DNA of 64,000 nucleotides from contig JAPDKA010000001.1 of NCBI GenBank assembly GCA_029258825.1, positions 35,548 to 99,547 of the forward strand. The letters run 5' to 3'. This document shows, piece after piece, positions 1 to 64,000 of this stretch. The position numbers and the translations under genes were made by a program. The notes below the pieces were generated by a model, which worked only from the letters and a program-made list of their open reading frames with translations, was not told the DNA's origin and did no database searches. The stretch comes from an archaeon. GTDB lineage: Archaea > Nanobdellota > Nanobdellia > Pacearchaeales > JAPDKA01. Numbering within the stretch: the stretch's first letter is position 1; every line of letters starts with the position of its first letter.

Positions 1-873
1 CTTTCTTAAGAGGGTACCATTTTTCAGGATTTAAAGATCCTAGAGGAAACTTATCTGTTGGCTTTGGTAATAAATCTTTTGGATTGCCCTCCAATTCACA
101 ATATTCCATAATTCTTTTTAATTCTTTTTCGGGATTTTTTAAAAAATTCTCTAATTTAACTACTAAACCTTTTTTTAGATACTCTAAGTCTCTCAAAGCA
201 ATCTTGTAAGTATTTCTCCAATGTTCGGCGGCCAATTTAACTTTTTCTTCTAATGGAAGGCTTCTTAAGTTTTCAGATATTGAATTTGAATAATCTCGAC
301 TTGCAACTCTCCAACAAATCGCATAAGGATTCCTCATAACAAGAATGAATTTTGCATCAGGGAATATTTTGTTCAAAAATCTTATTTTTAAGGAAAATAT
401 TTGTGATTTATCTAGGAATCTCGCTTTTTTTAAATTTATAGCGTAAGCTCTAATAAGATTTTTTATTATTTTTTTAAAAGTTTCTCCTTCTTTTTTCACA
501 TAATTTTTTTCATTCACATAATACTTCTTTACTAAATTATCTGTGGCGTACCCCCACCAGAATGCAGTCTTTCCGAAAATTTCTTCTTCTTTGTCTCTTC
601 CTTCTGGAAAGCTTGACAAACTCTTAGGAATTTTAGGTAAGAATGTTTGCAAACTTATCTCGTCTTGGTATGCCCAAAAATTTTTATTTCCTCTCATATG
701 AACGATAAAAGGATGTCTCTTTAGGCATCTAACAATTACCGATAAACCACCTCCCTGGACTCCTATAAAAAAAATAGGTTTATTCACTTTTATACTTTTA
801 AGAGGAATGTATAATCTTCTTAGTGTAAAATAGGGCAAAAGCTTCCAATATATTCTATTTAATAGTCCTAATA
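1..873 (-). CDS. sulfotransferase-family protein (partial, runs off the window edge)
   Basis: Reverse-strand ORF starts at ATG 871-873 (MKIKEVLGLLNRIYW), GGAGGG upstream, no stop before position 1. Has a P-loop-like GVQGGGLSVIVRCLKRHP and a VMRNPYAICWR (RNP) segment resembling the 5'-PSB/3'-PB motifs of Sulfotransfer_3. Not in the ORF track because it is truncated. Confidence 0.4.
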
Positions 874-885
874 CCTCTTTAATTT

Positions 886-2037
886 TCATTTTTCCCTCCA
901 AATCTTCTCGTAAAATTTTGTTATTTCTTTTGCATGTTTTTCCCAGGGGAACTTTTCTACCAATTTTCTTGCATTTTTACCCATTTTTTCAGCTTCTTTT
1001 GGATTATCATAAAAATATTTTATTTTTTCTTTTATTGCTTTGACATCTCTTATAGGAATTACAAATCCTTCTTTTCCGTCTCTTACTATAGAACCGCTGT
1101 TAAATGTTACAACTAGAGGCAATCCACTCGCCATAGCTTCATAAGTAACAAGCGCGGAACCTTCTTCTATTGAAGGGAAAACGAAAATATCTGAAATTTT
1201 ATAATATTTTTTAGGATCATCGTATCCTGTAAAGATTATTGATTTGCTTTTTTCATATCTTTTTACTATCTTTTTTGCATCTGAGCATATATTTCCAACA
1301 ATTATTAATTCAGCATTTTTTAATTTTAATTCGTCCCATGCCTTAAGTAAATAAGATATCCCCTTTCGTATAGTCACTTGTCCAACAAATAAAGCCCTAA
1401 ACTTGTGATCTTTTTTTTCTTTTACTGGAGGATATTTATCCAAATCTACTCCGAATGGGATTCTAATTAATTTTTCTTTTGGAAAATTATTTTCTAAAAA
1501 ACTTTTTTCGGCGAATTCTGAAGGAATTATTATATAATCTGCATTTTTTAGCTCCCATAAAACTCTCTCGAGCATTTTTTTTGAAAATACCTTTATTTCA
1601 ATGTTATACTTTTTATATTCTTCTTCTATAAGTTTTTTTTGAGTTAAGGGATGGGATGAAGCGTTTGTTACTATTATTTTTGCTCCCAATTTCCTAGCTT
1701 TAATTATTTGTTTTTTTGAAGTATTTCTCCAACCATGAAAGATGTCGCATTTTTCGATTTTTTTTGATGCCAATAAATCGAAACTTGAATCTATCCAGTA
1801 ATAAGAAAAAAATTTGTTTGAGATGTATTTTTCTATAAATCTTAATGGATATCTAAAAAAGTACTTATGAATTCTTATAGTCCTAACTATTTTTTTAGAG
1901 ATTTCACCCGGAAAATAATCCTCACAAATTATTTTTTTTACGTACCCTTTTTTAACGGCATCTAAGATTTGATTATAGGCTGTATTTCCAATGCCTCCTC
2001 CATTAAGAGTAACTCCAATAGAGTAAATTATTTCCAT
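886..2037 (-). CDS. glycosyltransferase family 1 (GT4-type)
   Basis: 383 aa; C-terminal EEGSALVTYEAMASGLPLVVT = GT1 E-x7-E motif region; GT-B architecture. Confidence 0.75.
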   Translation of the reverse strand: MEIIYSIGVTLNGGGIGNTAYNQILDAVKKGYVKKIICEDYFPGEISKKIVRTIRIHKYFFRYPLRFIEKYISNKFFSYYWIDSSFDLLASKKIEKCDIFHGWRNTSKKQIIKARKLGAKIIVTNASSHPLTQKKLIEEEYKKYNIEIKVFSKKMLERVLWELKNADYIIIPSEFAEKSFLENNFPKEKLIRIPFGVDLDKYPPVKEKKDHKFRALFVGQVTIRKGISYLLKAWDELKLKNAELIIVGNICSDAKKIVKRYEKSKSIIFTGYDDPKKYYKISDIFVFPSIEEGSALVTYEAMASGLPLVVTFNSGSIVRDGKEGFVIPIRDVKAIKEKIKYFYDNPKEAEKMGKNARKLVEKFPWEKHAKEITKFYEKIWREK

Positions 2038-2957
2038 TTTATTAAATGTTTATATTTATTTTTGTGTTTTTGTATTACTTCTGGAAAAGATTTATCTATT
2101 TTAACATATTTTATAGGATAATTCTTATTTATAAAATTAATTCCTTTATCGATTTTATTTTTTACTTCTTCTTTATTTTTAAGTTCATTTTTATCAAATT
2201 CGAAATGAGCAAAATTTTCTAACTTTTGTATTATTCTTTCAGCCCCTCCAAGATAAGAAAAGTGCCATCCGCCATCTTTAATTAGAATTTCTTTTTTTAG
2301 CATAGGTTTCATTCTAATTAAAGATAAAAATCTATAAATTATTTTCCAATTCCTTAAATAGTCCATTTTTTTAATTTTTTCTTTTAGTGTTTTGAATGTG
2401 CATGCTTTTGCACATTCCCATTTTTCTTCTGTCAATCCATTTAAATAATAATAGTACATTTTTTGTCTGAAACGAATTATCTTTTCTGGATTTTTCTCAA
2501 GAATTTTTTGAGCTTTTTTTATTGCTTCTTTTGAAAAAATTTCATCAGCATCTGAAAGTAAAATAATATCATAATCTTTAGCATTTTTAAGTCCATTTAT
2601 TAAATAATTCCTTTGTAAAGATTCAATCTTCCACCTTCCAAAGTTTATCTTTCTTAATATTTTTGAAATTATTTCCGATTTGACTTTTTTTTCAACAAAT
2701 CTTTCAAAACAATTTAAAAGTTCTTTTTTTGAAGGTCTATAAATTAAATGAATTATCTTATCACTCCACTTTTTATATCTTTTTTTATTTTTTTTATAAT
2801 AAAGTGGTTTTGGCTTTCCACTATGGGTAACTGTAGATTCACAAATAACAAAATAATCAACAGCATCATACAATTCGCTTAATCTAATTTCTAATAAATC
2901 AAGTTCATTAAAAAAGGGAAAACAATCATAAATCTTTGATTTATTTCTCTTTTTCAT
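2028..2957 (-). CDS. glycosyltransferase family 17-like (bisecting GlcNAc transferase-like)
   Basis: N-terminus CFPFFNELDLLEIRLSELYDAVDYFVICESTVTHSGKPKPL matches the Glyco_transf_17 signature (F-NE-D-L-RL...VD-FV-E...G-PKPL); overlaps neighbouring GT genes by a few bp (operon). Confidence 0.55.
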   Translation of the reverse strand: MKKRNKSKIYDCFPFFNELDLLEIRLSELYDAVDYFVICESTVTHSGKPKPLYYKKNKKRYKKWSDKIIHLIYRPSKKELLNCFERFVEKKVKSEIISKILRKINFGRWKIESLQRNYLINGLKNAKDYDIILLSDADEIFSKEAIKKAQKILEKNPEKIIRFRQKMYYYYLNGLTEEKWECAKACTFKTLKEKIKKMDYLRNWKIIYRFLSLIRMKPMLKKEILIKDGGWHFSYLGGAERIIQKLENFAHFEFDKNELKNKEEVKNKIDKGINFINKNYPIKYVKIDKSFPEVIQKHKNKYKHLIKWK

Positions 2958-4098
2958 TTGTTATTGCTCTTAAATATTTTTTTCCCCAATTTTCTATTGA
3001 AAATTCTTTTATTTTTTTAAAATTATTTTTTATTATTTTTGTTTTTATTTTTTTATCTTTTAATAGTCTCAAGATCTCTTTTGCTTCTTTTTTTCTAAAA
3101 TTTTTAATAATTAATCCATTTCTTTTATTTTTTATTATTTCTTGATTCGAATCTTCTGAACAAATTGGAATAACTCCAGAGGCCATCGCCTCCGCGAGAG
3201 TTAAAATAGGGGCTCCTCCCTCATATCTAGAAAAACAAAAGAAAATATCTGAAATTGCATAATAATCTGCTAATTCGTCTCTTTTAAGAACAGGAAAATA
3301 TAATACATTTTTTCCTAATTCTTTAATTAATTTAAGATTTTTAGAATTTTTTTCTGGCCCAACAACAATTAACATAAAATTAGGATTTAATTTTAAAATT
3401 TCTTTGGAGATTTTTATTGTTCTGTCCAACCCTTTTCGCCAAAAACCCCCTCTACCAACATAAAGTCCGTAAATTTTATTATTATCTAATTTTAATTTTT
3501 TTAGAATCTTTTTTTTATTTCTTGGTTTAAATTTAAATATATCAACACTACTACGAATAACAATATTTCTTTTTTTTGTCTTATATAAATTATTTATTTC
3601 TTTTTTTACATGTTCTGATACGGAAATAATAGCATCTGCCTTTTTTGTAGGTGGTTTTTCAAGAAAATATCCTAAAACCATATAGAATAATGCTCCCAAC
3701 TTCTCGATAAAATTCTTTCTAGATAAATGGCACTTATAGAAATAATATGCTACTCCATGATAAGTATTTGTAACGTAGCAGGAGGGCTTGAAATATTTGA
3801 GATAGTATCCTGCCATTGCTTGACTATTAATATAATCTACATTTTTAATAGTTTTCAAAATTTTTGTAACTTTTTTAGCATATTTTATTATATTAAATGG
3901 AAAAATTTTCCCAGTCTTTATTTCTATCAATTCTATATCATTCTCTTTAAAATGTTTATTTTCTTTTCCCGGATATAAAACAAGTATTTTAAATTTCTTT
4001 TTTGATTTTTTCAAATATTTAAGAAAGTTCTTTACATATATATTTGTTCCTCCCAAAAACTGCCAATGGGAATCTAAAATAAAACAAATTGTTTTCAT
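2941..4098 (-). CDS. glycosyltransferase family 1
   Basis: 385 aa; RYEGGAPILTLAEAMASGVIPI motif region typical of GT1/GT4. Confidence 0.75.
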   Translation of the reverse strand: MKTICFILDSHWQFLGGTNIYVKNFLKYLKKSKKKFKILVLYPGKENKHFKENDIELIEIKTGKIFPFNIIKYAKKVTKILKTIKNVDYINSQAMAGYYLKYFKPSCYVTNTYHGVAYYFYKCHLSRKNFIEKLGALFYMVLGYFLEKPPTKKADAIISVSEHVKKEINNLYKTKKRNIVIRSSVDIFKFKPRNKKKILKKLKLDNNKIYGLYVGRGGFWRKGLDRTIKISKEILKLNPNFMLIVVGPEKNSKNLKLIKELGKNVLYFPVLKRDELADYYAISDIFFCFSRYEGGAPILTLAEAMASGVIPICSEDSNQEIIKNKRNGLIIKNFRKKEAKEILRLLKDKKIKTKIIKNNFKKIKEFSIENWGKKYLRAITNEKEK

Positions 4099-4149
4099 AA
4101 TAACTACAAATGCCGAATATTTTAAAAAGTTTTAGTTTATTAAAAGATT

Positions 4150-5097
4150 ATGGTTAAAACAAGTATTATCATACCTGTAAAAAATGATGTGTCTATTTAT
4201 AACTGTATTAATTCTATTTTAAAACAAATTAGGTCTAAAAAAGATAGAGAAGTGATAATTGTTAATGATAAAAATTCTGAGGAAGAATTCTCTAAAAATT
4301 TAAAAAAGTTTTGTAAAGAAAAGAAAATAAAATATATTAAAGGGGAAAAACCTGGAGCAGCATTTAATAGAAATAAAGGAATGGCTATTGCAAAAGGAGA
4401 GAATATCCTTTTTATAGATTCTGATTGCATTGCAGGACCAAATTGGATAAAAAAAATGGAAGATTCATTAAAAGATTATGATATTGTTGAAGGAGCTATA
4501 ATTTATAATTCTCAAGAGAGACCTTTATTTGATCGGGTAATAGAAAATAAAGAAACCCCATATCGATTTTTAACAGCGAATTTAGGAATAAAAAAAGCGG
4601 TAGCAAAGAAATGCTCATTTGATGAAAGATTTATTGTGTTTAGAGAAGATACAGATTTTGGATTATGCGCTTTAGAAAAAGGTTTTAAATCTTTTTTTAA
4701 TAAAGAAGCTAAAGTCTTTCATAAAAAATCCAGGTTTTCTATTAGGGAATTTATTTTTGAAAGAAAAAGATTTATAGGAGATCCTCTTTTATTCAAGAAA
4801 CATCGTTCAAATAAGTTATTAAAAAAACACATTCCAATAATTTGTAGAATTTCTTATCCTTTAGAGCTAATTCTTTTAATTTTTATTTTTATTTCAATAT
4901 TTTTATCATGGAAACTTTTTTTAGTTGCTTATTTTTTCCCTGGAATAATTTATTCTTTAAAAAAATATCTCATAGATAAAAGAACTTTCAAAATTAAGGA
5001 TACTTTTTTAGTAATTTTACTTATTCCCTTAACGATGATTGTTAAAAGAATTTCTATTTGGAGAGGATCTATCAAATTTAAAGTTTTACTTATCTAA
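4150..5097 (+). CDS. glycosyltransferase family 2 with C-terminal transmembrane segments
   Basis: IIIPVKNDVSIYNCINSILKQ N-terminal GT-A fold; FIDSDC DxD motif; hydrophobic C-terminus (ILLIFIFISIFLSWKLFLVAYFFPGIIY). Confidence 0.7.
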   Translation: MVKTSIIIPVKNDVSIYNCINSILKQIRSKKDREVIIVNDKNSEEEFSKNLKKFCKEKKIKYIKGEKPGAAFNRNKGMAIAKGENILFIDSDCIAGPNWIKKMEDSLKDYDIVEGAIIYNSQERPLFDRVIENKETPYRFLTANLGIKKAVAKKCSFDERFIVFREDTDFGLCALEKGFKSFFNKEAKVFHKKSRFSIREFIFERKRFIGDPLLFKKHRSNKLLKKHIPIICRISYPLELILLIFIFISIFLSWKLFLVAYFFPGIIYSLKKYLIDKRTFKIKDTFLVILLIPLTMIVKRISIWRGSIKFKVLLI

Positions 5098-5158
5098 ATT
5101 ATTTCTAGTCTGAGAATTTTTCATTTTCTATGTAAATCGTTCTGGAAAACATTCTCCA

Positions 5159-6280
5159 TCATCCTAAAGCTTCTTCGTAGATTTTTTTTAATTTTTTATT
5201 TCTTTTTTTAATAGAAAATTGCCCATTTTTAATTTCTTCTATGCAATTTTTAGCCATTTTTTTTAATAATCTCTCACTTTCGATTAATCTCCTTGTTTTT
5301 TGAATCATTTTTTGTATAATTTCTTTTTCTTTTTTATTGAGAGATTCTCTTTTTAAATCATAGACATTTGAATAAGGGATAATAAATCCTGTTTTGCTAT
5401 CTTTAATTATCTCTTCTCGAGATTCTTTATTTACAGTTACTATTGGGATTCCAAAACTCATAGCTTCTAAAAATGCAAAACCAAAACTATCTGAATATCC
5501 TGGATAGATAAGTATATGAGACTTTTCATACAACTTAAATAGTTCTTGTTGCGGAATTAAAGGATAAAAACTAATTTTCTTATTTTTTGAATATTTCTTT
5601 TGTATTCTATCAGGTATTGAAGATACAAAAATTCCATAAACATTTTCGTATTTTCTGGTTAATTCATTAATGACTTCTAACGCATGTAATCCCCCTTTTT
5701 GATAGAAATATCTCGCAGAAAAAATAAGATTTATTCTTTCTTTTGGTTTTCTTTTCACTCTTTTTTTGAAAGGAACCGCAGGATAAACCACTTCAATTTT
5801 CTCTTTAATTTCTTTTTCTGGAAAGAATTTTAAGATTTGTTCTTTGACTGTATTTGTCCACGGCATTATTTTTTTACAATATTTTCTCATCAATATTCTT
5901 CTGACAGTATTAATGCTTAATTTAGTTTGTTTTCCTATCCAAAATTGCCATATCCCCTCAAAATCAGCAACCCAAGGTTTTTTATTTAAACTTAAACAAT
6001 GAGCACAGTGAATTAAATCATATTCTTGGTTTGTTGTTGTTAAATGAACATTTGGAATTGATAAGTGCAATTCGGTTAATGTTTGTCTTATTACTTTTTT
6101 TAATTTATTTACAAAAGTAAATTTTCTTTTCGAAATTATAACATCAGGTTTTTCCTTTTTTACATTAACATACTCTATTTCTTTTGGAGGATATTCTATT
6201 AAATATTTATAATAAGGGGAATCTTTGAATCTCCATGGATATTGAAGGAATATTTTCATTTGAAAATTTTTTCTAAACAT
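5159..6280 (-). CDS. glycosyltransferase family 1
   Basis: SDSFGFAFLEAMSFGIPIVTV GT1 motif; 373 aa. Confidence 0.7.
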   Translation of the reverse strand: MFRKNFQMKIFLQYPWRFKDSPYYKYLIEYPPKEIEYVNVKKEKPDVIISKRKFTFVNKLKKVIRQTLTELHLSIPNVHLTTTNQEYDLIHCAHCLSLNKKPWVADFEGIWQFWIGKQTKLSINTVRRILMRKYCKKIMPWTNTVKEQILKFFPEKEIKEKIEVVYPAVPFKKRVKRKPKERINLIFSARYFYQKGGLHALEVINELTRKYENVYGIFVSSIPDRIQKKYSKNKKISFYPLIPQQELFKLYEKSHILIYPGYSDSFGFAFLEAMSFGIPIVTVNKESREEIIKDSKTGFIIPYSNVYDLKRESLNKKEKEIIQKMIQKTRRLIESERLLKKMAKNCIEEIKNGQFSIKKRNKKLKKIYEEALG

Positions 6281-7389
6281 TTAATAAAATTTTCCAATTT
6301 TATTTTTGGTTTATTTTTTATTTTGATTTTTAGTATATTTACTAAAGCCTTTAATATTTCTTTTTTTAAATTTTTGTTTTCTTTTATCCAAATTACATGA
6401 TATTTATTATTTTTTATCAAATTTACATAACCCCCTTTATCAACAGCTATTAAAGGTTTACCACAAGCTAGAAACTCGAAAGGAACGATACCAAAATCCT
6501 CCATAAAAGGAATAAAAATTCCTGCTAAACAATTAGCATAAAGTTTCATTAAATCCTTATCACTGACATTTGTTTTTATTTCAACATTTGGAATTTTTTC
6601 TGCCATTTTTTTAACTTTATTAAAATACTTTCTATTTTCTATACTCCCAACTAAAATAAGCTTATATTGAAAGTGTTCTTTAACAAATTTTTTCCAAACT
6701 TCAAGTAAGATATCTTGTCTTTTATTATAATTAAACCTTGCAACATACAAAAAATAATTTCCTCTTTTTGTCTTTAATTTTTTAAATTTTTCAACATTAA
6801 CAGAGGGATAAACAACATAAATTTTTTTTCTTTCCAACAGACCATGCTTTTTAGCTCTCTCTAAGCTTAATTCGCTATTAAAAATAACAACATCTATTCT
6901 TTTCCATGCTAATTTTTCAAGAATTCTATAAATTTTTACAGCTATTAAATAAATAATTTTAACTAAGGGATTTTTAAACCTATACTTTAAATTCCACTTA
7001 ACGTCATCTTCATAAGCTGCTCTCAAAATTGTATGCACATAAGCATAAGTTTTTCCTGGTTTGTAATTTCTAAAAGTTATTAATTCTGCCAATCCGGCAG
7101 TTGAAATCAAAAAAATATCATATTTTTTAAGAGGGATTTTTGAAAATAAAGAAATAAAAAAAAACAACCCTCTTAAAATATAAAACCTCGCAAAATATTT
7201 TACCCATGTTGGAGCTATAACCTTAATCTTAAATTTCTTAAATTCGTCAAAAGTATTAGCCTTATCATACACCCATGTATAAATATCTACTTTATGCTCT
7301 GTATTTTTGGCAAATTCTAAAATAACTCTCTCTGCGCCACCTTTACTTTTTATCCAGGGATGAAATAAAGCAATTTTTAGTGGACACAT
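6256..7389 (-). CDS. glycosyltransferase family 1
   Basis: EDFGIVPFEFLACGKPLIAVDKGG GT1 motif; 377 aa; overlaps downstream GT by 25 bp. Confidence 0.7.
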   Translation of the reverse strand: MCPLKIALFHPWIKSKGGAERVILEFAKNTEHKVDIYTWVYDKANTFDEFKKFKIKVIAPTWVKYFARFYILRGLFFFISLFSKIPLKKYDIFLISTAGLAELITFRNYKPGKTYAYVHTILRAAYEDDVKWNLKYRFKNPLVKIIYLIAVKIYRILEKLAWKRIDVVIFNSELSLERAKKHGLLERKKIYVVYPSVNVEKFKKLKTKRGNYFLYVARFNYNKRQDILLEVWKKFVKEHFQYKLILVGSIENRKYFNKVKKMAEKIPNVEIKTNVSDKDLMKLYANCLAGIFIPFMEDFGIVPFEFLACGKPLIAVDKGGYVNLIKNNKYHVIWIKENKNLKKEILKALVNILKIKIKNKPKIKLENFIKCLEKIFK

Positions 7390-7473
7390 TTCATTTTTGG
7401 TTTAATTTTTGTTATGTATTTAATTATTAACTCTTGATACTTTAACATTTTTAAACCTTGCTCGGAAGCAAAA

Positions 7474-10194
7474 CTAAGAAGTAAATTGCAAACCATCGAG
7501 TTCTGCCCACTCTCCTCGTGTCTTTACAAACTCTGGTCTAGCGATAATGCTATCCGGATAGTTAATTTTCCATATTTTGATTGGACCTCTTAAACCATAA
7601 TAATTAAGTAAATCGCTACTAAATGGCTGCTGCTGTTTTATAGCTTCAATAACAGGATCTTGTTGACTATGCACCAATACAAATGCATCTTTATATTGAT
7701 TAAGTAAAGTGCCATTAAACAAATAAAGCTGTGCAAATAAACTATTAAATACTTTACTGCTCAACCATAAAGCCGATCCTATTGTTTTTAGCTTATTATT
7801 TTGTATAGATGGAATAATATATAGACAACCGTCCAGCATTGTTTGATTACTTGTAAAGCTGTACAGTTGTCCATTAAGCCAAACCTTAGCAATAGGTATT
7901 TTTATCTGTTTGTCTTTGAATATGACAACAGCATATGGTTGTTGTATGCTTCCATTTCTTGTTACAGGCATAACAAAACCTGCAATAACTGCCTTCTGCT
8001 TTGGAATAAGTATTGAATTATAAACAAAATCATCATCAAGCAATGTTCCACCAACATAAACATAATAAGTTGCATTAGCAGTTTCGTAGGTTTGCTTTTC
8101 ATCAAGATTAAATGTTGTAATCCAACTAAATCTGTCTTCCCCTGTTTCGTCACTACCGATCTTGCTATATGCAGAGTATTTCCCTATATCTGTTGGATCG
8201 ATAAGCAAGTAACTCACATTGTGAGACTTCATAAAGCTTAATGCTGTTTCCGGATTCGGAGTTGTTAATACATAACGGCCAATTAAGTGGTCCCAATAAC
8301 CAACAGCGTGACCTCCATCAGTTACGGCTGGACGTTGTCCTAAATATTCAACCCAGTAACCATAATCCCACCAGTGTACAAAAATAGCATCCTGTTGCGT
8401 GTTATTTCTAACCCATGCCATAGCCTTCTGCCATTGTAAATTAGCAGAAGGTGCTGTATGTTTAGCTTGTAATTTACTAGAACTAACAAAATCTGCAAAG
8501 CTAATAAGCAGGCCTATAACAGTAAATACAACCACAATCCACAATAAAATTTTAGCTAATTCGTCTTTATTAGTTTTTGCGTAATCAAAAACCTTCACTA
8601 TGAAAAAGCTTGCAGAAAAACAAACAAGAGGTGTAATAACAAAAAACAACCTGATTGCACCCCTAGCAGAGATTAGCATGAAGAATGCCCAACTAGCAAT
8701 GATAGCGAGTGATGTGTTTAACTTGATATCATCTTTGAAATACACCCATACAGCGTATGCTAAAAATACAACTAAGCCGAAAAAATAAACAAACTGGCTT
8801 ATTGCATTTTCACCATTTAGTACAGCTCTCGCTGAAATCCTACTGAAAATTAAGCAAGCAAGCATGATTAGCCAGACTAAAGAAAAAGCTATCTTGTTTT
8901 TGTTTTGTTTAATTAGCTTAGCAATCTCTATGCCTATTACAAACATACCAGCAAAAAATAACCAGAAAAACAACTTACCTGTTTGAGCAATCCAATCAAC
9001 AAGATATGGTTGTTGGTTTTCTGCAACAGTCAAACTAACTCTTCCTAAACCAAAAGGATGAAGCAACCTCAACTTAATATCGCTCAATATTGTAATTGGA
9101 TTTTTGCCAGCCATAGCTAAAAGTGAAAAACCAATAACTAGTGTGATAATAAAAGAAATTATAGGCCTGTATTGTTCAAGATTGCCAAGATTGCCTTTAT
9201 TCTTGCGATTTAATAAAAAATAATCAATAACAGTAAAAACAAACACAAAACCAGTTAACATAACATTAGAGCCAAGTAAAATCTTGTTAAGAGTAACACT
9301 AAAAGAATAACCATAAAGTTTTGTAATAACTATGCTAAATAACAACCATGAAGCATAAAAAATTAGCAGCCTCTTGTTTAAATCGGATTTAATTGTGCGT
9401 TTAGGTTGATTGATTACAAGCCAGATCAATAAAAAACTAAGTGGAATTATCATAAATACAAAATTAGCAATACCCCCCCAACTAGCAATTGTAAATGATG
9501 ATAAAATTGCTAAAGCAAAACCAAGCACAATACTAAACCAAACTTGAGAAATTTGAGCTTTATTTTTAATTTGTTTATTTATAATTACATCGATAAATAC
9601 AGCATAACAAAGTAAAGTTAAAAAAAATGCAAACATACCTATTGCTTCGTGATCAGAAAAACCTGCCATGGTTCTGTAAAGATAAGCAGGACTAAAGCTA
9701 AGAAAAGCTGTGCTAAGTAATGCTATTAACTTTGATTTTGTCAAATACATAATAAGAAAGAAAAATACAAACATACCTAAAACAAAAAATATGACTGGTA
9801 ATATAACATCAACGAATTCTATAGTTATATCTTTATCAAAAGTGCTCAACAGCTTATAGAAAAAAACAATTGCACGAGGCATTATTTCATGGGTAAAGCC
9901 AACTTTAGCGGCAGGATAACGCATAGCATCATAATCAGGTAAAGAACCATTAAGCATAAGTTTAGCTACCCTCAAGAAATAGAACGGATCTAATGCAAGA
10001 GGAATATATTTATTGGTGGTTACATCTTTAAGCAAAGGTAAATTAAGTAATCTTATATAACATGCAAAAATAAGAATAAAAAGCAAAGCTATAACAAGTA
10101 ATATATTCGCTAATTTTTTATTTTTAAAAATAGTAACGATGCTATGTTTTACTTTTTCTTGCTTGATATTTTGTGTATTTTCGCTTTGCTGCAT
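7474..10194 (-). CDS. aglB: archaeal oligosaccharyltransferase AglB (STT3 family)
   Basis: 906 aa, ~13 N-terminal TM helices, catalytic WWDYGYW motif (HWWDYGYWVEYLG), large C-terminal soluble domain; terminates with TAG. Confidence 0.9.
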   Translation of the reverse strand: MQQSENTQNIKQEKVKHSIVTIFKNKKLANILLVIALLFILIFACYIRLLNLPLLKDVTTNKYIPLALDPFYFLRVAKLMLNGSLPDYDAMRYPAAKVGFTHEIMPRAIVFFYKLLSTFDKDITIEFVDVILPVIFFVLGMFVFFFLIMYLTKSKLIALLSTAFLSFSPAYLYRTMAGFSDHEAIGMFAFFLTLLCYAVFIDVIINKQIKNKAQISQVWFSIVLGFALAILSSFTIASWGGIANFVFMIIPLSFLLIWLVINQPKRTIKSDLNKRLLIFYASWLLFSIVITKLYGYSFSVTLNKILLGSNVMLTGFVFVFTVIDYFLLNRKNKGNLGNLEQYRPIISFIITLVIGFSLLAMAGKNPITILSDIKLRLLHPFGLGRVSLTVAENQQPYLVDWIAQTGKLFFWLFFAGMFVIGIEIAKLIKQNKNKIAFSLVWLIMLACLIFSRISARAVLNGENAISQFVYFFGLVVFLAYAVWVYFKDDIKLNTSLAIIASWAFFMLISARGAIRLFFVITPLVCFSASFFIVKVFDYAKTNKDELAKILLWIVVVFTVIGLLISFADFVSSSKLQAKHTAPSANLQWQKAMAWVRNNTQQDAIFVHWWDYGYWVEYLGQRPAVTDGGHAVGYWDHLIGRYVLTTPNPETALSFMKSHNVSYLLIDPTDIGKYSAYSKIGSDETGEDRFSWITTFNLDEKQTYETANATYYVYVGGTLLDDDFVYNSILIPKQKAVIAGFVMPVTRNGSIQQPYAVVIFKDKQIKIPIAKVWLNGQLYSFTSNQTMLDGCLYIIPSIQNNKLKTIGSALWLSSKVFNSLFAQLYLFNGTLLNQYKDAFVLVHSQQDPVIEAIKQQQPFSSDLLNYYGLRGPIKIWKINYPDSIIARPEFVKTRGEWAELDGLQFTS

Positions 10195-10231
10195 GTTTAA
10201 ACAACAAATAACTAATTTTAAAATTTTTGCT

Positions 10232-10747
10232 TTAAAGTACTTGCTGCTCTAATAGCTGTCTAAAAACTAACTTGAAATCTGGACAAAATTTTTCTTGATG
10301 TTCTTGTAGCATTAGTTTCAACTTGTCTAAAGGCACAAACATGCCGGAAGCAACTTCATGTGTATTGATTTTTGGCTCTTGATCAATATTGTATGCTATA
10401 AATACAGCTGCAAATTCATACATGTTTTCTTTACAAGGAGGAAAAACCTTGATAAGCTTGAGCTGTTGTGGTTTTAAGTCTATACCAAGTTCTTCTTTAA
10501 TCTCACGTAAGGCTGCCTGCTCGTAAGACTCGCCTATATCAACATGGCCACCTACACTAAAACCAAATAAACCAGGATAAATATCTTTATTTAATGCTCG
10601 TTGCTGAATAAACAACTCGTTCTTGCTGTTAAACAACAATATTTGTACAGATCTGTGATAAAGCTTCCTTTGATGTATCACGCTGCGTTTCTCTATACCT
10701 ATAACATTATTATTTTCATCAACAATTTCAAGCAATTCGTCGTCCAT
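10232..10747 (-). CDS. NUDIX hydrolase
   Basis: Nudix box GGHVDIGESYEQAALREIKEELGI (GX5EX7REUXEEXGU). Confidence 0.7.
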   Translation of the reverse strand: MDDELLEIVDENNNVIGIEKRSVIHQRKLYHRSVQILLFNSKNELFIQQRALNKDIYPGLFGFSVGGHVDIGESYEQAALREIKEELGIDLKPQQLKLIKVFPPCKENMYEFAAVFIAYNIDQEPKINTHEVASGMFVPLDKLKLMLQEHQEKFCPDFKLVFRQLLEQQVL

Positions 10748-10774
10748 ATTAAGCTATGAAGTTTAATGAAAAAA

Positions 10775-10846
10775 TGCGCCGGCCGGGATTCGAACCCGGG
10801 TCACCGGCTTGGAAGGCCGGGGTCCTAACCACTAGACTACCGGCGC
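10775..10846 (-). tRNA. tRNA-Gly (anticodon UCC)
   Basis: Reverse complement folds as a cloverleaf: acceptor GCGCCGG/CCGGCGC, anticodon stem CCGGC-loop CUUCCAA-GCCGG, T-loop GGGUUCGAAUCCCGG, discriminator A. GC-rich island in AT-rich DNA. Confidence 0.85.
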
Positions 10847-10904
10847 GCAACTAAGAAATAATGCGGTGAAGAGTTTTTAAAATTTATCAATAAGCAATAA
10901 AAAA

Positions 10905-11195
10905 TTAATCAATACTGCAAGAATTAATACTGCATGCTGTGTTTGTTTGATTGCTTGTTTGGTTGGTTGTTTGATTCAAGCTTGCTGTGTTTTTATTTTG
11001 CGGCAACCAATCAAGTTTTATTGCATGCAAAGCAAGTGTTTTTATGTTGCTAGCTGTTTGCTTTAACCAACTTGCTAAAGCAGAAAAGAATACTTGCCTA
11101 TCTTGTTGCTGCTTAAGATTTAAGTTATAGCTAACTATAATTGAAAAACAACCTATAACAAAAAAACCGATTAGTAATAACTGTAGCAGCCTCAT
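10905..11195 (-). CDS. hypothetical small membrane-anchored protein
   Basis: 96 aa ORF between two tRNAs; N-terminal hydrophobic helix, Q/N/T-rich tail; no recognisable motif. Confidence 0.25.
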   Translation of the reverse strand: MRLLQLLLIGFFVIGCFSIIVSYNLNLKQQQDRQVFFSALASWLKQTASNIKTLALHAIKLDWLPQNKNTASLNQTTNQTSNQTNTACSINSCSID

Positions 11196-11234
11196 TTTAG
11201 CTATTTTTGTTTAGTTTTTATTTAAGCATAAAAG

Positions 11235-11309
11235 TGGGCCCGGCAGGATTTGAACCTGCGACCCCTACGTTATCAGCGTAGTGCTCTAACCAGGCTGAGC
11301 TACGGGCCC
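11235..11309 (-). tRNA. tRNA-Ile (anticodon GAU)
   Basis: Reverse complement GGGCCCGUAGCUCAGCCUGGUUAGAGCACUACGCUGAUAACGUAG...GGUUCAAAUCCUGCCGGGCCCA; anticodon loop CUGAUAA. Confidence 0.85.
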
Positions 11310-11367
11310 ACAAAAATAAAACTATAATTTGTTTTTTAAATATTTCTGTGCAAAGTACAACAAAAAA

Positions 11368-12210
11368 TTATCCTGCTTTAATACTTTCAACTATCTCGCG
11401 CATTTTAATAGCATCTTTATCAAGCAAAGGGGATTCACAAATAATCGTAAATTTATAGTTTTTCTCTACTATTAACTCTGCAAGAGGCTTAAAGTCAGGC
11501 TGCTTCCTCGCTATTGGTAAATGTTGTTTTTCACCTTTCGCAGTAAAACTTACACTGCTAAAATGGCAATGTAATGCTTCAAGATATTTTTTGCCTAATT
11601 CATCTTTTATCTTTTTGATGATTGATTCATAGTCTGATTTTGACTTTATGCAACCATTATTTCTTGCGTGAATATGTGCAAAATCAATTACTGGCTTGAC
11701 AAATTTTAACTTTTTGCTTAACCATATTATTTCATCAAGAGTGCCAACCTGCAATGGCTTGCCTGTTGTTTCTGCACCAAGCCAAACTTCAATAGCATTA
11801 TCTTGCATTTTTTCTTGCAATTGCTTTAACAACTCATATACATTAGTTAATGCTTGTTCCTGCGTTAGGTTTTGATAATAACCGGGATGAAACACTACAA
11901 TTGATGCGTTAATTAACGCTGCTGCCTGCACAGATTGCCACAGATTGCGAAAACTAATCTGTTGTTTTTCTTCCAGCGGACTTGCGGCATTTATCCAATA
12001 AGGCGCATGCGCGCTTAACAAAATATCGTGTTGTTTTGCTATCTGTTTGGCTTTTATTGCTACTTGTTTGTTTAGTCTAACACCCCTAACCCATTCAATC
12101 TCAAAAGCAAGAAGTTTATGTTTAGCGCAATACAACAACCCTTCTGGCAATGCTTTTCCTTTTAAAGACAAAGGCATACCTGCTGGGCCGAATCTAAGCT
12201 TTGCTGCCAT
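11368..12210 (-). CDS. nfo: AP endonuclease family 2 / endonuclease IV-like TIM-barrel protein
   Basis: SAHAPYWINAASP (Nfo HAPYLINLAS-like), IVVFHPGYY (FHPG), DFAHIHARNNG, EALHCHFSSVS in Nfo-like order. Confidence 0.5.
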   Translation of the reverse strand: MAAKLRFGPAGMPLSLKGKALPEGLLYCAKHKLLAFEIEWVRGVRLNKQVAIKAKQIAKQHDILLSAHAPYWINAASPLEEKQQISFRNLWQSVQAAALINASIVVFHPGYYQNLTQEQALTNVYELLKQLQEKMQDNAIEVWLGAETTGKPLQVGTLDEIIWLSKKLKFVKPVIDFAHIHARNNGCIKSKSDYESIIKKIKDELGKKYLEALHCHFSSVSFTAKGEKQHLPIARKQPDFKPLAELIVEKNYKFTIICESPLLDKDAIKMREIVESIKAG

Positions 12211-12211
12211 C

Positions 12212-12661
12212 TTAGCTAGGCATGTTCTGCACTATGTAAAGATGTAGTTTCTTTATTGTATATTCCTGTAATGCTTCTTTAAGCCATCCATGACAGTATT
12301 CAAGTTTTTCCTGTGGCATAAAACTGCCTGCTTCTGCATAAGGCACAATGCAAGTCATGTCTTTTCCTTCAACGTCAACCACAATACCCAGTTCTGCTTT
12401 CTCAAACTTAATATTTTTCACATAAACCATACAACCTTGCTTAGTAGCTCTTACAATCTTGAAATACCATTTTCCATCGTTGTAAACAGCTCTGTTGCAA
12501 TTATACAATGCATTCAAAAAACACTGTTCATCACTGCACGTAGTGTAGCTAAATTGATAAACAATTCCTGCAATCAAAAACAATACTGCTAGCACGATAA
12601 GCCAGAAAACAACCTTTCTGTTTTTCTTGTTTTGCTTAAGTTTTATTTTTTTCTTTTTCAT
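12212..12661 (-). CDS. hypothetical membrane-anchored Cys-containing protein
   Basis: 149 aa; K-rich N-terminus then a single TM helix (VVFWLIVLAVLFLIAGIVY); 7 Cys in the extracytoplasmic part. Confidence 0.35.
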   Translation of the reverse strand: MKKKKIKLKQNKKNRKVVFWLIVLAVLFLIAGIVYQFSYTTCSDEQCFLNALYNCNRAVYNDGKWYFKIVRATKQGCMVYVKNIKFEKAELGIVVDVEGKDMTCIVPYAEAGSFMPQEKLEYCHGWLKEALQEYTIKKLHLYIVQNMPS

Positions 12662-12703
12662 TTCACCTCTTTTTATTTAGTTGAACAGTAAAAGCATGAC
12701 CAA

Positions 12704-13144
12704 TCAATAAGTAATGGTTTTATCCAATGTGAGTTGTTTTTCTTTTTGCTCTTCTGTATGATTTGTGCTGTTATCATCAACATCATCAATTTTGATTACC
12801 TCAACATCTTCAGGCAAATCTTGATTTTGTTCCTGCGTTTGTTCAGCCATATCTTGCTGTTCTTCTTGTTCCATTGTCTGTGTTTGCTGTTCTTGTGTTT
12901 GTTCTTCCTGCCCTTCGCTCACTTCTTTATTTTCAGCTATGCCTATTTCGCTTTCATTAACATTATCTTCTTGTGCCTGCTTAAGTTTCTTACTGATCTC
13001 TGCAAGTAAGTCAAGCAAAGAAGATGCTGCTGTGTCGCTAATTTGCCCTTCTTCTTTTTGCATCTCTATCTCTGCAACTAAATCGTCGAGTAATGCTTCA
13101 ATCTCCACAAGCAGATCTTCACGTATTTGCATATAAATAAACAA
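12704..13144 (-). CDS. hypothetical acidic E/Q-rich protein
   Basis: 146 aa, highly acidic low-complexity (EQTQEQQTQTMEQEEQQDMAEQTQEQ); coding status uncertain. Confidence 0.3.
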   Translation of the reverse strand: MFIYMQIREDLLVEIEALLDDLVAEIEMQKEEGQISDTAASSLLDLLAEISKKLKQAQEDNVNESEIGIAENKEVSEGQEEQTQEQQTQTMEQEEQQDMAEQTQEQNQDLPEDVEVIKIDDVDDNSTNHTEEQKEKQLTLDKTITY

Positions 13145-13194
13145 TAAGTAGACTTTTTAAATCTTATTTTCGGTTTTTATCGACAAAAAAGCAA

Positions 13195-13776
13195 TTAGTT
13201 TTTGCCTCTTATCAAATTTTTAACAAAACTTGCAAGTTTCTCAACTTTTGCTCGTCGTTTTGCGTAGAGTTGTTTTACCTTTTCGTAATTGCCTCTTGCT
13301 ATTCCTATCATAAGCAATTCGTAAAATGCTCTTCCGATTATTTCGTGCAGTACAGCCCTACGTCGAATTTTATCATTAGCTTCAAATGTTGTTACAAACT
13401 TAAATTTGTCTAGCCAAGCTCTGCCATAAACTTTACTTAAGCCATATGCTGCACGCTTTACGTGAAAGTCATCAGTTACAACAATTGCTCTCGCATTAGG
13501 GTCTTTTAAAACATCATAAAAAGAAAGTGCGTTTTCTATAGTATTTCTTGCATATTCAACTTTTGCTCCTTGGATGTAAGGAGCAAACTCTCTCAAGCGA
13601 GGATCATCATATAGGCCTGTTATATTTACACTAGCATCATGCTGTTCAGGCGTATTAAATCCTGTAAAGATGATTCTATCTGGTGCTAATCCAAGCTTAG
13701 TTAAAACTTCTAGGCCTTTCTTAATCCTTCTTTTTGATGGTCTTTCATCACCGCTATATATGATAAGGTATATCAT
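13195..13776 (-). CDS. DUF218 (YdcF/SanA-like) domain protein
   Basis: IVVTDDFHVKRAAY resembles the DUF218 VTSxYHMPRA core; 193 aa. Confidence 0.45.
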   Translation of the reverse strand: MIYLIIYSGDERPSKRRIKKGLEVLTKLGLAPDRIIFTGFNTPEQHDASVNITGLYDDPRLREFAPYIQGAKVEYARNTIENALSFYDVLKDPNARAIVVTDDFHVKRAAYGLSKVYGRAWLDKFKFVTTFEANDKIRRRAVLHEIIGRAFYELLMIGIARGNYEKVKQLYAKRRAKVEKLASFVKNLIRGKN

Positions 13777-13794
13777 TTTAGCATAGACTTTTAG

Positions 13795-14811
13795 TTATAT
13801 AATCAGCCAAACTGCAACGCAAATTACAACAACAAACTGTAGGAGCAATAAAAATGCCACAACGTCTTGCTCTGTTACTCTGTTTTTTATCGATTTTAGT
13901 AGTTTAATTGTAGCATGCGTAACACTATATATGTATTTGTATGGCTCATGCAGATAACCTTGCTTATCGAGTTTTGCAAAATTTTCTGCCTTAAACTTAC
14001 TTCTTGCTTTTAGAAATCCTTCTATAACAAAAGGAATAAACATAAACAAAGCGAGCTTTTCAACATTGCCTAAAATAGCAAAACAAGCAATCAAACTGCC
14101 GACAGTAAAAGTTAAACTATCTCCTGGAAACACTTTTGATGGATACTTATTGAATATTAAAAATGCTAACAGCGAGAAAAACATGGCCAAGGCAATTAAT
14201 GCTAACCAGTATTGTTTAGTATAAACAAAAATAAAACTAAAACCAAGCATGATTATACTTGCTAGTCCTGCTTCCAAACCATTATAACCTGCAAGCAAAT
14301 TAAAACCATTTGTGAATCCAACAACGAGCAATGGCACAATAACTAAGCTGTATGCTATACCAAAATTCACAGGCCCGATAAATGGAATTGACATAGTTGT
14401 GTTGCCCAACCTTAATACAGCAAGAGGGATTGCAATTGGTATTGTTGTAACTAACTTTTTCCATCCACCAAGACCTTTCTTCCAACCCAACACATCATCA
14501 ATAAAACCGATGAAGCAAGCAAGCGTGACTGTAACTGTCAAAGCCAAAACTTCAACAAAATGAGTTACGCTTTTCAATATAAAAGTCTTGAGAAAGAAAT
14601 ATACAAAAAGCGAAAGCAAAAAAGCAATAAACACAGCAACGCCACCAGCTTCGGCAACTTCATGTTTGGTTTGTTTGTTCATATCAAAGCCGACAAGCTT
14701 ATTAGCTTTAGCAAGATTTATCCACGCTTTGGTTAGCATAAAACTTGCAAAAAATGAGATACATACATACAGCAATCCAAACACAATGTTGCCTATAGTT
14801 ATTCCATCCAT
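13795..14811 (-). CDS. UDP-GlcNAc:dolichyl-phosphate GlcNAc-1-phosphate transferase-like (MraY/WecA/AglH family)
   Basis: Polytopic membrane protein; LVGFDMNKQTKHEVAEAGGVAV (D-x-NK...K...GG) and GFIDDVLG (DDxxD) motifs typical of polyprenyl-phosphate N-acetylhexosamine-1-P transferases. Confidence 0.65.
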   Translation of the reverse strand: MDGITIGNIVFGLLYVCISFFASFMLTKAWINLAKANKLVGFDMNKQTKHEVAEAGGVAVFIAFLLSLFVYFFLKTFILKSVTHFVEVLALTVTVTLACFIGFIDDVLGWKKGLGGWKKLVTTIPIAIPLAVLRLGNTTMSIPFIGPVNFGIAYSLVIVPLLVVGFTNGFNLLAGYNGLEAGLASIIMLGFSFIFVYTKQYWLALIALAMFFSLLAFLIFNKYPSKVFPGDSLTFTVGSLIACFAILGNVEKLALFMFIPFVIEGFLKARSKFKAENFAKLDKQGYLHEPYKYIYSVTHATIKLLKSIKNRVTEQDVVAFLLLLQFVVVICVAVWLII

Positions 14812-14912
14812 ATTTGTTATTACTCATTAATAGTATTTAAAGCTTTTGGTAGCTTTTAGTTAGCAAACACTCAGAAACAAGATTTATAAATTAATGTACC
14901 ATACATAAAATA

Positions 14913-15368
14913 ATGGGGATAAAAAAAACGTCGCTTAAGTTAGACGATTTAGATAAAGCAACAAAAAATGCATTGAAAAATTGTATAAAAGAATTAAAAA
15001 CAAAACCGTATGTAGTAGGTATTTATTTATTTGGTTCTCATGCAAAAAGAAAAACACATAAGTTGTCGGATGTTGACATTGCCATAGTGACTAAAGAAAT
15101 TAGCTATAAACAACACAACAGGATAAAGCTTTATTTGTACAGCTTTTCTACAGATAGATTAGATGTAAGTTGGTTTAATGAATTGCCTGCATATATTCAA
15201 AAGGAAGTGCTTTGTAATGGAAAACTTATATTTGTTAAAGACCGTTTTAAACTTGCTGAAATAACATCCAAACATATCAAAATAGCCATAGAATTTGAGA
15301 ATAGAGCGAAAAAAATTGATACCAGAATAATAGATAAATATAATAAATACCATAATAAATACAAATAA
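14913..15368 (+). CDS. minimal nucleotidyltransferase (MNT/MntA-like antitoxin)
   Basis: GIYLFGSHAKRKTHKLSDVDIAIV = GS-x9-13-DxD nucleotidyltransferase motif. Confidence 0.7.
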   Translation: MGIKKTSLKLDDLDKATKNALKNCIKELKTKPYVVGIYLFGSHAKRKTHKLSDVDIAIVTKEISYKQHNRIKLYLYSFSTDRLDVSWFNELPAYIQKEVLCNGKLIFVKDRFKLAEITSKHIKIAIEFENRAKKIDTRIIDKYNKYHNKYK

Positions 15369-15369
15369 A

Positions 15370-15798
15370 ATGAGAATTTCGAAAATCATTAAAGATATTG
15401 ACAGCTATTTGGAAGATCTCGCTGAGATATTGCCAAACGATGAAGAAGAACTAAAAAGAAATAAAGAAAAACGATATTCAACAGCATTTCTTGTAGAGTG
15501 CGTAATTAGTGGGTGCATAGACTTGGGATTTGAAATTGTAAGCATACTAGGTTTGGCATATCCAGCAACTTACAAACAGTTATTCGAGTTATTAGAAAAG
15601 AAAAAGATAATAACAAAAACTGTTGCCGATAAACTTAAAGAACTAGTCGGTTTAAGAAATATCATTGCACACCATTACACAAAAATTGATACTGAGCTAT
15701 TGTTTGAAAAAGCAAAATATATGATAGAATCAGGAATAATTGAAAAGTTTTTAGCACAAATAATAAAAAAATTAAAAGATAAAAACATTGGAATTTAA
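15370..15798 (+). CDS. HepT-like HEPN toxin (DUF86)
   Basis: LRNIIAHHY = R-x4-HxY HEPN/DUF86 motif; start 2 nt after the MNT stop (coupled pair). Confidence 0.7.
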   Translation: MRISKIIKDIDSYLEDLAEILPNDEEELKRNKEKRYSTAFLVECVISGCIDLGFEIVSILGLAYPATYKQLFELLEKKKIITKTVADKLKELVGLRNIIAHHYTKIDTELLFEKAKYMIESGIIEKFLAQIIKKLKDKNIGI

Positions 15799-15826
15799 TT
15801 TCAACTTGATTTCTGATTTTTATTCT

Positions 15827-16636
15827 TTACCCGCTGAAAACAGGTCTATGCACTTTATAGAAAATACCTATTGGAATGCGCGTCCAGTTAGTTAGTTCTG
15901 CTTCATATGCCTTAGCCAAAGCCTCTGCCAAACTGCTGGTGTTGTGGTTGTGTTGCTGCAAATCATAAACTGCTGCATCATAGTTTGATGAAGGATTAGC
16001 AAAAACAAGACAAGGCTGCAGTACATCAACAAAACTAAAGCCACGATGCATTATTGCCTGTTTTAATATAAAAGTTAAATGCTCTAGCTTTCTTGCGTAT
16101 GCTCTAGCCACAAAAGTTGCGTTACTTATTAAGGCTAGTGCAATAGGATTTAGTGGTAGTTCATTACTTTTTATACCAGGCATTGCTTGATTAAACCAAC
16201 TTGTTGCAGTAGGTTGGCCTTTTGTGAGTGCAAATACTTTATTGTTATGCACAACAACAGTAATATCTGCATTACGTTTTGCAGCATGTATAAAATGAGA
16301 TATACCTTCATCATAAGTATCACCATCACCGACATGACAAATCACATTAAGTTTGTTGTTGCTTAATTTTATTCCAGTAGCAAGTGGAATAGAACGACCA
16401 TGTAAAGCAATAACGCTGTTAACATCTAGATAATCAGCTATCTTACCATGACAACCAATACCAGCAACAATAACAAAATTGCGTTTTTGATACCCTTGCA
16501 TTATTAAATCGTTCATCGCTTGTTTTAAAGCATGCATAATAGCAAAATTGGTACAGCCAGGACACCAGGTTGGCTTTGCATATGTATGCGTGACCTTTTT
16601 TTCTTGCTTGATCGTTTTGTTTGCTTTTCCCGGCAT
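15827..16636 (-). CDS. 2-oxoacid:ferredoxin oxidoreductase beta subunit (TPP-binding)
   Basis: GIGCHGKIADYL and GDGDTYDEG thiamine-PP binding motifs. Confidence 0.8.
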   Translation of the reverse strand: MPGKANKTIKQEKKVTHTYAKPTWCPGCTNFAIMHALKQAMNDLIMQGYQKRNFVIVAGIGCHGKIADYLDVNSVIALHGRSIPLATGIKLSNNKLNVICHVGDGDTYDEGISHFIHAAKRNADITVVVHNNKVFALTKGQPTATSWFNQAMPGIKSNELPLNPIALALISNATFVARAYARKLEHLTFILKQAIMHRGFSFVDVLQPCLVFANPSSNYDAAVYDLQQHNHNTSSLAEALAKAYEAELTNWTRIPIGIFYKVHRPVFSG

Positions 16637-16675
16637 TTTGTTTTGTTTTTGTTTTAGCTTTATCTTACTTTATTT

Positions 16676-18679
16676 TTACTTTTTGCTGGCTTTCTTTTGT
16701 TTTGCTTTAATTAATCCTGCGTTTGCATTTATCAATTGTAAAAGCATATTAGCGAGTTCGTCGGCATAAAAAGGTCTAGCATCATACTTAAGCAATTCAA
16801 TAGCATTAGCAACAGGATTGCTTAGTAATTGTTTTAATACAGAAGTTGCATTGCACTCAACAACAATAATAATGTCTGGGTTAAAGCTTTGGATAGCTTT
16901 AACAATTTTTGAACTAGCAATAGGCCACAACACAATTGGTTGAACAATCCTAATGTTAAATTGACTGCTCAATTGCTTTGCAGCATCGATAACTGCTGGT
17001 GTTGTAGAACCATAAGTAAGTAACACTACACGAATTGCGTTTGCTTTTTTTCTTGCTTTAAAATCAACAACGTTAACGCTGTCTATATGCTGCACTAGTT
17101 TTTGCAATGCTTTAAATTTGTATTGTCTTCGTTCCTGCATGTTCGCAACAGTTGCTGCATTTTCTGTAGTGATGCCATACTCATCATGCTCATAGCTATT
17201 TGCTTTAACAGTCAAACTGCTGCCTGGAAATGCCATGGGCACAGTGTGTTGGGCCAAGCTGTAGTAAGCATACATACCTTGCCTTGTTTTTTTAAGTAAT
17301 TGCTTTTTGTTTTTGCTTTGCTCTATATTAAACCAAAACTTGTTATGTTTATCTTGTGCATTTTGTTTTATGCTGTTTATATCAATTTGCATGCTAGCAT
17401 AACTTGTGCTAAGATGTTTATCAACAAGTATTATGGCTGGTACTCTAAAGTGTGAAGCAACTTCAAAAGCTACTTGCGTGTAATGCATTGCCTGTTCATT
17501 ATTTGCAGGACTTACAACAAACTTAGCAAAGCTTCCATGACCTGCATGTATTGCAAATAGCACATCGCTTTGTGCTGTATATGTCGGCACTCCTGTAGAA
17601 GGCCCGGTACGTTGACTTAGCAAGATAACTACTGGCAATTCTGCCATACCTGCCATGCTTATCGCTTCTGTCATCAAGGCAAAACCACCACCGCTTGTCG
17701 CCACCATTGTCTTATGGCCGGCATAGCTACTGCCTAAAGCCATGTTTATTACAGCAAGTTCATTTTCTGGCTGAACAACAATAATAGACCATTCGCTTCT
17801 TTTTTTCTGTAAAAAACTTAATGTGCTCGTAGCAGGTGTCATAGGATATGCATAGAATGCAGCTAAACCGGCATTGACTGCTGCTAAAGCAATTGCTTCG
17901 TTACCTTCAACCATCATAACTTGTTTAGGTTTTGCTTTTTTCATCCAGTCATTAAGAAATTTTATCGCAGCATTATTAAATTCAACAAAAGATTGCCAAC
18001 CAAAACCATATCCAGCAATAAACGCGTCAACATCAGCTTGATTTCTGTAATGTTGCATTATTGTTTGCTTAATGAAGTTAAGCCAAATCTCTTTTTGCTT
18101 TTTTGTGTAAGTACCTAAAAAATCAAACAAGTAGCCAACATAACAAACATTAAATTCACGTTTTGTTATGTTTGCCTCTCTCGAAATTACACTGAATGGT
18201 AAGGCAACAACATTATAACGTTTTAATTTATGCTTCACATTATTGTTAAGACTATTAAGCGTTGATTCTTCAATAATAATTAGTGCATCATCTGTAAGCT
18301 CGTGTAGATGCATATCAACAGAATTATCGAGGCATAACAAAATATCAATTTGTTTTTTATTGCTTTCTATTTTTGTCTTGCTAAAGGTTACGTAACTAAA
18401 GTTGTGCCCGCCAGTGATTAAACTTTGATAATCATGCGAGCAAAATACATGCAAGCCACTAGCACTAAGTATTTTTGCGATCAAACAAGCAGTACTTTTT
18501 ACACCTTGACCAGCTTGACCAGCAACAACAATGCTAAATACATTCTGTATTTGTTGATTGTTTCTGCTTTCTTGGCTTTTTTGGATGCGCTTATGCAATG
18601 GTTGTTTTGTTGCTTTTGCTTTTGATGTTTCTTTGTTTTTCTTTTTATTTGTCTTTGCTTTTCTGTTTTGTTTTTTCAT
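16676..18679 (-). CDS. 2-oxoacid:ferredoxin oxidoreductase alpha subunit (gamma-alpha fusion type)
   Basis: 667 aa; K-rich N-terminal tail, gamma-like domain then alpha pyrimidine-binding domain (GNEAIALAAVNAGLAAFYAYPMTPAT); lies directly upstream of the beta subunit as in two-subunit archaeal OFORs. Confidence 0.8.
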   Translation of the reverse strand: MKKQNRKAKTNKKKNKETSKAKATKQPLHKRIQKSQESRNNQQIQNVFSIVVAGQAGQGVKSTACLIAKILSASGLHVFCSHDYQSLITGGHNFSYVTFSKTKIESNKKQIDILLCLDNSVDMHLHELTDDALIIIEESTLNSLNNNVKHKLKRYNVVALPFSVISREANITKREFNVCYVGYLFDFLGTYTKKQKEIWLNFIKQTIMQHYRNQADVDAFIAGYGFGWQSFVEFNNAAIKFLNDWMKKAKPKQVMMVEGNEAIALAAVNAGLAAFYAYPMTPATSTLSFLQKKRSEWSIIVVQPENELAVINMALGSSYAGHKTMVATSGGGFALMTEAISMAGMAELPVVILLSQRTGPSTGVPTYTAQSDVLFAIHAGHGSFAKFVVSPANNEQAMHYTQVAFEVASHFRVPAIILVDKHLSTSYASMQIDINSIKQNAQDKHNKFWFNIEQSKNKKQLLKKTRQGMYAYYSLAQHTVPMAFPGSSLTVKANSYEHDEYGITTENAATVANMQERRQYKFKALQKLVQHIDSVNVVDFKARKKANAIRVVLLTYGSTTPAVIDAAKQLSSQFNIRIVQPIVLWPIASSKIVKAIQSFNPDIIIVVECNATSVLKQLLSNPVANAIELLKYDARPFYADELANMLLQLINANAGLIKAKQKKASKK

Positions 18680-18835
18680 TTTGAATATATATTCACAATT
18701 GAATTATGAATATTTATTCATAATTTTTATAAATTTTTATTTTATTTTTGTTTGTTTAGCTTTTCCCCTTGTTTTGTTTCTTGCTTCTGTTTTTGATTGC
18801 TTTCTTGTTTAGGCTTTCATTTATTTAAACATTTG

Positions 18836-19705
18836 TTAAAACAATAAAGGGGTTACAAACACTTCTAAAAAAGCTGAAATAATTAAAACAAAAATAGCAA
18901 GCAAAATTAAATCAAGACTATCACGCAATACCTTGTAAAATTTTTCACTTCTGAACTCATGCTTTATTATTGCTACACTTATAATGCCACCAGCAAGACC
19001 GGCAATAATGTAAGCGCTAATTTCAGGAATGCCATGAAACATATAACGCCAAAATGCCTTTGCAAAATGCACGTTTTTTGCAAGCATGCCAATGGCACTA
19101 GCTATTACGCTTGCATTCCAAGTGAGTATAAAAATTGCACCGGCACCAAACATAAATGAGAACAACAAAACAAAAAGTAACACATAAAGGTTGTTGCTTA
19201 GTATTACGGCAACCCTATTCAGTCCTTCTTTTAGCGTAATTTTTGACTTGCTTAATGTTATACCGTGCTCAACATAATCCATGCACGAATCAAGACTGTT
19301 AAAGTTTATACTACAATAGGTTGATACTTGCGCATGAAAATTTTTAGCAGTTATTGAAGAAGGTAACACCAAAAACCATAGCGTATATGCAATTAAAATA
19401 CCTAAAAACAAAAACATTAAAGCAGTCAAACATTTACTGTGTTGCTTAATTGCTTCAACCTCTGTTATTGTGTCTTCGTCTTTCCGCTCTTCTAACTTTA
19501 TAATATAATACATGAAAGGTATGCATAACATAACCGTGAAAGTTATAATGAGTATACTAACATAGTTCTCAAATACAGGATTATGCAAAAAAATTGTGTC
19601 AGCAATAAAAATTGCAAGAGAAGCATAAAAAAAACCGATAAGTAGCATTTCCCAAGGCTCACGTTCAGCTTTTTTAGGATTTGCTATCGATTCAAACATT
19701 TTCAC
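18836..19705 (-). CDS. polytopic membrane protein, SpoIIM/DUF95-like
   Basis: 289 aa, ~6 TM helices; FHGIPEISAYIIAGLAGG resembles the HG-PE motif of the stage II sporulation protein M family. Confidence 0.4.
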   Translation of the reverse strand: MKMFESIANPKKAEREPWEMLLIGFFYASLAIFIADTIFLHNPVFENYVSILIITFTVMLCIPFMYYIIKLEERKDEDTITEVEAIKQHSKCLTALMFLFLGILIAYTLWFLVLPSSITAKNFHAQVSTYCSINFNSLDSCMDYVEHGITLSKSKITLKEGLNRVAVILSNNLYVLLFVLLFSFMFGAGAIFILTWNASVIASAIGMLAKNVHFAKAFWRYMFHGIPEISAYIIAGLAGGIISVAIIKHEFRSEKFYKVLRDSLDLILLAIFVLIISAFLEVFVTPLLF

Positions 19706-19764
19706 CTCTTTTTTACAGATTGTTTTAGTTGTTCTAGATTGTTAAAAAAAGTAAAGCACAATAT

Positions 19765-20226
19765 TTAAATGTTGCTGAAATTTTTCATCTTTTGTTTTAT
19801 TATTTTCTTCAAATGTTTTATAAATTGTTTAGCATCTTCTAAAGCTATTTTTGCATCTTCTTTTTCAGCAGTATATTCAAGCCCATACATTGATTCATGT
19901 CTTTCTATTCTGTGTATATTAAGTAGATTTATAATATGTAAAGGTATTTGTTTTCTGTATTTTTCTTTTATGTAAATATAAGTTGCGTAATGGCTTTTCT
20001 CTTGTATCCCATCTAAGTAAAGCAATGCCCTAGCTGCATGAAACATAGCCATGTAAGATTGTATAATCACAAGATTGAAAAAGTTATATTTCGATTTAAA
20101 AAGTTCTTCTGCTTCTTTTATTCTATTTTTTGTTAAAGCCAATGAGGTTTTGGCTTTGTTTATGTCAGGCTTTATTTTTCGTAACAATCTTAACTTGAAA
20201 CAATCTTCAACAGTTTCGATTTTCAT
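19765..20226 (-). CDS. HEPN domain protein
   Basis: 153 aa helical protein; paralog of ORF 37982-38278; overlaps upstream MNT gene by 4 bp. Confidence 0.55.
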   Translation of the reverse strand: MKIETVEDCFKLRLLRKIKPDINKAKTSLALTKNRIKEAEELFKSKYNFFNLVIIQSYMAMFHAARALLYLDGIQEKSHYATYIYIKEKYRKQIPLHIINLLNIHRIERHESMYGLEYTAEKEDAKIALEDAKQFIKHLKKIIKQKMKNFSNI

Positions 20227-20789
20227 TTTACAATAGGTAGTTCTCCATATAAAGGAACACCATAAGCTAATACCTCGTTATAAAAAGCTGGATCGTGCTT
20301 TACTTTCTTTTTCCATTCAGTCCAGCTATAAATATGTAAACTAATAGTTCTGCCTAAGTGGTCCTCGAACTTGATTAGATTAATAGATTTTCTCTTTCCA
20401 ATTACCAATAAATCTATATCACTATCTAAAGTATCTTTACCTTGAGCAAGAGACCCAAATAATACTATAGAAGAGACATTAGGGATATTTTGAACTAAAA
20501 AATCTATCAATCCTGAATTAACAAGCTGATATATACTATAGGTGATCTTAATGTATTTAAAAACTAAATTAGAAAGATTTGGTTTTATATACCTCATTTT
20601 AGCTTTTCTTTCTTCCAAAAGAATTTTCTTTCTAACTAATACATCAACATATTTTTTTACAACAAAAGGACTCAATTTAAGAATTCTTGCAAGTTCTCTA
20701 ATATAAGTTTGTTTGTAGGGATTAAGAACAAAATATTCTATAATTTTAAATAAAGGGTGATGCGCTTCTGTCATGATATTTCTTTTCAT
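20223..20789 (-). CDS. wHTH-fused nucleotidyltransferase (MNT)
   Basis: N-terminal HTH (YIRELARILKLSPFVVKKYVDVL) plus IVLFGSLAQGKDTLDSDIDLLV GS...DxD motif; paralog of 37445-37978. Confidence 0.65.
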   Translation of the reverse strand: MKRNIMTEAHHPLFKIIEYFVLNPYKQTYIRELARILKLSPFVVKKYVDVLVRKKILLEERKAKMRYIKPNLSNLVFKYIKITYSIYQLVNSGLIDFLVQNIPNVSSIVLFGSLAQGKDTLDSDIDLLVIGKRKSINLIKFEDHLGRTISLHIYSWTEWKKKVKHDPAFYNEVLAYGVPLYGELPIVK

Positions 20790-20990
20790 AAATTGTTTTT
20801 ATTTTTTATCTTTATAAATTTATCGTTTTTAAAAAAAAACAATTGTTTTTATTTTTGAAACGATCAAATTAGAATATAAAAGTTATCAGAAGTATAACTC
20901 AGCAAGATTCTTTTCAGGCAATGGTAGCTTGAGACCGTAGTATCTAGCCAGCTTAAGAAGGTTAGAGTAACAAAAAGTTAATTTAAAGCA

Positions 20991-21428
20991 TTAGACTAAT
21001 AACCTTCGCACACCTCGCAATTCATGCGTTAAAAGTTCATCAAGAGGAGTAATACAAACACAGCCTGCTTTGCCATAAGCATGAATAACTTTGTTGTTGC
21101 CCAAGTAAATTGCAACATGACCAACTCCGTTAGGCCATTTATCATTTGTATGAAACTTGTTGCCTTTAACAAAAATTAAATCTGCAGGCTGCAACTCGTT
21201 AAGCGAAATTGGAATGCCGCATTCTATTTGTTCAATACTACAACGTGGCAAGTTTACGTTAACATGAGCAAAAACAAACTTAACAAAAGAAGAACAGTCA
21301 AAGTAATGCGGTGCTTCATCGAGAGTAGCGCCATATTTGTATTTAGCGTTAAGACAAGCCAAAGCTATAGAAAGCACTTTTTTTACTTTTTCTTCCTGGT
21401 TTTGTGCTCTATTTATTTGAATTTGCAT
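20991..21428 (-). CDS. NlpC/P60 family cysteine peptidase
   Basis: YKYGATLDEAPHYFDCSSFV (catalytic Cys in the FDCS motif), GHVAIYLG...VIHA (catalytic His); 145 aa. Confidence 0.65.
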   Translation of the reverse strand: MQIQINRAQNQEEKVKKVLSIALACLNAKYKYGATLDEAPHYFDCSSFVKFVFAHVNVNLPRCSIEQIECGIPISLNELQPADLIFVKGNKFHTNDKWPNGVGHVAIYLGNNKVIHAYGKAGCVCITPLDELLTHELRGVRRLLV

Positions 21429-21436
21429 TTTAAAGA

Positions 21437-24071
<2,635 letters not shown>

Positions 24072-24111
24072 TTTGTGTATTTTTTTTGGATTTTATTTTG
24101 AGGCATACACA

Positions 24112-24136
24112 ATGTATATATAGAATATATATACAT
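24112..24136. promoter_or_regulatory. perfect palindrome ATGTATATATA-gaa-TATATATACAT in a divergent intergenic region
   Basis: 11-bp inverted arms seen directly; same ATGTATA/TATACAT core as the palindromes at 37338, 38417, 61678 and 61721. Confidence 0.3.
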
Positions 24137-24269
24137 GGTTTTTAAATGTTTCGGTTTATCTTCAGTTCATGAGGTACCATTTTTTAGTAATTAAACGAAA
24201 AATTTTTAAATAATAAAAATAAATTAGGAGTCGGTCAAAAGAAATAAAAAATTAAAAAACACTAAAAAA

Positions 24270-24659
24270 ATGTTTCACTATCCACTTCCCTCTAAAGAAA
24301 AAAGTAAAAAAAAGGGTAAACGAAGATTAGTTGATAGAATATTAAGAGATATAAAAGAATGGGAAAAAGATGAATGGAATACAGGAAAGGGCCTATGGAC
24401 AGAACAGTACAAAAGTAATCCTATAAAAATTACTGTGAAGTATGGGGACATAGAAAAAAAATGCACTATTCAAGTAATTATACAAAGATTATACTCTCGT
24501 TCAGAAAAGCAAGATTTAGAAAAGGGAATATATGATGTATTCATTTATCTTACTGATTTTTTTAAAAGATTAGGTATTTCATCTAATTTTACAGAAAATG
24601 AAATGATAGAGTTATTTAAAAAAGCAAAATCGTATGTGGAACAACGCGAGTCTAACTAA
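24270..24659 (+). CDS. hypothetical protein
   Basis: 129 aa ORF with A-rich leader and plausible RBS; no recognisable motif. Confidence 0.35.
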   Translation: MFHYPLPSKEKSKKKGKRRLVDRILRDIKEWEKDEWNTGKGLWTEQYKSNPIKITVKYGDIEKKCTIQVIIQRLYSRSEKQDLEKGIYDVFIYLTDFFKRLGISSNFTENEMIELFKKAKSYVEQRESN

Positions 24660-24661
24660 GC

Positions 24662-26206
24662 TTACCCAAAATACTTCGCTTTTTCTTCTTCAAATTTGTC
24701 TTTTCCTGTAAAAAAAGAAAACCAAGGGTATGATGCAATAAATTTTTCTCGCAAATAGGAAGCAAGTTGGCGGATTTCCCATTGAGCATGTTTGTCGTAT
24801 CTCAAATTAAGAAAATGATAAAACTCGCGAAAATTCATCATGCAGTAAACACGTCTTTTGTGAGCATTAGTAAGCACATATGCTGCATTCCAATAACCGC
24901 GTTCTCGCTCGATTTTCCTGTACAACGCTGAAGACGATTCTATTATTTGAATATACCTTTTAGCCAGCTCTTCATTGTTTGCAATACTTTCAGGAATTAC
25001 AAACCCAAACTCTGGCATGTATTGTTGCGGTAATAATGTCATCATTCTATGTCTCTTTAGTTGCGCAAAACAAGAAGCACTCATCACAGCAGAAAATGAT
25101 ATTGATGCATTTTCGAATTCTCTAGGTAAATCGTGATATGATTGCATGTACTCAAGAATCGCTTTGATTAATTCTCGTTTTTGTGCTTCAGTTAAATTTT
25201 TTGCCAGTTCTAAACATATATTATAATCGCGCCGTGTATGATGGAACAAGAAAGCTGCAAAGATCGGTGCATCATCGTCTAGCTTCACATATTCAACTGT
25301 ACAAGTTCTGCTATTTTCAGCTTTAGCATGATTATTAACAGCAACCGATTCTGTTAGAGATTTGCATAATTCTTCTAACTTATTTTGTTTATAATATTCA
25401 TCCGCATTTGTATACTTAATAAGATGTTCGACATATGGAACTTTATAAACTACTTGTTTTAATTTTTCAGCTAAGGCTTTTGCTTCATTTAACTCATGCG
25501 AGGCAAGCTTCTGAATTATGTATTCTAATTCCCTGCCATTAACACTAAACTCAAGTTTTGTCAATGTAAAAAGTGGTAAAATAAAACGTGCGTCCTCTTT
25601 TGGTATACCTGCTCTAATAGCGTGATTATAAAAAGAGATTTGTTGATCACGCAAACCAGCAACATCAGCACAATCTTGTAATTCTGGTGGTATAGGCAAT
25701 TCTGCTGAGTTAACATCAACAAACCGTTGTGATTTTTCTGTATAGCTTGCTAAGCGATGTTTTTCGATTATTTCCATCAATAATCGTGTTCCTATAATGT
25801 CAACATTAAAGTACATATGTTCAACTATCGATTTGTGACCCATTCTAACAAGTTTTCGGTCAAGTTTAACCAATTCTTCTATATTATTCCTGTAATAATT
25901 CCGCAGTTGCTCGAAACTTTTCTTTTGATGACTAATACCAGCACATGCTGTAGCAATCACAGCAGGTGAAATCCTTGAAAGAAAACCTTCAAAACATGCA
26001 AGAGCTGCAGTTTTTCCTTGTTTATTTAAAGTATTATTTAAAGTATCAACAAATTGCGCGATTTCCTTGGAAAGTTGTTCAATATCAACATTGTAGCCAT
26101 AAAGATTTACATAAGGCAAATCTGCAGACTTGCCATCAAGCATAACTGAATAATCCTGCATAGAAAACTGCAACTCGAGAAATTTAAAAAGATTTTTATA
26201 TTGCAA
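24662..26206 (-). CDS. thyX: flavin-dependent thymidylate synthase ThyX-like, tandem Thy1 domains
   Basis: First half MGHKSIVEHMYFNVDIIGTRLLMEIIEKHRLASYTEKSQRFV matches the ThyX core (HxS..EH....RHR-x7-S-x-R). Second half has a degenerate repeat (FAQLKRHRMMTLLPQQYM) lacking the Ser/Arg. Confidence 0.55.
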   Translation of the reverse strand: MQYKNLFKFLELQFSMQDYSVMLDGKSADLPYVNLYGYNVDIEQLSKEIAQFVDTLNNTLNKQGKTAALACFEGFLSRISPAVIATACAGISHQKKSFEQLRNYYRNNIEELVKLDRKLVRMGHKSIVEHMYFNVDIIGTRLLMEIIEKHRLASYTEKSQRFVDVNSAELPIPPELQDCADVAGLRDQQISFYNHAIRAGIPKEDARFILPLFTLTKLEFSVNGRELEYIIQKLASHELNEAKALAEKLKQVVYKVPYVEHLIKYTNADEYYKQNKLEELCKSLTESVAVNNHAKAENSRTCTVEYVKLDDDAPIFAAFLFHHTRRDYNICLELAKNLTEAQKRELIKAILEYMQSYHDLPREFENASISFSAVMSASCFAQLKRHRMMTLLPQQYMPEFGFVIPESIANNEELAKRYIQIIESSSALYRKIERERGYWNAAYVLTNAHKRRVYCMMNFREFYHFLNLRYDKHAQWEIRQLASYLREKFIASYPWFSFFTGKDKFEEEKAKYFG

Positions 26207-26272
26207 TATCGATAATTGAAAAAGTTGCGAAAATATTTAAAAATAAAAGACTATGTTATGGGCAGAAGCTGA

Positions 26273-26345
26273 AGCCCGGTGGTGTAGCGGTCAAGCATAC
26301 CAGGCTCTGGACCTGGTGACGGCGGTTCGAATCCGCCCCGGGCTA
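26273..26345 (+). tRNA. tRNA-Gln (anticodon CUG)
   Basis: AGCCCGG acceptor, anticodon stem CCAGG-loop CUCUGGA-CCUGG, T-arm GGCGGUUCGAAUCCGCC, acceptor CCGGGCU + discriminator A. Confidence 0.8.
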
Positions 26346-26380
26346 TACCAATCATTCTAATTCTAAAGAAAAAACCGAAA

Positions 26381-29300
26381 TCACAACTTAATGCTTACAA
26401 CCTTACTAACTCCATCACGCATTGTTACACCGTAAAGATATTCAGCTTGACTTATTATGGCATCGTTATGCGTTATGATTATACATTGGTTATGTTTTAT
26501 ATGTTTCCTCATCAACTCTGCCAATCTTTCTGAATTATGTTTGTCCAAAGCTGCGTCAATTTCATCAAAAATGTAGAAAAAGTATGGCCTGAACTTTTGA
26601 ATAGCAAAGATAAAAGCAAGAGCAACAAGCGTTTTTTCCCCACCGCTCAAGCTGTTTATGTCAAAATATTTACCTTTAGCAAGTTTTATTACAATATCAA
26701 CACCTCCAGCAAAAGGATCCTCCTTATTTTCAAGTTCAAGCATTGCTGTGCCTTTACTGCTTAAACTGGCAAAATTCCGAGTGAACTCACTATTGATCTG
26801 CTCGAATGTTTTCATGAACGTTCTTTTCTTTTTTCTATCGATCTGCTGTATCATTTTTAATATACTCTCTTTCTCTTTTACTAATTGTTGCATTTTTTGT
26901 TCTATTTTTTCATATTCTTGCTTAACATCATCATAAACTTCAAGAGCGCGTAAATTAACGCTGCCGATTTCACGCAATTGCTGTTCAACTGCAATCAGCC
27001 TTGCTTTTAAATCATCAATGCTGCGCTTAACTGCAATCTTTGCTGCTATTTCAAGTTTTTGCTCATCACTCATAACTTTTGCTTTTTGCTGTGTTTCAAC
27101 TTGTTCAGGCTCTTTGAGTTGAAGCTGTATTTCTTGCTGTTTCTCACTATCTTTTGTTTGCTCTTGCCTGTCTAGCTTAGAAACAAGTAAAGCAAATTGT
27201 TGTGGATGCTCTTCAATCTCAGTAAGTATTTCTGAGCGTAAAGCATGGATTTCAGCGTCAATCTTAGCCAACTCTATCTTGGTTTCATTAATCACAGACT
27301 GCAAACTGTATGCTGCTCCCTGCAGTTCACTATGTTTTTTATCTATTTCTAAAAGTTTGTTCTGCAACTTTGTTTTCTCATCAAGAAGCTTCTTAAATTT
27401 CTCATTTAGTTTTTGTTCTTGCAATTGTTTTTGTTTAAGTTCCGATGTAATGTTGCTAAACTCTTGTTGCAACTCACTAAGTTCTTGTTCTGTTTTGGGT
27501 ATATCTTCCTCAATTTTCTTTATAACAAACTCTATACGCGATAATTCTTTTCTTGCCATACTGAGTTGCAAATCAACATTGGGCTTGTTTGTTATGCTTA
27601 GCCTTGCTATTTCTTGTTCGATTGTTTTTATCTGTTCTGTAATGCTAAAGATTTGTTGAGAAACGTGCTGCTCGTCTTGCATAATTTTTAATGCATCATC
27701 ATATTTTTTCTTTAGCTCATCTATTTGCTTTGCTAATTCTCGCTTTTTTTCTTCTAGCTGTTGCTTGTTCTGCTCTAAAGCATTTATTTGTTTAGCAATC
27801 AACATATCTTCTTTTGCTTTTTCCAACTCAACATTAAGAGATGTAATTTTCTCATTTATGGCTTGTTCTTGTTTTTGCAATTGCTGCAATCTTGAAGTTA
27901 ACTGCTGGATTGTTGTAGATATATTGTTAATTATTTCGGAAAACTTTCGATGTATTTCTTCTCTGGCTGCATCATCAATAACACGTAAGCATGTAGGGCA
28001 CTGTTGAGACGCTTTAATTTTGTCAAGATCTTGCTTGTGCATATTTTGTTTTGTTGTTAGCTCAACGATTTGCTGTTCTATTTGCTTTATTCTCTGTCTT
28101 ACTTTTTGCAATTCTTCTTGCTGTTTTTCTAGCTGATTATTTATGTTAACTGTGTCTATGCCTGTAAGGTTTTTTTCTAGCTCGACAATATTTTTGTTAA
28201 TATTTTCTATTTCATTAGCTACAGAAAGCAATTGTTTTTCTTTTTCCTCAATCAAGGCTTTAGCCTTGTTGCATTCTTGACTTGCCTGCGTTATGCTTAA
28301 TTGCTTTTTTTCGTAGTACTTCAATCTTGCTTTAAGTTGCTCAAGCTGTTGCTTAAGTTTTTTCAATTTAGCATTAACATTGCTGCTTAATGCTGTTTCT
28401 TGTTCTGCCTCTAGCTCGGAGATTTGTTTTTGTAAATTGCTGATGTCCTGCTGCAATTGTTTTTTTCTTGCTTTAAGTTGTTCGAGTTGTTGCTTGCGAT
28501 TTTCGATGGTAACGCTTAGTCTTGCCTGTTCTGCTTTCAATTCTGTAATAGATTTACGTAATTCTTCTTGTCCTTGGCCAGCTTCACTTTTTATTTTTTC
28601 ATCGATAGAGTTAATGCTGTTAACTATGCTTGCTCTCTTTTGCTTTAATTGTTCGATTTGTTTAGCAATGCGGTCTTGTTCCTTTGCTTTTGCTTTTAAT
28701 TTAGCTTCAGCTTTTTGTTTTGCCTCTTGTTTTTCTTTTTGTTTTTTTACAAGCAAAGACAAACGCAATTTCAGCAGTGTTGCCTCAAGCTGCTTGAACT
28801 TCAATGCTTGTTTACGTTCTGCCTCGAGATTTTTCAGATATGCATAACGCTCATTCAAAATTGTTCTAACCTCTTTTAGTTTTGCTTCTGTCTTTTCTAA
28901 TTCGCGTAATGCTTTTTGCTTTCTTGCTTCATAAATACCGATACCAGAAATATCTTCAATCAGCTTACGTCTGTCTTCAGAACGCATTGTTACGAATTTA
29001 AAAATTTCATCCTGCAAAATAATGTTAAACCCATATGGATCTATACCTTGTTGGCCGAGCAATTCTAGCAGCTCTTGTCTTGTGCATGTTTTATCGTTAA
29101 TCTTGTATTGGCTCTGGCCGTCTCGTCGTATTATTCTTGAAATCTTTATTTCTTTTGGCTTTTCATTGCCTAAAACAAATGCGCCATCAGAATTATCAAT
29201 ATAAAGCTCAACAATTGCCTGCTTTGCAGGTTTTTCATATTTACCACCATTATAAATCAATCCAGACAATTTTTCAGCACGCATACTTTTAATGCTAAGC

Positions 29301-29452
29301 CTACCCAAAACAAAGCATAAACCATCTGTAATGTTGCTTTTGCCAGCTCCGTTAGGACCAATAAACACGTTCATACCTCTGGCTAATTCAATAGTCGTCG
29401 GTTTCGCAAATGACTTAAAACCATTCATAACAATACGCTTAATATAAGGCAT
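26381..29452 (-). CDS. smc: chromosome segregation ATPase SMC
   Basis: 1023 aa; N-terminal Walker A GPNGAGKSN, long coiled coil with a central hinge, C-terminal ABC signature LSGGEKTLVALAFIFAIQ and Walker B YIFDEIDAALD. Confidence 0.9.
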   Translation of the reverse strand: MPYIKRIVMNGFKSFAKPTTIELARGMNVFIGPNGAGKSNITDGLCFVLGRLSIKSMRAEKLSGLIYNGGKYEKPAKQAIVELYIDNSDGAFVLGNEKPKEIKISRIIRRDGQSQYKINDKTCTRQELLELLGQQGIDPYGFNIILQDEIFKFVTMRSEDRRKLIEDISGIGIYEARKQKALRELEKTEAKLKEVRTILNERYAYLKNLEAERKQALKFKQLEATLLKLRLSLLVKKQKEKQEAKQKAEAKLKAKAKEQDRIAKQIEQLKQKRASIVNSINSIDEKIKSEAGQGQEELRKSITELKAEQARLSVTIENRKQQLEQLKARKKQLQQDISNLQKQISELEAEQETALSSNVNAKLKKLKQQLEQLKARLKYYEKKQLSITQASQECNKAKALIEEKEKQLLSVANEIENINKNIVELEKNLTGIDTVNINNQLEKQQEELQKVRQRIKQIEQQIVELTTKQNMHKQDLDKIKASQQCPTCLRVIDDAAREEIHRKFSEIINNISTTIQQLTSRLQQLQKQEQAINEKITSLNVELEKAKEDMLIAKQINALEQNKQQLEEKKRELAKQIDELKKKYDDALKIMQDEQHVSQQIFSITEQIKTIEQEIARLSITNKPNVDLQLSMARKELSRIEFVIKKIEEDIPKTEQELSELQQEFSNITSELKQKQLQEQKLNEKFKKLLDEKTKLQNKLLEIDKKHSELQGAAYSLQSVINETKIELAKIDAEIHALRSEILTEIEEHPQQFALLVSKLDRQEQTKDSEKQQEIQLQLKEPEQVETQQKAKVMSDEQKLEIAAKIAVKRSIDDLKARLIAVEQQLREIGSVNLRALEVYDDVKQEYEKIEQKMQQLVKEKESILKMIQQIDRKKKRTFMKTFEQINSEFTRNFASLSSKGTAMLELENKEDPFAGGVDIVIKLAKGKYFDINSLSGGEKTLVALAFIFAIQKFRPYFFYIFDEIDAALDKHNSERLAELMRKHIKHNQCIIITHNDAIISQAEYLYGVTMRDGVSKVVSIKL

Positions 29453-29545
29453 GACTATGTTATTTTGCTTTGCATTATAAATATTTCGTTAAAACACGAA
29501 ATGCAAACTTTAAAGTTGCAACGACACATTTTTAAAAGTTGAAAC

Positions 29546-29962
29546 TTGAAAAGGTTTATGAAAGGAACAATTTTAGATTTGATGCATTTAGGTTTATTTG
29601 GATGGTTTGTTGGAAGCGTGGCAGTAATAACAACGATAATAGCATATGTATATATTTCAATTGTGCTGTATACTATTGCAAAAAAACTAAAAAAACCGTA
29701 TGCATGGATGGCATGGATACCGTTAGTAAACTTAATATTTTATATGCCGATGTTAGCAGGGTATGAATGGTACTTTGGTTTTCTGTATATACTTATGTTT
29801 ATTCCATGGGTGGGAGTGCTTGTACCTATCGCATTGATGGTTTGGTGGTGGTGGAGAATAGCAGAAAACAGGAACTTTCCGGGATGGCTTGGAATACTGA
29901 TGATAATACCAGTAGTGAACATAATCATACCAGCAATAATAGCATGGGCTGAAAACAAATAA
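29546..29962 (+). CDS. small Trp-rich integral membrane protein
   Basis: 138 aa, 4 predicted TM helices, WWWWRIAENRNFPGW segment; divergent from smc. Confidence 0.45.
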   Translation: MKRFMKGTILDLMHLGLFGWFVGSVAVITTIIAYVYISIVLYTIAKKLKKPYAWMAWIPLVNLIFYMPMLAGYEWYFGFLYILMFIPWVGVLVPIALMVWWWWRIAENRNFPGWLGILMIIPVVNIIIPAIIAWAENK

Positions 29963-30003
29963 AACTCGTTTTTATTTTTTTATTTTTATTATTTTTTTAT
30001 TTG

Positions 30004-30714
30004 TTAAAAAAACTCGTCAAGTTTTTTCTGTTGTTTTTTATTTATAGCATTTTTCCATGTTTGCCAAGATTTTCTAAAAATTCCAGCATGTTTAAACTTG
30101 TGTGCATGTTCTTCAAGAAAGTGTATTGTTAAGGGATCGCTCGGATAACCGCTACCAAAATCAAAACCAATTTGCTTTTTTATTTTTTCAATCTGTTGAT
30201 CGCGAACTGTTTTGGCAATTATTGATGCTGCTCCGACTACAACATGTTTTGCATCAGCTTTGTGCTCAACAATTAATGTGCAATCATAATCGATGTATTG
30301 CTGGAGATAATTCTTCCATGCTTTTATATTTGTTGAAGGACAATCGATAAAAACTGTGGGTCTTTCCCTGCGTAGTTCTGTTTGTGATTTGGTTTGAACT
30401 TGTTGTATTTTTTTGATTAGCTCATTAATAATTTTGGCAAATTTAATTGCTTCAAGTTTATTCATGTTTAATCCTGCATTAACTCTTGCGTCAATTTCTG
30501 TTGGTTGTATTATTGCTGTGATATAAGCTAAACAAGTTTGCTTTATCAATTCAGCAAGTTGTTTACGCTTGTTTGCGCTTAATTTTTTACTGTCACGCAC
30601 CCCTGCTTTCTTCATAGCTCTTATTTGTTGCCATGTTGCTGCAACACCGGCAAGCACCATCGGCCCAATTACAGGACCTCTACCGCTATCGTCAACACCT
30701 ATGTAGATTTTCAT
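30004..30714 (-). CDS. rnhB: ribonuclease HII
   Basis: N-terminus MKIYIGVDDSGRGPVIGPMVLAGV = RNase HII DEAGRGPV-GP motif; 236 aa. Confidence 0.85.
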   Translation of the reverse strand: MKIYIGVDDSGRGPVIGPMVLAGVAATWQQIRAMKKAGVRDSKKLSANKRKQLAELIKQTCLAYITAIIQPTEIDARVNAGLNMNKLEAIKFAKIINELIKKIQQVQTKSQTELRRERPTVFIDCPSTNIKAWKNYLQQYIDYDCTLIVEHKADAKHVVVGAASIIAKTVRDQQIEKIKKQIGFDFGSGYPSDPLTIHFLEEHAHKFKHAGIFRKSWQTWKNAINKKQQKKLDEFF

Positions 30715-30787
30715 AAATAAAACATGCTAAACGTATTTTTAAATCTGCGTATTTAAGCTGCTGTTTTGTCAAAAAAGAAACAGAAAG

Positions 30788-30862
30788 TAGCGGGGGGTGG
30801 ATTTGAACCACCGACCTTCGGGTTATGAGCCCGACGAGCACTCCTGGCTGCTCCACCCCGCT
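30788..30862 (-). tRNA. tRNA-Met (anticodon CAU), initiator-type
   Basis: Reverse complement AGCGGGGUGGAGCAGCC...UCGGGCUCAUAACCCGA...GGUGGUUCAAAUCCACCCCCCGCUA; A1:U72 and G29-G31:C39-C41 are typical of archaeal initiator tRNA. Confidence 0.85.
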
Positions 30863-31033
30863 GTTATTATTATAACATTGCTACTTTTAAAATCTAACGA
30901 TTGATAGAATTTAAGTAAACATGTATAAATTATATATCTTTGTTAATTCACAAACCACAAATAAATTTTTGGTTATAAATGAAATTAAAAATAAAATTTT
31001 TTAATAATGAAAAATACAAAAATTTATCAATAA

Positions 31034-31528
31034 TCAATGAATAATTATTCTATCATATGATCTCTTAATTCTAAAACTTATCCTTTCTCCTTCTATATCA
31101 AATTCTATAGACTTATACATTTTTTTCCCAAATGCAATCCTTTTACCATCTTTGTAGTAAACTTCTCTTTCTCCCTTAATAATTATTCTAATTTCTTCTT
31201 TATCTCCATCATTAATCTCTGACTCTATTCTAGAAGCTAGATATACTATATTTGATAGATCTCCAAACCCTCTCTCTGGACTCACATCTCGACATAGGTT
31301 ACACAAAACAGATTTTTTCTTTTTTCCATTTTCTACTACAACGCTTATTACACCCCGCAACCGAGCTTCAATTACATCAGAGTAGTCTCTAATATGGCTA
31401 ACAGTATATGCTACTCCAGTAGGTTGGCCAGAAATTACTGTTTCGAAATCTTGGATTACTGGTTTTGATAATTTTGTAGATGAGCCCCAAAATGCAGTCA
31501 GTAAAAGTAAAATATTAGGCAGTTTCAT
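31034..31528 (-). CDS. hypothetical secreted protein
   Basis: 164 aa; N-terminal signal-peptide-like MKLPNILLLLTAFWGSS; no catalytic motif recognised. Confidence 0.4.
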   Translation of the reverse strand: MKLPNILLLLTAFWGSSTKLSKPVIQDFETVISGQPTGVAYTVSHIRDYSDVIEARLRGVISVVVENGKKKKSVLCNLCRDVSPERGFGDLSNIVYLASRIESEINDGDKEEIRIIIKGEREVYYKDGKRIAFGKKMYKSIEFDIEGERISFRIKRSYDRIIIH

Positions 31529-31627
31529 GCATTAGATTAATTAATTAGCTTTTAAAAATCTTTCGGTTAACCACTTTATAATTAATACGTTTCCATCTTT
31601 TTGATACAACCCCCTGCATTTAGATAA

Positions 31628-31996
31628 TCAAAAACTAAGCAAAGTGATGCTGTATTTTCGTTTTACTGAGAAGTTTTTTGCTGCTAAAAATTTTAGATGC
31701 TTGTTTTCTGCCAGCCTTATTATTTCATCTGTGGCTTTACCGTCTATGATAACACCGACTGCATTTTTTAGTTTTGATTTCTTTAGCACTTTTATCAAAT
31801 CGTTAGCAGATAGTTTTTTAATAACATTAAAAGCGCTGTCAACTATATAAGCTTGTTTCGTATCGCTAATTTCAATGAATAATGGGGATAGTTTATCATA
31901 GATTTCTTCAAGGTTCTGATTAATATTAAGTTCTATTCCTGTTATTTTTGCAGTTTGTGTAGTTTGCTTTTGCCTTTGCTTTAGTTGTCGCTTTTG
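31628..31996 (-). other. Met-less 123-codon in-frame extension immediately downstream of the dnaG TAG stop (probable DnaG C-terminal region)
   Basis: Hand translation in the dnaG frame right after TAG (31997-31999): QKRQLKQRQKQTTQTAKITGIELNINQNLEEIYDKLSPLFIEISDTKQAYIVDSAFNVIKKLSANDLIKVLKKSKLKNAVGVIIDGKATDEIIRLAENKHLKFLAAKNFSVKRKYSITLLSF then TGA (31628-31630). Stop-free for 123 codons in ~30 percent GC DNA and contains no ATG. 307 + 123 = 430 aa (431 codons counting the TAG position) matches typical archaeal DnaG length. Confidence 0.45.
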
Positions 31997-32920
31997 CTAT
32001 TGTTTTTGCTTTGATTGTTGTTTCGCCTGTTTTGCTCTAGTTTGTTTTTGCTTTAACTTTGGTTTTCGCTTTTCTTTTTCTGCTTTTGCTTTTTTGAAGT
32101 ATTTAGCAATAAAATCGTCTACAGGCATACGCTTTCTCAAGCAATTCAATATTTCTTTCTCTGTAAGTTCCTCTACTTCCTTGCCGTCCGGTGCTCTAGC
32201 AATATACTTAACGTTTGCATTGGCTATTGCATCTTTGGCTATCAATAAACCGCCGCGATCGCCATCAACAAACAATGTGATTTCTTTTTCTTTACTTAGT
32301 TTCTTAATTGTTTCTGGCATTGAAGCACCTTCCATAGCTATAACATTGCAGATACCATATTTAACAAGATTAATAACATCAGCACGACCTTCAACCACAA
32401 TTAGTTCATTGCTGCTTAAGTCAGGACCTGCAGTCAATTTTTCTTTACCATATTTTTGAATTTCAGAAATCTTTGTTTCTGCCTTTACGGCTTCCTCAAG
32501 TTCTTTTGATTCTGGCAACTGCTTGCTTATCTGCTTTAACAACTCTTTTGCACGCTTAATTATGTATTCACGTTTATTCTCTCGCACATCTTCAATACGT
32601 GCTATCTCAAATTTTGCTTCAGCAGGCCCGATTCTATCGATAGTTTCAAGAGCTGCGGCAATCAATGTTGTCTCTGTTTTGTCAACTGCAGTCGGCACTA
32701 TCACTTCACCATAGCTCTTGCTATCTTTATGTTTAACAATTACATCAATTCTGCCGATTTTACCTTTCTTTTGCAAATCTCTCAACTCTAGTTCCTCACC
32801 AAGCAAGCCTTCTGTTTGGCCGAACACAGCACCTATAACATCTGGCTTTTCCACAATCCCGTTAGCAGTAAACTTCACGATAATCTTATATTTAATGGAT
32901 ACGGGACTTATCTTTCCCAT
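31997..32920 (-). CDS. dnaG: archaeal DNA primase DnaG (TOPRIM), terminated by an in-frame TAG
   Basis: LIVVEGRADVINLVKYGICNVIAMEGAS (TOPRIM Glu) and ITLFVDGDRGG (DxD); K/Q-rich linker, then TAG at 31997-31999. Confidence 0.8.
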   Translation of the reverse strand: MGKISPVSIKYKIIVKFTANGIVEKPDVIGAVFGQTEGLLGEELELRDLQKKGKIGRIDVIVKHKDSKSYGEVIVPTAVDKTETTLIAAALETIDRIGPAEAKFEIARIEDVRENKREYIIKRAKELLKQISKQLPESKELEEAVKAETKISEIQKYGKEKLTAGPDLSSNELIVVEGRADVINLVKYGICNVIAMEGASMPETIKKLSKEKEITLFVDGDRGGLLIAKDAIANANVKYIARAPDGKEVEELTEKEILNCLRKRMPVDDFIAKYFKKAKAEKEKRKPKLKQKQTRAKQAKQQSKQKQ

Positions 32921-33008
32921 GTTTCCTCCTAGAAACCCCGCTGATAAGCGTGAGTTTCTGATAAGTTTAATTGATGATTTGTGATGGTTGATATATTATA
33001 GGATAGTG

Positions 33009-33533
33009 CTAAGCATATATAAACGTTTCTCTTCTCGTTTTTACCCAAATCACAACCAATATCAAAACAGCAGTAACATTAAACAAATCGGCTAAATTAA
33101 AAGAAGGAAAAGCAAAATAGCAAAAACCAATAAAATCACGCACATAGTTAAATGCAAGCCTGTCAATGAGATTGCTTATTGTGCCAGCAAGTAGTAAACA
33201 TAATGCTAATACAAACAGATTAAATCTTGCTTGTTTTTTCACCTGCATGAAAATAAAAGCAAAACAAGCAAATATGACAGCAAGACTTATGGCTGTAACC
33301 AAAGCAAAGATAAACACATTGTTGATGTTAAGCAAACCAAAACTTACGCCATAGTTGAAAGCTTTCTTAAGACAGAAAAAACCAAGCTGTAATTGTTTAG
33401 CATTAATCGCAGCAAACTTGGTTAATTGATCAATAACAACCAATAAAGCAATAAACATAACAAGAAAGATAATATACATTGTTTTGCCCTCATGCAATTT
33501 CACTGCTTGTTTTGTCTTGTTTTGTTTTTTCAT
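33009..33533 (-). CDS. lspA: lipoprotein signal peptidase II (LspA)
   Basis: All LspA boxes present: DQLTK, NYGVSFG (NxGxAFG), SNLIDRL (GNxxDR), FNLADLF (FNxAD); 4 TM helices; 4-bp overlap with metG. Confidence 0.7.
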   Translation of the reverse strand: MKKQNKTKQAVKLHEGKTMYIIFLVMFIALLVVIDQLTKFAAINAKQLQLGFFCLKKAFNYGVSFGLLNINNVFIFALVTAISLAVIFACFAFIFMQVKKQARFNLFVLALCLLLAGTISNLIDRLAFNYVRDFIGFCYFAFPSFNLADLFNVTAVLILVVIWVKTRRETFIYA

Positions 33534-35224
33534 TTAAACAACTCTTCAAGCTGTAATGGTTGGGATGTTATTTGTTTTAGCTTTTCAAGAGTGTTATCAT
33601 CAATACGCTTGAACAAGTGCTTTGGCTGTTGTAATTGAATATCAACATTAAAATCATTAAGCAATTTAATATCAATACTTATGCCCAGCATAGATGCTAT
33701 TTTTTCTGCAGTTGAAGGTAAAAAAGGCCATAACAAAATGGCCATATCTTTAATCAGGTAAACAAGAAAACTAACTGCTGCTTGATCTTTCGTTTTCCAT
33801 ATTTGCTTTTCGTCAGTAAATTTATTGCCAAAATCTGCCAGCTCAAGAATAAGCTTTAATGCTTTTCTCAATTCAACATGTTCATATGCTTCAAGGATTG
33901 CCTTACTATATTGCCTAACAATATTGCAATGTTCATCATCGCTAACTGCAACAATGTTAATGTTATTTTTATAAGCAAAACTTAAAACACGATACACCAA
34001 ATTAGCAAGTTTACCTATCAACTCTGCATTGATGCGTGTTTTAAAGTCATTCCAATCAAACTCTGTGTCTTTAGTTTCGGGGATAAGCAAAGATAAGTAA
34101 AAACGCCAGTAATCTGCAGTAATGCCAAGCTGCTGCTCTGCTTTCATCAATGTTTCGCAGAACACACCACGTTTTTTGCTTTTGGAAAATTTACCTTCAG
34201 CAAGATTTAGGTAGTTAAGACCAACAACATTGTAAGGCAAAGTAAAGCTGCCGTGTGCAATCAACATGCCTGGGAAAAATATGGTGTGAAAAGGTATGTT
34301 GTCTTTTCCTATAAAAAAGTATATTTTTGCTTTTTCATTTTTCCAATATTGTTGCCAATCTTGATGTAATTGTTGACATACTTCTTTTGTAAAAGTTATA
34401 TATCCAATTGGTGCATCAAACCAAACATACAAAGTTTTATCTTCAAAACCTTTTAATGGCACGGGAACGCCAAACTTTACGTTACGCGTAATGCATCTCG
34501 GCTTTAGGCCTGCATCAAGCCAAGCATTGGCTATTGCTTTAACATGTTTTCTCCATTTAGCATTGCTTATCCATCGCTTAAGTTTGTCTGCTACCTTAGG
34601 CAATTCAAAGAAAAGATGTTTTTCTTGTTTGAATTCTATAGCTGTTGAGCCACATATAACACATTTTGGATTTATCAACTGTGACGGCTCTAACAATTTA
34701 CCGCATGCTTCACACTGATCGCCGTGTGCATGTTCATAACCACAATAAGGACACTGCCCAACCATGTAGCGATCTGATAAATAATGCTTACAGTTTTTGC
34801 AATATGCCACATTAATTATTTTCTCACTTATGTAGCCATTCTCATAAAGCTTTAAGAAAAAATCCTGTGTAGTTGCGTAATGCAGTTGCTTAGATGTGCG
34901 TGAGAAAATGTCATAGCTAAAATTAAACCAATCATAAATTTCTTTATGGATTGCATAAAGCCTATCACAAAGTTGTTGCTCATCTACGCCAAGTTTATAT
35001 GCAGTTACTTCAGTTGTTGTGCCGTTTTCATCTGTTCCGCCAACAAACAATACTTGCTTATTTGTTAATTTGCAATATCTCGCAAATATATCAGCTGGTA
35101 AATGACTGCCAACGATATTGCCTAAATGAGGGATGTTATTAACATACGGCAGGGCTGCTGTAACTAAAACAACCTCGTTTGCATTTGTTGAATTTGCATC
35201 ATTTGCATGTTGTGTTTGGTTCAT
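33530..35224 (-). CDS. metG: methionyl-tRNA synthetase
   Basis: Class I HIGH-type motif PHLGNIVGS, KMSKS as KFSKSKK, zinc knuckles CKNCKHY...CPYCGYEHAHGDQCEACG; 564 aa. Confidence 0.9.
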   Translation of the reverse strand: MNQTQHANDANSTNANEVVLVTAALPYVNNIPHLGNIVGSHLPADIFARYCKLTNKQVLFVGGTDENGTTTEVTAYKLGVDEQQLCDRLYAIHKEIYDWFNFSYDIFSRTSKQLHYATTQDFFLKLYENGYISEKIINVAYCKNCKHYLSDRYMVGQCPYCGYEHAHGDQCEACGKLLEPSQLINPKCVICGSTAIEFKQEKHLFFELPKVADKLKRWISNAKWRKHVKAIANAWLDAGLKPRCITRNVKFGVPVPLKGFEDKTLYVWFDAPIGYITFTKEVCQQLHQDWQQYWKNEKAKIYFFIGKDNIPFHTIFFPGMLIAHGSFTLPYNVVGLNYLNLAEGKFSKSKKRGVFCETLMKAEQQLGITADYWRFYLSLLIPETKDTEFDWNDFKTRINAELIGKLANLVYRVLSFAYKNNINIVAVSDDEHCNIVRQYSKAILEAYEHVELRKALKLILELADFGNKFTDEKQIWKTKDQAAVSFLVYLIKDMAILLWPFLPSTAEKIASMLGISIDIKLLNDFNVDIQLQQPKHLFKRIDDNTLEKLKQITSQPLQLEELFK

Positions 35225-35232
35225 TTTTTATG

Positions 35233-36225
35233 TTATTTTGTTTTGCTTTTTTGCTTGCAATTTTGTTTATTTACTTGTTTACAATTGCCAATTCTTGTTT
35301 TTATCTTTTTCGTTTTGAATTTTGCTTTTTTATTTTTAAGTTTGTCTATCTCAAGCAGATGCAAAAATAACAACAGTTCATCAAGATTAGCGAGGTTAGC
35401 ATAATCAAGGTTTACGCCAGGACAAGCAAGAGCAACATAAAAATCTAACCCAAAATTGATAAGTTCTGCTTCAGTTATGTTGTCTGCAAGAAAGAAATAA
35501 ACCTTTTTATTTATTCGTTGTAATCGCTGCAATGCTCTTAATACTCTATCAAGTTGCATATTTTGCAGCATGAACTGCCCGGGCTTTACACTTATTATCA
35601 ACCCTATATTTGTGGCATAAACAAACCTAACAAATTTAGCTTTCTTTTGCTTCAACAATTGTTTTGCTATATCATTGTGATGCTGTAAAGTAATCTTGCC
35701 TAATGCTTGTAGTGAGGCTTGTATCGAGTAAACATGAAGCTTAGGCAATGTAAACTGTTTTTGCTTTCTTGCTGTATAATTCAGCAGTGCGTCAACAAAC
35801 ATTTTGATGTGAAATGTGCCAGAACCAACAAATAAAAAAATACAATCGTCAAACCTTAATTTTGATTTTTTTATTGCTGTGTAAATGATATTGAATGATT
35901 GACAACCAAGCACAGTGCCAGCATAAATAGCACTGCAGTGCTGCGCTACAAAGCTATAAACAATTTTGGCTATTGCCTCATCTTGCAATGTTGTAAATAC
36001 AACAATTGTTTTGTTTTTATTTTTTGCATGCTCAACTAGTTCAGCGATTTTTTTATTGTTTTTTAACGCTTTAGAATATTGCTTGCTTGCGGGTTTTACT
36101 GCTTTAACAACAATTACATCAATTTTGTCAAGCTTTTTATGCTGTTTGTTTTGCTCTTTGTGTTTTCTAACAGATTTGGCCATAGGAAAAAAAATCAAAA
36201 TAGATTTAAAAATATCATGGTTCAA
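35233..36225 (-). CDS. dph2: diphthamide synthase Dph2-like (2-(3-amino-3-carboxypropyl)histidine synthase family), N-terminally abbreviated
   Basis: KTIVVFTTLQDEAIAKI, GTVLGCQSFNI, IFLFVGSGTFH, IGLIISVKPGQ and YVALACPGVNLD resemble the domain 2/3 motifs of archaeal Dph2 (GSG-FH, ACP-V-LD), recalled from memory. The first ~70 aa are K-rich low complexity and a domain-1 Cys motif was not found. Confidence 0.5.
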   Translation of the reverse strand: MNHDIFKSILIFFPMAKSVRKHKEQNKQHKKLDKIDVIVVKAVKPASKQYSKALKNNKKIAELVEHAKNKNKTIVVFTTLQDEAIAKIVYSFVAQHCSAIYAGTVLGCQSFNIIYTAIKKSKLRFDDCIFLFVGSGTFHIKMFVDALLNYTARKQKQFTLPKLHVYSIQASLQALGKITLQHHNDIAKQLLKQKKAKFVRFVYATNIGLIISVKPGQFMLQNMQLDRVLRALQRLQRINKKVYFFLADNITEAELINFGLDFYVALACPGVNLDYANLANLDELLLFLHLLEIDKLKNKKAKFKTKKIKTRIGNCKQVNKQNCKQKSKTK

Positions 36226-36370
36226 TAAGAATAGCTCGAAAAATTACATTTTAAAAATCTGTGTATTTGTTACCTTTATTAAATAGTAAATAGAAAAATT
36301 TATAAACGAGTGAGTTTTAGTAAAGTTAAACTAAAGGTGAAATTAGAAAAAGAAGCAACACCAAAGCAGA

Positions 36371-37288
36371 ATGGAACACCAAATCCAAATCATAGGAAAC
36401 AGAAAAGATGGAAGGTTGGATAGTCTAGTTAGGGAAGCATTAGATAGTGGTTTATTTAGAAGAGCATATGAAAGAGTGATGGGGATAAGAACAAAACAAA
36501 AAGCAAGAACAAAGCAAGAATCACAAAATATTGAAAAGAAGTTGATAAGTAGTGTTGATGATTTAAAGGAAATTGAGGGTGTTTGTGAACTTCAACCTGG
36601 AAAGTATAACATATATTTTGAAATTGAGATTCCTGAAGGAAGTAAGCTTATATTGCCGGCTGGTGTTGAGCTTTATTTTGCTGAAAATTGTGGCATAACA
36701 TGTGATGGAGAGCTTGAAGTGAAAGGAAAGAAAGGTTTAGAAGTTATAATTAGTGCTTTAGACAAAGACAAAGGATGGAAGAATATTGTGGTTGGAGAAA
36801 AAGGTAAGGCAAAGTTTAATTATGCTAAGGTTAGTTATGGTAGGGGAAGAAAAGATAAAGATGGTGATGTTAGTGGAGGGGCTGTCTCGGTTTATGGGGA
36901 ATTCTATGCTGATAATTCTGTGTTTGAGGAGAATAGTGCAAAATATGGTGGGGCAATAAGGAATTATAAAGGAAAAGTAGAGATAGGGGAGAATAATGTG
37001 TTTAGAGGGAATAGTGCAGAAAATAATGGTGGGGCAATAAGGAATTATAAAGGAAAAGTAGAGATAGGGGAGAATAATGTGTTTAGAGGGAATAGTGCAG
37101 AAAATAATGGTGGGGCAATAAGGAATTATGAAGGAAAAGTAGAGATAGGGGAGAATAATGTGTTTAGGGAGAATAGTGCAGAAAATGATGGTGGGGCAAT
37201 AAGGAATTATGAAGGTGAACTAAATATAGATAAAAGTAAAAACACATTTATAGGAAATAAACCAGATGATATTTATATTGGAGATTAA
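36371..37288 (+). CDS. repeat protein: conserved N-terminal module + Pmp-like (GGAI / FxxN) beta-helix repeats
   Basis: N-terminal 47 aa MEHQIQIIGNRKDGRLDSLVREALDSGLFRRAYERVMGIR nearly identical to the N-terminus of ORF 43408-44460. C-terminal three 27-aa repeats GGAIRNYKGKVEIGENNVFRGNSAENN carry the GGAI and FxxN motifs of polymorphic-membrane-protein type parallel beta-helices. Confidence 0.6.
   Translation: MEHQIQIIGNRKDGRLDSLVREALDSGLFRRAYERVMGIRTKQKARTKQESQNIEKKLISSVDDLKEIEGVCELQPGKYNIYFEIEIPEGSKLILPAGVELYFAENCGITCDGELEVKGKKGLEVIISALDKDKGWKNIVVGEKGKAKFNYAKVSYGRGRKDKDGDVSGGAVSVYGEFYADNSVFEENSAKYGGAIRNYKGKVEIGENNVFRGNSAENNGGAIRNYKGKVEIGENNVFRGNSAENNGGAIRNYEGKVEIGENNVFRENSAENDGGAIRNYEGELNIDKSKNTFIGNKPDDIYIGD
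36947..37189 (+). repeat. 3 x 81-bp near-identical tandem coding repeats
   Basis: ggtggggcaataaggaattataaaggaaaagtagagataggggagaataatgtgtttagagggaatagtgcagaaaataat repeated three times with 1-3 substitutions. Confidence 0.7.
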
Positions 37289-37358
37289 TTGTTAATACTA
37301 TTAAAACATTGTAGAAAGTCAATATTTCTGTTTTTAACATGTATAAACTATACATGTT

Positions 37359-37397
37359 CTGCAAAATATATGTTGCAGATTATGTATAGAATTACAT
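37359..37397 (+). repeat. ~40-nt intergenic repeat element, copy A, upstream of the MNT-HEPN cassette
   Basis: ctgcaaaatatatgttgcagattatgtatagaattacat; preceded at 37338-37356 by palindrome catgtataaactatacatg; related copies at 38394-38433 and 61698-61737. Confidence 0.4.
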
Positions 37398-37444
37398 TTT
37401 AAAAATGGAAAAATTTATAAACAATTGGAAGGAAATATTTACAT

Positions 37445-37978
37445 ATGGAAAAAAAATTAACCATACTAAAACCATTTTTCGAGAATCCAAATAGGGAATT
37501 TCACATAAGAGAGCTCTCTAGGATGCTCAAAATAAACCATACTACAGTAAGGCAATATCTTAACAAATTCGTGAAAGAAAATTTACTCGAAATGAAGAAG
37601 GAAAGAAAATTTAAATTATTTAAAGCGAAGATTAATAGAAAATTCTTAAACTTAAAATTATTTTATAATTTAGAAAAAATCAGAAAGAGTGGTTTGATAG
37701 AAGATTTAGAAAGAAATTTTGATTTTCCACCAATTGTAATTTTTGGTTCTTATGCTCAAGCTATGGACAACAAAAACAGCGATATTGATATATGTATCAT
37801 TACTAACATTAAGAAAAAATTTAATACAACAAAGTATGAAAAAAAGCTTAATAGAAAATTAAGCTTACATATTTTTTCTGAAAAAGAGTGGGAAAAATTA
37901 AAGGTTACAAATCCAGAATTGGTAAACAGCATTTGTAATGGGATTGTTTTAGCAGGACAGTTAGAAGTAGTAAAATGA
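37445..37978 (+). CDS. wHTH-fused nucleotidyltransferase (MNT)
   Basis: HIRELSRMLKINHTTVRQYLNKFV HTH + IVIFGSYAQAMDNKNSDIDICII GS...DxD motif; paralog of 20223-20789. Confidence 0.65.
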   Translation: MEKKLTILKPFFENPNREFHIRELSRMLKINHTTVRQYLNKFVKENLLEMKKERKFKLFKAKINRKFLNLKLFYNLEKIRKSGLIEDLERNFDFPPIVIFGSYAQAMDNKNSDIDICIITNIKKKFNTTKYEKKLNRKLSLHIFSEKEWEKLKVTNPELVNSICNGIVLAGQLEVVK

Positions 37979-37981
37979 ACT

Positions 37982-38278
37982 TTGAAGAAAGCCTTAAAAA
38001 AGAGTTATGTAAAAAAGGTTAAAAAAGATAAATTTAGAGCAAAAAGCTTGATTAAGTCTGCAGAATTAATTTTAAAGACAATTAAACAAATTCCATTGAA
38101 TAAAACAAGTGCAAATACAATCTTAAGAGAACTTTATGAAGCGCTAAGACAATGCTGCGAAGCTATAGGTTATTTATACAGGTATAAATTTTTATCACAT
38201 GAAGCAATAACTTACTTTATTTCGGATGTTCTTGAAGACAAAAGACTTGCTCTAAAGTTTGATAGATACAGAAAATAA
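37982..38278 (+). CDS. HEPN domain protein
   Basis: 98 aa helical; paralog of 19765-20226; starts 4 nt after the MNT stop. Confidence 0.55.
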   Translation: MKKALKKSYVKKVKKDKFRAKSLIKSAELILKTIKQIPLNKTSANTILRELYEALRQCCEAIGYLYRYKFLSHEAITYFISDVLEDKRLALKFDRYRK

Positions 38279-38393
38279 GAAATTCAATAAATTACTATGG
38301 ACATTTTATAGACATATTAAGTGTTAATCATGCATTAATTGAAATTCCACAGATGATAGAAAAATTAAAGAAATTTATTTCAACATTATAATG

Positions 38394-38433
38394 CTGTAAA
38401 ATATATGTTAGAGATTATGTATAAACTATACAT
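38394..38433 (+). repeat. ~40-nt intergenic repeat element, copy B, downstream of the MNT-HEPN cassette
   Basis: ctgtaaaatatatgttagagattatgtataaactatacat; ends in palindrome atgtataaactatacat (38417-38433); direct orientation relative to copy A. Confidence 0.4.
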
Positions 38434-38490
38434 CTTTATTAAGTTTACAGTACTGCATAACAAGAAAAAGTAAAGTAATGCTGTCGATGT

Positions 38491-38859
38491 TTATTCTATT
38501 TTTTCTACTTTTTCTTTCTTCTCTTCACCTTTGTAAATTTCAGCAAACTCTGGCGTTACTATCACTATACTTTCACCAAACCCTGCTATATCGCCTTCAA
38601 GAGCGTCGCATGTTTTTTTCAATTTGCTTATCGCTCTTTTCAATTCAATAAGATCTCTGTTTTTCAACGGCGAAATGTCAATAATAGCAATAGTGTAACC
38701 TTCACGTAATGCATTCAAGATTTTGTTAACATCCTCAAATTCACGCAACACAAACGGCCTTACCACCACTTTTTGCTTTTTCACCTCTTTTCCTATATCT
38801 ATTTCAATATATTCCGGCTCATCCTGTTGCTTTTTTGCTCTTCGAAATCTGAACACCAT
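38491..38859 (-). CDS. sepF: cell division protein SepF-like (DUF552)
   Basis: VVVRPFVLREFEDVNKILNALREGYTIAIIDISPLKNRDLIELKRAISKLKKTCDALEGDIAGFGESIVIVTP matches the SepF/YlmF core pattern (P..f.da..i.d.l..g..v..nL..l......Ri.DFl.G...AL.G.i....i). Confidence 0.55.
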   Translation of the reverse strand: MVFRFRRAKKQQDEPEYIEIDIGKEVKKQKVVVRPFVLREFEDVNKILNALREGYTIAIIDISPLKNRDLIELKRAISKLKKTCDALEGDIAGFGESIVIVTPEFAEIYKGEEKKEKVEKIE

Positions 38860-38953
38860 TTTAAAATTTATTGTGTTGGCATTTATAAATATTTTGTTTG
38901 ATTAAGCTTGGTTATTATTGTTTTTCCCAGGTTATTTTTAAATGTTTCTATAC

Positions 38954-39280
38954 CTATTTTGCTTTTTTCAATATTTCCTCTCTAAGCTTTAATGCCTTTT
39001 CTTTTAACACTTCTTCTTGCTTTTCTATGCTTTTAATCCTTAACTCAAGTAACTCGTGTTTTTCCTTCAGCTCTTTCTCAAGTTGTTCTTTGTTTGCTTT
39101 GACCATTACACTACCTACAACCTTAAACACATCGCCTTGTTTACTTTTCTTTACTTCCTCAAGAGCATCAAGCGTTTCCTTAATCTCAAGCTGAAATAAT
39201 TGTTTTTGTACAGCAAGCTGCTGAAGATTATGCTCGATAAGTTGCAATTCTTCAAGTTTTTTTTGTTGTTGCGCATCCAT
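38954..39280 (-). CDS. pfdB: prefoldin beta subunit
   Basis: 108 aa two-helix coiled coil flanking a beta-hairpin (DVFKVVGSVMVKANKE); conserved archaeal neighbourhood with rpoP and rpl37ae. Confidence 0.65.
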   Translation of the reverse strand: MDAQQQKKLEELQLIEHNLQQLAVQKQLFQLEIKETLDALEEVKKSKQGDVFKVVGSVMVKANKEQLEKELKEKHELLELRIKSIEKQEEVLKEKALKLREEILKKAK

Positions 39281-39281
39281 A

Positions 39282-39419
39282 TTAGTCTGTTTTTACACGT
39301 TTAATTCTTGTTCTTGGTTTATAAAAGATACGTGAACCGCAGTGTGGACAAACAAAACGCTTTTCCAAGTTTTTGTGTGAAATCTGCTTACCGCAAACAT
39401 AACATTTGTATATTGCCAT
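39282..39419 (-). CDS. rpoP: DNA-directed RNA polymerase subunit P (Rpo12/RpoP)
   Basis: Hand translation MAIYKCYVCGKQISHKNLEKRFVCPHCGSRIFYKPRTRIKRVKTD (45 aa): CxxC...CxxC zinc ribbon typical of RpoP. Absent from the ORF track (<60 aa). Sits between rpl37ae and pfdB as in many archaea. Confidence 0.75.
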   Translation of the reverse strand: MAIYKCYVCGKQISHKNLEKRFVCPHCGSRIFYKPRTRIKRVKTD

Positions 39420-39464
39420 TTTGTTTTTTGATTATTTTGTTTTATTTTTTATATTAATGTCTTT

Positions 39465-39686
39465 CTAATCTCTTTTCACAAAATATGCACCGCCTGTAAA
39501 TTTTTTGTCACAACTTTTACAATAAAATATGCCGCTTGCAAGTCTCTTAACAGAAAACTTCTTGCAATATGGGCATTGTTGTTTTGCTCTCTGCTTTCGT
39601 TCTATTGCTGCAACTTTGTGTCGTATTCTAGCACCATAATTAGCACGAAACCTTCCAGCACTCGCAACCTTTTTTGTTCTTGCCAT
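39465..39686 (-). CDS. rpl37ae: ribosomal protein L37ae (eL43)
   Basis: MARTKKVASAGRFRANYGARIRHKV...CPYCKK...CKSCDKKFTGGAY: conserved N-terminus and C4 zinc ribbon of eL43. Confidence 0.8.
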   Translation of the reverse strand: MARTKKVASAGRFRANYGARIRHKVAAIERKQRAKQQCPYCKKFSVKRLASGIFYCKSCDKKFTGGAYFVKRD

Positions 39687-39737
39687 TTTAACGCAAGCTT
39701 TGCGGCATTTAAAAAAGTTTTGTTAAACAAAATAAAG

Positions 39738-39812
39738 TGGGGCTGCCCGGATTCGAACCGGGGTCTCGAGCTCCCAAGGCTCGGATGCTAGACCAGGCTA
39801 CACCACAGCCCC
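39738..39812 (-). tRNA. tRNA-Pro (anticodon UGG)
   Basis: Reverse complement GGGGCUGUGGUGUAGCCUGGUCUAGCAUCCGAGCCUUGGGAGCUCGAGACCCCGGUUCGAAUCCGGGCAGCCCCA; anticodon loop CUUGGGA. Confidence 0.85.
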
Positions 39813-39895
39813 TCATAACCTTAGCTGATAAAATAAATATGTTTTAAAAGTTTTTTGAAAAATGTTCTCTCTAAGACCAACCGAAGGATTTATAA

Positions 39896-41854
39896 ATGAG
39901 TTTTATTTGTTACTATATGATGGTAAAAATGATAAATCAGATTAAAAACAAAGCAGAAAAAGAAAAAAGAGAAGCAAAATTTGAAGGTAGCATCAGTATA
40001 GAAGAAAAAGAAGTAATTATAGATCCTTTAACTAGACTGCCTCAAAAAAATTCTTTTGCCGGTGTAATTGATCCAAAAACTAAGCAAATCAACATCCAAT
40101 ATAAAAAAGAGTATGCTGAAAAGAAACCAGAAAAAACAGAGAAGGTTGTTATAGATATCGAAAGACACGAAATTAACCATATAGGGGATGTAAGAACAAA
40201 AAAAGGATGTCCTGGAACTTTGGAAAAGCACCTTGAAATTTATGAAGCAGTGGCTGAAGTTTTAAAACCTATGGGATATAACCAATTCGATGTTCAATAT
40301 GTGGTTAATGCATTCGAAGATTTCATTGATAATATTAACCTCTCAAACAAATTTGATATAGAGGGATTAATAAGATTCTATGAAGATGTTGGAGAGAACT
40401 GTGAAAGTTTAGTAGAAAAATTTGAGAAGATGTTTAATGTCAAAGTAAAAGCAAAAAGAAAACCAAAATATACTCCATTCTATGAAGCATTTGTTAAGCT
40501 TCAAGCATTGTTCTGGAATCATCCGGAAAAAAGAATTCTTAACAAATACTACACACATAAGCCAGAAATAAAAGAGACTCTTGAAAATTTTCTTGAAAGG
40601 AGTGGTTTAAGAAATTTTAAAAGGAAAATTCATATTGGACGTAAGGTAATAGAAACAAATGAAAAAGATAGAGAAGCTATGCTTAATTATTTAAACGATG
40701 AAGAAAGATGGCCTAAGTTAGCTAAAATTTTTGCAGAAGAATTCAGTAAGTTAATACAGCCAGGTTATGCCTTGCCCATTCCTGGTTTGGGTGGTGCTGG
40801 AACAAGAGGAAGAGAAAACGAAGTTGAAGTAAGAATTAAAGTAAAGAAGAAAAAAAGTGGTGATGAAGATGAAGAAGAAAGTGAGGAAGAAGGAATTGAC
40901 TGGGACAATTTTGAAGAAGGCAACTACTTTGATAGAGAGATGAAGGATCCAGAAAAAAGAAAAGAGCAAGCTTGGAAAGATTTTAACAAAGGTAAAGGTC
41001 GACCAGACTGGCTCAATTATTATGAGGCTTTAGATGCAGTTTATGAAAGACTTGCAAGAAGGCTTAATATTAAAGCAGAGGTTTTTACAAGAACAACAAA
41101 GATGCCTCTTGCTTGGTATGGAAAACGCGACTTTGATCCTGAAAGAGACAAACCAAAGCATTTAACTTTTGGTTTTAATGAGAAAGGTAATGTTGTACGA
41201 AAAAAGAAAAGATGGCACTATGACATGAACCTTGAATACAGAGTTGCTGAAAAAGGTTTTCCGGAAGTTAGGTTTGTTATGGTTGATACCTCTAGTAGTA
41301 TGAAAAAAGACCCAGAAGGTGGAAATAACGTAGGAGACACAAGCTACATTCCTTGGGGAACAAACAGTAAGTATCACTATGCATTACTTGCATGGTATGG
41401 TTTTCTTGAGTATCTAAGGCAAAATCACTTGCTTAAGAAAACAACAATAAGCCTAGCGAATTTCTCTGATGTTACTGTCTTAGCTAAAGGCCTAGAACAA
41501 GCAAAAAAACTTGCTTTAAAACCACAATTTGGAAGCACATATGTAGATCTTGATAAAGTAAAAGAAATTTTAAGCGGGCACGGAAATCTAATATTCACAA
41601 TTTCAGATGGAGAAATATTTAACTGGGAGGACATCAAAGACGAGTTCATCAAGAATGCAAAGAATAATTACTATTTCCATATCCAAATAGGTTCTTCTAA
41701 TGAAGTAACGAATGATTTGGAAGCAGAAGGAATTCCTGTTTACTATGTTAAAGGCGAACTTGATTTGTGGCAGAAAGTAATAGAGATTACTGATAATCTT
41801 TATAGAAAAAAATCTAAAGGAAAACTTTCACTTGCGAAATATTATAAAAAATAG
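39896..41854 (+). CDS. HExxH-motif N-terminal domain + C-terminal von Willebrand factor A (MIDAS) domain protein
   Basis: IERHEINHIGD (HExxH) at ~residue 90; acidic linker DEDEEESEEEG; C-terminal VRFVMVDTSSSMKKD (MIDAS DxSxS), TISLANFSD (Thr) and LIFTISDGE (Asp); 652 aa; directly upstream of the MoxR ATPase. Confidence 0.55.
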   Translation: MSFICYYMMVKMINQIKNKAEKEKREAKFEGSISIEEKEVIIDPLTRLPQKNSFAGVIDPKTKQINIQYKKEYAEKKPEKTEKVVIDIERHEINHIGDVRTKKGCPGTLEKHLEIYEAVAEVLKPMGYNQFDVQYVVNAFEDFIDNINLSNKFDIEGLIRFYEDVGENCESLVEKFEKMFNVKVKAKRKPKYTPFYEAFVKLQALFWNHPEKRILNKYYTHKPEIKETLENFLERSGLRNFKRKIHIGRKVIETNEKDREAMLNYLNDEERWPKLAKIFAEEFSKLIQPGYALPIPGLGGAGTRGRENEVEVRIKVKKKKSGDEDEEESEEEGIDWDNFEEGNYFDREMKDPEKRKEQAWKDFNKGKGRPDWLNYYEALDAVYERLARRLNIKAEVFTRTTKMPLAWYGKRDFDPERDKPKHLTFGFNEKGNVVRKKKRWHYDMNLEYRVAEKGFPEVRFVMVDTSSSMKKDPEGGNNVGDTSYIPWGTNSKYHYALLAWYGFLEYLRQNHLLKKTTISLANFSDVTVLAKGLEQAKKLALKPQFGSTYVDLDKVKEILSGHGNLIFTISDGEIFNWEDIKDEFIKNAKNNYYFHIQIGSSNEVTNDLEAEGIPVYYVKGELDLWQKVIEITDNLYRKKSKGKLSLAKYYKK

Positions 41855-41947
41855 TATGTTACTACATACAAATAGTGAACACCGAAAAATTTATAAGCCC
41901 TGTTGGCTTTATATATTAACTTGATAGTAATAAAATATAAATAAAAA

Positions 41948-43396
41948 ATGAAAATGGAAAAACAAAATAAAAACCTGGAAGAATTAACGTATGAAGAATT
42001 AATGTTGCCTGATGTACAATATTCCACAATAGCAGCAAGAATAGGTGATGTAGAACTCACTGTTTTAGATGTTATAGCTGCGGCTGTACTATCTGGAAGA
42101 TCTCTATTAATAGTTGGACATTCTGAAAAAGGAAAGTCATACATAGCAAGAATGATAAGAGATTATTGGTTCGGGGGAAGAGGCCATCTTATCCAAGCTG
42201 CATCACTTGATGACACCTCTGATCTGTTTACCCAAGTATTCAAGGAGTTAAGTAAAGAACAAGCTTCCGAAATTGTATTAGAAGAAAAACTTGCATATCC
42301 ATTCATTTTTGTCGATGAAGTTGGAGCGGTGCCAAAAGCTCTTCAGTCTCAATTTTGGCCAATTGGAGATGGAAAAATACCACATAAAGGGAAAGAGTAT
42401 TATCTTGGAATCCCAATAGAAGAAAAACAAAATATAAAAAGAAGATATCTATCCTATATAGCCTGTACCAATACAATAAGAGAGAGTGAAGATGGAGAAT
42501 ACAGCAATTTTGGCATTACTAAAGCAACGGCATCAAGATTCCATCTTTTATTAGACACAAGAAGAAAACTTAGAAGAAAAGAGGAGGACATTATAGATAT
42601 TATTATGTCAGATAATGTTGATGTAAGACATACAGAAACAATAGAAAAAAAAGACATAACACACAAAATAATTAATGCTCATAAAAAAATAATCAAGTTA
42701 GCTGAGAATACATCAATAGAAGAACGCATTGTTCTTGCATATTTAGGAATCGGAACTGGAAAATGTAAAAAAGGAGAAAAATATGAAGATGGGTGGCAAT
42801 TAAAATGTATGGATTGTAAAGAACAAGAAGACTGTCCTAATGCATATTTGTTTAATTATGAAATGTTAAGACAAGTAAAAAATATTAAAATATTTGCTAA
42901 TGCTTTATATTATGTGGCTTCCTTAAAAAGTAAAGGGGTAAATGGCCAAGTGGACCCTTATGATGCTGTTTTTGAGGCTGCAAAATTTGTTATAGCAGGA
43001 AAGTACTCTACAATGAATGAACTCTTGATGAGAGAAAAACAGTTACCGGATTATGATTTTGTTGAAAATGCGATAGACAAACTAAAACAAGAATTCAACA
43101 AAGTAAGGCCATTCATAGAAGTAAGCATTGAGGTGGCCGAAAAATATGGTGAGGTTGTAACTCAGTTTTATGAAGATAATAATAGAGTATATCCAATAAG
43201 CGAAAGATTCTTTGAAGAAGTAGGTAAGGCCAGAGGATTGAAAGGAGAAAAACTTCAATCCTACGTTAAAGAAATCTACAATGAAATTCAAAAAAGCAAC
43301 ATAATAGAGCCATACAATGATAATGGCTATGTCTCCCTATCTTGGTTCCCAAAACTACTTGAAAGATATATAACAAAATTAAAGCAAGAAAAATAA
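41948..43396 (+). CDS. MoxR-like AAA+ ATPase with C-terminal Cys-cluster extension
   Basis: Walker A LLIVGHSEKGKSYIARMI, Walker B FIFVDEVGAVP, sensor region ACTNTIRESEDGEYSNFGITKATASRFHLLLD (MoxR AT-NP...L-RF-like); C-terminal CKKGEKYEDGWQLKCMDCKEQEDCPNAY. Confidence 0.65.
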   Translation: MKMEKQNKNLEELTYEELMLPDVQYSTIAARIGDVELTVLDVIAAAVLSGRSLLIVGHSEKGKSYIARMIRDYWFGGRGHLIQAASLDDTSDLFTQVFKELSKEQASEIVLEEKLAYPFIFVDEVGAVPKALQSQFWPIGDGKIPHKGKEYYLGIPIEEKQNIKRRYLSYIACTNTIRESEDGEYSNFGITKATASRFHLLLDTRRKLRRKEEDIIDIIMSDNVDVRHTETIEKKDITHKIINAHKKIIKLAENTSIEERIVLAYLGIGTGKCKKGEKYEDGWQLKCMDCKEQEDCPNAYLFNYEMLRQVKNIKIFANALYYVASLKSKGVNGQVDPYDAVFEAAKFVIAGKYSTMNELLMREKQLPDYDFVENAIDKLKQEFNKVRPFIEVSIEVAEKYGEVVTQFYEDNNRVYPISERFFEEVGKARGLKGEKLQSYVKEIYNEIQKSNIIEPYNDNGYVSLSWFPKLLERYITKLKQEK

Positions 43397-43407
43397 ACAA
43401 AGCTAAA

Positions 43408-44460
43408 ATGGAAAACAAAATTTTGATTATAGGAAACAGAAAAGGTGGAAGGTTGGAGGGTTTAGTTAGGGAAGCATTAGATAGTGGTTTATTTAGAAGA
43501 GTATATGAAAAGGTGATGGGGATAAGGAGAGAGAAGAAACGGGAAGAAATAAAAAGCAAGCCAATTTCAAAATTAGAATCTGGACTGTATATTGGTGGAG
43601 ATTTTACTAAAGTTGGTCGTTTGAAATTGGATGATAGAGGTATTGTAAAGTATGAGAATGGTAGAATAGAGAAGGTTGTGGATGGGTTTGATTGGATTGA
43701 GCATTTCATTGAGAAGGATGGTGTGTTGTATATTGGTGGAGGTTTCACTAAGGTTGGTGGTTTGAAATTGAATGATAGAGGTATTGTAAAGTATGAGAAT
43801 GGTAGAATAGAGAAGGTTGTGGATGGGTTTAATGGTCGGATTAAGCATTTCATTGAGAAAGATGGTGTGTTGTATATAGGTGGAGGTTTTACTAAGGTTG
43901 ATGGTTTGAAATTGGATGGTTGTGGTATTGTAAAGTATGAGAATGGTAGAATAGAGAAGGTTGTGGATGGGTTTAATGATCGGATTATGCATTTCATTGA
44001 GAAAGATGGTGTGTTGTATATTGGTGGAGGTTTCACTAAGGTTGGTGGTTTGAAATTGGATGGTTGTGGTATTGTAAAGTATGAGAATGGTAGAATAGAG
44101 AAGGTTGTGGATGGGTTTAATGATTGGATTATGCATTTCATTGAGAAGGATGGTGTGTTGTATATAGGTGGAGGTTTTACTAAGGTTGATGGTTTGAAAT
44201 TGGATGGCAGAGGTATTGTAAAGTATGAGAATGGTAGAATAGAGAGGGTTGTGGATGGGTTTGATGATCGGATTAAGCATTTCATTGAGAAGGATGGTGT
44301 GTTGTATATTGGTGGAGGTTTTACTAAGGTTGATGGTTTGAAATTGGATGGCAGAGGTATTGTAAAGTATGAGAATGGTAGAATAGAGAGGGTTGTGGAT
44401 GGGTTTGATGATTGGATTAGGCATTTCATGGAAATTAAAAATAAAACAAAATTAGAATGA
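43408..44460 (+). CDS. repeat protein: conserved N-terminal module + six 47-aa Kelch-like (beta-propeller blade) repeats
   Basis: N-terminus MENKILIIGNRKGGRLEGLVREALDSGLFRRVYEKVMGIR shared with ORF 36371-37288. Six repeats LYIGGGFTKVxGLKLDxxGIVKYENGRIEKVVDGFxxxIxHFIEKDGV with a GG doublet and conserved Y/W/G spacing reminiscent of Kelch blades. Confidence 0.6.
   Translation: MENKILIIGNRKGGRLEGLVREALDSGLFRRVYEKVMGIRREKKREEIKSKPISKLESGLYIGGDFTKVGRLKLDDRGIVKYENGRIEKVVDGFDWIEHFIEKDGVLYIGGGFTKVGGLKLNDRGIVKYENGRIEKVVDGFNGRIKHFIEKDGVLYIGGGFTKVDGLKLDGCGIVKYENGRIEKVVDGFNDRIMHFIEKDGVLYIGGGFTKVGGLKLDGCGIVKYENGRIEKVVDGFNDWIMHFIEKDGVLYIGGGFTKVDGLKLDGRGIVKYENGRIERVVDGFDDRIKHFIEKDGVLYIGGGFTKVDGLKLDGRGIVKYENGRIERVVDGFDDWIRHFMEIKNKTKLE
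43585..44430 (+). repeat. 6 x 141-bp near-identical tandem repeats (coding)
   Basis: Period-141 repetition seen directly, e.g. ttgtatattggtggaggtttcactaaggttggtggtttgaaattg...gagaatggtagaatagagaaggttgtggatgggttt recurring at 43729, 43870, 44011, 44152 and 44293 with few substitutions; this also generates long spurious ORFs on the minus strand. Confidence 0.8.
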
Positions 44461-44502
44461 AACACTAAATTTAAATCATAGGAAAAAACAGATTTTCTCC
44501 TT

Positions 44503-45126
44503 TTATTTCTTCTCCTCGTTACCTTCTTCCTTCTTTTCCTCGGCTGGCTTTTCAGCTGGCTTCACTTTTTTCTCGAGTTGTGCTTTGATTGTTTCTAGTT
44601 CTCGTTTTAGTTTAGCTTGCTTTTCTGGGCTAACTGTTAGCATTTCTTGTTCAGCTTTTGCTATAAGATCGTCATATTTACCTTCTTCAACCTCTTTAAT
44701 AACTTCCCTAGGATCTTTACTTTCGACTAATACACCCATACTAACACAACTACCAAGCACTGTTTTAAGAGCATTCTTCAAACTTAATGTCGGCAATGCT
44801 TCAAGCTTTGACTTAGCTATGTTTATTGCCTGTTCTATAGCAAGATTACCGACCTTAATTACATGCGGTTGTGATGATGCAGTCTCTATGCTGAGTTCCT
44901 TCTTAATTAATTCAGTCGCAGGCGGTGTTAAAACTTTAACATTAAAGTCTTTAGTTTTCGTATCTATGTCAAGCACAACAGGAACACGCATACCTTTAAA
45001 CTGTTGAGTAGCTTTGTTAACTTCACTAATTACCTTACCTAAATTAATACCTAAAGGCCCAAGCTTTTGGCTGATGTCTGGGCCTGGCTTCATGTTGCCG
45101 CCTTCAACAAGTATCTTGATTTCCAT
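44503..45126 (-). CDS. rpl11: ribosomal protein L11 (uL11) with K/E-rich C-terminal extension
   Basis: From internal Met: MEIKILVEGGNMKPGPDISQKLGPLGINLGKV...VLTPPATELIKK...GSCVSMGV matches uL11. The track ORF (to 45297) has a 57-aa non-conserved N-terminal over-extension. ~70-aa K/E-rich tail. Confidence 0.8.
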   Translation of the reverse strand: MEIKILVEGGNMKPGPDISQKLGPLGINLGKVISEVNKATQQFKGMRVPVVLDIDTKTKDFNVKVLTPPATELIKKELSIETASSQPHVIKVGNLAIEQAINIAKSKLEALPTLSLKNALKTVLGSCVSMGVLVESKDPREVIKEVEEGKYDDLIAKAEQEMLTVSPEKQAKLKRELETIKAQLEKKVKPAEKPAEEKKEEGNEEKK

Positions 45127-45375
45127 ATTTGAGTTAGCACCATAAACATTTTTAAATTTTTGCATTCTTAGATTTGTATCTGCAATGAAGACTGTATTGT
45201 GACAGGATGTACAATAGATTGTCAAAGCAGGTTTGAACAAGAAAGGATGAGCATATGCATACTGCCAGAATTGCCTATTCCAACGCAACGAATACAACTA
45301 GGCTATGAGTGTATATAGCTAATAAATGTTCATGGCAAAAACAAAATAAAAAATAAAAAATTAATAAAAATAAAC

Positions 45376-46146
45376 ATGAAAAGCAAAAAACCAAACAAGA
45401 TAGCTACAGGCAATGCAGCATTTACACAATGGCTTGATGGTGGTTATGAGCGTGACATAATCACAACCATATACGGACCGCCCGGCACAGGCAAAACAAA
45501 TTTTTGTTTAATGGCAAGTGCAATCCAAGCAGAACTTAACAACAAAGTGATTTACATAGACACAGAAGGTGGCTTCTCTGTTGAAAGACTAAAGCAAATT
45601 ATAACTGCAGATAAATGGTTCAAGAAAAGTCCAACACAATTAATGCAAAATATATTGCTGTTAAAGCCAACAAGTTTCGCTGAACAAAAACAAGCATTCA
45701 ACAGGCTTAACCAAGAAATCAAAAAAGCAAAGAAGGTATCGTTGATTATTGTTGATAGCATTGCTATGCTTTATAGACTTGAACTAGGCATAGTAAGACA
45801 AGATTTAAAACAACAAGCGGAAGAAGAAATAATAAAACAAAAAGAAAAAGAAAAAATCCGCGACATCAATTTAGCGTTAGCGAGACAATTAAAGCAACTC
45901 AATGAAATAGCTAGAAAACACAACATAGCTGTGCTTGTAACTAATCAAGTGTATTCGCAAGCAGATGAAATACATATGGTCGGTGGAGACATATTGAAAT
46001 ATTGGAGTAAATGTTTGATAGAGCTAAAAAAAGAGGATAACATTTACATTGCAATACTACAAAAGCATAGGTATTTACCTCAACGCGAGTTCGCTTATAA
46101 AATATGCAATGCTGGAATAGCAAAAGTACGCTTTAGGTTGTTTTAA
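45376..46146 (+). CDS. radB: RadB-like RecA-family ATPase (short Rad51/RadA paralog)
   Basis: Walker A GPPGTGKT, Walker B LIIVDSIA; no N-terminal HhH domain; 256 aa. Confidence 0.65.
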   Translation: MKSKKPNKIATGNAAFTQWLDGGYERDIITTIYGPPGTGKTNFCLMASAIQAELNNKVIYIDTEGGFSVERLKQIITADKWFKKSPTQLMQNILLLKPTSFAEQKQAFNRLNQEIKKAKKVSLIIVDSIAMLYRLELGIVRQDLKQQAEEEIIKQKEKEKIRDINLALARQLKQLNEIARKHNIAVLVTNQVYSQADEIHMVGGDILKYWSKCLIELKKEDNIYIAILQKHRYLPQREFAYKICNAGIAKVRFRLF

Positions 46147-46147
46147 A

Positions 46148-46546
46148 ATGAAAAACATCGTAGGATGTTTTGTTGAATATAATGGCAAGTTCATTATTCT
46201 ACTTAGAGCGAACAATAAACCGCAAGGATATACATGGGCATTGCCAGGAGGAAAAATTGAAGCAAATGAAACTTGTTTAGATGCCATAATTAGAGAAGTT
46301 GAAGAAGAAATAGGATACAAAGCTAAAAAAAGCGAGATCGAATTTATAGGAGCGTGGCCTTTCGGCAATATAATGTATCATACATTTAGAATACAACTTA
46401 AACAACCAATCGATGTTAAACTTAACCAAGAAGAACATACAGCATTCAGATGGGTAACACCTGAAGAATGCTACAACATACATAACCTAATTCCTGGGTT
46501 TCATAGATTGCTCGAACTTGTTGGTTATATAAAACCACAACAATAA
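46148..46546 (+). CDS. NUDIX hydrolase
   Basis: Nudix box GGKIEANETCLDAIIREVEEEIGY; start overlaps the radB stop. Confidence 0.7.
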   Translation: MKNIVGCFVEYNGKFIILLRANNKPQGYTWALPGGKIEANETCLDAIIREVEEEIGYKAKKSEIEFIGAWPFGNIMYHTFRIQLKQPIDVKLNQEEHTAFRWVTPEECYNIHNLIPGFHRLLELVGYIKPQQ

Positions 46547-46568
46547 AACAATTAGAAAAATTTTAATC

Positions 46569-47255
46569 TTACTTCCTTGCTTTTTTTCTTTGTTTTACTT
46601 TTTTTATTTTTTCTTTTGTTTTCTTTTTGAGTTCTTCAAGCAGTTTAAGCTGTTCTGGCTTAATAAAGTCTTCTAATTTGAAATTAACAGGTTTAGCACG
46701 GGCTTCATTGTAACCTTTAGCGAGCAAGTAGAACACTAAAGCAAGACTTAGTTCGTTTCTATTGTTGGCAGGCAAAACAAAATCGATATAAGCAGTTCTA
46801 CTGCTTGATGTGCATACAGCCATCACAGGTATATTAACTTGTTTTGCGTCTTTTACAGCATTTCTATCTTGCCAAGGATCAACAACAAACACAAGTTTCG
46901 GCTGAATAAAGTTGTCAAGCTTAGGATTAGTTAATATGCCAGCCGGATATTTACGAATAAACGCTTTGATGCCTGTTACTTCACTAAACTTTTTGACAGC
47001 ATACCAACCTTCTTCACGCTTACATACAACAATTACATCTTCAGGATTATAGTTAGATAAAAATTTTATCGCAAGTTTCATGCGCTCGTTAACGAGCAAT
47101 GTATTAAATACAGCAACACCATCAGCTTTACGTCTGTAAATGTAGTGTCTCATATCAGGGCTGATAACTTTAGTGCCTAAATGCACCTGATGGGCTAAGT
47201 AGGTTTCTAAACTAACAAGAAAATCATCCTGCTGCTTTTGTTTTTTTTCTGCCAT
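46569..47255 (-). CDS. rps2: ribosomal protein S2 (uS2)
   Basis: LAHQVHLGTKVISPDMRHYIYRRKADGVAVFNTLLVNERMKLAIKF ... VFVVDPWQDRNAVKDAKQVNIPVMAVCTSSS typical of archaeal uS2; K-rich C-terminal tail. Confidence 0.8.
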   Translation of the reverse strand: MAEKKQKQQDDFLVSLETYLAHQVHLGTKVISPDMRHYIYRRKADGVAVFNTLLVNERMKLAIKFLSNYNPEDVIVVCKREEGWYAVKKFSEVTGIKAFIRKYPAGILTNPKLDNFIQPKLVFVVDPWQDRNAVKDAKQVNIPVMAVCTSSSRTAYIDFVLPANNRNELSLALVFYLLAKGYNEARAKPVNFKLEDFIKPEQLKLLEELKKKTKEKIKKVKQRKKARK

Positions 47256-47380
47256 GTTTAATCTGACTGCACGGGCTTTTTAAAGTTTTTTGTTAGCTTT
47301 GTTGGTTTAAAGAAAAACCTGACTAACAAAAACAAACTGCCTTACTTCTTATGGCTAGTATGCATTTTTGTTGTCCGATG

Positions 47381-47749
47381 TCACAGATGCTCTCGTTTTA
47401 GCATGAACACTTCAACGCTGCAATTAAGTTTGTGCTTAAAAAAGTCTATTACAGCTTGTTTCTTTTCACTAAGCCTGTATTGTTTGCTTCCGCTCACTGT
47501 AAAAAATATCTTGTTATGCTCTGGATAACTATGCACGTCAATACTGCTCAAACCAATTGTTAAATGTGCTGTTACACCTGCTGGAATATGCTCTGCTATC
47601 TTCGGAAATTCATGTACAATAACATCACCCATTTTTCTAGCATTGATTGCATCGGCCAAGCCCTCAGTTAACTCTGCTATAGTTGCTGGTAAAAATGCTT
47701 GTTTGTCTTCCGTCGTTACAACTATCTCCAAGTATTCGAGTTCAACCAT
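47381..47749 (-). CDS. speH: pyruvoyl-dependent S-adenosylmethionine decarboxylase-like proenzyme (SpeH/AdoMetDC class 1)
   Basis: TAHLTIGLSSIDVHSYPEHN resembles the AdoMetDC self-processing region (LSESHISIHTWPE); 122 aa is the typical size. Confidence 0.5.
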   Translation of the reverse strand: MVELEYLEIVVTTEDKQAFLPATIAELTEGLADAINARKMGDVIVHEFPKIAEHIPAGVTAHLTIGLSSIDVHSYPEHNKIFFTVSGSKQYRLSEKKQAVIDFFKHKLNCSVEVFMLKREHL

Positions 47750-47872
47750 TTTTACATAGAGTTTAATTTAAAATTTAACAACAAAAGACTGAACTAATAA
47801 AAACGATTTATTTAAAAACATAACGTTTTATTTTTATAGAGATAACAAGAACATTAAACAAACACGCTAAAG

Positions 47873-48088
47873 ATGCTAATCAAAGTTAAAGTAAAACCCA
47901 ATGCAAAGCAAGATAAAATAGAAATAAGTAAGGATTGTATTATGGTTTATACAAAACAACCGGCAGAAAAAGGTAGAGCAAACGCTGCTGTAGTAAAATT
48001 AATTGCAAAACATTTTGGCGTTAGTACTTCATACGTGAAGATTGTCAAAGGAAAAACGTCAAGAGAAAAACTAGTAGAAGTAAAATGA
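47873..48088 (+). CDS. DUF167 (YggU-like) protein
   Basis: IKVKVKPNAKQDKIEI...AEKGRANAAVVKLIAKHFGVSTSYVKIVKGKTSREKLVEV follows the DUF167 pattern (v.P.ak...i......pp.dGkAN.al..fla..l.v....v.i..G.tsr.K.v.i). Confidence 0.6.
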   Translation: MLIKVKVKPNAKQDKIEISKDCIMVYTKQPAEKGRANAAVVKLIAKHFGVSTSYVKIVKGKTSREKLVEVK

Positions 48089-48540
48089 AAGTAAAAATAA
48101 AAAAACAAAATAGACAAAAACAAATAAAATATGAAATTGCTGACGATGTCAAACAACTTGTTCTAGACATTATTGAAGTCTTAAAGCTGAAACACATAGA
48201 TACTAACAGACTAGCATGCGTTAGAAGCAGAAACAGCAAAACAAAAAATACTATAGCAAGATGTCACGGTACTGCAAAAATACTGCAGATAGCATTCAAC
48301 ATAAAACCGCATTACGTTATTGAAGTGATCAGCGAAAAATTTGACAAGCTCGATAAGAGCGAAAAGATTAAAGTATTAATTCATGAACTAATGCACATTC
48401 CGAAAAATTTTGGAGGGGGCTTCAGGCATCATGACTTTGTGAATGATAATCTCGTCGAGAAATTGTACGCAAGATACGTTAACGCTAAATACATGAAGGA
48501 AAAATATGGTTTAGTCGTCGAAAAAACGAAAGATATTTAA
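48085..48540 (+). CDS. putative zinc metallopeptidase (HExxH; SprT/Wss1-like)
   Basis: IHELMHIPKNFGGGFRHHDF contains HELMH (HExxH) plus downstream His; N-terminal basic region; 151 aa; 4-bp overlap with DUF167. Confidence 0.4.
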   Translation: MKVKIKKQNRQKQIKYEIADDVKQLVLDIIEVLKLKHIDTNRLACVRSRNSKTKNTIARCHGTAKILQIAFNIKPHYVIEVISEKFDKLDKSEKIKVLIHELMHIPKNFGGGFRHHDFVNDNLVEKLYARYVNAKYMKEKYGLVVEKTKDI

Positions 48541-48588
48541 ACTTACGAGCATGTGTATTTTCAACTAAATCAAATAAAAGAGGTAAAA

Positions 48589-48894
48589 ATGGGAACTGTA
48601 ATTTTGAAGAAAGCTGTTAAAAGAGAAAAAGGTTACTTGTACTATGTTGATGCGAAGGGTAATGTTTGTATGGCACCGATGGCAAGAGGAAAAAAGAAAG
48701 CAAAGGGAAAAGCAAAGGTATTGGTGAAAAATGCAGTGAAAAGAAAACCAGGTTACTTGTACTATGTTGATGCGAAGGGTAATGTTTGTATGGCAAAAAT
48801 GGCTCGCGGTGGTAAGAAGAAAAAGAAAAAGGCAAAGAAAGCGAAAAAGACAAAAGCAAAGAAAGCAAAGGCAAAGAAAAAGAAAAGAAGATAA
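48589..48894 (+). CDS. small basic protein with internal 40-aa duplication and poly-Lys tail (putative nucleic-acid binding)
   Basis: KAVKREKGYLYYVDAKGNVCMAPMARG / NAVKRKPGYLYYVDAKGNVCMAKMARG repeat, then a KKKKKKAKKAKKTKAKKAKAKKKK tail; RBS aagagg 6 nt upstream of ATG 48589. Confidence 0.45.
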   Translation: MGTVILKKAVKREKGYLYYVDAKGNVCMAPMARGKKKAKGKAKVLVKNAVKRKPGYLYYVDAKGNVCMAKMARGGKKKKKKAKKAKKTKAKKAKAKKKKRR

Positions 48895-49026
48895 ACAAAT
48901 AACGCTAAAGGGAAGGGCTAACGTTTATTTTTTATTTTTATTTTTATTCTTTAATTGGATTAATTTTTTAACGATTATTGCATAAATTGTATAAAAGTTT
49001 AAAAATTATGCAGATGTTGCATTTAT

Positions 49027-50043
49027 ATGATTGTGTTAGGCATAGAGAGCACTGCACATACTTTTGGTGTCGGCATCATTGACGCAAGCAAAAAGCGTTA
49101 TGGAGAAAAAGCCATACTTGCTAATGCAAAACATGTTTATACTACTGAAAAAGGTGGTATTATTCCTATAGAGGCTGCAAAACACCATAAGCATTATAAA
49201 CAAGCGGTACTTGAGACTGCGCTTAATCAAGCTGATGTTAATTTTAATGAAATAGATGTTGTGGCGTATTCTAGAGGGCCTGGCCTAGCTCCTTGTTTGC
49301 TTGTTGGACTAGAAACTGCAAAACAAATCGCATTAAAAGCAAATGCTCCTCTTGTTGGGGTTAACCATTGTATTGCACATTTAGAAATAACGCAACTAGT
49401 TTGTAAAGCTAAAAATCCAGTATTGCTTTACACAAGCGGAGCAAACACCCAAGTAATTGCTTACGCTGCAGGTAAGTTTCGTGTTTTCGGTGAAACTCTT
49501 GATATAGGAGTAGGTAATTTTCTTGACGCATTTGCACGCTACATAGGGCTGGGCTTTCCTGGAGGTCCTAAACTTGAACAACTTGCAAAAAAATCAAACA
49601 ATTTTATTGAGTTGCCTTACAGTGTTAAAGGAATGGATGTAAGTTTTTCTGGCTTATTAACAAACCTAAAGCAAAAAATCGATAAAGGCTATAAACCAGA
49701 AGATCTTGCGTACAGCCTACAAGAAGTTGCTTTTGCTATGCTAATTGAAGTTGCAGAACGTGCAATGGCTCATCTTAAAGCTAAAGAACTAGCTTTAGGT
49801 GGTGGTGTTGCATGCAATACAAGACTGCAACAAATGGCAAAGCTTATGTGCAAGCAAAGAAAGGCAAAGTTGCATGTTCCACCAAACAGTTTGCTTGTTG
49901 ATAACGCTGCTATGATTGCTTGGCTTGGTTATCTGCAATACAACGCAAAACCAGTTAAAAAAAGCAAAATTAAGGAAACTATTGCTAATGCTGACATAAA
50001 GCCTTACGAAAGAACAGATGATGTTGATGTGACATGGCGATAA
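49027..50043 (+). CDS. kae1: tRNA N6-threonylcarbamoyladenosine synthase Kae1 (TsaD/Kae1/Qri7 family)
   Basis: MIVLGIESTAHTFGVGIID, HHKHY (metal-binding His pair), SRGPGLAPCLLVGLETAK, VGVNHCIAHLE; 338 aa, no Bud32 fusion. Confidence 0.9.
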   Translation: MIVLGIESTAHTFGVGIIDASKKRYGEKAILANAKHVYTTEKGGIIPIEAAKHHKHYKQAVLETALNQADVNFNEIDVVAYSRGPGLAPCLLVGLETAKQIALKANAPLVGVNHCIAHLEITQLVCKAKNPVLLYTSGANTQVIAYAAGKFRVFGETLDIGVGNFLDAFARYIGLGFPGGPKLEQLAKKSNNFIELPYSVKGMDVSFSGLLTNLKQKIDKGYKPEDLAYSLQEVAFAMLIEVAERAMAHLKAKELALGGGVACNTRLQQMAKLMCKQRKAKLHVPPNSLLVDNAAMIAWLGYLQYNAKPVKKSKIKETIANADIKPYERTDDVDVTWR

Positions 50044-50157
50044 ACATAAAACCAAGCGTAAGGTTAGAAAATTATAAAAATACAAATTAGCTTGATAAAA
50101 TCGGTAAAAAAACAAAAAACAAACATAAATCAACATAAAACAAAAAAGAGGTGAAAA

Positions 50158-50937
50158 ATGAAGGCTATATGGAAAGGTAGTATTGCATTTGGTCTTGTCA
50201 ACATTCCTGTAAAGTTGTATGCAGCAGTACAACCAAAACAGATAAGCTTCAAGTTGTTATGTGGCAAATGTCATACACCATTAAAGTATAAACGTTATTG
50301 TCCTAAATGCAAACGGGAAGTTGTATGGCAAGATGTTGTTAAAGGCATCAAAATAGGTAATAAATACATAGTATTAAGTAAAGAACAACTAAAAAAGTTA
50401 AGGCCGGAACAACTAAACGTGATAGAAATAGTCGGGTTCATCAAACCTGAAACTGTAGACAAGATTTACTTTCATAATAACTATTATATTGCACCAGACA
50501 CCAAATCAGCAAAAGCATACTTTTTACTGCAAGAGGTGTTAAGAACAACTGCAACTGCTGCAGTCGCGAGACTTGTGTTGCATGAAAAAGAATACACAGC
50601 ATTAATTACAGCATATAAACAAGGGTTGCTTTTAACGACACTCTATTATGATTATGAAGTGCGCGACATTAATGCAATTACAGAGATTGCTGAAGCTAAA
50701 AAAAAGACAAAAATAACAAAACAAGAGTTGCAGCTCGCGTTAATGCTTGTCGAAAAGTTAAGCAAAAAACAACTTAAGTTGGAGCAATTCAAAGATAGTT
50801 TTGTTGAAAAACTCAAGGCTATGCTTGCAGGCAAAATAGAAAAGCCTGCTCAGCCTCAACCAGAAAAACTAATTGAAGCTTTACAGCTAAGCATAAAACA
50901 AAGCGTCAAGCAAAGAAAAAGAAAAAAGGAAGTTTAA
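50158..50937 (+). CDS. ku: Ku protein (bacterial-type NHEJ end-binding)
   Basis: MKAIWKGSIAFGLVNIPVKLYAA N-terminus diagnostic of prokaryotic Ku; LKYKRYCPKCKREV zinc-ribbon-like insert as in mycobacterial Ku. Confidence 0.8.
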   Translation: MKAIWKGSIAFGLVNIPVKLYAAVQPKQISFKLLCGKCHTPLKYKRYCPKCKREVVWQDVVKGIKIGNKYIVLSKEQLKKLRPEQLNVIEIVGFIKPETVDKIYFHNNYYIAPDTKSAKAYFLLQEVLRTTATAAVARLVLHEKEYTALITAYKQGLLLTTLYYDYEVRDINAITEIAEAKKKTKITKQELQLALMLVEKLSKKQLKLEQFKDSFVEKLKAMLAGKIEKPAQPQPEKLIEALQLSIKQSVKQRKRKKEV

Positions 50938-51008
50938 GAAGAATTTAATTTTTGGAACTAATTAATTAACAAAAAATTTATAAATATTTAGAAATCATTA
51001 ATACATTA

Positions 51009-51347
51009 ATGGAAGAACTTAAACAAATGGCAGAAGAATTTCTCGAAGCAGGTAAAGATAACTTAACTAAAAAAAGGTTTAATGCGGCAATATCAGATTT
51101 TTTCAAAGCTATTGCCATCTATTGTGATTATCTAATGTACTTAGAAGCAAGAATAATTCCAAAAAACCACACAGAAAGGTTTGCCTTACTCAAAAAGTAT
51201 TTTCCTGCTATATACGTTAAAGTCTCTTCTCTGTTTTCTCTGTATACAAAATCATACAATATGAAAGTGAATGAAAAAGATGTAAAAATAGTAAAGGATT
51301 ATGCTTATGAGATCAAAAAATTTATTGAAAATAAAGAAACTATTTAG
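51009..51347 (+). CDS. HEPN domain protein
   Basis: 112 aa all-helical; FFKAIAIYCDYLMYLEARIIPKNHTERF typical of HEPN of HEPN/MNT pairs; overlaps the downstream MNT gene. Confidence 0.5.
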   Translation: MEELKQMAEEFLEAGKDNLTKKRFNAAISDFFKAIAIYCDYLMYLEARIIPKNHTERFALLKKYFPAIYVKVSSLFSLYTKSYNMKVNEKDVKIVKDYAYEIKKFIENKETI

Positions 51348-51834
51348 AGATATATTGGAAGATAAAAACATAATAGACATAATTGTATTCGGTTCAGCTG
51401 TAAAAGGAAAAGCATTACCACAGGATATAGACATCGCTTTGATATATAAAAATAAAATAAATAAAAATAAGATTCCTAGAGAAAAAAACCTGCATATTAG
51501 TTTTATCTCAGTTGAAGAATTCTTTCGAGGATTACCATTAACAAATATCTTATTACGAGAGGGTATAAGTTTAAAGTATAAAAAACCTCTTGCAGAAATT
51601 TTTAGATTTAAGAATATGGTATTATTTGCTTATTCTCTTGAGGGATTAAGAAGTAGTAAAAAAGTAAAGATCGTAAATTGGTTGAAAAATAAAAAAACTG
51701 GAATAACTAAATATGGTGGAGTATGGGTTAGAAGAAGTGTATTTTTTGTGCCTTGCGTGTATGAAAAAATTTTTGCAGATTTTTTTATAAAAAACAAAGT
51801 AAAATTTAAAAAATGGTATTCTTTAATACATTAA
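51301..51834 (+). CDS. nucleotidyltransferase (MNT)
   Basis: IIDIIVFGSAVKGKALPQDIDIALIY GS...DxD motif. Confidence 0.6.
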   Translation: MLMRSKNLLKIKKLFRDILEDKNIIDIIVFGSAVKGKALPQDIDIALIYKNKINKNKIPREKNLHISFISVEEFFRGLPLTNILLREGISLKYKKPLAEIFRFKNMVLFAYSLEGLRSSKKVKIVNWLKNKKTGITKYGGVWVRRSVFFVPCVYEKIFADFFIKNKVKFKKWYSLIH

Positions 51835-51849
51835 TAAAAAATTGAAAAA

Positions 51850-52089
51850 ATGAAAAGAAAGGATAATATATTAATAATTTCCAAAATTAGACAGTTAATG
51901 AAAAAAAAGAAGATAAAAGCAAGTAACAAAGTTATTTCACAATTAGATAAATTCGTTAGAGATGTAGTAAACTACATATTAGATATCGCCAAGTATGAAA
52001 CATTAACTGCAGGAAAAAAAATCGTTAGTGTTACAGAATTAAAAAATGCTATACAAAAACTAAAAGAAGAAAAATCTTTAGAAATTTGA
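51850..52089 (+). CDS. hypothetical small protein
   Basis: 79 aa, K-rich helical; sits between the MNT and ligase genes; 4-bp overlap with ligase start. Confidence 0.3.
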   Translation: MKRKDNILIISKIRQLMKKKKIKASNKVISQLDKFVRDVVNYILDIAKYETLTAGKKIVSVTELKNAIQKLKEEKSLEI

Positions 52090-53108
52090 TAGAAATGAAA
52101 ACTTATGAAAAATGTTTTATGCTTGCTTTTCCAACAGATAGAACAATACTAAAGAGTTCTCAGTATATTTTTGAACCAAAATTGGACGGAACACGCGTGC
52201 ATATAATTAAAAAAGGTAAAAGTGTAAAACTAATTAACAGACGTGGTAAAGATATAAGCTACAGATATCCTGAATTGCAGCATGTATGGAAAAACATTAA
52301 AGCAAAAACTGCAATTCTTGATGCTGAACTTGTTGTATTAAATCAGCAGCAAAAACCTGACTTTAACTTATTGCAACAGAGGGAACAGCAAGATAAAAAA
52401 ATAAACATAGCTTTATTAGCGAAACAAATTCCTGCAGTGTTGTTTGTTTTTGACGTACTAATGCTGAATGATAAAATTACAGCAAGCAAGACATTGCTGG
52501 AACGAAAAAGTATACTTGATAGTGTGATTAAGCAAGACAAAAACATTGTTGTATGTCCTTATACATTCGACGGAATTAAACTTTGGAAGGCTGTAAAAAA
52601 ATTGAAGTTAGAAGGAGTAATGGCAAAACGCATTGATAGTGTTTATGAGTGCTGCAGAAGCAAATCATGGCTAAAGATAAAAAACATAAAAACAATCGAT
52701 GCTATCGTAATCGGTTATACAATTAAACAAAGACAAAATGCAAGCAAATCAAAACGTTGCATTAGTGCATTATTGCTAGCGCTATATGAAAAACCGAAAA
52801 CAAAAAAGCAAGAAAAAATAAAGCAACGAAAACTTGTTTATATAGGCAGGGTAGGAACAGGTTTCAGTGCAGAACAACTTGAGACAATTAAAGCTATACT
52901 TGATAAACATAAATCTAAACAAATGCCAGCATTGAAAAATAAACAAATGTTAAACAAAATAAAAAGCAATACAGTAATTGTATGGTTAAAGCCGGAAGTA
53001 ATTGCAGAGATCAAATATCTTGAATTTACAAAACAAAAAGAACTAAGAGCAAGTAGTTTTGTTAGACTCAGATTTGATAAACCACCAGAAGAATGTGTTA
53101 TGGAATAA
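52086..53108 (+). CDS. ligD: ATP-dependent DNA ligase (LigD ligase-domain-like)
   Basis: Motif I FEPKLDGTR (KxDG adenylation lysine), motif IV EGVMAK, OB-fold C-terminus; 340 aa minimal ligase, same strand as ku. Confidence 0.75.
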   Translation: MIEMKTYEKCFMLAFPTDRTILKSSQYIFEPKLDGTRVHIIKKGKSVKLINRRGKDISYRYPELQHVWKNIKAKTAILDAELVVLNQQQKPDFNLLQQREQQDKKINIALLAKQIPAVLFVFDVLMLNDKITASKTLLERKSILDSVIKQDKNIVVCPYTFDGIKLWKAVKKLKLEGVMAKRIDSVYECCRSKSWLKIKNIKTIDAIVIGYTIKQRQNASKSKRCISALLLALYEKPKTKKQEKIKQRKLVYIGRVGTGFSAEQLETIKAILDKHKSKQMPALKNKQMLNKIKSNTVIVWLKPEVIAEIKYLEFTKQKELRASSFVRLRFDKPPEECVME

Positions 53109-53114
53109 CTTTAA

Positions 53115-54311
53115 CTAACTCGTAACAATCCTAATCACATCGTTGTGTTTTAAAACATAATCTTTGCTCAATCTTTTTCCTGTTCGTACATCTATCGCTG
53201 CAACAAAATTTTTTGCAAGGTCGCTATGTATTGCTTCAGCTAAATCGAGTGCTGTTGCATGTTCTGGCATCAATAAAGCGTCTGGCAAAACATTGCCGTC
53301 TTTATCAGTCAACTTTTCATTCTCAACAGGGTATACAACTTTATACTTAAGCAACCCAAAAACTGCTTTGTTAATTACCTCTTGCACTCCTGTCGGGTGT
53401 TCCTGCAAAAACATTTTTATCTTGCTTAGTGCTTGTCGTTGTTTTTCATTGAGCTTTTCTCTTGCAAATATTTCGAAAGTTGAACTGCCAGGAACATACT
53501 TAATTAGACCATGATGGGCTGCTTCTCTCAAAGCAAGTTCAATTTCCGCAGAACCAAAAACAACGCTGAGCCCTTGCTGCTGGCAAAACTGTTCGAGCTT
53601 GGTTATGTTTTGCTTGCTTGCTATGTCTATCTTGTTACCAAAAACGATGATAGGTTTAGCTATACTTCTCAAGCAGCAAACAAAATTCTCAAGCTGTTCA
53701 TCGCTCCGGTCTGGAGTCTCGCTCAATCCGGCTTTTGCTATAGCCTTCTTGATTTGTTCATGCGTAATTTTCAAACCACTAAATTTTTCTGCGAGAGCAT
53801 CAACAAGACTAATGTGTTCAATTTTGATTTTACGCTTTAACATTAGCCAATCTTTTTTAAGCAATTGTAACATCCAAGCATTAAGTTCATCAATAATAAA
53901 CCGTACATCATTACAAACATCATAGTTGGTTGTTGGTTTTCCTTCTTCATCAGTTGTGCCGCTTGTATCGACAATCAAAATTAAAACATCTGCCTGTCTT
54001 AAATCATCCAAAAACTTGTTGCCTAAGCCCCTGCCTTCGTGTGCTTTTGGCACCAAACCTGCAACATCAATCAATTTTACAGGAATAAACCTTTTAGCAT
54101 TAATGCAAAAACCATGTCTAGGCCTACATCTAACATTAAATTCAGCTTCAACGCAGTCTGTACTAACATACCCTATTGCTTGGTTTGCTTTAATTGTTGT
54201 AAAAGCATAATTGGCTATTTCAACGTCTGCGAGAGTTGCTGCTTTAAAAAAAGTGCTCTTGCCTGCATTTGGCTTGCCAACTATGCCGATCAGCATTTTA
54301 AAATTAAACAT
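53115..54311 (-). CDS. Obg-like GTPase/ATPase of the YchF/OLA1 family with C-terminal TGS domain
   Basis: G1 GIVGKPNAGKST, ANYAFTTIKANQAIG (switch/G2 as in YchF NFPFCTIEPN), DVAGLV (G3); C-terminal HNDVIRIVTS TGS-like. Confidence 0.6.
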   Translation of the reverse strand: MFNFKMLIGIVGKPNAGKSTFFKAATLADVEIANYAFTTIKANQAIGYVSTDCVEAEFNVRCRPRHGFCINAKRFIPVKLIDVAGLVPKAHEGRGLGNKFLDDLRQADVLILIVDTSGTTDEEGKPTTNYDVCNDVRFIIDELNAWMLQLLKKDWLMLKRKIKIEHISLVDALAEKFSGLKITHEQIKKAIAKAGLSETPDRSDEQLENFVCCLRSIAKPIIVFGNKIDIASKQNITKLEQFCQQQGLSVVFGSAEIELALREAAHHGLIKYVPGSSTFEIFAREKLNEKQRQALSKIKMFLQEHPTGVQEVINKAVFGLLKYKVVYPVENEKLTDKDGNVLPDALLMPEHATALDLAEAIHSDLAKNFVAAIDVRTGKRLSKDYVLKHNDVIRIVTS

Positions 54312-54422
54312 AAATTAGTTTAAAATTGTGTCGATTTTGCTGGAAAGAGACAAGGCTAAAAAGACACAAGGCTAACTTTTTAAAATAATAAAAATTAAAA
54401 TTGTAAACTTTCAAATGATAGT

Positions 54423-54497
54423 GGGCCCGTAGCTCAGTCTGGATAGAGCACCGGCCTCCTAAGCCGGGGGTCGCAGGTTCGAATCCTGCCGGGCCCG
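54423..54497 (+). tRNA. tRNA-Arg (anticodon CCU)
   Basis: GGGCCCGUAGCUCAGUCUGGAUAGAGCACCGGCCUCCUAAGCCGGGGGUCGCAGGUUCGAAUCCUGCCGGGCCCG; anticodon loop CUCCUAA. Confidence 0.85.
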
Positions 54498-54549
54498 CTG
54501 CTTAGAAAATTCTATAAAGAAAAGCAAAGAAGAATTTAGATCAAAACAA

Positions 54550-54900
54550 TTAAATTATTTCATCATTTTCTATCTCTAGTATATTTTTTAAATTTTCTCT
54601 ATGTTTTTGTTTCATGTACAGGCTCGCAACTCTCTCAATAATTGGTTTTACAAGTTTCTCATCATATTTTTGATCAAGCAATTGTTGTAATGTTTTTGTT
54701 TTATTCTTTTTATTTTGTAAGAAAATTTTCAATATATGATACTCTAACCCAGGATCGACTGGTTGTGTATCGCGTGGCAATTTTATATCTTTATATCGCT
54801 CTCTCAATTCTGGTATTATTGGTTCACATTCATTGCCATTACACTCTACATATATTAACTTGCTATCTTCTATTGTTATATAAGGGTATATCTTTCCCAT
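54550..54900 (-). CDS. hypothetical protein
   Basis: 116 aa; CNGNEC pair near the N-terminus; no recognised domain. Confidence 0.3.
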   Translation of the reverse strand: MGKIYPYITIEDSKLIYVECNGNECEPIIPELRERYKDIKLPRDTQPVDPGLEYHILKIFLQNKKNKTKTLQQLLDQKYDEKLVKPIIERVASLYMKQKHRENLKNILEIENDEII

Positions 54901-54983
54901 TAAATCAAATATACAAACAATTCTTTTTTAATTTTTTGGTAGTAAACCGAAAATGTTAAATAAATAGAAGCACTAACATTAAC

Positions 54984-56099
54984 ATGAGCAGACAATCACT
55001 GCTGGAAAAAGTAAAAGAAGTTTTTACAGAACCAAAGTTTAAAGAACTGAAGTGGAGTATAACATTTCAAGCAGAACAGGCTTCGAGAAAACGTGCTATT
55101 AAATCGTTAGTTGAATTAATTGAAAATTATAATGAGTTAAAAGACACAAAAATAATTCTTGATGGAGTAATACCTCAATTTTTAGAAGAAGGATTAAAAA
55201 ATAAAAGTTTGATCAGTCAATTAAAGAATTATTTTGATACAGTAAAGTTAAAGAGATATACAACAAGAAAGAAAGCAGAACAAGACAAAGTGTTACCATT
55301 TAAACTTTATGAAGAAGCTATAGAAAAATACAAAAAGAGAATAGAAGCCAATCCAAAAAGGATTTATCTTGGATTCAATTTTGCGGGTACATCAGCAGAA
55401 CAAAGATACAAATCAAAATCGTTTTTGCTAGTTCATCTTATTGAAGGATGGATGATTTATGAGTTAATGAAACAATATTATTTCAATGTAAAGCTATATT
55501 TTACTCCTGAAGAAAAAAACGCAACAAGTAGAGAAGAAAAAAACAGAATAAAACGCGAGATAGTTCTAGCTTTGAAAGAAATGGACAAAAAACCTGCAGG
55601 AAAAAAATTGCTAGAAAAAATACTGCAAAAAGGTGGTTTTGCCACAGTAAAAGTTCCGTCAGCAAGTAAAAATGAATATTATAATGTAGAATTACAGCAT
55701 CTTCCATTAGCATACGGTAGAAATAGAAAAAAAGCATACAGCAACTGGTCCAATTTTGATAGTACCCATTATTGTGAATTTGAACAGTATAGAGAGCTTA
55801 ACTATATAAGGCCAAATGAAAGATGGCTATGTCGTCATGTAATTGCTGCTGCGTTTGCGGTTATGGAACAACAAGATAGAGAATACTGCGTAAATGCACC
55901 CTATATTATGGTAATTCCTTTTGTTAGACCATCAGACGAATTAAGAAAAATCTATGAAGGTTTAAAGCATTGCTTTGTAAGAAAAAGGATAAAAACAAAA
56001 ACAGGTAAGATTGGCATAAGGCATAGACATCTAACACTGTTAGAGAAAGAATTTATTTTAATAAGAGCAGTACTTTACAGTATTGTGCCTCTGTTTTAA
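54984..56099 (+). CDS. hypothetical protein
   Basis: 371 aa, divergent from the previous ORF, bracketed by tRNA-Arg and tRNA-Glu; a C-E-F...LCRH segment near the C-terminus fits neither SWIM nor any domain I recognise. Confidence 0.35.
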   Translation: MSRQSLLEKVKEVFTEPKFKELKWSITFQAEQASRKRAIKSLVELIENYNELKDTKIILDGVIPQFLEEGLKNKSLISQLKNYFDTVKLKRYTTRKKAEQDKVLPFKLYEEAIEKYKKRIEANPKRIYLGFNFAGTSAEQRYKSKSFLLVHLIEGWMIYELMKQYYFNVKLYFTPEEKNATSREEKNRIKREIVLALKEMDKKPAGKKLLEKILQKGGFATVKVPSASKNEYYNVELQHLPLAYGRNRKKAYSNWSNFDSTHYCEFEQYRELNYIRPNERWLCRHVIAAAFAVMEQQDREYCVNAPYIMVIPFVRPSDELRKIYEGLKHCFVRKRIKTKTGKIGIRHRHLTLLEKEFILIRAVLYSIVPLF

Positions 56100-56181
56100 T
56101 AACAAATTTAACAAAGAAGAATAATATTTTTAAATCATTTCATATTGTTCTATATTGTCTAAGTTTATTAGCGTTAGCTTT

Positions 56182-56254
56182 GCCCCCATGGTGTAGAGGC
56201 CAAGCATACAGCCCTCTCGAGGCTGAGACCCGGGTTCGAATCCCGGTGGGGGCA
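56182..56254 (+). tRNA. tRNA-Glu (anticodon CUC)
   Basis: GCCCCCAUGGUGUAGAGGCCAAGCAUACAGCCCUCUCGAGGCUGAGACCCGGGUUCGAAUCCCGGUGGGGGCA; anticodon loop CUCUCGA. Confidence 0.85.
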
Positions 56255-56297
56255 CTTCATAAATTTTTTTATTACTTCTTTAAAACAATTAATCAAA

Positions 56298-57224
56298 TTA
56301 TTTAATTCCCAATTTTTCCTTCAACAAACATGCTTTGCAAATTTTTGCGCTTGCTGGTTGACCGCAGCGTTTGCATTTGCTTATACGCTTATCCTGCTTC
56401 AGCTGTTTGCTATAATGTTTTTTAAGTAACGGCAATATTTCAATAAAGCTGTTCACTATTGCACGTTTTACTTCTGGATGGTGCTTCTCAAGTTGCATTA
56501 GAAAATTTCTTATTTTAACACGTAAGGTTTCAGGTCTATATGGGCAGGCCTTTAACGACAAAGGTAAGTTTAAAGCTTTATTATAAGCAATCACTTCTCT
56601 TGTTGTTACAAAATAGAGTGGCTTAATACGTTGTACAAAACCTGGCAGTTCTGTGATACCAGTTTTTGGTCCAAGCTTGGCTAGTAATATTGCATTGCCT
56701 TTGATTTGATTAAGCAAAATAGTTTCAGCTTCATCATCTATGCAATGCCCTGTCGCAACTTTATCGGCTTTAAGTTGCTTTAGTTTTGCATTCAAAATCC
56801 ATCTTTTAAAGATGCTACACACATAGCAGCAAGTTAAGCCAAGTTTAGCAATTTTTGGTTTTAGCTTAGCTAATGTAACGCCGAGTTCTTGTTTGAAAGA
56901 ATAAACCTTTAGCTGTATGTCTAGATGCTGTGTTAATTCTCGCAGATTTTTAATTAGCTTATCCCTGTAACCTGGAATACCTTCATCGATTGCTACTGCT
57001 ATGAGTTTTATGTTAAACTTAAACTTGTATTTTTCAGCAAAATGTTTCAATGCAACTAAAGCAGCATTGCTATCTTTGCCACCACTCGCAGCAATTGCAA
57101 TAAGTTTATCTTTTTTTGTTATAAGTTTATAATCAAGTATTGTCTTGAATACTTTACGCTCAAAATATCTAACAAAATCGCGCTTGCTTAAAGTTTTGCC
57201 CGATTCAAGAGTATAAAACGTCAT
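56298..57224 (-). CDS. PP-loop ATPase of the TtuA/NcsA tRNA 2-thiolation family
   Basis: LIAIAASGGKDSNAAL (SGGxDS PP-loop), C-terminal CKRCGQPASAKICKAC zinc finger; 308 aa. Confidence 0.6.
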   Translation of the reverse strand: MTFYTLESGKTLSKRDFVRYFERKVFKTILDYKLITKKDKLIAIAASGGKDSNAALVALKHFAEKYKFKFNIKLIAVAIDEGIPGYRDKLIKNLRELTQHLDIQLKVYSFKQELGVTLAKLKPKIAKLGLTCCYVCSIFKRWILNAKLKQLKADKVATGHCIDDEAETILLNQIKGNAILLAKLGPKTGITELPGFVQRIKPLYFVTTREVIAYNKALNLPLSLKACPYRPETLRVKIRNFLMQLEKHHPEVKRAIVNSFIEILPLLKKHYSKQLKQDKRISKCKRCGQPASAKICKACLLKEKLGIK

Positions 57225-57394
57225 ACATAACTATAGTTATTGTTTTTATAAGTGTTTTTGTAGATTGTAAAAAATTATTCTATTATTAGGATTAGAAAGT
57301 TTATAAATCTTTGATTAAGTTGGATTAGTCAAAATCGAAGCTTCAAGTTTGAACAAAAGTTTTTTAACTCTAAATATTTCTGAAAGTATGAAAG

Positions 57395-58651
57395 CTATTC
57401 AAAAGAAATTTTTACTATGTTTTTCAAAATAATCTTCTTATTTTTTTCTTCAACGATTTTTTCTTTACCTTGATAAATAATCCATCCTTTTTTGACATTA
57501 TATTTTTTCATGAACCATCCCAAATTTTTTAGTTTCTTTTTTTCTATCTCTTCTCTTGATGTTACTTCTATAGGTAAAATTTCTTTATTCTTTTTTATGA
57601 AATCTATTTCTTTATCCTTCTCTCTAAAATATTTATCTAAATTAAGAATGTGCATTATTAAATTTTCATAAAGCTTTCCTTTATCTTCGAAAAAATACAC
57701 TTTAGCTAGGCTTGGATGATAAGCATAGATTTTTTGCATCTTTCTTGATTCTGCCATTATAGATGGTCTATAATTCTTCACAATCCTTATGAGTTTTCCA
57801 AATTCTAAAAAGAATAAATGTTCTTTTAAAGTGAGTTTGTGAACATGAAAATTTTTACTTAGTTCATCTATGTTAAGTATCATTCCATTATTTTTATAAA
57901 ATAACTCAAGTAAAGCCCTTAAGAGTGAAATATTTACTTTTTTGAAAATCATTGGTATATCGCTAACAACTTTTTCTATAATCATGCTTGTTATGTATTC
58001 ATTAACTTCTTCTTTATTTTCCCATTTAACTATTTCTGGAAATGGCCTTTCAAGATAATCATCAAAAACAGCTTCGATTTTGTCTTGAAAAAGTTCAAAA
58101 TTTTCTATTGTTTTTCCATAATAAAGTTCTGCAAATTCTTTAAGACTTAATGGACTTACTTCTAACTTAAAGTGTCTCCCAGCAAGATTATCTATAGCTC
58201 CTTTTTCAAGCATTAAACCTGCTGATCCGCTGAGACAAAATTTTATATTCGGTAGAGAATCATAAAGGAGTTTTATTTTTTCATGCCAGTTTTTAAGTTT
58301 TTGTATTTCATCAAAAAAAACAAAAATCTTTTCTTTTTTCCAATCAACCTTTGTTATTTTCTCACATTCTTTAAAGATTTCTATAGGCTCTTCAATTCTT
58401 TTATCAAAATTGAAGTAGATTATGTTTTTTGCATTTATACCTCTATCTAGAAGTTTTTTTATTAATTGATACATTAATGTTGTTTTGCCTACTCTTCTTA
58501 ATCCAGTAAGTATCAATATTTGTCTATGTCTGAAACGTTCCATAATCTTTTCCATTATCTTTCTTTCGTATGGCAATGCTTTTTGCTTGCTTATTCCTTG
58601 TGTCTGCCACCATTCATTAAAAATTAATAATTCTTCCATATTAGTTCTCAT
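57395..58651 (-). CDS. ATPase of the AAA_14/DUF4143 family (archaeal ATPase)
   Basis: Walker A ILILTGLRRVGKTTL, Walker B VFFDEIQ; C-terminal DUF4143-like region; 418 aa. Confidence 0.55.
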   Translation of the reverse strand: MRTNMEELLIFNEWWQTQGISKQKALPYERKIMEKIMERFRHRQILILTGLRRVGKTTLMYQLIKKLLDRGINAKNIIYFNFDKRIEEPIEIFKECEKITKVDWKKEKIFVFFDEIQKLKNWHEKIKLLYDSLPNIKFCLSGSAGLMLEKGAIDNLAGRHFKLEVSPLSLKEFAELYYGKTIENFELFQDKIEAVFDDYLERPFPEIVKWENKEEVNEYITSMIIEKVVSDIPMIFKKVNISLLRALLELFYKNNGMILNIDELSKNFHVHKLTLKEHLFFLEFGKLIRIVKNYRPSIMAESRKMQKIYAYHPSLAKVYFFEDKGKLYENLIMHILNLDKYFREKDKEIDFIKKNKEILPIEVTSREEIEKKKLKNLGWFMKKYNVKKGWIIYQGKEKIVEEKNKKIILKNIVKISFE

Positions 58652-58903
58652 TCAGAACGAATATTTAAATTTTTCGTTTATTTTATGAACGAATGTATTG
58701 TTTAAGCTGAAGAAAAAATAAAAGGAAAGTAAGTTAAGTTTGAGTTAAGTTTGTGCCCTTGGTTTTCACACCCATAAGCATCAATTTTCTTGACTTTCTT
58801 GGGTAACTTTCTCCAATCAAGCTTTGTTATCCCTGTCCTACTAAGATCTATCCATTCACATTCTTCAATACCACTCAGATCATATATAAATTTTTATTTC
58901 AGT

Positions 58904-59920
58904 CTATTTCTTGTATGCATCAATAATATTGCTATACTTGCTTTGTTTGTTTTTGAGTAGCACAATTCTGCTTGCTGGATGTTCGTCTTCAAACTTAAAG
59001 CCATCTAAATATTTTAGTAGCTTTAAAGCAAATGTCTTAACTTGTTCATGAGAAGGCATGTTATGTTTGCTTAGCCTTTTCATACTATAGCCTAAAAACA
59101 TATATGCTTTTACCTCAACAAAATCAGGGTTGGCTTTTTTAATAAGTTTGGCAAATTGTTTAATGTGGTGTGGCTTATCATTTATACCGGCAATAAGTGT
59201 AAGTCTTATAACTGTTCTGCAATTTAAACTGGCAAGTATGTCGAGTGATTTAAGTAGCCTTTGCCACCCATCAACATATACGCTTCTATTAACTTTATTA
59301 AACAGTGTTTTGTTGCAAGCTGTTAAAGATAAATAAAACTGGGTAGGCAAACATTTATGCTGTTTTAACTTTAACATTGCTTCTGGCTCTAGACCATTAC
59401 TAACAATAAAAATGCTTTTAGCTTTGTATTTTGTTTTTAACAACTGTACAAGCTCGCATAATTTTGCATACAGTAACGGCTCGCCCACAAGGCTTATTGC
59501 GTAATGTACAGGCGCTATTGCTTCATCGAATAGTTTTCTATTAAGCTTGTTATAGCCTAAATAGCCTATCAAAAGTTTTTTTCTTTCTTTTAGTAATGCC
59601 TCAACCATTTCTTCTGGCTCTGCCAAGTTAAGCTGCTTAAATATTGCTTCATAATTCGTCCTTTTACTTGCTTTAATCAAGCTGATAAATTGTTTTGGCT
59701 TAACAAGTTCTTGTGGACGCCAACAATAAATGCAAGAGTTTTGGCAGAAAACAATAGGCGTAAATTGCATACATCTATGTGAAGGCACACCATAAAATTT
59801 TTGTTTATAACAAACACCTTGCTCTCTTATTGCTTTCTTTGTCCAACTACAAATTTGAACAGCAGCGTTTTTGTAAAAACCGTAATGCTTTTTTCTCAAT
59901 GCCTGTTCGAGCGAGACCAT
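58904..59920 (-). CDS. taw1: tRNA 4-demethylwyosine synthase Taw1/TYW1 (radical SAM)
   Basis: CYKQKFYGVPSHRCMQFTPIVFCQNSCIYCWRP: auxiliary-cluster Cys region followed by radical-SAM C-x3-C-x2-C (CQNSCIYC), as in TYW1/Taw1. Confidence 0.65.
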   Translation of the reverse strand: MVSLEQALRKKHYGFYKNAAVQICSWTKKAIREQGVCYKQKFYGVPSHRCMQFTPIVFCQNSCIYCWRPQELVKPKQFISLIKASKRTNYEAIFKQLNLAEPEEMVEALLKERKKLLIGYLGYNKLNRKLFDEAIAPVHYAISLVGEPLLYAKLCELVQLLKTKYKAKSIFIVSNGLEPEAMLKLKQHKCLPTQFYLSLTACNKTLFNKVNRSVYVDGWQRLLKSLDILASLNCRTVIRLTLIAGINDKPHHIKQFAKLIKKANPDFVEVKAYMFLGYSMKRLSKHNMPSHEQVKTFALKLLKYLDGFKFEDEHPASRIVLLKNKQSKYSNIIDAYKK

Positions 59921-60047
59921 AACAACAACACAGAGCTTGAGTTTATAAACCTTTACTGCACCTTTGATTAAACTAATTTTAATTTTTGAATAAAAGTTTT
60001 TTTAGCAATAACAAGAATCTTAGCAAATTCTCAATTAAAAAACCTTT

Positions 60048-61016
60048 TTATTGGTTTTCATTGCTTTTGCTCAAATACTTGAAAGCAGAATATGCCGCAA
60101 TAGCCCCGTCTGCACATGCTGTTATGATCTGCCTCAAAACAGTGTTTGTGCAGTCTCCAGCAGCGAAAATGCCATTGACATTAGTGCGTTTTTCTTTATC
60201 AACAATAATAAAACCATGCTCGTCTGTATTAACACCAAGTTGTTTAGCCAAGGCTGTGTTGGGAATTTCACCAATTTCTATAAAACAGCCATCCACATTA
60301 AGTTTACTCACAACAGCTTTTGATTTGTCAAAAGCGTCTAGCAGTATTGCTTTAAGCGTATCATCGCCAATAAATTTTACCGGAATAGCATTAAAGATCA
60401 CTTCCACATTCTGCTTTGCTTTTAGCTTTTGTATTAATGCATGTTGAGCTTTAAGCTTATTTCGCCTATAAACAACATAAACCTTTTTTGCTATCTCGCT
60501 TAGCAGCAAAGCAGCAAGCACTGCTGAATCACCACCGCCAATCACAGCAACAGTTTTACCAGAAAAAAAAGCTGCATCACATGTATAGCAGTAACTTACG
60601 CCCTTACCAATAAACTTATCTTCCCCTTCTATGTTTAACTTTTTCTTTTCTGTACCTAAAGCAAGTATTAATGCTCTAGCAATTATTGTCTCACCTGAAT
60701 CGAGCACAATTTCAAACTGTTCTGTTTCTGTCAAAAGTTTTCTTGCCTGCACAACTGTTGCATGTTTAATGTTTACACCAAGTTTTGTTGCGTGTTGCAT
60801 AAATTTCTGCATAAGTTCTGCTCCACTAATAGCTTTAAATCCTGGATAGTTTTCAATTTCATGTGCATGCATTGCTAGACCTCCAGGCTGATTACCCACA
60901 ACAACCACGTTGAGGCCATAACGCACTGCATAGATGCCTGCTGTAATGCCTGCAGGCCCAGCACCAATCACAGCAAGATCAACTTCCATTTTGTTACGCA
61001 TTTTTATTTGCATCAA
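60048..61016 (-). CDS. trxB: thioredoxin reductase (NADPH, low-Mr TrxB type)
   Basis: FAD motif VDLAVIGAGPAGITAGIYA, redox-active CYTC, NADPH motif VAVIGGGDSAV, C-terminal FAAGDCTN. Likely true start at MEVDLAVIG (~60992), giving a 3-bp overlap with the trxA stop. Confidence 0.8.
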   Translation of the reverse strand: MMQIKMRNKMEVDLAVIGAGPAGITAGIYAVRYGLNVVVVGNQPGGLAMHAHEIENYPGFKAISGAELMQKFMQHATKLGVNIKHATVVQARKLLTETEQFEIVLDSGETIIARALILALGTEKKKLNIEGEDKFIGKGVSYCYTCDAAFFSGKTVAVIGGGDSAVLAALLLSEIAKKVYVVYRRNKLKAQHALIQKLKAKQNVEVIFNAIPVKFIGDDTLKAILLDAFDKSKAVVSKLNVDGCFIEIGEIPNTALAKQLGVNTDEHGFIIVDKEKRTNVNGIFAAGDCTNTVLRQIITACADGAIAAYSAFKYLSKSNENQ

Positions 61017-61323
61017 TCAACCGCTGCAATCTCGCTTTCAACATTTCCTTTGGCATAGACCCAACAATCCTGTCAACAAGGTTGCCATTAACAAACACAA
61101 GTAAAGTAGGAATTGACATAATGCCATATTTCATTGCTAGCTCTCTTGCATTGTCAACATTCACCTTAGCAAAACTTATGCTTGGCATTTCTGCAGCAAG
61201 TTGCTCAATTATTGGTGCTAACATCATGCATGGACCACACCATACTGCATAAAAATCTACAACAACAATTTTATTTTGCTTTACGAATTCATCAAAATTT
61301 TCTCTGTTAAGTTCAACAACCAT
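60994..61323 (-). CDS. trxA: thioredoxin
   Basis: VVDFYAVWCGPCMMLAP: WCGPC active site; 109 aa. Confidence 0.8.
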   Translation of the reverse strand: MVVELNRENFDEFVKQNKIVVVDFYAVWCGPCMMLAPIIEQLAAEMPSISFAKVNVDNARELAMKYGIMSIPTLLVFVNGNLVDRIVGSMPKEMLKARLQRLIDANKNA

Positions 61324-61324
61324 T

Positions 61325-61609
61325 TTACAACAATTTGCGTAGTTTTAGTTTAGTTTTTAAGCAAAAACTTATGCCTGCTCGAGTAAGTTTGTAAGCATAT
61401 ACTTTGCGCCCATCTTTGTAGCGTTTTATTAGCTTTCTTTCAAGATAACCTTGCTTAAGCATTTTTTTAAGCAAAGGATAGATTTGCGCTGAACCCACTT
61501 TACAATTTAATTTTGCATTAACAATTTTAATTATATCATAACCTGTGTACCATTTCGAAGGTTTAAAAGCACATAAAACACACAATTCAACTATTGTTTT
61601 TATTTTCAT
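61325..61609 (-). CDS. PadR-like winged-helix transcriptional regulator
   Basis: 94 aa; YTGYDIIKIVNAK...SAQIYPLLKKMLKQGYLERK...YAYKLT fits the PadR wHTH pattern; promoter region carries two ATGTATAAtTTATACAT palindromes. Confidence 0.5.
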   Translation of the reverse strand: MKIKTIVELCVLCAFKPSKWYTGYDIIKIVNAKLNCKVGSAQIYPLLKKMLKQGYLERKLIKRYKDGRKVYAYKLTRAGISFCLKTKLKLRKLL

Positions 61610-61697
61610 TTTTCACTCGTTTTTGTTATTTTTTCATTTAATATTTTGTTTTTAAGATCAAAGCATTTATAAACATTATGTATAATTTATACATAAT

Positions 61698-61737
61698 CTG
61701 TAATATATATTTTGCAAAAGATGTATAATTTATACAT
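61698..61737 (+). repeat. ~40-nt intergenic repeat element, copy C, upstream of the PadR-like gene
   Basis: ctgtaatatatattttgcaaaagatgtataatttatacat; a second palindrome atgtataatttatacat lies at 61678-61694. Confidence 0.4.
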
Positions 61738-61784
61738 CATAATAAATAAACAAAAACAAGAATCATTAAATTACAAACTCTAAT

Positions 61785-61991
61785 TTAATCTTCAATCTTT
61801 TTTATCTCTATTGCTTCTGTTGGGCATATCTCCATTGCCTGCAAGTTGCAATCATACTCCTCTTGAGTTATTTCTGTCTTTTTCGGTTTTGCCTTATTGC
61901 CTTGCATCGCCCAGTTTTGAGGACACACACTAACACAACCTCCACAGCCAATGCATTTATCTTCATGATGGACGATCTTGTATTTTGCCAT
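61785..61991 (-). CDS. 4Fe-4S ferredoxin
   Basis: CIGCGGCVSVCP (CxxCxxCxxxCP) plus a second partial cluster motif C...CPTEAI; 68 aa. Confidence 0.7.
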   Translation of the reverse strand: MAKYKIVHHEDKCIGCGGCVSVCPQNWAMQGNKAKPKKTEITQEEYDCNLQAMEICPTEAIEIKKIED

Positions 61992-62135
61992 TTTCTAGCA
62001 CGTTGTCTTTTACTTATTTTTTCTGAGTCAGAGTTATTTAAAAATTTTTGCATAAAGTAAAGAAAATAAAGAAATCAACAAAAAAACAAAAGTTAAATAA
62101 AAAATTTTAGGTTCAGATGCTATTGCCATCTAAGC

Positions 62136-62414
62136 TTAGCTATTTTTCTTCACAATGTTTACGGCTTTCTTACCTTTTTCACCGTCAACTATATCGAACT
62201 CAACAATGTCGCCTTCAACAAGAAAGCCACGCCTGATGCCTGTTTTATGGAAAAACACATCTGGCTGGCCTTCAACTGCTATAAAGCCATAACGCTTTTT
62301 TGGATTGTACCACTTGACCTTACCAATGCATCTTGCTTTTTTATTTTCCTCTATTTTCGGTTTTTTTTGTATTTTTGATTTTTTATCTTGCACGATTTTC
62401 TTTTTCTCTTTCAT
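62136..62414 (-). CDS. csp: cold-shock domain protein (CspA family) with K-rich N-terminal extension
   Basis: GKVKWYNPKKRYGFIAVEGQPDVFFHKTGI...EGDIVEFDIVDGEKGKKAVNIV: RNP1-like KRYGFI and RNP2-like VFFH motifs of the CSD. Confidence 0.7.
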   Translation of the reverse strand: MKEKKKIVQDKKSKIQKKPKIEENKKARCIGKVKWYNPKKRYGFIAVEGQPDVFFHKTGIRRGFLVEGDIVEFDIVDGEKGKKAVNIVKKNS

Positions 62415-62619
62415 TTTAACTAAAAAGTAACTTTACTTCAATTTGCTTTGCGCTAAGAACAGTAAGAAATAAGCAAAAATTCAGCTTATCCTTACTGTCT
62501 TGTTAATTAAATAAAATTACATTTAAATATGTTTGCATTATAGCATCAAAAACAATAAACACTGTAACACTAGAGTAACACCAAAAAGTTTATTAAGGCT
62601 AAAATCGTGTTAAGAATAA

Positions 62620-62710
62620 GGCAAGCGGGCAAACTAGGGGTTACAGTTATGCACTTCGGTGCATAGCAATGTCTTCCCTTGTGGAAGACACCCTAGGCCT
62701 ATAGCTTGCC
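62620..62710 (+). ncRNA. candidate structured RNA (GC-rich, nested stems, UUCG tetraloop hairpin); strand uncertain
   Basis: Outer stem GGCAAGC(62620-26)/GCUUGCC(62704-10), inner stem CUAGGG/CCCUAG, hairpin UAUGCAC-UUCG-GUGCAUA (62648-65), hairpin GUCUUCC-CUUGU-GGAAGAC (62671-89). Lies 30 nt upstream of the flavin-reductase-like CDS and ~200 nt upstream of csp on the other strand. Confidence 0.35.
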
Positions 62711-62739
62711 ATTGCTTTAAATTTCTTATTTTGATTAAA

Positions 62740-63225
62740 ATGTCTGAAATAACTGGGCCAAGGCAAGTAGTCATAATTACTTGTCGAAACAAAAATAAAA
62801 AAATAGATAATAGCATTACAGTAGCTTGGCATACACAGTTAAGCTTTAAACCATTTTTGTATGGAATTGCAATAGGAAAAACAAGATACAGTTGTGGCAT
62901 TATTAAAGCAAGCAAGTGTTTTTGCGTCAATTTTATTTCTGCTAAGCTTAAGCAACTTGCAATAGATATAGGCACTATTTCTGGAAGAAGCATTAATAAA
63001 GACAAAATATTAGCTAAACATAATGTGAAAAAAATTGAATGTAAATACATTGATTGTTTTAGGCTAGATAAAGCAATAGCATGGCTTGAGTGTGAAGTAA
63101 TTAAGCAAATCGATGCTGGTGACCATATACTATTTATTGGTAAAGTAGTTCACATGCAACAAAGTCAAGCAAGTAAAGCAAAAAGATTGATGCACATAAC
63201 TGGAGATTTGTTCAAAGAGTGTTAA
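62740..63225 (+). CDS. flavin reductase-like FMN-binding split-barrel protein
   Basis: From internal Met MSEITGPRQVVIITCRNKNK...ITVAWHTQLSFKPFLYGIAIGK...FCVNFIS...DHILFIGKVVHM follows the Flavin_Reduct-domain pattern. The 27 codons upstream in the track ORF overlap the structured RNA and are probably not coding. Confidence 0.5.
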   Translation: MSEITGPRQVVIITCRNKNKKIDNSITVAWHTQLSFKPFLYGIAIGKTRYSCGIIKASKCFCVNFISAKLKQLAIDIGTISGRSINKDKILAKHNVKKIECKYIDCFRLDKAIAWLECEVIKQIDAGDHILFIGKVVHMQQSQASKAKRLMHITGDLFKEC

Positions 63226-63273
63226 TAGCGTAGTAAGTTTTAAAAATACCCGGCAACTTGGTTTAACATTAAA

Positions 63274-64000
63274 ATGCCTGTAAAAAAGAAAAAAGGTAAA
63301 GTAAAGAAAGCAAAAGCAAAATCAAAAGCTGGAAGCAAAGCAAGACCCTACAAAACATTAAGTAAAAAACATTCTGTATTGACAATCTATACAAATAGCT
63401 TTGTTAAAGTTTTCAAAAACCCTGTAGTAATGATGCCTATCGTGTTTACACTGACAGTTGTTATTATAATAATGGCTATTGTTGCTTTAACATCACTAAA
63501 GTTCTTTCTTTCTGCTGGTGTTAGTGCTATATCACCAGAAACATTTGATGCAAAAACAATAGCAGCACTTATAGCTAACAAACAATTTGTTAAGTGGTTA
63601 TTAACAACTATCGGAATAGCGACGCTTGCGCTGATCTTTACTTATTCATATTTTTACAGTAGCTTGATTGGTTTAAGTATAAGTAGCATAAAACAAAAAA
63701 AGGTAACATTCAAACAAGGTATTAAGCAGCTATGGAAGTATGCAAACAAATACTGGTATAAATATTTAGCAATAAAGATCGTCATTGCTATAGCAACTAT
63801 TGCTTACTTAATAGCTCTGATAGCAATAACTGAAACTATAAAGTCAACCATACTAAGCATAAGCTTATTGCTCGCTGGGATTATTATAATGTTCTTGCTA
63901 TTAGTTTTCTTATTGCTTTCGCCGCAAGCATTAATTTTTGATGAAACAGGCATAGTGCAAGCATTAACTAAGAGCTGTAAGACTGTAAAGAAAAACTACC
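63274..64000 (+). CDS. polytopic membrane protein (partial, continues beyond the window)
   Basis: Hand translation from ATG 63274: MPVKKKKGKVKKAKAKSKAGSKARPYKTLSKKHSVLTIYTNSFVKVFKNPVVMMPIVFTLTVVIIIMAIVAL... with several hydrophobic helices and no stop before 64000; not in the ORF track. Confidence 0.4.
   Translation, partial: MPVKKKKGKVKKAKAKSKAGSKARPYKTLSKKHSVLTIYTNSFVKVFKNPVVMMPIVFTLTVVIIIMAIVALTSLKFFLSAGVSAISPETFDAKTIAALIANKQFVKWLLTTIGIATLALIFTYSYFYSSLIGLSISSIKQKKVTFKQGIKQLWKYANKYWYKYLAIKIVIAIATIAYLIALIAITETIKSTILSISLLLAGIIIMFLLLVFLLLSPQALIFDETGIVQALTKSCKTVKKNY

Follow-up and report, generated by a model that had tools for sequence, protein, structure and literature searches.

Three genes lie in the order g1-g2-g3 on the plus strand of the window, by which we mean the whole 64,000-nt stretch of DNA that was analyzed, and their intergenic spacers measure exactly 93 and 11 nt. 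A check of the sequence found all three ORFs, and the motifs attributed to them in the original prediction, in place. Table 1 collects these features together with a second gene upstream that will be described below. The element TTTATATATT in the g1-g2 spacer is possibly an internal archaeal promoter. None of the three proteins passes a VWA, AAA, Kelch or peptidase model in Pfam or NCBIfam, and the domain assignments therefore rest on motifs, family-level matches and predicted structure.

Table 1. Features of the three-gene locus and of the second head-tagged gene, numbered from the first base of the window.
Feature	Position	Strand	Description
g1 (G1)	39896..41854	+	652 aa; N-terminal alpha/beta domain with HExxH, acidic low-confidence linker, C-terminal vWA domain with complete MIDAS
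HEINH of g1	40166..40180	+	residues 91-95, at the C-terminal end of predicted helix 81-96
GCP of g1	40205-40213	+	conserved; downstream of HEINH
NAFED of g1	40307-40321	+	downstream of HEINH and GCP
vWA domain of g1	41258..41815	+	MIDAS: DTSSS 41285-41299, T548 41537-41539, SDG 41603-41611
g1-g2 spacer	41855..41947	+	93 nt, AT-rich, with TTTATATATT ~35-40 nt ahead of the g2 ATG
g2	41948..43396	+	482 aa; predicted MoxR-like AAA+ ATPase with helical C-terminal extension
Walker A of g2	42116-42139	+	GHSEKGKS
Walker B of g2	42302-42319	+	FIFVDE
Cys cluster of g2	42764..42835	+	C273-x13-C287-x2-C290-x5-C296, residues 273-296 of 482
g3	43408..44460	+	350 aa; head-tagged binder
Head of g3	43408-43539	+	residues 1-44, followed by charged linker
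Repeats of g3	43586-44429	+	about six 48-aa propeller-type repeats
Second head-tagged binder	36371..37288	+	head 36371-36502 on PMP-repeat (beta-helix type) body, 3.5 kb upstream of g1

The first protein belongs to a family designated G1. Alternative starts at M8 or M12 are possible, and database versions of the protein have 645 and 641 aa. In an alignment of 57 G1 proteins, residues H91, H95, P106, N138, D142, D464, S466, T548, and D571 are invariant, while E92, G104, C105, and S468 are each shared by 90% or more of the members; the HExxH and the MIDAS (metal-ion-dependent adhesion site) reported for g1 are thus both strongly conserved. The C-terminal region has a Rossmann-like vWA fold and the full motif DxSxS...T...D (D464, S466, S468, T548, D571), in which DTSSS occupies residues 464-468 and SDG residues 570-572. 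No member of the 57 matches a Pfam VWA model at E up to 0.1. The original prediction had asked whether the N-terminal HExxH sits in a zincin fold; here the motif itself stands, but the comparisons made did not confirm a third zinc ligand or such a fold. A G1 profile found no PDB sequence at E up to 10, and none of 50,697 phage records was matched by G1 in tblastn. Kinship with the vWA protein of Thermus phage P23-45, which lies beside an AAA_5 ATPase, was considered and rejected (hhalign probability 7%).

The second protein is, as judged from its motifs and predicted structure (AF2 pLDDT 92), a MoxR-like AAA+ ATPase. Residues K63, E124, N175 (the sensor-1 Asn), R197, and R308 of the AAA+ core are kept in 60-61 of 61 family members; g2 itself has E60 where most members have Gly. 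Its best Pfam match is Sigma54_activat, at E 0.11. Among its 61 relatives, AAA_5 is matched by 42 (best 1.5e-10) and AAA_3 by 24. The top Foldseek match is the MoxR protein CHU_0153 (PDB 2r44, E 1.9e-9), followed by RavA and MCM, and the family profile finds the same 2r44 among PDB sequences (E 2.6e-9). The Cys cluster that had been called an unusual C-terminal feature is present, but it lies in mid-protein rather than in a tail and is a trait of the family, with C273, C287, and C290 kept in 54, 52, and 53 of 61 members. Probably it is a zinc knuckle that follows the ATPase core as an insertion. The family is small and lies apart from mainstream MoxR, with 265 representative clusters among 1.84 billion. 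A second word-index search of proteins, made with the ATPase alignment, yielded no more than the same 6 proteins. Longer relatives of 600-690 aa were considered as Rosetta-stone fusions of ATPase to binder, and this was rejected because the additional regions are helical extensions and not the target ends of a diversity-generating retroelement (DGR).

In g3, a repeat unit of 144 nt is present in 5.9 copies with 94% match (TRF), and the repeats carry roughly nine variable positions. The label "Kelch-like" given to this protein has to be withdrawn: no Pfam Kelch family matches at E up to 1, and what weak similarity there is involves propeller repeats of other types (Reg_prop 5.7e-5, Rax2 4.4e-4, DUF5122 0.31) and, at E 0.0045, the PLL/PHL lectins of Photorhabdus, which have seven blades. 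By sequence, then, the repeats look like a propeller lectin. A match of g3 to phrog_5490, at 1e-29, is the sole result that PADLOC and PHROGs gave for G1, the ATPase, the small ORFs described below, or any protein of the g3 kind.

The N-terminal module of g3 is duplicated elsewhere in the window, as the original prediction had it. The copy heads the ORF at 36371-37288, and the two heads share 66% identity over 56 aa (E 2e-18); no third copy occurs in the 64 kb. The body of this second protein matches Chlam_PMP (3.8e-10) and POMP_repeat (2.3e-14) in the Pfam and NCBIfam searches. An ortholog of it lies immediately downstream of the ATPase gene in a related locus, L075, and on that ground we assign it to the system.

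Searching 185,579 species genomes (species representatives) recovered 64 G1 loci, almost all labeled as DPANN archaea; the host records carry the names Woesearchaeota, Pacearchaeota, and Nanoarchaeota. In 33 of the 34 loci with at least 5 kb upstream, the ATPase gene adjoins G1 on the same strand. For counts of cassette content we used the 31 loci flanked on either side by 3 kb or more. The ATPase is found in 30 of these, two or more ORFs sharing a head in 28, a DGR-type reverse transcriptase in 17, and a small ORF of about 50 aa in 20. The gene order G1-ATPase-H seen in the window recurs in L075, the ATPase of which is just 42% identical. Homologs of the window's genes are thus co-located in other genomes, so that the objection from chance adjacency clearly fails, and the proposal of a functionally linked vWA-MoxR system is upheld. 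The three genes do form a linked core, but they are not the whole: the canonical cassette adds a small DNA-binding-like protein and several head-tagged paralogs, and the original prediction also missed the reverse transcriptase that, in about half of the well-flanked loci, mutates those paralogs. An AbrB-like or RHH-like label for the small ORFs was assigned by eye only.

The invariant core of the cassette consists of the MoxR-like ATPase and G1, accompanied by between one and more than ten head-tagged proteins, designated H proteins. In each H protein a short head at the N-terminus is joined by a charged linker to a variable body; bodies among the relatives include DGR targets and WD40 propellers. 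Pfam found nothing in nine H and small proteins taken from related loci. Heads within one cassette, some 25-45 aa long, are near-identical on unrelated bodies, and the combination of a constant head with a diversifying body, first suspected for g3, is a general property of the family. One metagenome-assembled genome has two cassettes (L034 and L038), between which G1 is 83% identical and the ATPase likewise 83%. Position-matched H bodies are 62-63% identical between these cassettes, heads only 33%, although heads are 80-100% identical within each. Many head classes open with a short strand ending in Gly and then charged residues (IIGN, ILGD, FMGK, IFGK); others are without the Gly motif (NPWKY, NPFADP, LFDK). 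An HMM of the heads of L001 and L009 scores the ORF at 36371-37288 at E 0.0034 in a set of 1,127 proteins, which makes for a weak case that the window's head is homologous to other head classes.

Matches to RVT_1 occur among the relatives' cassettes. In three loci (L002, L008, and L010), a template repeat lies upstream of the reverse transcriptase gene and corresponds to the 3' end of every H gene, the mismatches falling almost exclusively on template adenines (A-to-N). In about half of the well-flanked loci the H genes are mutated at their 3' ends by a DGR reverse transcriptase; the targets were verified in these three. A likeness of H proteins to AvpA, a solved nanoarchaeal target, was looked for and rejected: neither three single H proteins nor a 15-member profile matched the PDB, and the published motifs of AvpA differ. 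Four other loci (L001, L007, L009, and L068) keep the core together with large arrays of fixed paralogs, and in the stretch examined they have no reverse transcriptase.

In the 64 kb of the window, the best tblastn match to two cassette reverse transcriptases has E 1.9, the DGR template repeat and the small regulator are absent, and g3 is the sole H gene adjoining the core. In our judgment the trio, from a small-celled (DPANN) archaeon, is probably a reduced form, lacking a reverse transcriptase within these 64 kb, of a cassette that is conserved among DPANN archaea. An integration island at the tRNA-Pro gene next to g1 was considered and rejected: the window has no integrase or regulator homolog, the tRNA gene has the cassette on its 5' side, and the flanks consist of housekeeping genes. 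A viral origin is similarly unsupported, since no relatives were found on 2.9 million viral contigs (IMG/VR). No PADLOC defense model matches, and no toxin-like effector was seen.

Among arrangements already described, the nearest are the MoxR-vWA ternary conflict systems (Kaur et al. 2020, PMC7159879), which also set a MoxR-clade ATPase beside a MIDAS vWA protein, with a variable third component and with a peptidase, in the cassette a putative one, in the system; 16 of the 61 ATPase relatives weakly match the bpMoxR model of those systems, PF20030. Versions in multicellular bacteria (Dore et al. 2024, PMC10907252) have, in some cases, a ligand-binding domain diversified by a DGR. The differences are several. 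The third conserved component is not found, as Pfam and PADLOC scans detected no VMAP, iSTAND, or FtsH in the cassette neighborhoods or in G1, and the propeller, which is not part of the vWA protein, forms the body of a separate head-tagged one. The diversified domain is likewise carried by separate small proteins, tied to the core only by the head that they share at the N-terminus. In addition, the vWA protein has the HExxH domain fused to its own N-terminus, and the hosts are DPANN archaea, not multicellular bacteria. The classical pairs (CbbQ-CbbO, NorQ-NorD, CoxD-CoxE, CobS-CobT, RavA-ViaA, and the MIDAS-UBL of Rea1/Midasin) differ in other ways: the cassette has no recurrent enzyme client, its partners are multi-copy diversifying binding proteins, G1 has a conserved HExxH and the ATPase a conserved putative Cys knuckle, and both G1 and the window's ATPase fall below every Pfam VWA and AAA threshold.

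Polymorphic arrays with a constant N-terminus and variable C-terminus, such as polymorphic toxins, consist of tandem paralogs in which a conserved N-terminal module precedes swapped or diversified C-termini. The H paralogs are similar in sharing an N-terminal module on variable bodies. However, their heads are very short, their bodies are binding scaffolds and not toxins, no immunity-like genes alternate with the H genes, and a dedicated ATPase/vWA core is always present. The DGR cassettes reported from DPANN and CPR genomes (Paul et al. 2015, PMC4372165; Wu et al. 2018, PMC5758913; Handa et al. 2016, PMC5006420) share with the relatives a reverse transcriptase, a template repeat, and several targets with 3' variable regions, the first two of which the window lacks. 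That literature, as searched, does not mention the ATPase/G1 pair or the shared head. In CPR bacteria an ATPase has been reported fused to a DGR target, whereas the ATPase here is a separate gene. The inability of the original prediction to place the locus in a described family was well founded: we found no description of the system in the literature searched, outside of which lies the principal survey of DGRs in DPANN and CPR organisms (Paul et al. 2017, Nat Microbiol 2:17045), which may already mention these neighbors.

In a crude scan for hydrophobic 19-aa windows, none of 74 G1 proteins and just 5 of 206 H proteins had one, all five internal, and no signal peptide or membrane helix was predicted in heads, G1, or ATPase. 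The machine is therefore probably cytoplasmic. The reading we consider most likely, and hold with moderate confidence, is that of a single cytoplasmic machine, made up of the ATPase and the vWA/HExxH adaptor, which recognizes the shared head and acts on diversified binders. The mechanism we infer is as follows. G1 would dock on the ATPase ring, by analogy with CbbQ-CbbO, NorQ-NorD, and Rea1-MIDAS, and would capture the shared head in one of two ways, with its MIDAS or by adding it as a strand within the HExxH cleft; the hydrolysis of ATP would then remodel or process the bound H protein or its cargo. The H proteins would serve, in the role we prefer, as a panel of sensors or adaptors feeding one effector core in a conflict or recognition system, a role parallel to that of the DGR-linked MoxR-vWA ternary systems of multicellular bacteria. 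The copy in the window may rely for its diversity on repeat-array variation or fixed paralogs, which would replace the DGR. The identity of heads within a cassette could be explained by gene conversion or duplication alone; binding of the head to G1 or the ATPase is a step that we infer.

A different role is suggested by published opinion on DPANN DGR targets, for which cell-cell attachment has been proposed (PMC6349945; PMC5006420), an opinion that counts against cytoplasmic recognition (PMC6349945). The H proteins might be adhesins displayed by an episymbiotic archaeon to bind host cells, with the head an export or anchoring tag and the ATPase and G1 assembling or loading the adhesins. A model exists in MoxR p618 and vWA p892, thought to serve tail growth in Acidianus two-tailed virus, and ATV ORF892 stands at rank 36 among the BFVD fold matches. 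Moreover, the bodies resemble ligand-binding scaffolds (DGR-target ends, WD40, lectin-like propeller, PMP beta-helix), and in L002 the cassette has type IV pilus genes (T2SSE, T2SSF) as neighbors. Those pilus genes occur in one locus only, however, the charged heads are unlike Sec, Tat, or pilin-type signals, and the lack of detected signal peptides and membrane segments noted above applies to heads, G1, and ATPase alike. We regard host attachment as unlikely, though deserving of notice.

It is somewhat more doubtful that the head is a propeptide, cut by the HExxH domain of G1 while the ATPase feeds in the substrate, with cleavage possibly after the hydrophobic-hydrophobic-Gly motif near residue 10 and activation or release of the binder as the result. 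The near or complete invariance of the HExxH, E92, N138, and D142 would fit, as would the Gly-ending strand of many head classes, and zincins bind substrate as an added beta-strand. Against this, the zincin fold of the HExxH region is putative, some head classes have no Gly motif, and the cut would take off only about 10 residues. Leader processing overlaps with the cytoplasmic machine that we favor, and the two are compatible.

Quality control is improbable. A MoxR chaperone, vWA adaptor, and HExxH protease would here fold or remove misfolded variants produced by the DGR, using the head as a handle. The linkage of cassette to DGR, in 17 of 31 loci with targets verified in three, accords with this, and an AAA+ ATPase paired with an HExxH site recalls FtsH. 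The core is nevertheless kept where no reverse transcriptase was found in the stretch examined, in the window and in the four loci named above with their large fixed-paralog arrays, and MoxR ATPases are not known to act as processive unfoldases. Finally, an ordinary stand-alone MoxR-vWA maturation pair for metal insertion or enzyme activation (as CoxDE, NorQD, CbbQO) beside an unrelated repeat protein can be dismissed as very improbable, given the head-tagged paralogs that accompany the pair in 28 of 31 loci and also within the sublineage of the window, the lack of any recurrent client-enzyme gene in the neighborhoods, and the small, separate ATPase family.

DGRs are common in DPANN archaea, and the role of their hypervariable targets has so far been guesswork, usually given as "attachment". 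Many of these targets have an N-terminal tag in common and are accompanied by a fixed pair of partners, an HExxH/vWA adaptor and a MoxR-like ATPase. Pfam models miss the vWA protein altogether and catch the ATPase only faintly, and for this reason the link may have escaped domain-based surveys. Testable hypotheses arise from it: tag-adaptor binding, ATP-dependent remodeling, and zinc-dependent cleavage. The versions with no reverse transcriptase in the stretch examined suggest that the core needs no adjoining DGR and can use other binder diversity. If the pairing of tag and core is cassette-specific, as the two-cassette genome suggests, the heads may offer a small orthogonal docking system for protein engineering. 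Hypermutation of the binders by a retroelement in relatives points to a recognition system of the MoxR-vWA kind, one for which the literature searched held no description. More speculatively, and we would not put this above a tentative suggestion, DPANN archaea may carry a modular, programmable recognition machine in which a library of binders plugs, through a cassette-specific N-terminal tag, into an AAA+/vWA/zinc-peptidase core. No less tentatively, the binders would be diversified either by the DGR, somatically, or through expansion of paralogs and repeats in the germ line, and the core, in a proposal of the same low standing, would destroy, process, or signal on whatever a binder had caught. 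Were this true, the cassette would be an archaeal counterpart of variable receptors acting on a common effector, possibly directed against viruses or host proteins.

The three ORFs of the original prediction, g1 (the HExxH+vWA protein), g2 (the MoxR-like AAA+ ATPase) and g3 (the repeat protein), are co-directional with spacers of 93 nt (g1-g2) and 11 nt (g2-g3), just as described, and each motif quoted for them (HEINH; DTSSS/T/SDG; GHSEKGKS and FIFVDE; the g2 Cys cluster) was found in its place. None of these window proteins scored above the curated Pfam or NCBIfam cutoffs of VWA, AAA, Kelch or peptidase models, so the domain names needed testing by other routes. The window is AT-rich (GC about 32%) and encodes archaeal housekeeping genes, and core genes surround the cassette. 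On the 5' side of g1 lie MetRS, a diphthamide-synthesis protein, ORF 36371, a nucleotidyltransferase with a small partner, SepF, a prefoldin subunit, L37ae and tRNA-Pro; past g1-g2-g3 come L11 and then a Rad51/RadB-type recombinase. With the cassette 5' of the tRNA and no integrase homolog detected across the window, nothing points to an integration event at tRNA-Pro.

Coordinates of the cassette genes, their neighbors, and features of related loci
Feature	Location	Strand	Description
g1	window 39896-41854	+	652-aa ORF
g2	window 41948-43396	+	482-aa ORF
g3	window 43408-44460	+	350-aa ORF
ORF 36371	window 36371-37288	+	second head-tagged protein
Repeats of ORF 36371	window 36919-37215		PMP/beta-helix units
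Nucleotidyltransferase	window 37445-37978		Polbeta/NTP_transf_2, N-terminal HTH
98-aa ORF	window 37982-38278		no Pfam match; directly after nucleotidyltransferase
tRNA-Pro(TGG)	window 39737-39812	-	83 nt upstream of g1
Antisense ORF	window 43266-44465	-	399 aa, spans g3 repeats
Antisense ORF	window 43573-44424	-	283 aa, spans g3 repeats
L11	window 44503-45297	-	adjoins cassette
Small ORF	L004 4661-4804		just upstream of ATPase
Small ORF	L002 3884-4033		just upstream of ATPase
L1-L10-P1 genes	L008 7636-9393	-	near cassette
ATPase and vWA genes, Thermus phage P23-45	L078 27112-29624		adjoining

Homologs of g1 number 96 in a 5.8-billion-protein collection; the named ones come from DPANN archaea, and none of the 96 has an informative Pfam domain. 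An alignment of 57 members of this family, here called G1 (26-58% identity), has invariant H91, H95, P106, N138 and D142 in the N-terminal part and invariant D464, S466, T548, D571 and G572 in the C-terminal part, while E92, G104, C105 and S468 are retained in at least 90% of sequences. The HExxH region (HEINH, g1 residues 91-95) is under strong conservation, and the C-terminal region is a vWA domain with a MIDAS by both structural and motif tests. These parts of the predicted HExxH+vWA protein stand. At the g1 N-terminus, prediction places three strands first, next a helix whose end carries HExxH, and then the NAFED-bearing helices. This layout is consistent with a minimal zincin, a fold that the fold searches did not demonstrate, full-length queries being dominated by vWA matches. 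The sole match named as a peptidase for full-length G1 ranked 45th in a viral fold library (E 0.011), and Pfam gave a single DUF2268 match (E 0.046) among the 57 members. The top BFVD fold matches to G1 are phage vWA proteins like that of Thermus phage P23-45, with alignments over most of the length but low TM-scores; in that phage an AAA_5 ATPase (270 aa) adjoins a 563-aa VWA_CoxE-like protein, with no kinship to G1 detectable by sequence profile.

The g2 family is small and stands apart from mainstream MoxR: a word-index search found only five relatives, and a family profile found 265 at E <=0.001 among 1.84 billion representatives. In a 61-sequence alignment the Lys of Walker A (GHSEKGKS), the Glu of Walker B (FIFVDE), N175, R197 and R308 show almost no variation or none. 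Member by member, Pfam matches are to AAA_5 (42/61), AAA_3 (24/61) and PF20030 (16/61), the last being the model for the MoxR of MoxR-vWA-beta-propeller ternary systems. The predicted g2 model (pLDDT 92) is nearest to MoxR protein CHU_0153 (2r44, E 1.9e-9), followed by RavA and MCM, and 2r44 is also recovered by the family sequence profile; by structure and motif, g2 is MoxR-like. Its Cys cluster, described originally as an unusual C-terminal tail, is internal (residues 273-296 of 482) and family-wide, three Cys being retained in 52-54 of 61 members. Judged from the alignment, it is a conserved internal knuckle, and probably a zinc-binding one.

The first G1-homolog contexts revealed a larger operon, made up of an ORF of about 50 aa, an ATPase (390-530 aa), G1 with proteins of about 230-370 aa, several before it and more after it, and often an RVT_1 reverse transcriptase. 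A survey of 185,579 species, each represented by a single genome, found 64 loci. Almost all bear Woesearchaeota, Pacearchaeota or Nanoarchaeota labels; on a handful of short contigs the labels resemble binning errors. By our own ORF calls and clustering, the ATPase is on the same strand in 33 of 34 non-redundant loci having at least 5 kb upstream. Where at least 3 kb is available on both sides (31 loci), the ATPase is present in 30, two or more ORFs with a common N-terminal head in 28, the small ORF in 20 and the reverse transcriptase in 17. The window order, G1, ATPase, then head-tagged (H) protein, is a variant of one sublineage, seen again in locus L075, whose ATPase is 42% identical and whose next gene is an ortholog of ORF 36371, alike in both head and beta-helix body; L076 and L077 carry an identical trio, ending at contig breaks within the g3 repeats. 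Co-location, on which the original prediction had staked itself, therefore holds across relatives.

Comparison of the N-termini of 179 head-sharing proteins reveals a single pattern, as anticipated in the notion of a constant head on a diversifying body: all paralogs of one locus begin with a common stretch of 25-45 residues. A short hydrophobic strand, an amphipathic helix and a charged or proline-rich linker precede the body, whose fold can differ altogether between paralogs. Eleven such paralogs, WD40 propellers among them, occur in L001 and at least 14 in L007. One genome bin has two cassettes (L034, L038) in which G1 and ATPase are each 83% identical and position-matched H bodies 62-63%, whereas head identity is 33% from one cassette to the other and 80-100% inside each. 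Heads therefore diverge fastest between cassettes yet are uniform within them, as would be expected of an address or docking element specific to each cassette. Gene conversion among the genes of one cassette may add to this uniformity.

In the window, the g3 head is indeed duplicated, being 66% identical over 56 aa (E 2e-18) to that of ORF 36371. It resembles the L001/L009 class (IxIIGN...L..LVREA vs VLGN...ID.LLRKAG), an HMM of whose heads matches ORF 36371 with thin statistical support (E 0.0034 in a 1,127-protein set); the L075 ortholog ties the window head to the cassette more strongly. The g3 body, a 144-nt unit in 5.9 copies (94% match), gives no support to the first label, Kelch-like: its weak Pfam matches are to other propeller repeat models, and it matches seven-bladed PLL/PHL lectins weakly (E 0.0045 over 223 residues). 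With the Kelch and Cys-tail labels corrected, the original observation stands; its interpretation holds in part and is considerably extended here. Two antisense ORFs over g3 are artefacts of stop-free repeats, the conserved head belonging to the g3 frame; a length-greedy ORF caller selects one of the two in preference to g3. Since the public assemblies L076 and L077 stop within these repeats, g3 is probably often truncated or absent in metagenome bins. ORF 36371 has 3.7 copies of an 81-nt unit (95% match). Both head-tagged genes thus bear young, near-identical repeat arrays, which may supply variation locally instead of a diversity-generating retroelement (DGR).

A DGR is evident in relatives. 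In each of L002, L008 and L010, the reverse transcriptase is immediately preceded by a segment of 80-97 nt that is 77-89% identical to the 3' end of every H gene of its locus, with mismatches almost all at adenines of the RT-proximal copy (e.g., 14 A>G and 3 A>T vs 2 others). Adenine-specific mismatches are the DGR signature, and these patterns mark the H proteins of the three loci as true DGR targets. The window has no detectable reverse transcriptase (best tblastn E 1.9) and falls outside the definition of a DGR. Large H arrays also occur without a reverse transcriptase in the 15-22 kb examined around L001, L007, L009 and L068; the core therefore accompanies binder diversity of either source.

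Recombinase-, nuclease- and nucleotidyltransferase-type neighbors are common in variable genome regions. The small ORFs ahead of the ATPase (L002-L066) form two unrelated clusters in the same position. By eye, cluster 3 (18 loci) is AbrB/SpoVT-like and cluster 4 (14 loci) ribbon-helix-helix-like; Pfam supports neither, and the window lacks homologs of both. The two probably serve as alternative regulators of the operon. After the cassette in several relatives (recurrently in L012, L014, L026, L034, L055 and L060) come, by eye, a tyrosine recombinase-like ORF of about 390-450 aa (c8) and an ORF of about 270-365 aa with an N-terminal membrane segment and a restriction-endonuclease/nuclease-like C-terminus (c10). 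Neither has homologs in the window; some lineages may carry the cassette on, or adjacent to, an integrative element. A frequent neighbor ahead of the cassette is a nucleotidyltransferase gene paired with a small alpha-helical protein that is HEPN-like by eye. Homologs of the window nucleotidyltransferase (c7) are directly upstream in L010, L012, L023, L024 and L045, with partner ORFs of 157-180 aa, and the window pair resembles an MNT/HEPN-type pair. The proximity of L11 in the window and of L1-L10-P1 genes in L008, a distant relative (G1 about 29% identical), may reflect a common chromosomal neighborhood or coincidence. L006 (169-kb JGI contig Ga0598292_0000013) has a G1 homolog (38% identity) and ATPase within an extended series of ORFs on one strand, of which many are small and none matches Pfam, and a distinct head class, LGTKP...DPEEVARQINEE; this stretch is possibly a large mobile element or virus-like. 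Searches of 2.9 million viral contigs and 50,697 phage records found no viral relatives.

Established MoxR-vWA pairs include CbbQ-CbbO, NorQ-NorD, and Rea1 with a MIDAS binding UBL domains (PMC7159879). By analogy, a single G1 would sit on the ATPase hexamer and capture the common head, via the MIDAS or by strand addition via the HExxH cleft, and ATP hydrolysis would next remodel or process the H protein or its cargo. We favor a cytoplasmic panel of sensors or adaptors that would be coupled to a single effector core, because export signals are not seen and because DGR-diversified MoxR-vWA systems in multicellular bacteria offer a parallel (PMC10907252). Among 74 G1 proteins, a hydrophobicity scan picked out no candidate for a signal peptide or membrane helix, and across 206 H proteins the hydrophobic windows numbered only five, all of them internal; we consider it unlikely that H proteins are displayed at the surface for host attachment. 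Leader processing of H proteins seems more doubtful still, and quality control of hypervariable proteins very improbable.

The cytoplasmic panel would share its way of working with MoxR-vWA systems, to whose families g2 and the G1 C-terminus belong by structure and motif, but the cassette lacks what defines each of the ternary subtypes on record: no VMAP, iSTAND or FtsH was detected, nor any propeller fused to the vWA protein. Full-text searches of literature on DPANN and Woesearchaeota DGRs with MoxR, vWA or AAA ATPase, a scope that excludes the survey of Paul et al. 2017, returned no description; that Pfam misses G1 and matches the ATPase faintly would explain how a link of this kind could go unnoticed. 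The window holds a reduced copy, without reverse transcriptase, of a DPANN-wide cassette in which an HExxH-vWA adaptor accompanies head-tagged, often DGR-diversified binders, a new form of the MoxR-vWA theme.

Follow-up and report, generated by a model that had tools for sequence, protein, structure and literature searches.

What is the GC-rich stretch of about 90 nucleotides that lies between a cold-shock protein gene (csp) and a gene for a flavin-reductase-like protein in the AT-rich archaeal DNA analyzed here (a contiguous stretch of 64,000 nucleotides, hereafter the window)? A preliminary description had recognized in it a structured RNA and offered a cis-regulatory element, a thermosensor or a small RNA as its possible nature. 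These readings raise the questions of which strand encodes the RNA, whether it acts on the adjacent genes, and what its fold is for. As we show below, the element is a real, conserved, structured RNA of the plus strand. The base of its fold has the form of the motif known as bulge-helix-bulge (BHB), which points to the possibility that a 70-nt RNA is excised from it by the tRNA-splicing endonuclease EndA and closed into a circle.

The compositional contrast reported at the outset is borne out by the GC content, which is 53% in the element as against 32.4% in the window. It is the sole intergenic GC-rich island of the 64 kb other than the tRNAs; the remaining GC-rich islands were assigned to ORFs by matching positions against the list of ORFs. 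In RNAfold predictions the 91-nt plus-strand domain at positions 62620-62710 adopts the same structure as both the minimum-energy and the centroid fold, with an energy of -49.4 kcal/mol, while its dinucleotide shuffles reach -28.2 +/- 3.2 kcal/mol (z = -6.7), none of the 200 being as stable. All four stems originally proposed, namely the outer stem of 7 bp, the inner stem of 6 bp and the two hairpins, are present in this fold on the plus strand, within the coordinates first stated. What the preliminary description overlooked is a 4-bp helix, GGGC/GCCU, and hence the BHB motif. The parts of the domain, with their state in L002 (the corresponding locus of a closely related lineage), are as follows:

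62620..62710, plus strand: complete precursor domain, comprising the BHB stem and a three-way junction with two hairpins (RNAfold, covariance model)
62620-62626 with 62704-62710, plus strand: helix h, 7 bp, GGCAAGC/GCUUGCC (fold; its terminal G-C is G.U in L002)
62627-62630 with 62697-62700, plus strand: central helix H, 4 bp, GGGC/GCCU (pair probabilities 0.96-0.99; a G.U becomes G-C in L002)
62631-62633, plus strand: bulge 1, AAA, with exactly 3 nt unpaired (predicted 5' cut after A62632)
62701-62703, plus strand: bulge 2, AUA (fold; kept in L002; predicted 3' cut after U62702)
62634-62639 with 62691-62696, plus strand: helix h', 6 bp, CUAGGG/CCCUAG (fold)
62640-62645, plus strand: three-way-junction strand GUUACA (left unpaired by the minimum-energy fold; invariant across all copies)
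62646-62667, plus strand: hairpin 1, 9 bp (core UAUGCAC/GUGCAUA, 62648-62665), with a very stable cUUCGg tetraloop (fold)
62671-62689, plus strand: hairpin 2, GUCUUCC-CUUGU-GGAAGAC (fold; the only change in L002 is a 1-nt loop insertion)

Several features favor the plus strand as the one that is expressed. The reverse strand folds to only -42.2 kcal/mol and loses the 4-bp helix, and our covariance model R1 scores the element at 116.5 bits on the plus strand as against 18 bits on the minus strand. The pair G62627-U62700 in the window and the pair G1-U in L002 become A.C mismatches on the other strand. Likewise, the cUUCGg loop reads CGAA on the opposite strand, which again supports the plus strand. 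The TATA box described below, at the modal spacing of -29 from A62618, favors this strand too.

The element is known from two close lineages only, the window species and L002, which together provide three distinct sequences because the window species has two alleles (A49G). The same locus of the window species is present in several independent assemblies (L001, L028/L110, L109 and L111); L109 and L111, from the flavin-reductase cluster, and the contig L028 carry the same RNA with A49G as the sole polymorphism. The flavin reductase of L002 is 84% identical to that of the window. At the nucleotide level the two loci are 94.6% identical in the RNA element, 81.6% in the upstream intergenic DNA, 84.6% in the flavin-reductase coding sequence and 74% in the spacer between the RNA and the ATG. 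All five of the differences within the RNA are structure-neutral: two affect junction bases, one is a loop insertion, one converts a G.U of helix H to G-C and one converts the terminal G-C to G.U. L002 preserves both bulges, the 3-4-3 spacing and helix H; hairpins 1 and 2 show no change in their stems, which suggests constraint on the enclosed payload, beyond that on the BHB stem alone. The preliminary description had made conservation of the pairing in related genomes one of its touchstones. On this count the pairs are indeed kept in L002, but the three sequences, representing two lineages, include no pair changed on both sides and thus show G-C/G.U toggles rather than true covariation.

Outside these lineages, no counterpart of the element was found near 84 homologous flavin-reductase genes (L003/L004, L005, L025, L026 and 80 loci from GTDB, the last amounting to 1.17 Mb searched with R1). 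The flavin reductases of these element-less relatives are 34-58% identical, and an R1 match in L084 (E = 3.6) was rejected as it lies within an ORF. In L003 and L005 the flavin-reductase gene is leaderless, with its TATA box at about -29 to -21. The combination of a leaderless gene and the absence of the element in these relatives indicates that the element is a lineage-specific insertion, not a conserved leader of the gene family. Three exact sub-patterns of the element yielded no match in IMG/VR, and the 16 matches there to the pattern GGTTACAGT-N7-TTCG-N7-GC are all chance occurrences without stem complementarity. One pattern, with GCRATG added, recovered only 3 chance matches in the JGI metagenomes, and a blastn search of phages and plasmids with the element recovered none. 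With filters off, only one copy was present in the 64-kb window, and likewise in L028, the contig that overlaps it. Two further pairings were dropped as they are absent from L002: one between 62705-15 and 62757-67 in the coding sequence, and one with an inverted partial copy at 62562-74. This partial copy (ACTGTAACACTAG, 62562-62574), situated just 5' of the TATA box of the RNA, is an inverted near-copy of 62634-62647 (CTAGGGGTTACAGT); given its lack of conservation in L002, it is probably a chance resemblance or a decaying remnant.

The Rfam scan recommended in the preliminary description matched no family to the element. This was the case at the gathering threshold on the whole window and also at E <= 10 on 62400-62900, where the two matches in the 501 nt both fall outside the element. 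One of these two, to the snoJ26 C/D snoRNA family (E 5.6, 62437-62511, minus strand), is due to chance. The element had been said to be neither a tRNA nor a C/D RNA, and both statements hold: the Rfam tRNA model and ARAGORN find seven other tRNAs in the window and not the element, and the 91 nt contain no UGAUGA and no CUGA. A permuted or intron-bearing tRNA was rejected as well, with ARAGORN returning only low-threshold hits in mitochondrial mode when run on the doubled 70-nt circle proposed below, the precursor and the ligated flanks. An H/ACA sRNA was discarded in that hairpins 1 and 2 are perfectly helical and lack a pseudouridylation pocket. The lengths of the junction strands (8, 5, 1) are similar to those of a hammerhead, but the CUGAUGA and GAAA core of that ribozyme is missing.

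The strict form of the archaeal splicing motif, hBHBh', is defined by two 3-nt bulges around a 4-bp helix, and its cut positions have been described (PMC4090602). Since the GGGC/GCCU helix is 4 bp long and has 3 unpaired nucleotides on each strand, the base of the present fold is a BHB motif, reading 7 bp, 3-nt bulge, 4 bp, 3-nt bulge and 6 bp in the strict hBHBh' arrangement. The two bulges, on opposite strands and 4 bp apart, are the sole irregularities of a 17-bp outer stem. A motif parser finds the handedness to be canonical and not the mirror form, with each bulge lying 3' of its own H strand. Helices h and h' consist of standard pairs throughout in all three distinct sequences. In the tRNA version of the motif, anticodon positions 34 and 35 lie within the central helix and the cut falls at 37/38 (PMC4090602); by analogy, cleavage after the second bulge nucleotide would here occur after A62632 and U62702.

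How often such a geometry arises by chance depends on how strictly it is defined. A strict BHB of either handedness appeared in the minimum-energy fold of none of 5000 dinucleotide shuffles. The loose topology, with G.U pairs allowed, is found 9 times in the real window and about 3 times per shuffled window, so geometry by itself is weak evidence. In a scored scan of 1.27 Mb, made up of the window and 83 related loci and consisting mostly of DPANN DNA, the element is the only strict GC-rich BHB that is non-coding and situated in an AT-rich genome. Other high-scoring candidates (L097, L106, L100/L104 and L039) belong to GC-rich genomes, to ORFs or to coding repeats, and were set aside. By its geometry, the element can be considered a putative archaeal hBHBh' substrate that might be cleaved at both bulges.

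The transcriptional context of the element bears on what such cleavage would release. The relevant features are:

62581..62596, plus strand: archaeal promoter, a BRE-like CCAAAAAG rich in purines and, after it, the TATA box TTTATTAA (62589-62596), recognized by its spacing and kept in L002
62618, plus strand: predicted transcription start A62618, 2 nt before the stem (pyrimidine-purine step T62617-A62618 and TATA spacing)
62716..62723, strand not assigned: TATA-like TTTAAATT in the spacer that separates RNA and ATG; with its start at -24 it is some 5 nt nearer to the ATG at 62740 than would suit that gene
62740..63225, plus strand: flavin-reductase coding sequence (PF01613), probably co-transcribed 3' of the element

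From the first base of the 8-mer TTTATTAA it is 29 nt to A62618 and 31 nt to G62620; L002 has retained the box as well as the spacing. A TATA 8-mer is found at -31 to -27 from the ATG in 20 of the 38 genes scanned, with -29/-30 being the commonest position; about half of these genes have a TTTAWAWA-like box 29-30 nt before the ATG. This pattern implies that mRNAs without leaders are usual here. TTTAAATT is the only 8-mer scoring >= 7 that starts at -24, as against the -29/-30 mode. This box may represent a relic or else a promoter of the minus strand, and in L003 and L005 the equivalent ATG-adjacent box is positioned to serve the divergent gene. Deleting 120 nt, that is the RNA plus the spacer, would put TTTATTAA at the normal leaderless distance from the ATG. 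The flavin-reductase ORF lacks a correctly spaced promoter of its own and no terminator-like site of the bacterial type follows the element, on which grounds co-transcription of the two appears slightly more likely than a stand-alone gene for the RNA. The T-runs that follow the element (T3, T3 and T4) are similar to those after some tRNA genes here, which makes the co-transcription uncertain. The promoter geometry fits the placement of the element at the 5' end of the flavin-reductase transcript, in line with the earlier proposal that it belongs to the leader of this gene.

The distances first given for the element also stand, with 29 nt (for a claimed 30) to the ATG at 62740 and 205 nt (for about 200) to the csp start at 62414 on the other strand. 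So does the view that the first 27 codons of ORF 62659-63225 are non-coding: 31 homologues all begin at the methionine encoded at 62740, in an MSxIT motif, leaving the upstream GTG extension as non-coding. The L002 spacer that runs from the RNA to the ATG (positions 291-338 of that locus) contains a duplicated GCTTTAAAC box, GCTTTAAACTGAATGCTTTTAAAC. One GCTTTAAAC copy, at about -39 from the ATG, could be an independent promoter, and flavin-reductase transcription may thus differ between the window lineage and L002.

The gene content of the window is that of a DPANN archaeon. The best named relatives of the flavin reductase are from metagenome-assembled genomes (MAGs) of Pacearchaeota, Woesearchaeota, Aenigmatarchaeota and Nanoarchaeota, the best match among the GTDB representatives, which do not include the host, being 57% identical and from a Candidatus Pacearchaeota MAG. 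The window proteins include Cdc48, AglB/STT3, Kae1, a RadA-like recombinase, SepF and ribosomal protein L11, and the seven tRNAs are archaeal-looking. The csp gene (62136-62414, minus strand) encodes a protein with a Lys-rich N-terminal extension of about 30 aa, whose closest relatives besides itself among 5.8 billion proteins are 62% identical Csp proteins of 63 aa. The gene situated upstream of the flavin reductase in L003 and L005 encodes a different protein of 94-95 aa, and both csp and the RNA look like lineage-specific arrivals at this locus. On the minus strand csp is preceded, within 62415-62535, by a TATA region that is strongly conserved (62516-62535 in reverse complement) and by an approximately 85-nt leader. 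A long hairpin in this leader (62459-62499) folds with z-scores of -3.1 (window) and -4.4 (L002). In L002 two substitutions, A-to-G on the minus strand, create G.U pairs. A cold-shock leader or thermosensor is more plausibly sought in this hairpin than in the element at 62620-62710.

Elsewhere in the window, ORF 43408-44460 (plus strand) harbors a tandem array (43586-44429) of 5.9 copies of a 144-nt unit, equivalent to 48 aa, with 94% identity, and its 350-aa product has no Pfam match. A Ku-domain protein (50158-50937, plus strand) is encoded near an ATP-dependent DNA ligase (52086-53108, plus strand), constituting a bacterial-type end-joining pair in a DPANN archaeon. Two pairs of nucleotidyltransferase and HEPN (HepT-like) genes of the toxin-antitoxin type (14913-15798, plus strand; 19765-20789, minus strand) are accompanied by lone Pol-beta-type nucleotidyltransferases at 37445-37978 and 51301-51834. 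A ThyX protein of 514 aa (24662-26206, minus strand) has two matched Thy1 stretches, suggesting a duplicated or fused thymidylate synthase, and a protein with a 'putative phage metallopeptidase' domain is encoded at 48085-48540 (plus strand).

On the basis of the fold, its BHB geometry and the promoter spacing, we propose, with a probability of roughly 0.55, that EndA excises a 70-nt RNA from the element and that an RNA ligase circularizes it:

62633..62702, plus strand: predicted excised 70-nt RNA (excision and ligation both proposed)

Transcription would begin about 2 nt before the stem, from the TATA box at 62589-96, and the first 91 nt would fold as an autonomous domain with an hBHBh' base. 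EndA would then cleave after A62632 and U62702, and a ligase of the RtcB type would join the ends of 62633-62702 into a 70-nt circular RNA with three hairpins. Circular folding of this predicted molecule gives -27.3 kcal/mol; in its third hairpin (CCCUAG/CUAGGG) the 7-nt loop GCCUAU/A would span the ligation junction, marked here by the slash. The predicted back-splice junction is CCCTAGGCCTAT joined to ACTAGGGGTTAC (also written as GACACCCTAGGCCTAT joined to ACTAGGGGTTACAGT). The same ligase would join the flanks into a 21-nt hairpin, GGCAAGC-GGGCAAA-GCUUGCC, with the predicted exon junction GGCAAGCGGGCAA joined to AGCTTGCCATTGC (also written as AAGGCAAGCGGGCAA joined to AGCTTGCCATTGCTTT). 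This joined flank might be a dead-end product or, as we slightly favor, might form the 5' end of the flavin-reductase mRNA's 50-nt leader. In the latter case the element would be a BHB intron located right at the 5' terminus of a gene that is otherwise of the leaderless type.

Production of circular RNAs from BHB sites by EndA followed by ligation, by RtcB or another RNA ligase, has been documented (PMC12558985). No gene for EndA or RtcB is present within the 64-kb window. To our knowledge EndA is universal in archaea, and we know of very few of its substrates beyond tRNA and rRNA, namely the intron of the cbf5 mRNA, the 5' UTR intron of HVO_1309 and the permuted SRP RNA of Thermoproteus. Given the invariance of hairpins 1 and 2, we infer that the excised RNA would have a role of its own, for instance as a stable protein-binding or scaffold RNA, rather than being junk. 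A bolder version, which we put forward tentatively and hold to be rather improbable, is that of a dedicated circular-RNA gene, a promoter-driven cassette whose transcript would be made only for cutting by EndA and ligation into a functional 70-nt circle with three hairpins. It would be, as far as we know, the first stand-alone small circular RNA made through a BHB in a DPANN archaeon and beyond the tRNA, rRNA and SRP families.

If the proposed excision is correct, a further BHB substrate, unrelated in sequence to those known and from an ultrasmall DPANN archaeon, would show that BHB excision is more widely used. Such excision could yield stable small circular RNAs, and it could let the 5' ends of leaderless genes tolerate intron-like insertions. 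The proposal is an unusually clean one and directly testable; its predicted cut sites, junctions and fragment sizes are exact.

The reading that competes best, though with a clearly lower probability, is that of a linear structured RNA which is never cut by EndA and in which the 3-4-3 geometry is fortuitous. It could be a small RNA in its own right, some 95-115 nt long, or a stem-loop at the 5' terminus that shields the flavin-reductase mRNA from decay dependent on the 5' end. A transcription start next to the base of a stable stem is the arrangement of known 5' stabilizers of mRNA, and here the predicted start lies at most 2 nt from the base of a very stable stem. The structural autonomy of the domain would suit a linear RNA equally well, the bulge spacing is without specific support from covariation, and chance does produce loose BHB-like topologies. 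Against this, the strict motif is absent from all of the shuffles, and the only irregularities of the stem are two bulges of precisely 3 nt with the correct strands, separation and handedness. Moreover, L002 has retained both bulges together with helix H, and for a stabilizer a three-way junction bearing two invariant hairpins would be superfluous. Were the motif nonetheless fortuitous, the element would be an orphan, lineage-restricted structured RNA.

Far less probable is a cis-regulatory leader, be it a riboswitch or an RNA thermometer, for the flavin-reductase gene, or for csp from the other strand. The location of the element just 5' of the flavin-reductase ATG, probably on the same transcript, its three-way-junction architecture and the adjoining cold-shock gene would all be in keeping with such a function. 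The thermosensor suggested in the preliminary description finds no support in the minimum-energy fold, which is the same from 4 to 80 °C. A riboswitch or other cis-regulator fares no better: the helices are perfect and offer no alternative pairing with the start region. Excision of the 70 nt takes the predicted accessibility of that region, expressed as the probability that bases around the AUG are unpaired, from 0.463 to 0.462 and leaves the fold of the AUG region unaffected. In addition, L003, L005, L025, L026 and the 80 GTDB loci have nothing corresponding to the element in the vicinity of their homologous gene, and even the permissive Rfam search yielded no match to it. As for csp, the minus strand folds worse and without the 4-bp helix, and csp has its own conserved TATA box and leader hairpin.

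An element acting as DNA (a miniature inverted-repeat transposable element or nested palindromic operators, for example for the PadR encoded 1 kb away), with the RNA fold as a by-product, is also very improbable: its terminal inverted repeats GGCAAGC...GCTTGCC and its position between csp and the flavin-reductase gene in this lineage only, as if inserted, are countered by the single copy in the window and L028 with none in 1.17 Mb of related loci, by substitutions that keep the RNA pairs through G.U and are thus valid on one strand only, by the cUUCGg tetraloop and a promoter placed where the fold begins, which point to a transcribed RNA, and by flanks in which no target-site duplication was seen on reading them.

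We return, then, to the BHB substrate as the preferred reading, which can be set beside four known systems. Sulfolobus solfataricus has circular non-coding RNAs of about 68-70 nt with unknown function (Danan et al. 2012, PMC3326292). The present element resembles them in being a small intergenic archaeal RNA of similar length, its circularity being a prediction. Those circles were found by sequencing, with no bulge motif mentioned in PMC3326292, whereas the element is predicted from its motif.

The closest precedent is the BHB intron in the 5' UTR of HVO_1309 from Haloferax volcanii, which is 46 nt long, for which a circular RNA was found and which is cut by recombinant EndA in vitro (Schwarz et al. 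2020, PMC7714728). Both are BHBs that belong to neither tRNA nor rRNA and lie 5' of a protein-coding ORF, and they are of a similar size class (46 nt there and a predicted 70 nt here). However, the HVO_1309 intron is situated within a UTR of 192 nt whose whole transcribed sequence is conserved across haloarchaea, whereas such conservation of leader and gene is not found for the element, which is confined to the window lineage and L002, two close DPANN lineages. Furthermore, unlike the HVO_1309 intron, the element would lie at the very 5' end of its transcript in a genome with mostly leaderless genes, has a highly structured payload of three hairpins and no sequence similarity to that intron, and its excision is predicted.

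In archaeal 16S and 23S pre-rRNAs and in the BHB-flanked permuted SRP RNA of Thermoproteus (PMC4731332, PMC12918454), as in the element, the precursor ends form a long stem with a BHB; EndA there releases the enclosed RNA, which is then circularized, as is proposed for the element. In those cases the gene exists to deliver the enclosed RNA. Their payloads are universal RNAs of 300-3000 nt, while that of the element would be 70 nt and of no known family.

Finally, an archaeal tRNA-Trp intron of 65 nt encodes a C/D box sRNA (PMC4090602). The payload of the element, unlike this intron, is without C/D boxes. Unlike those of tRNA introns in general, its flanks are not those of a tRNA, as the ligated 'exons' would form a 7-bp hairpin with a GGGCAAA loop that lacks the U33 of an anticodon loop. 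The two nevertheless share the canonical hBHBh' and an excised RNA of about 65-70 nt, predicted in the case of the element, and the tRNA-Trp intron provides a precedent for an intron RNA that can function after its excision.
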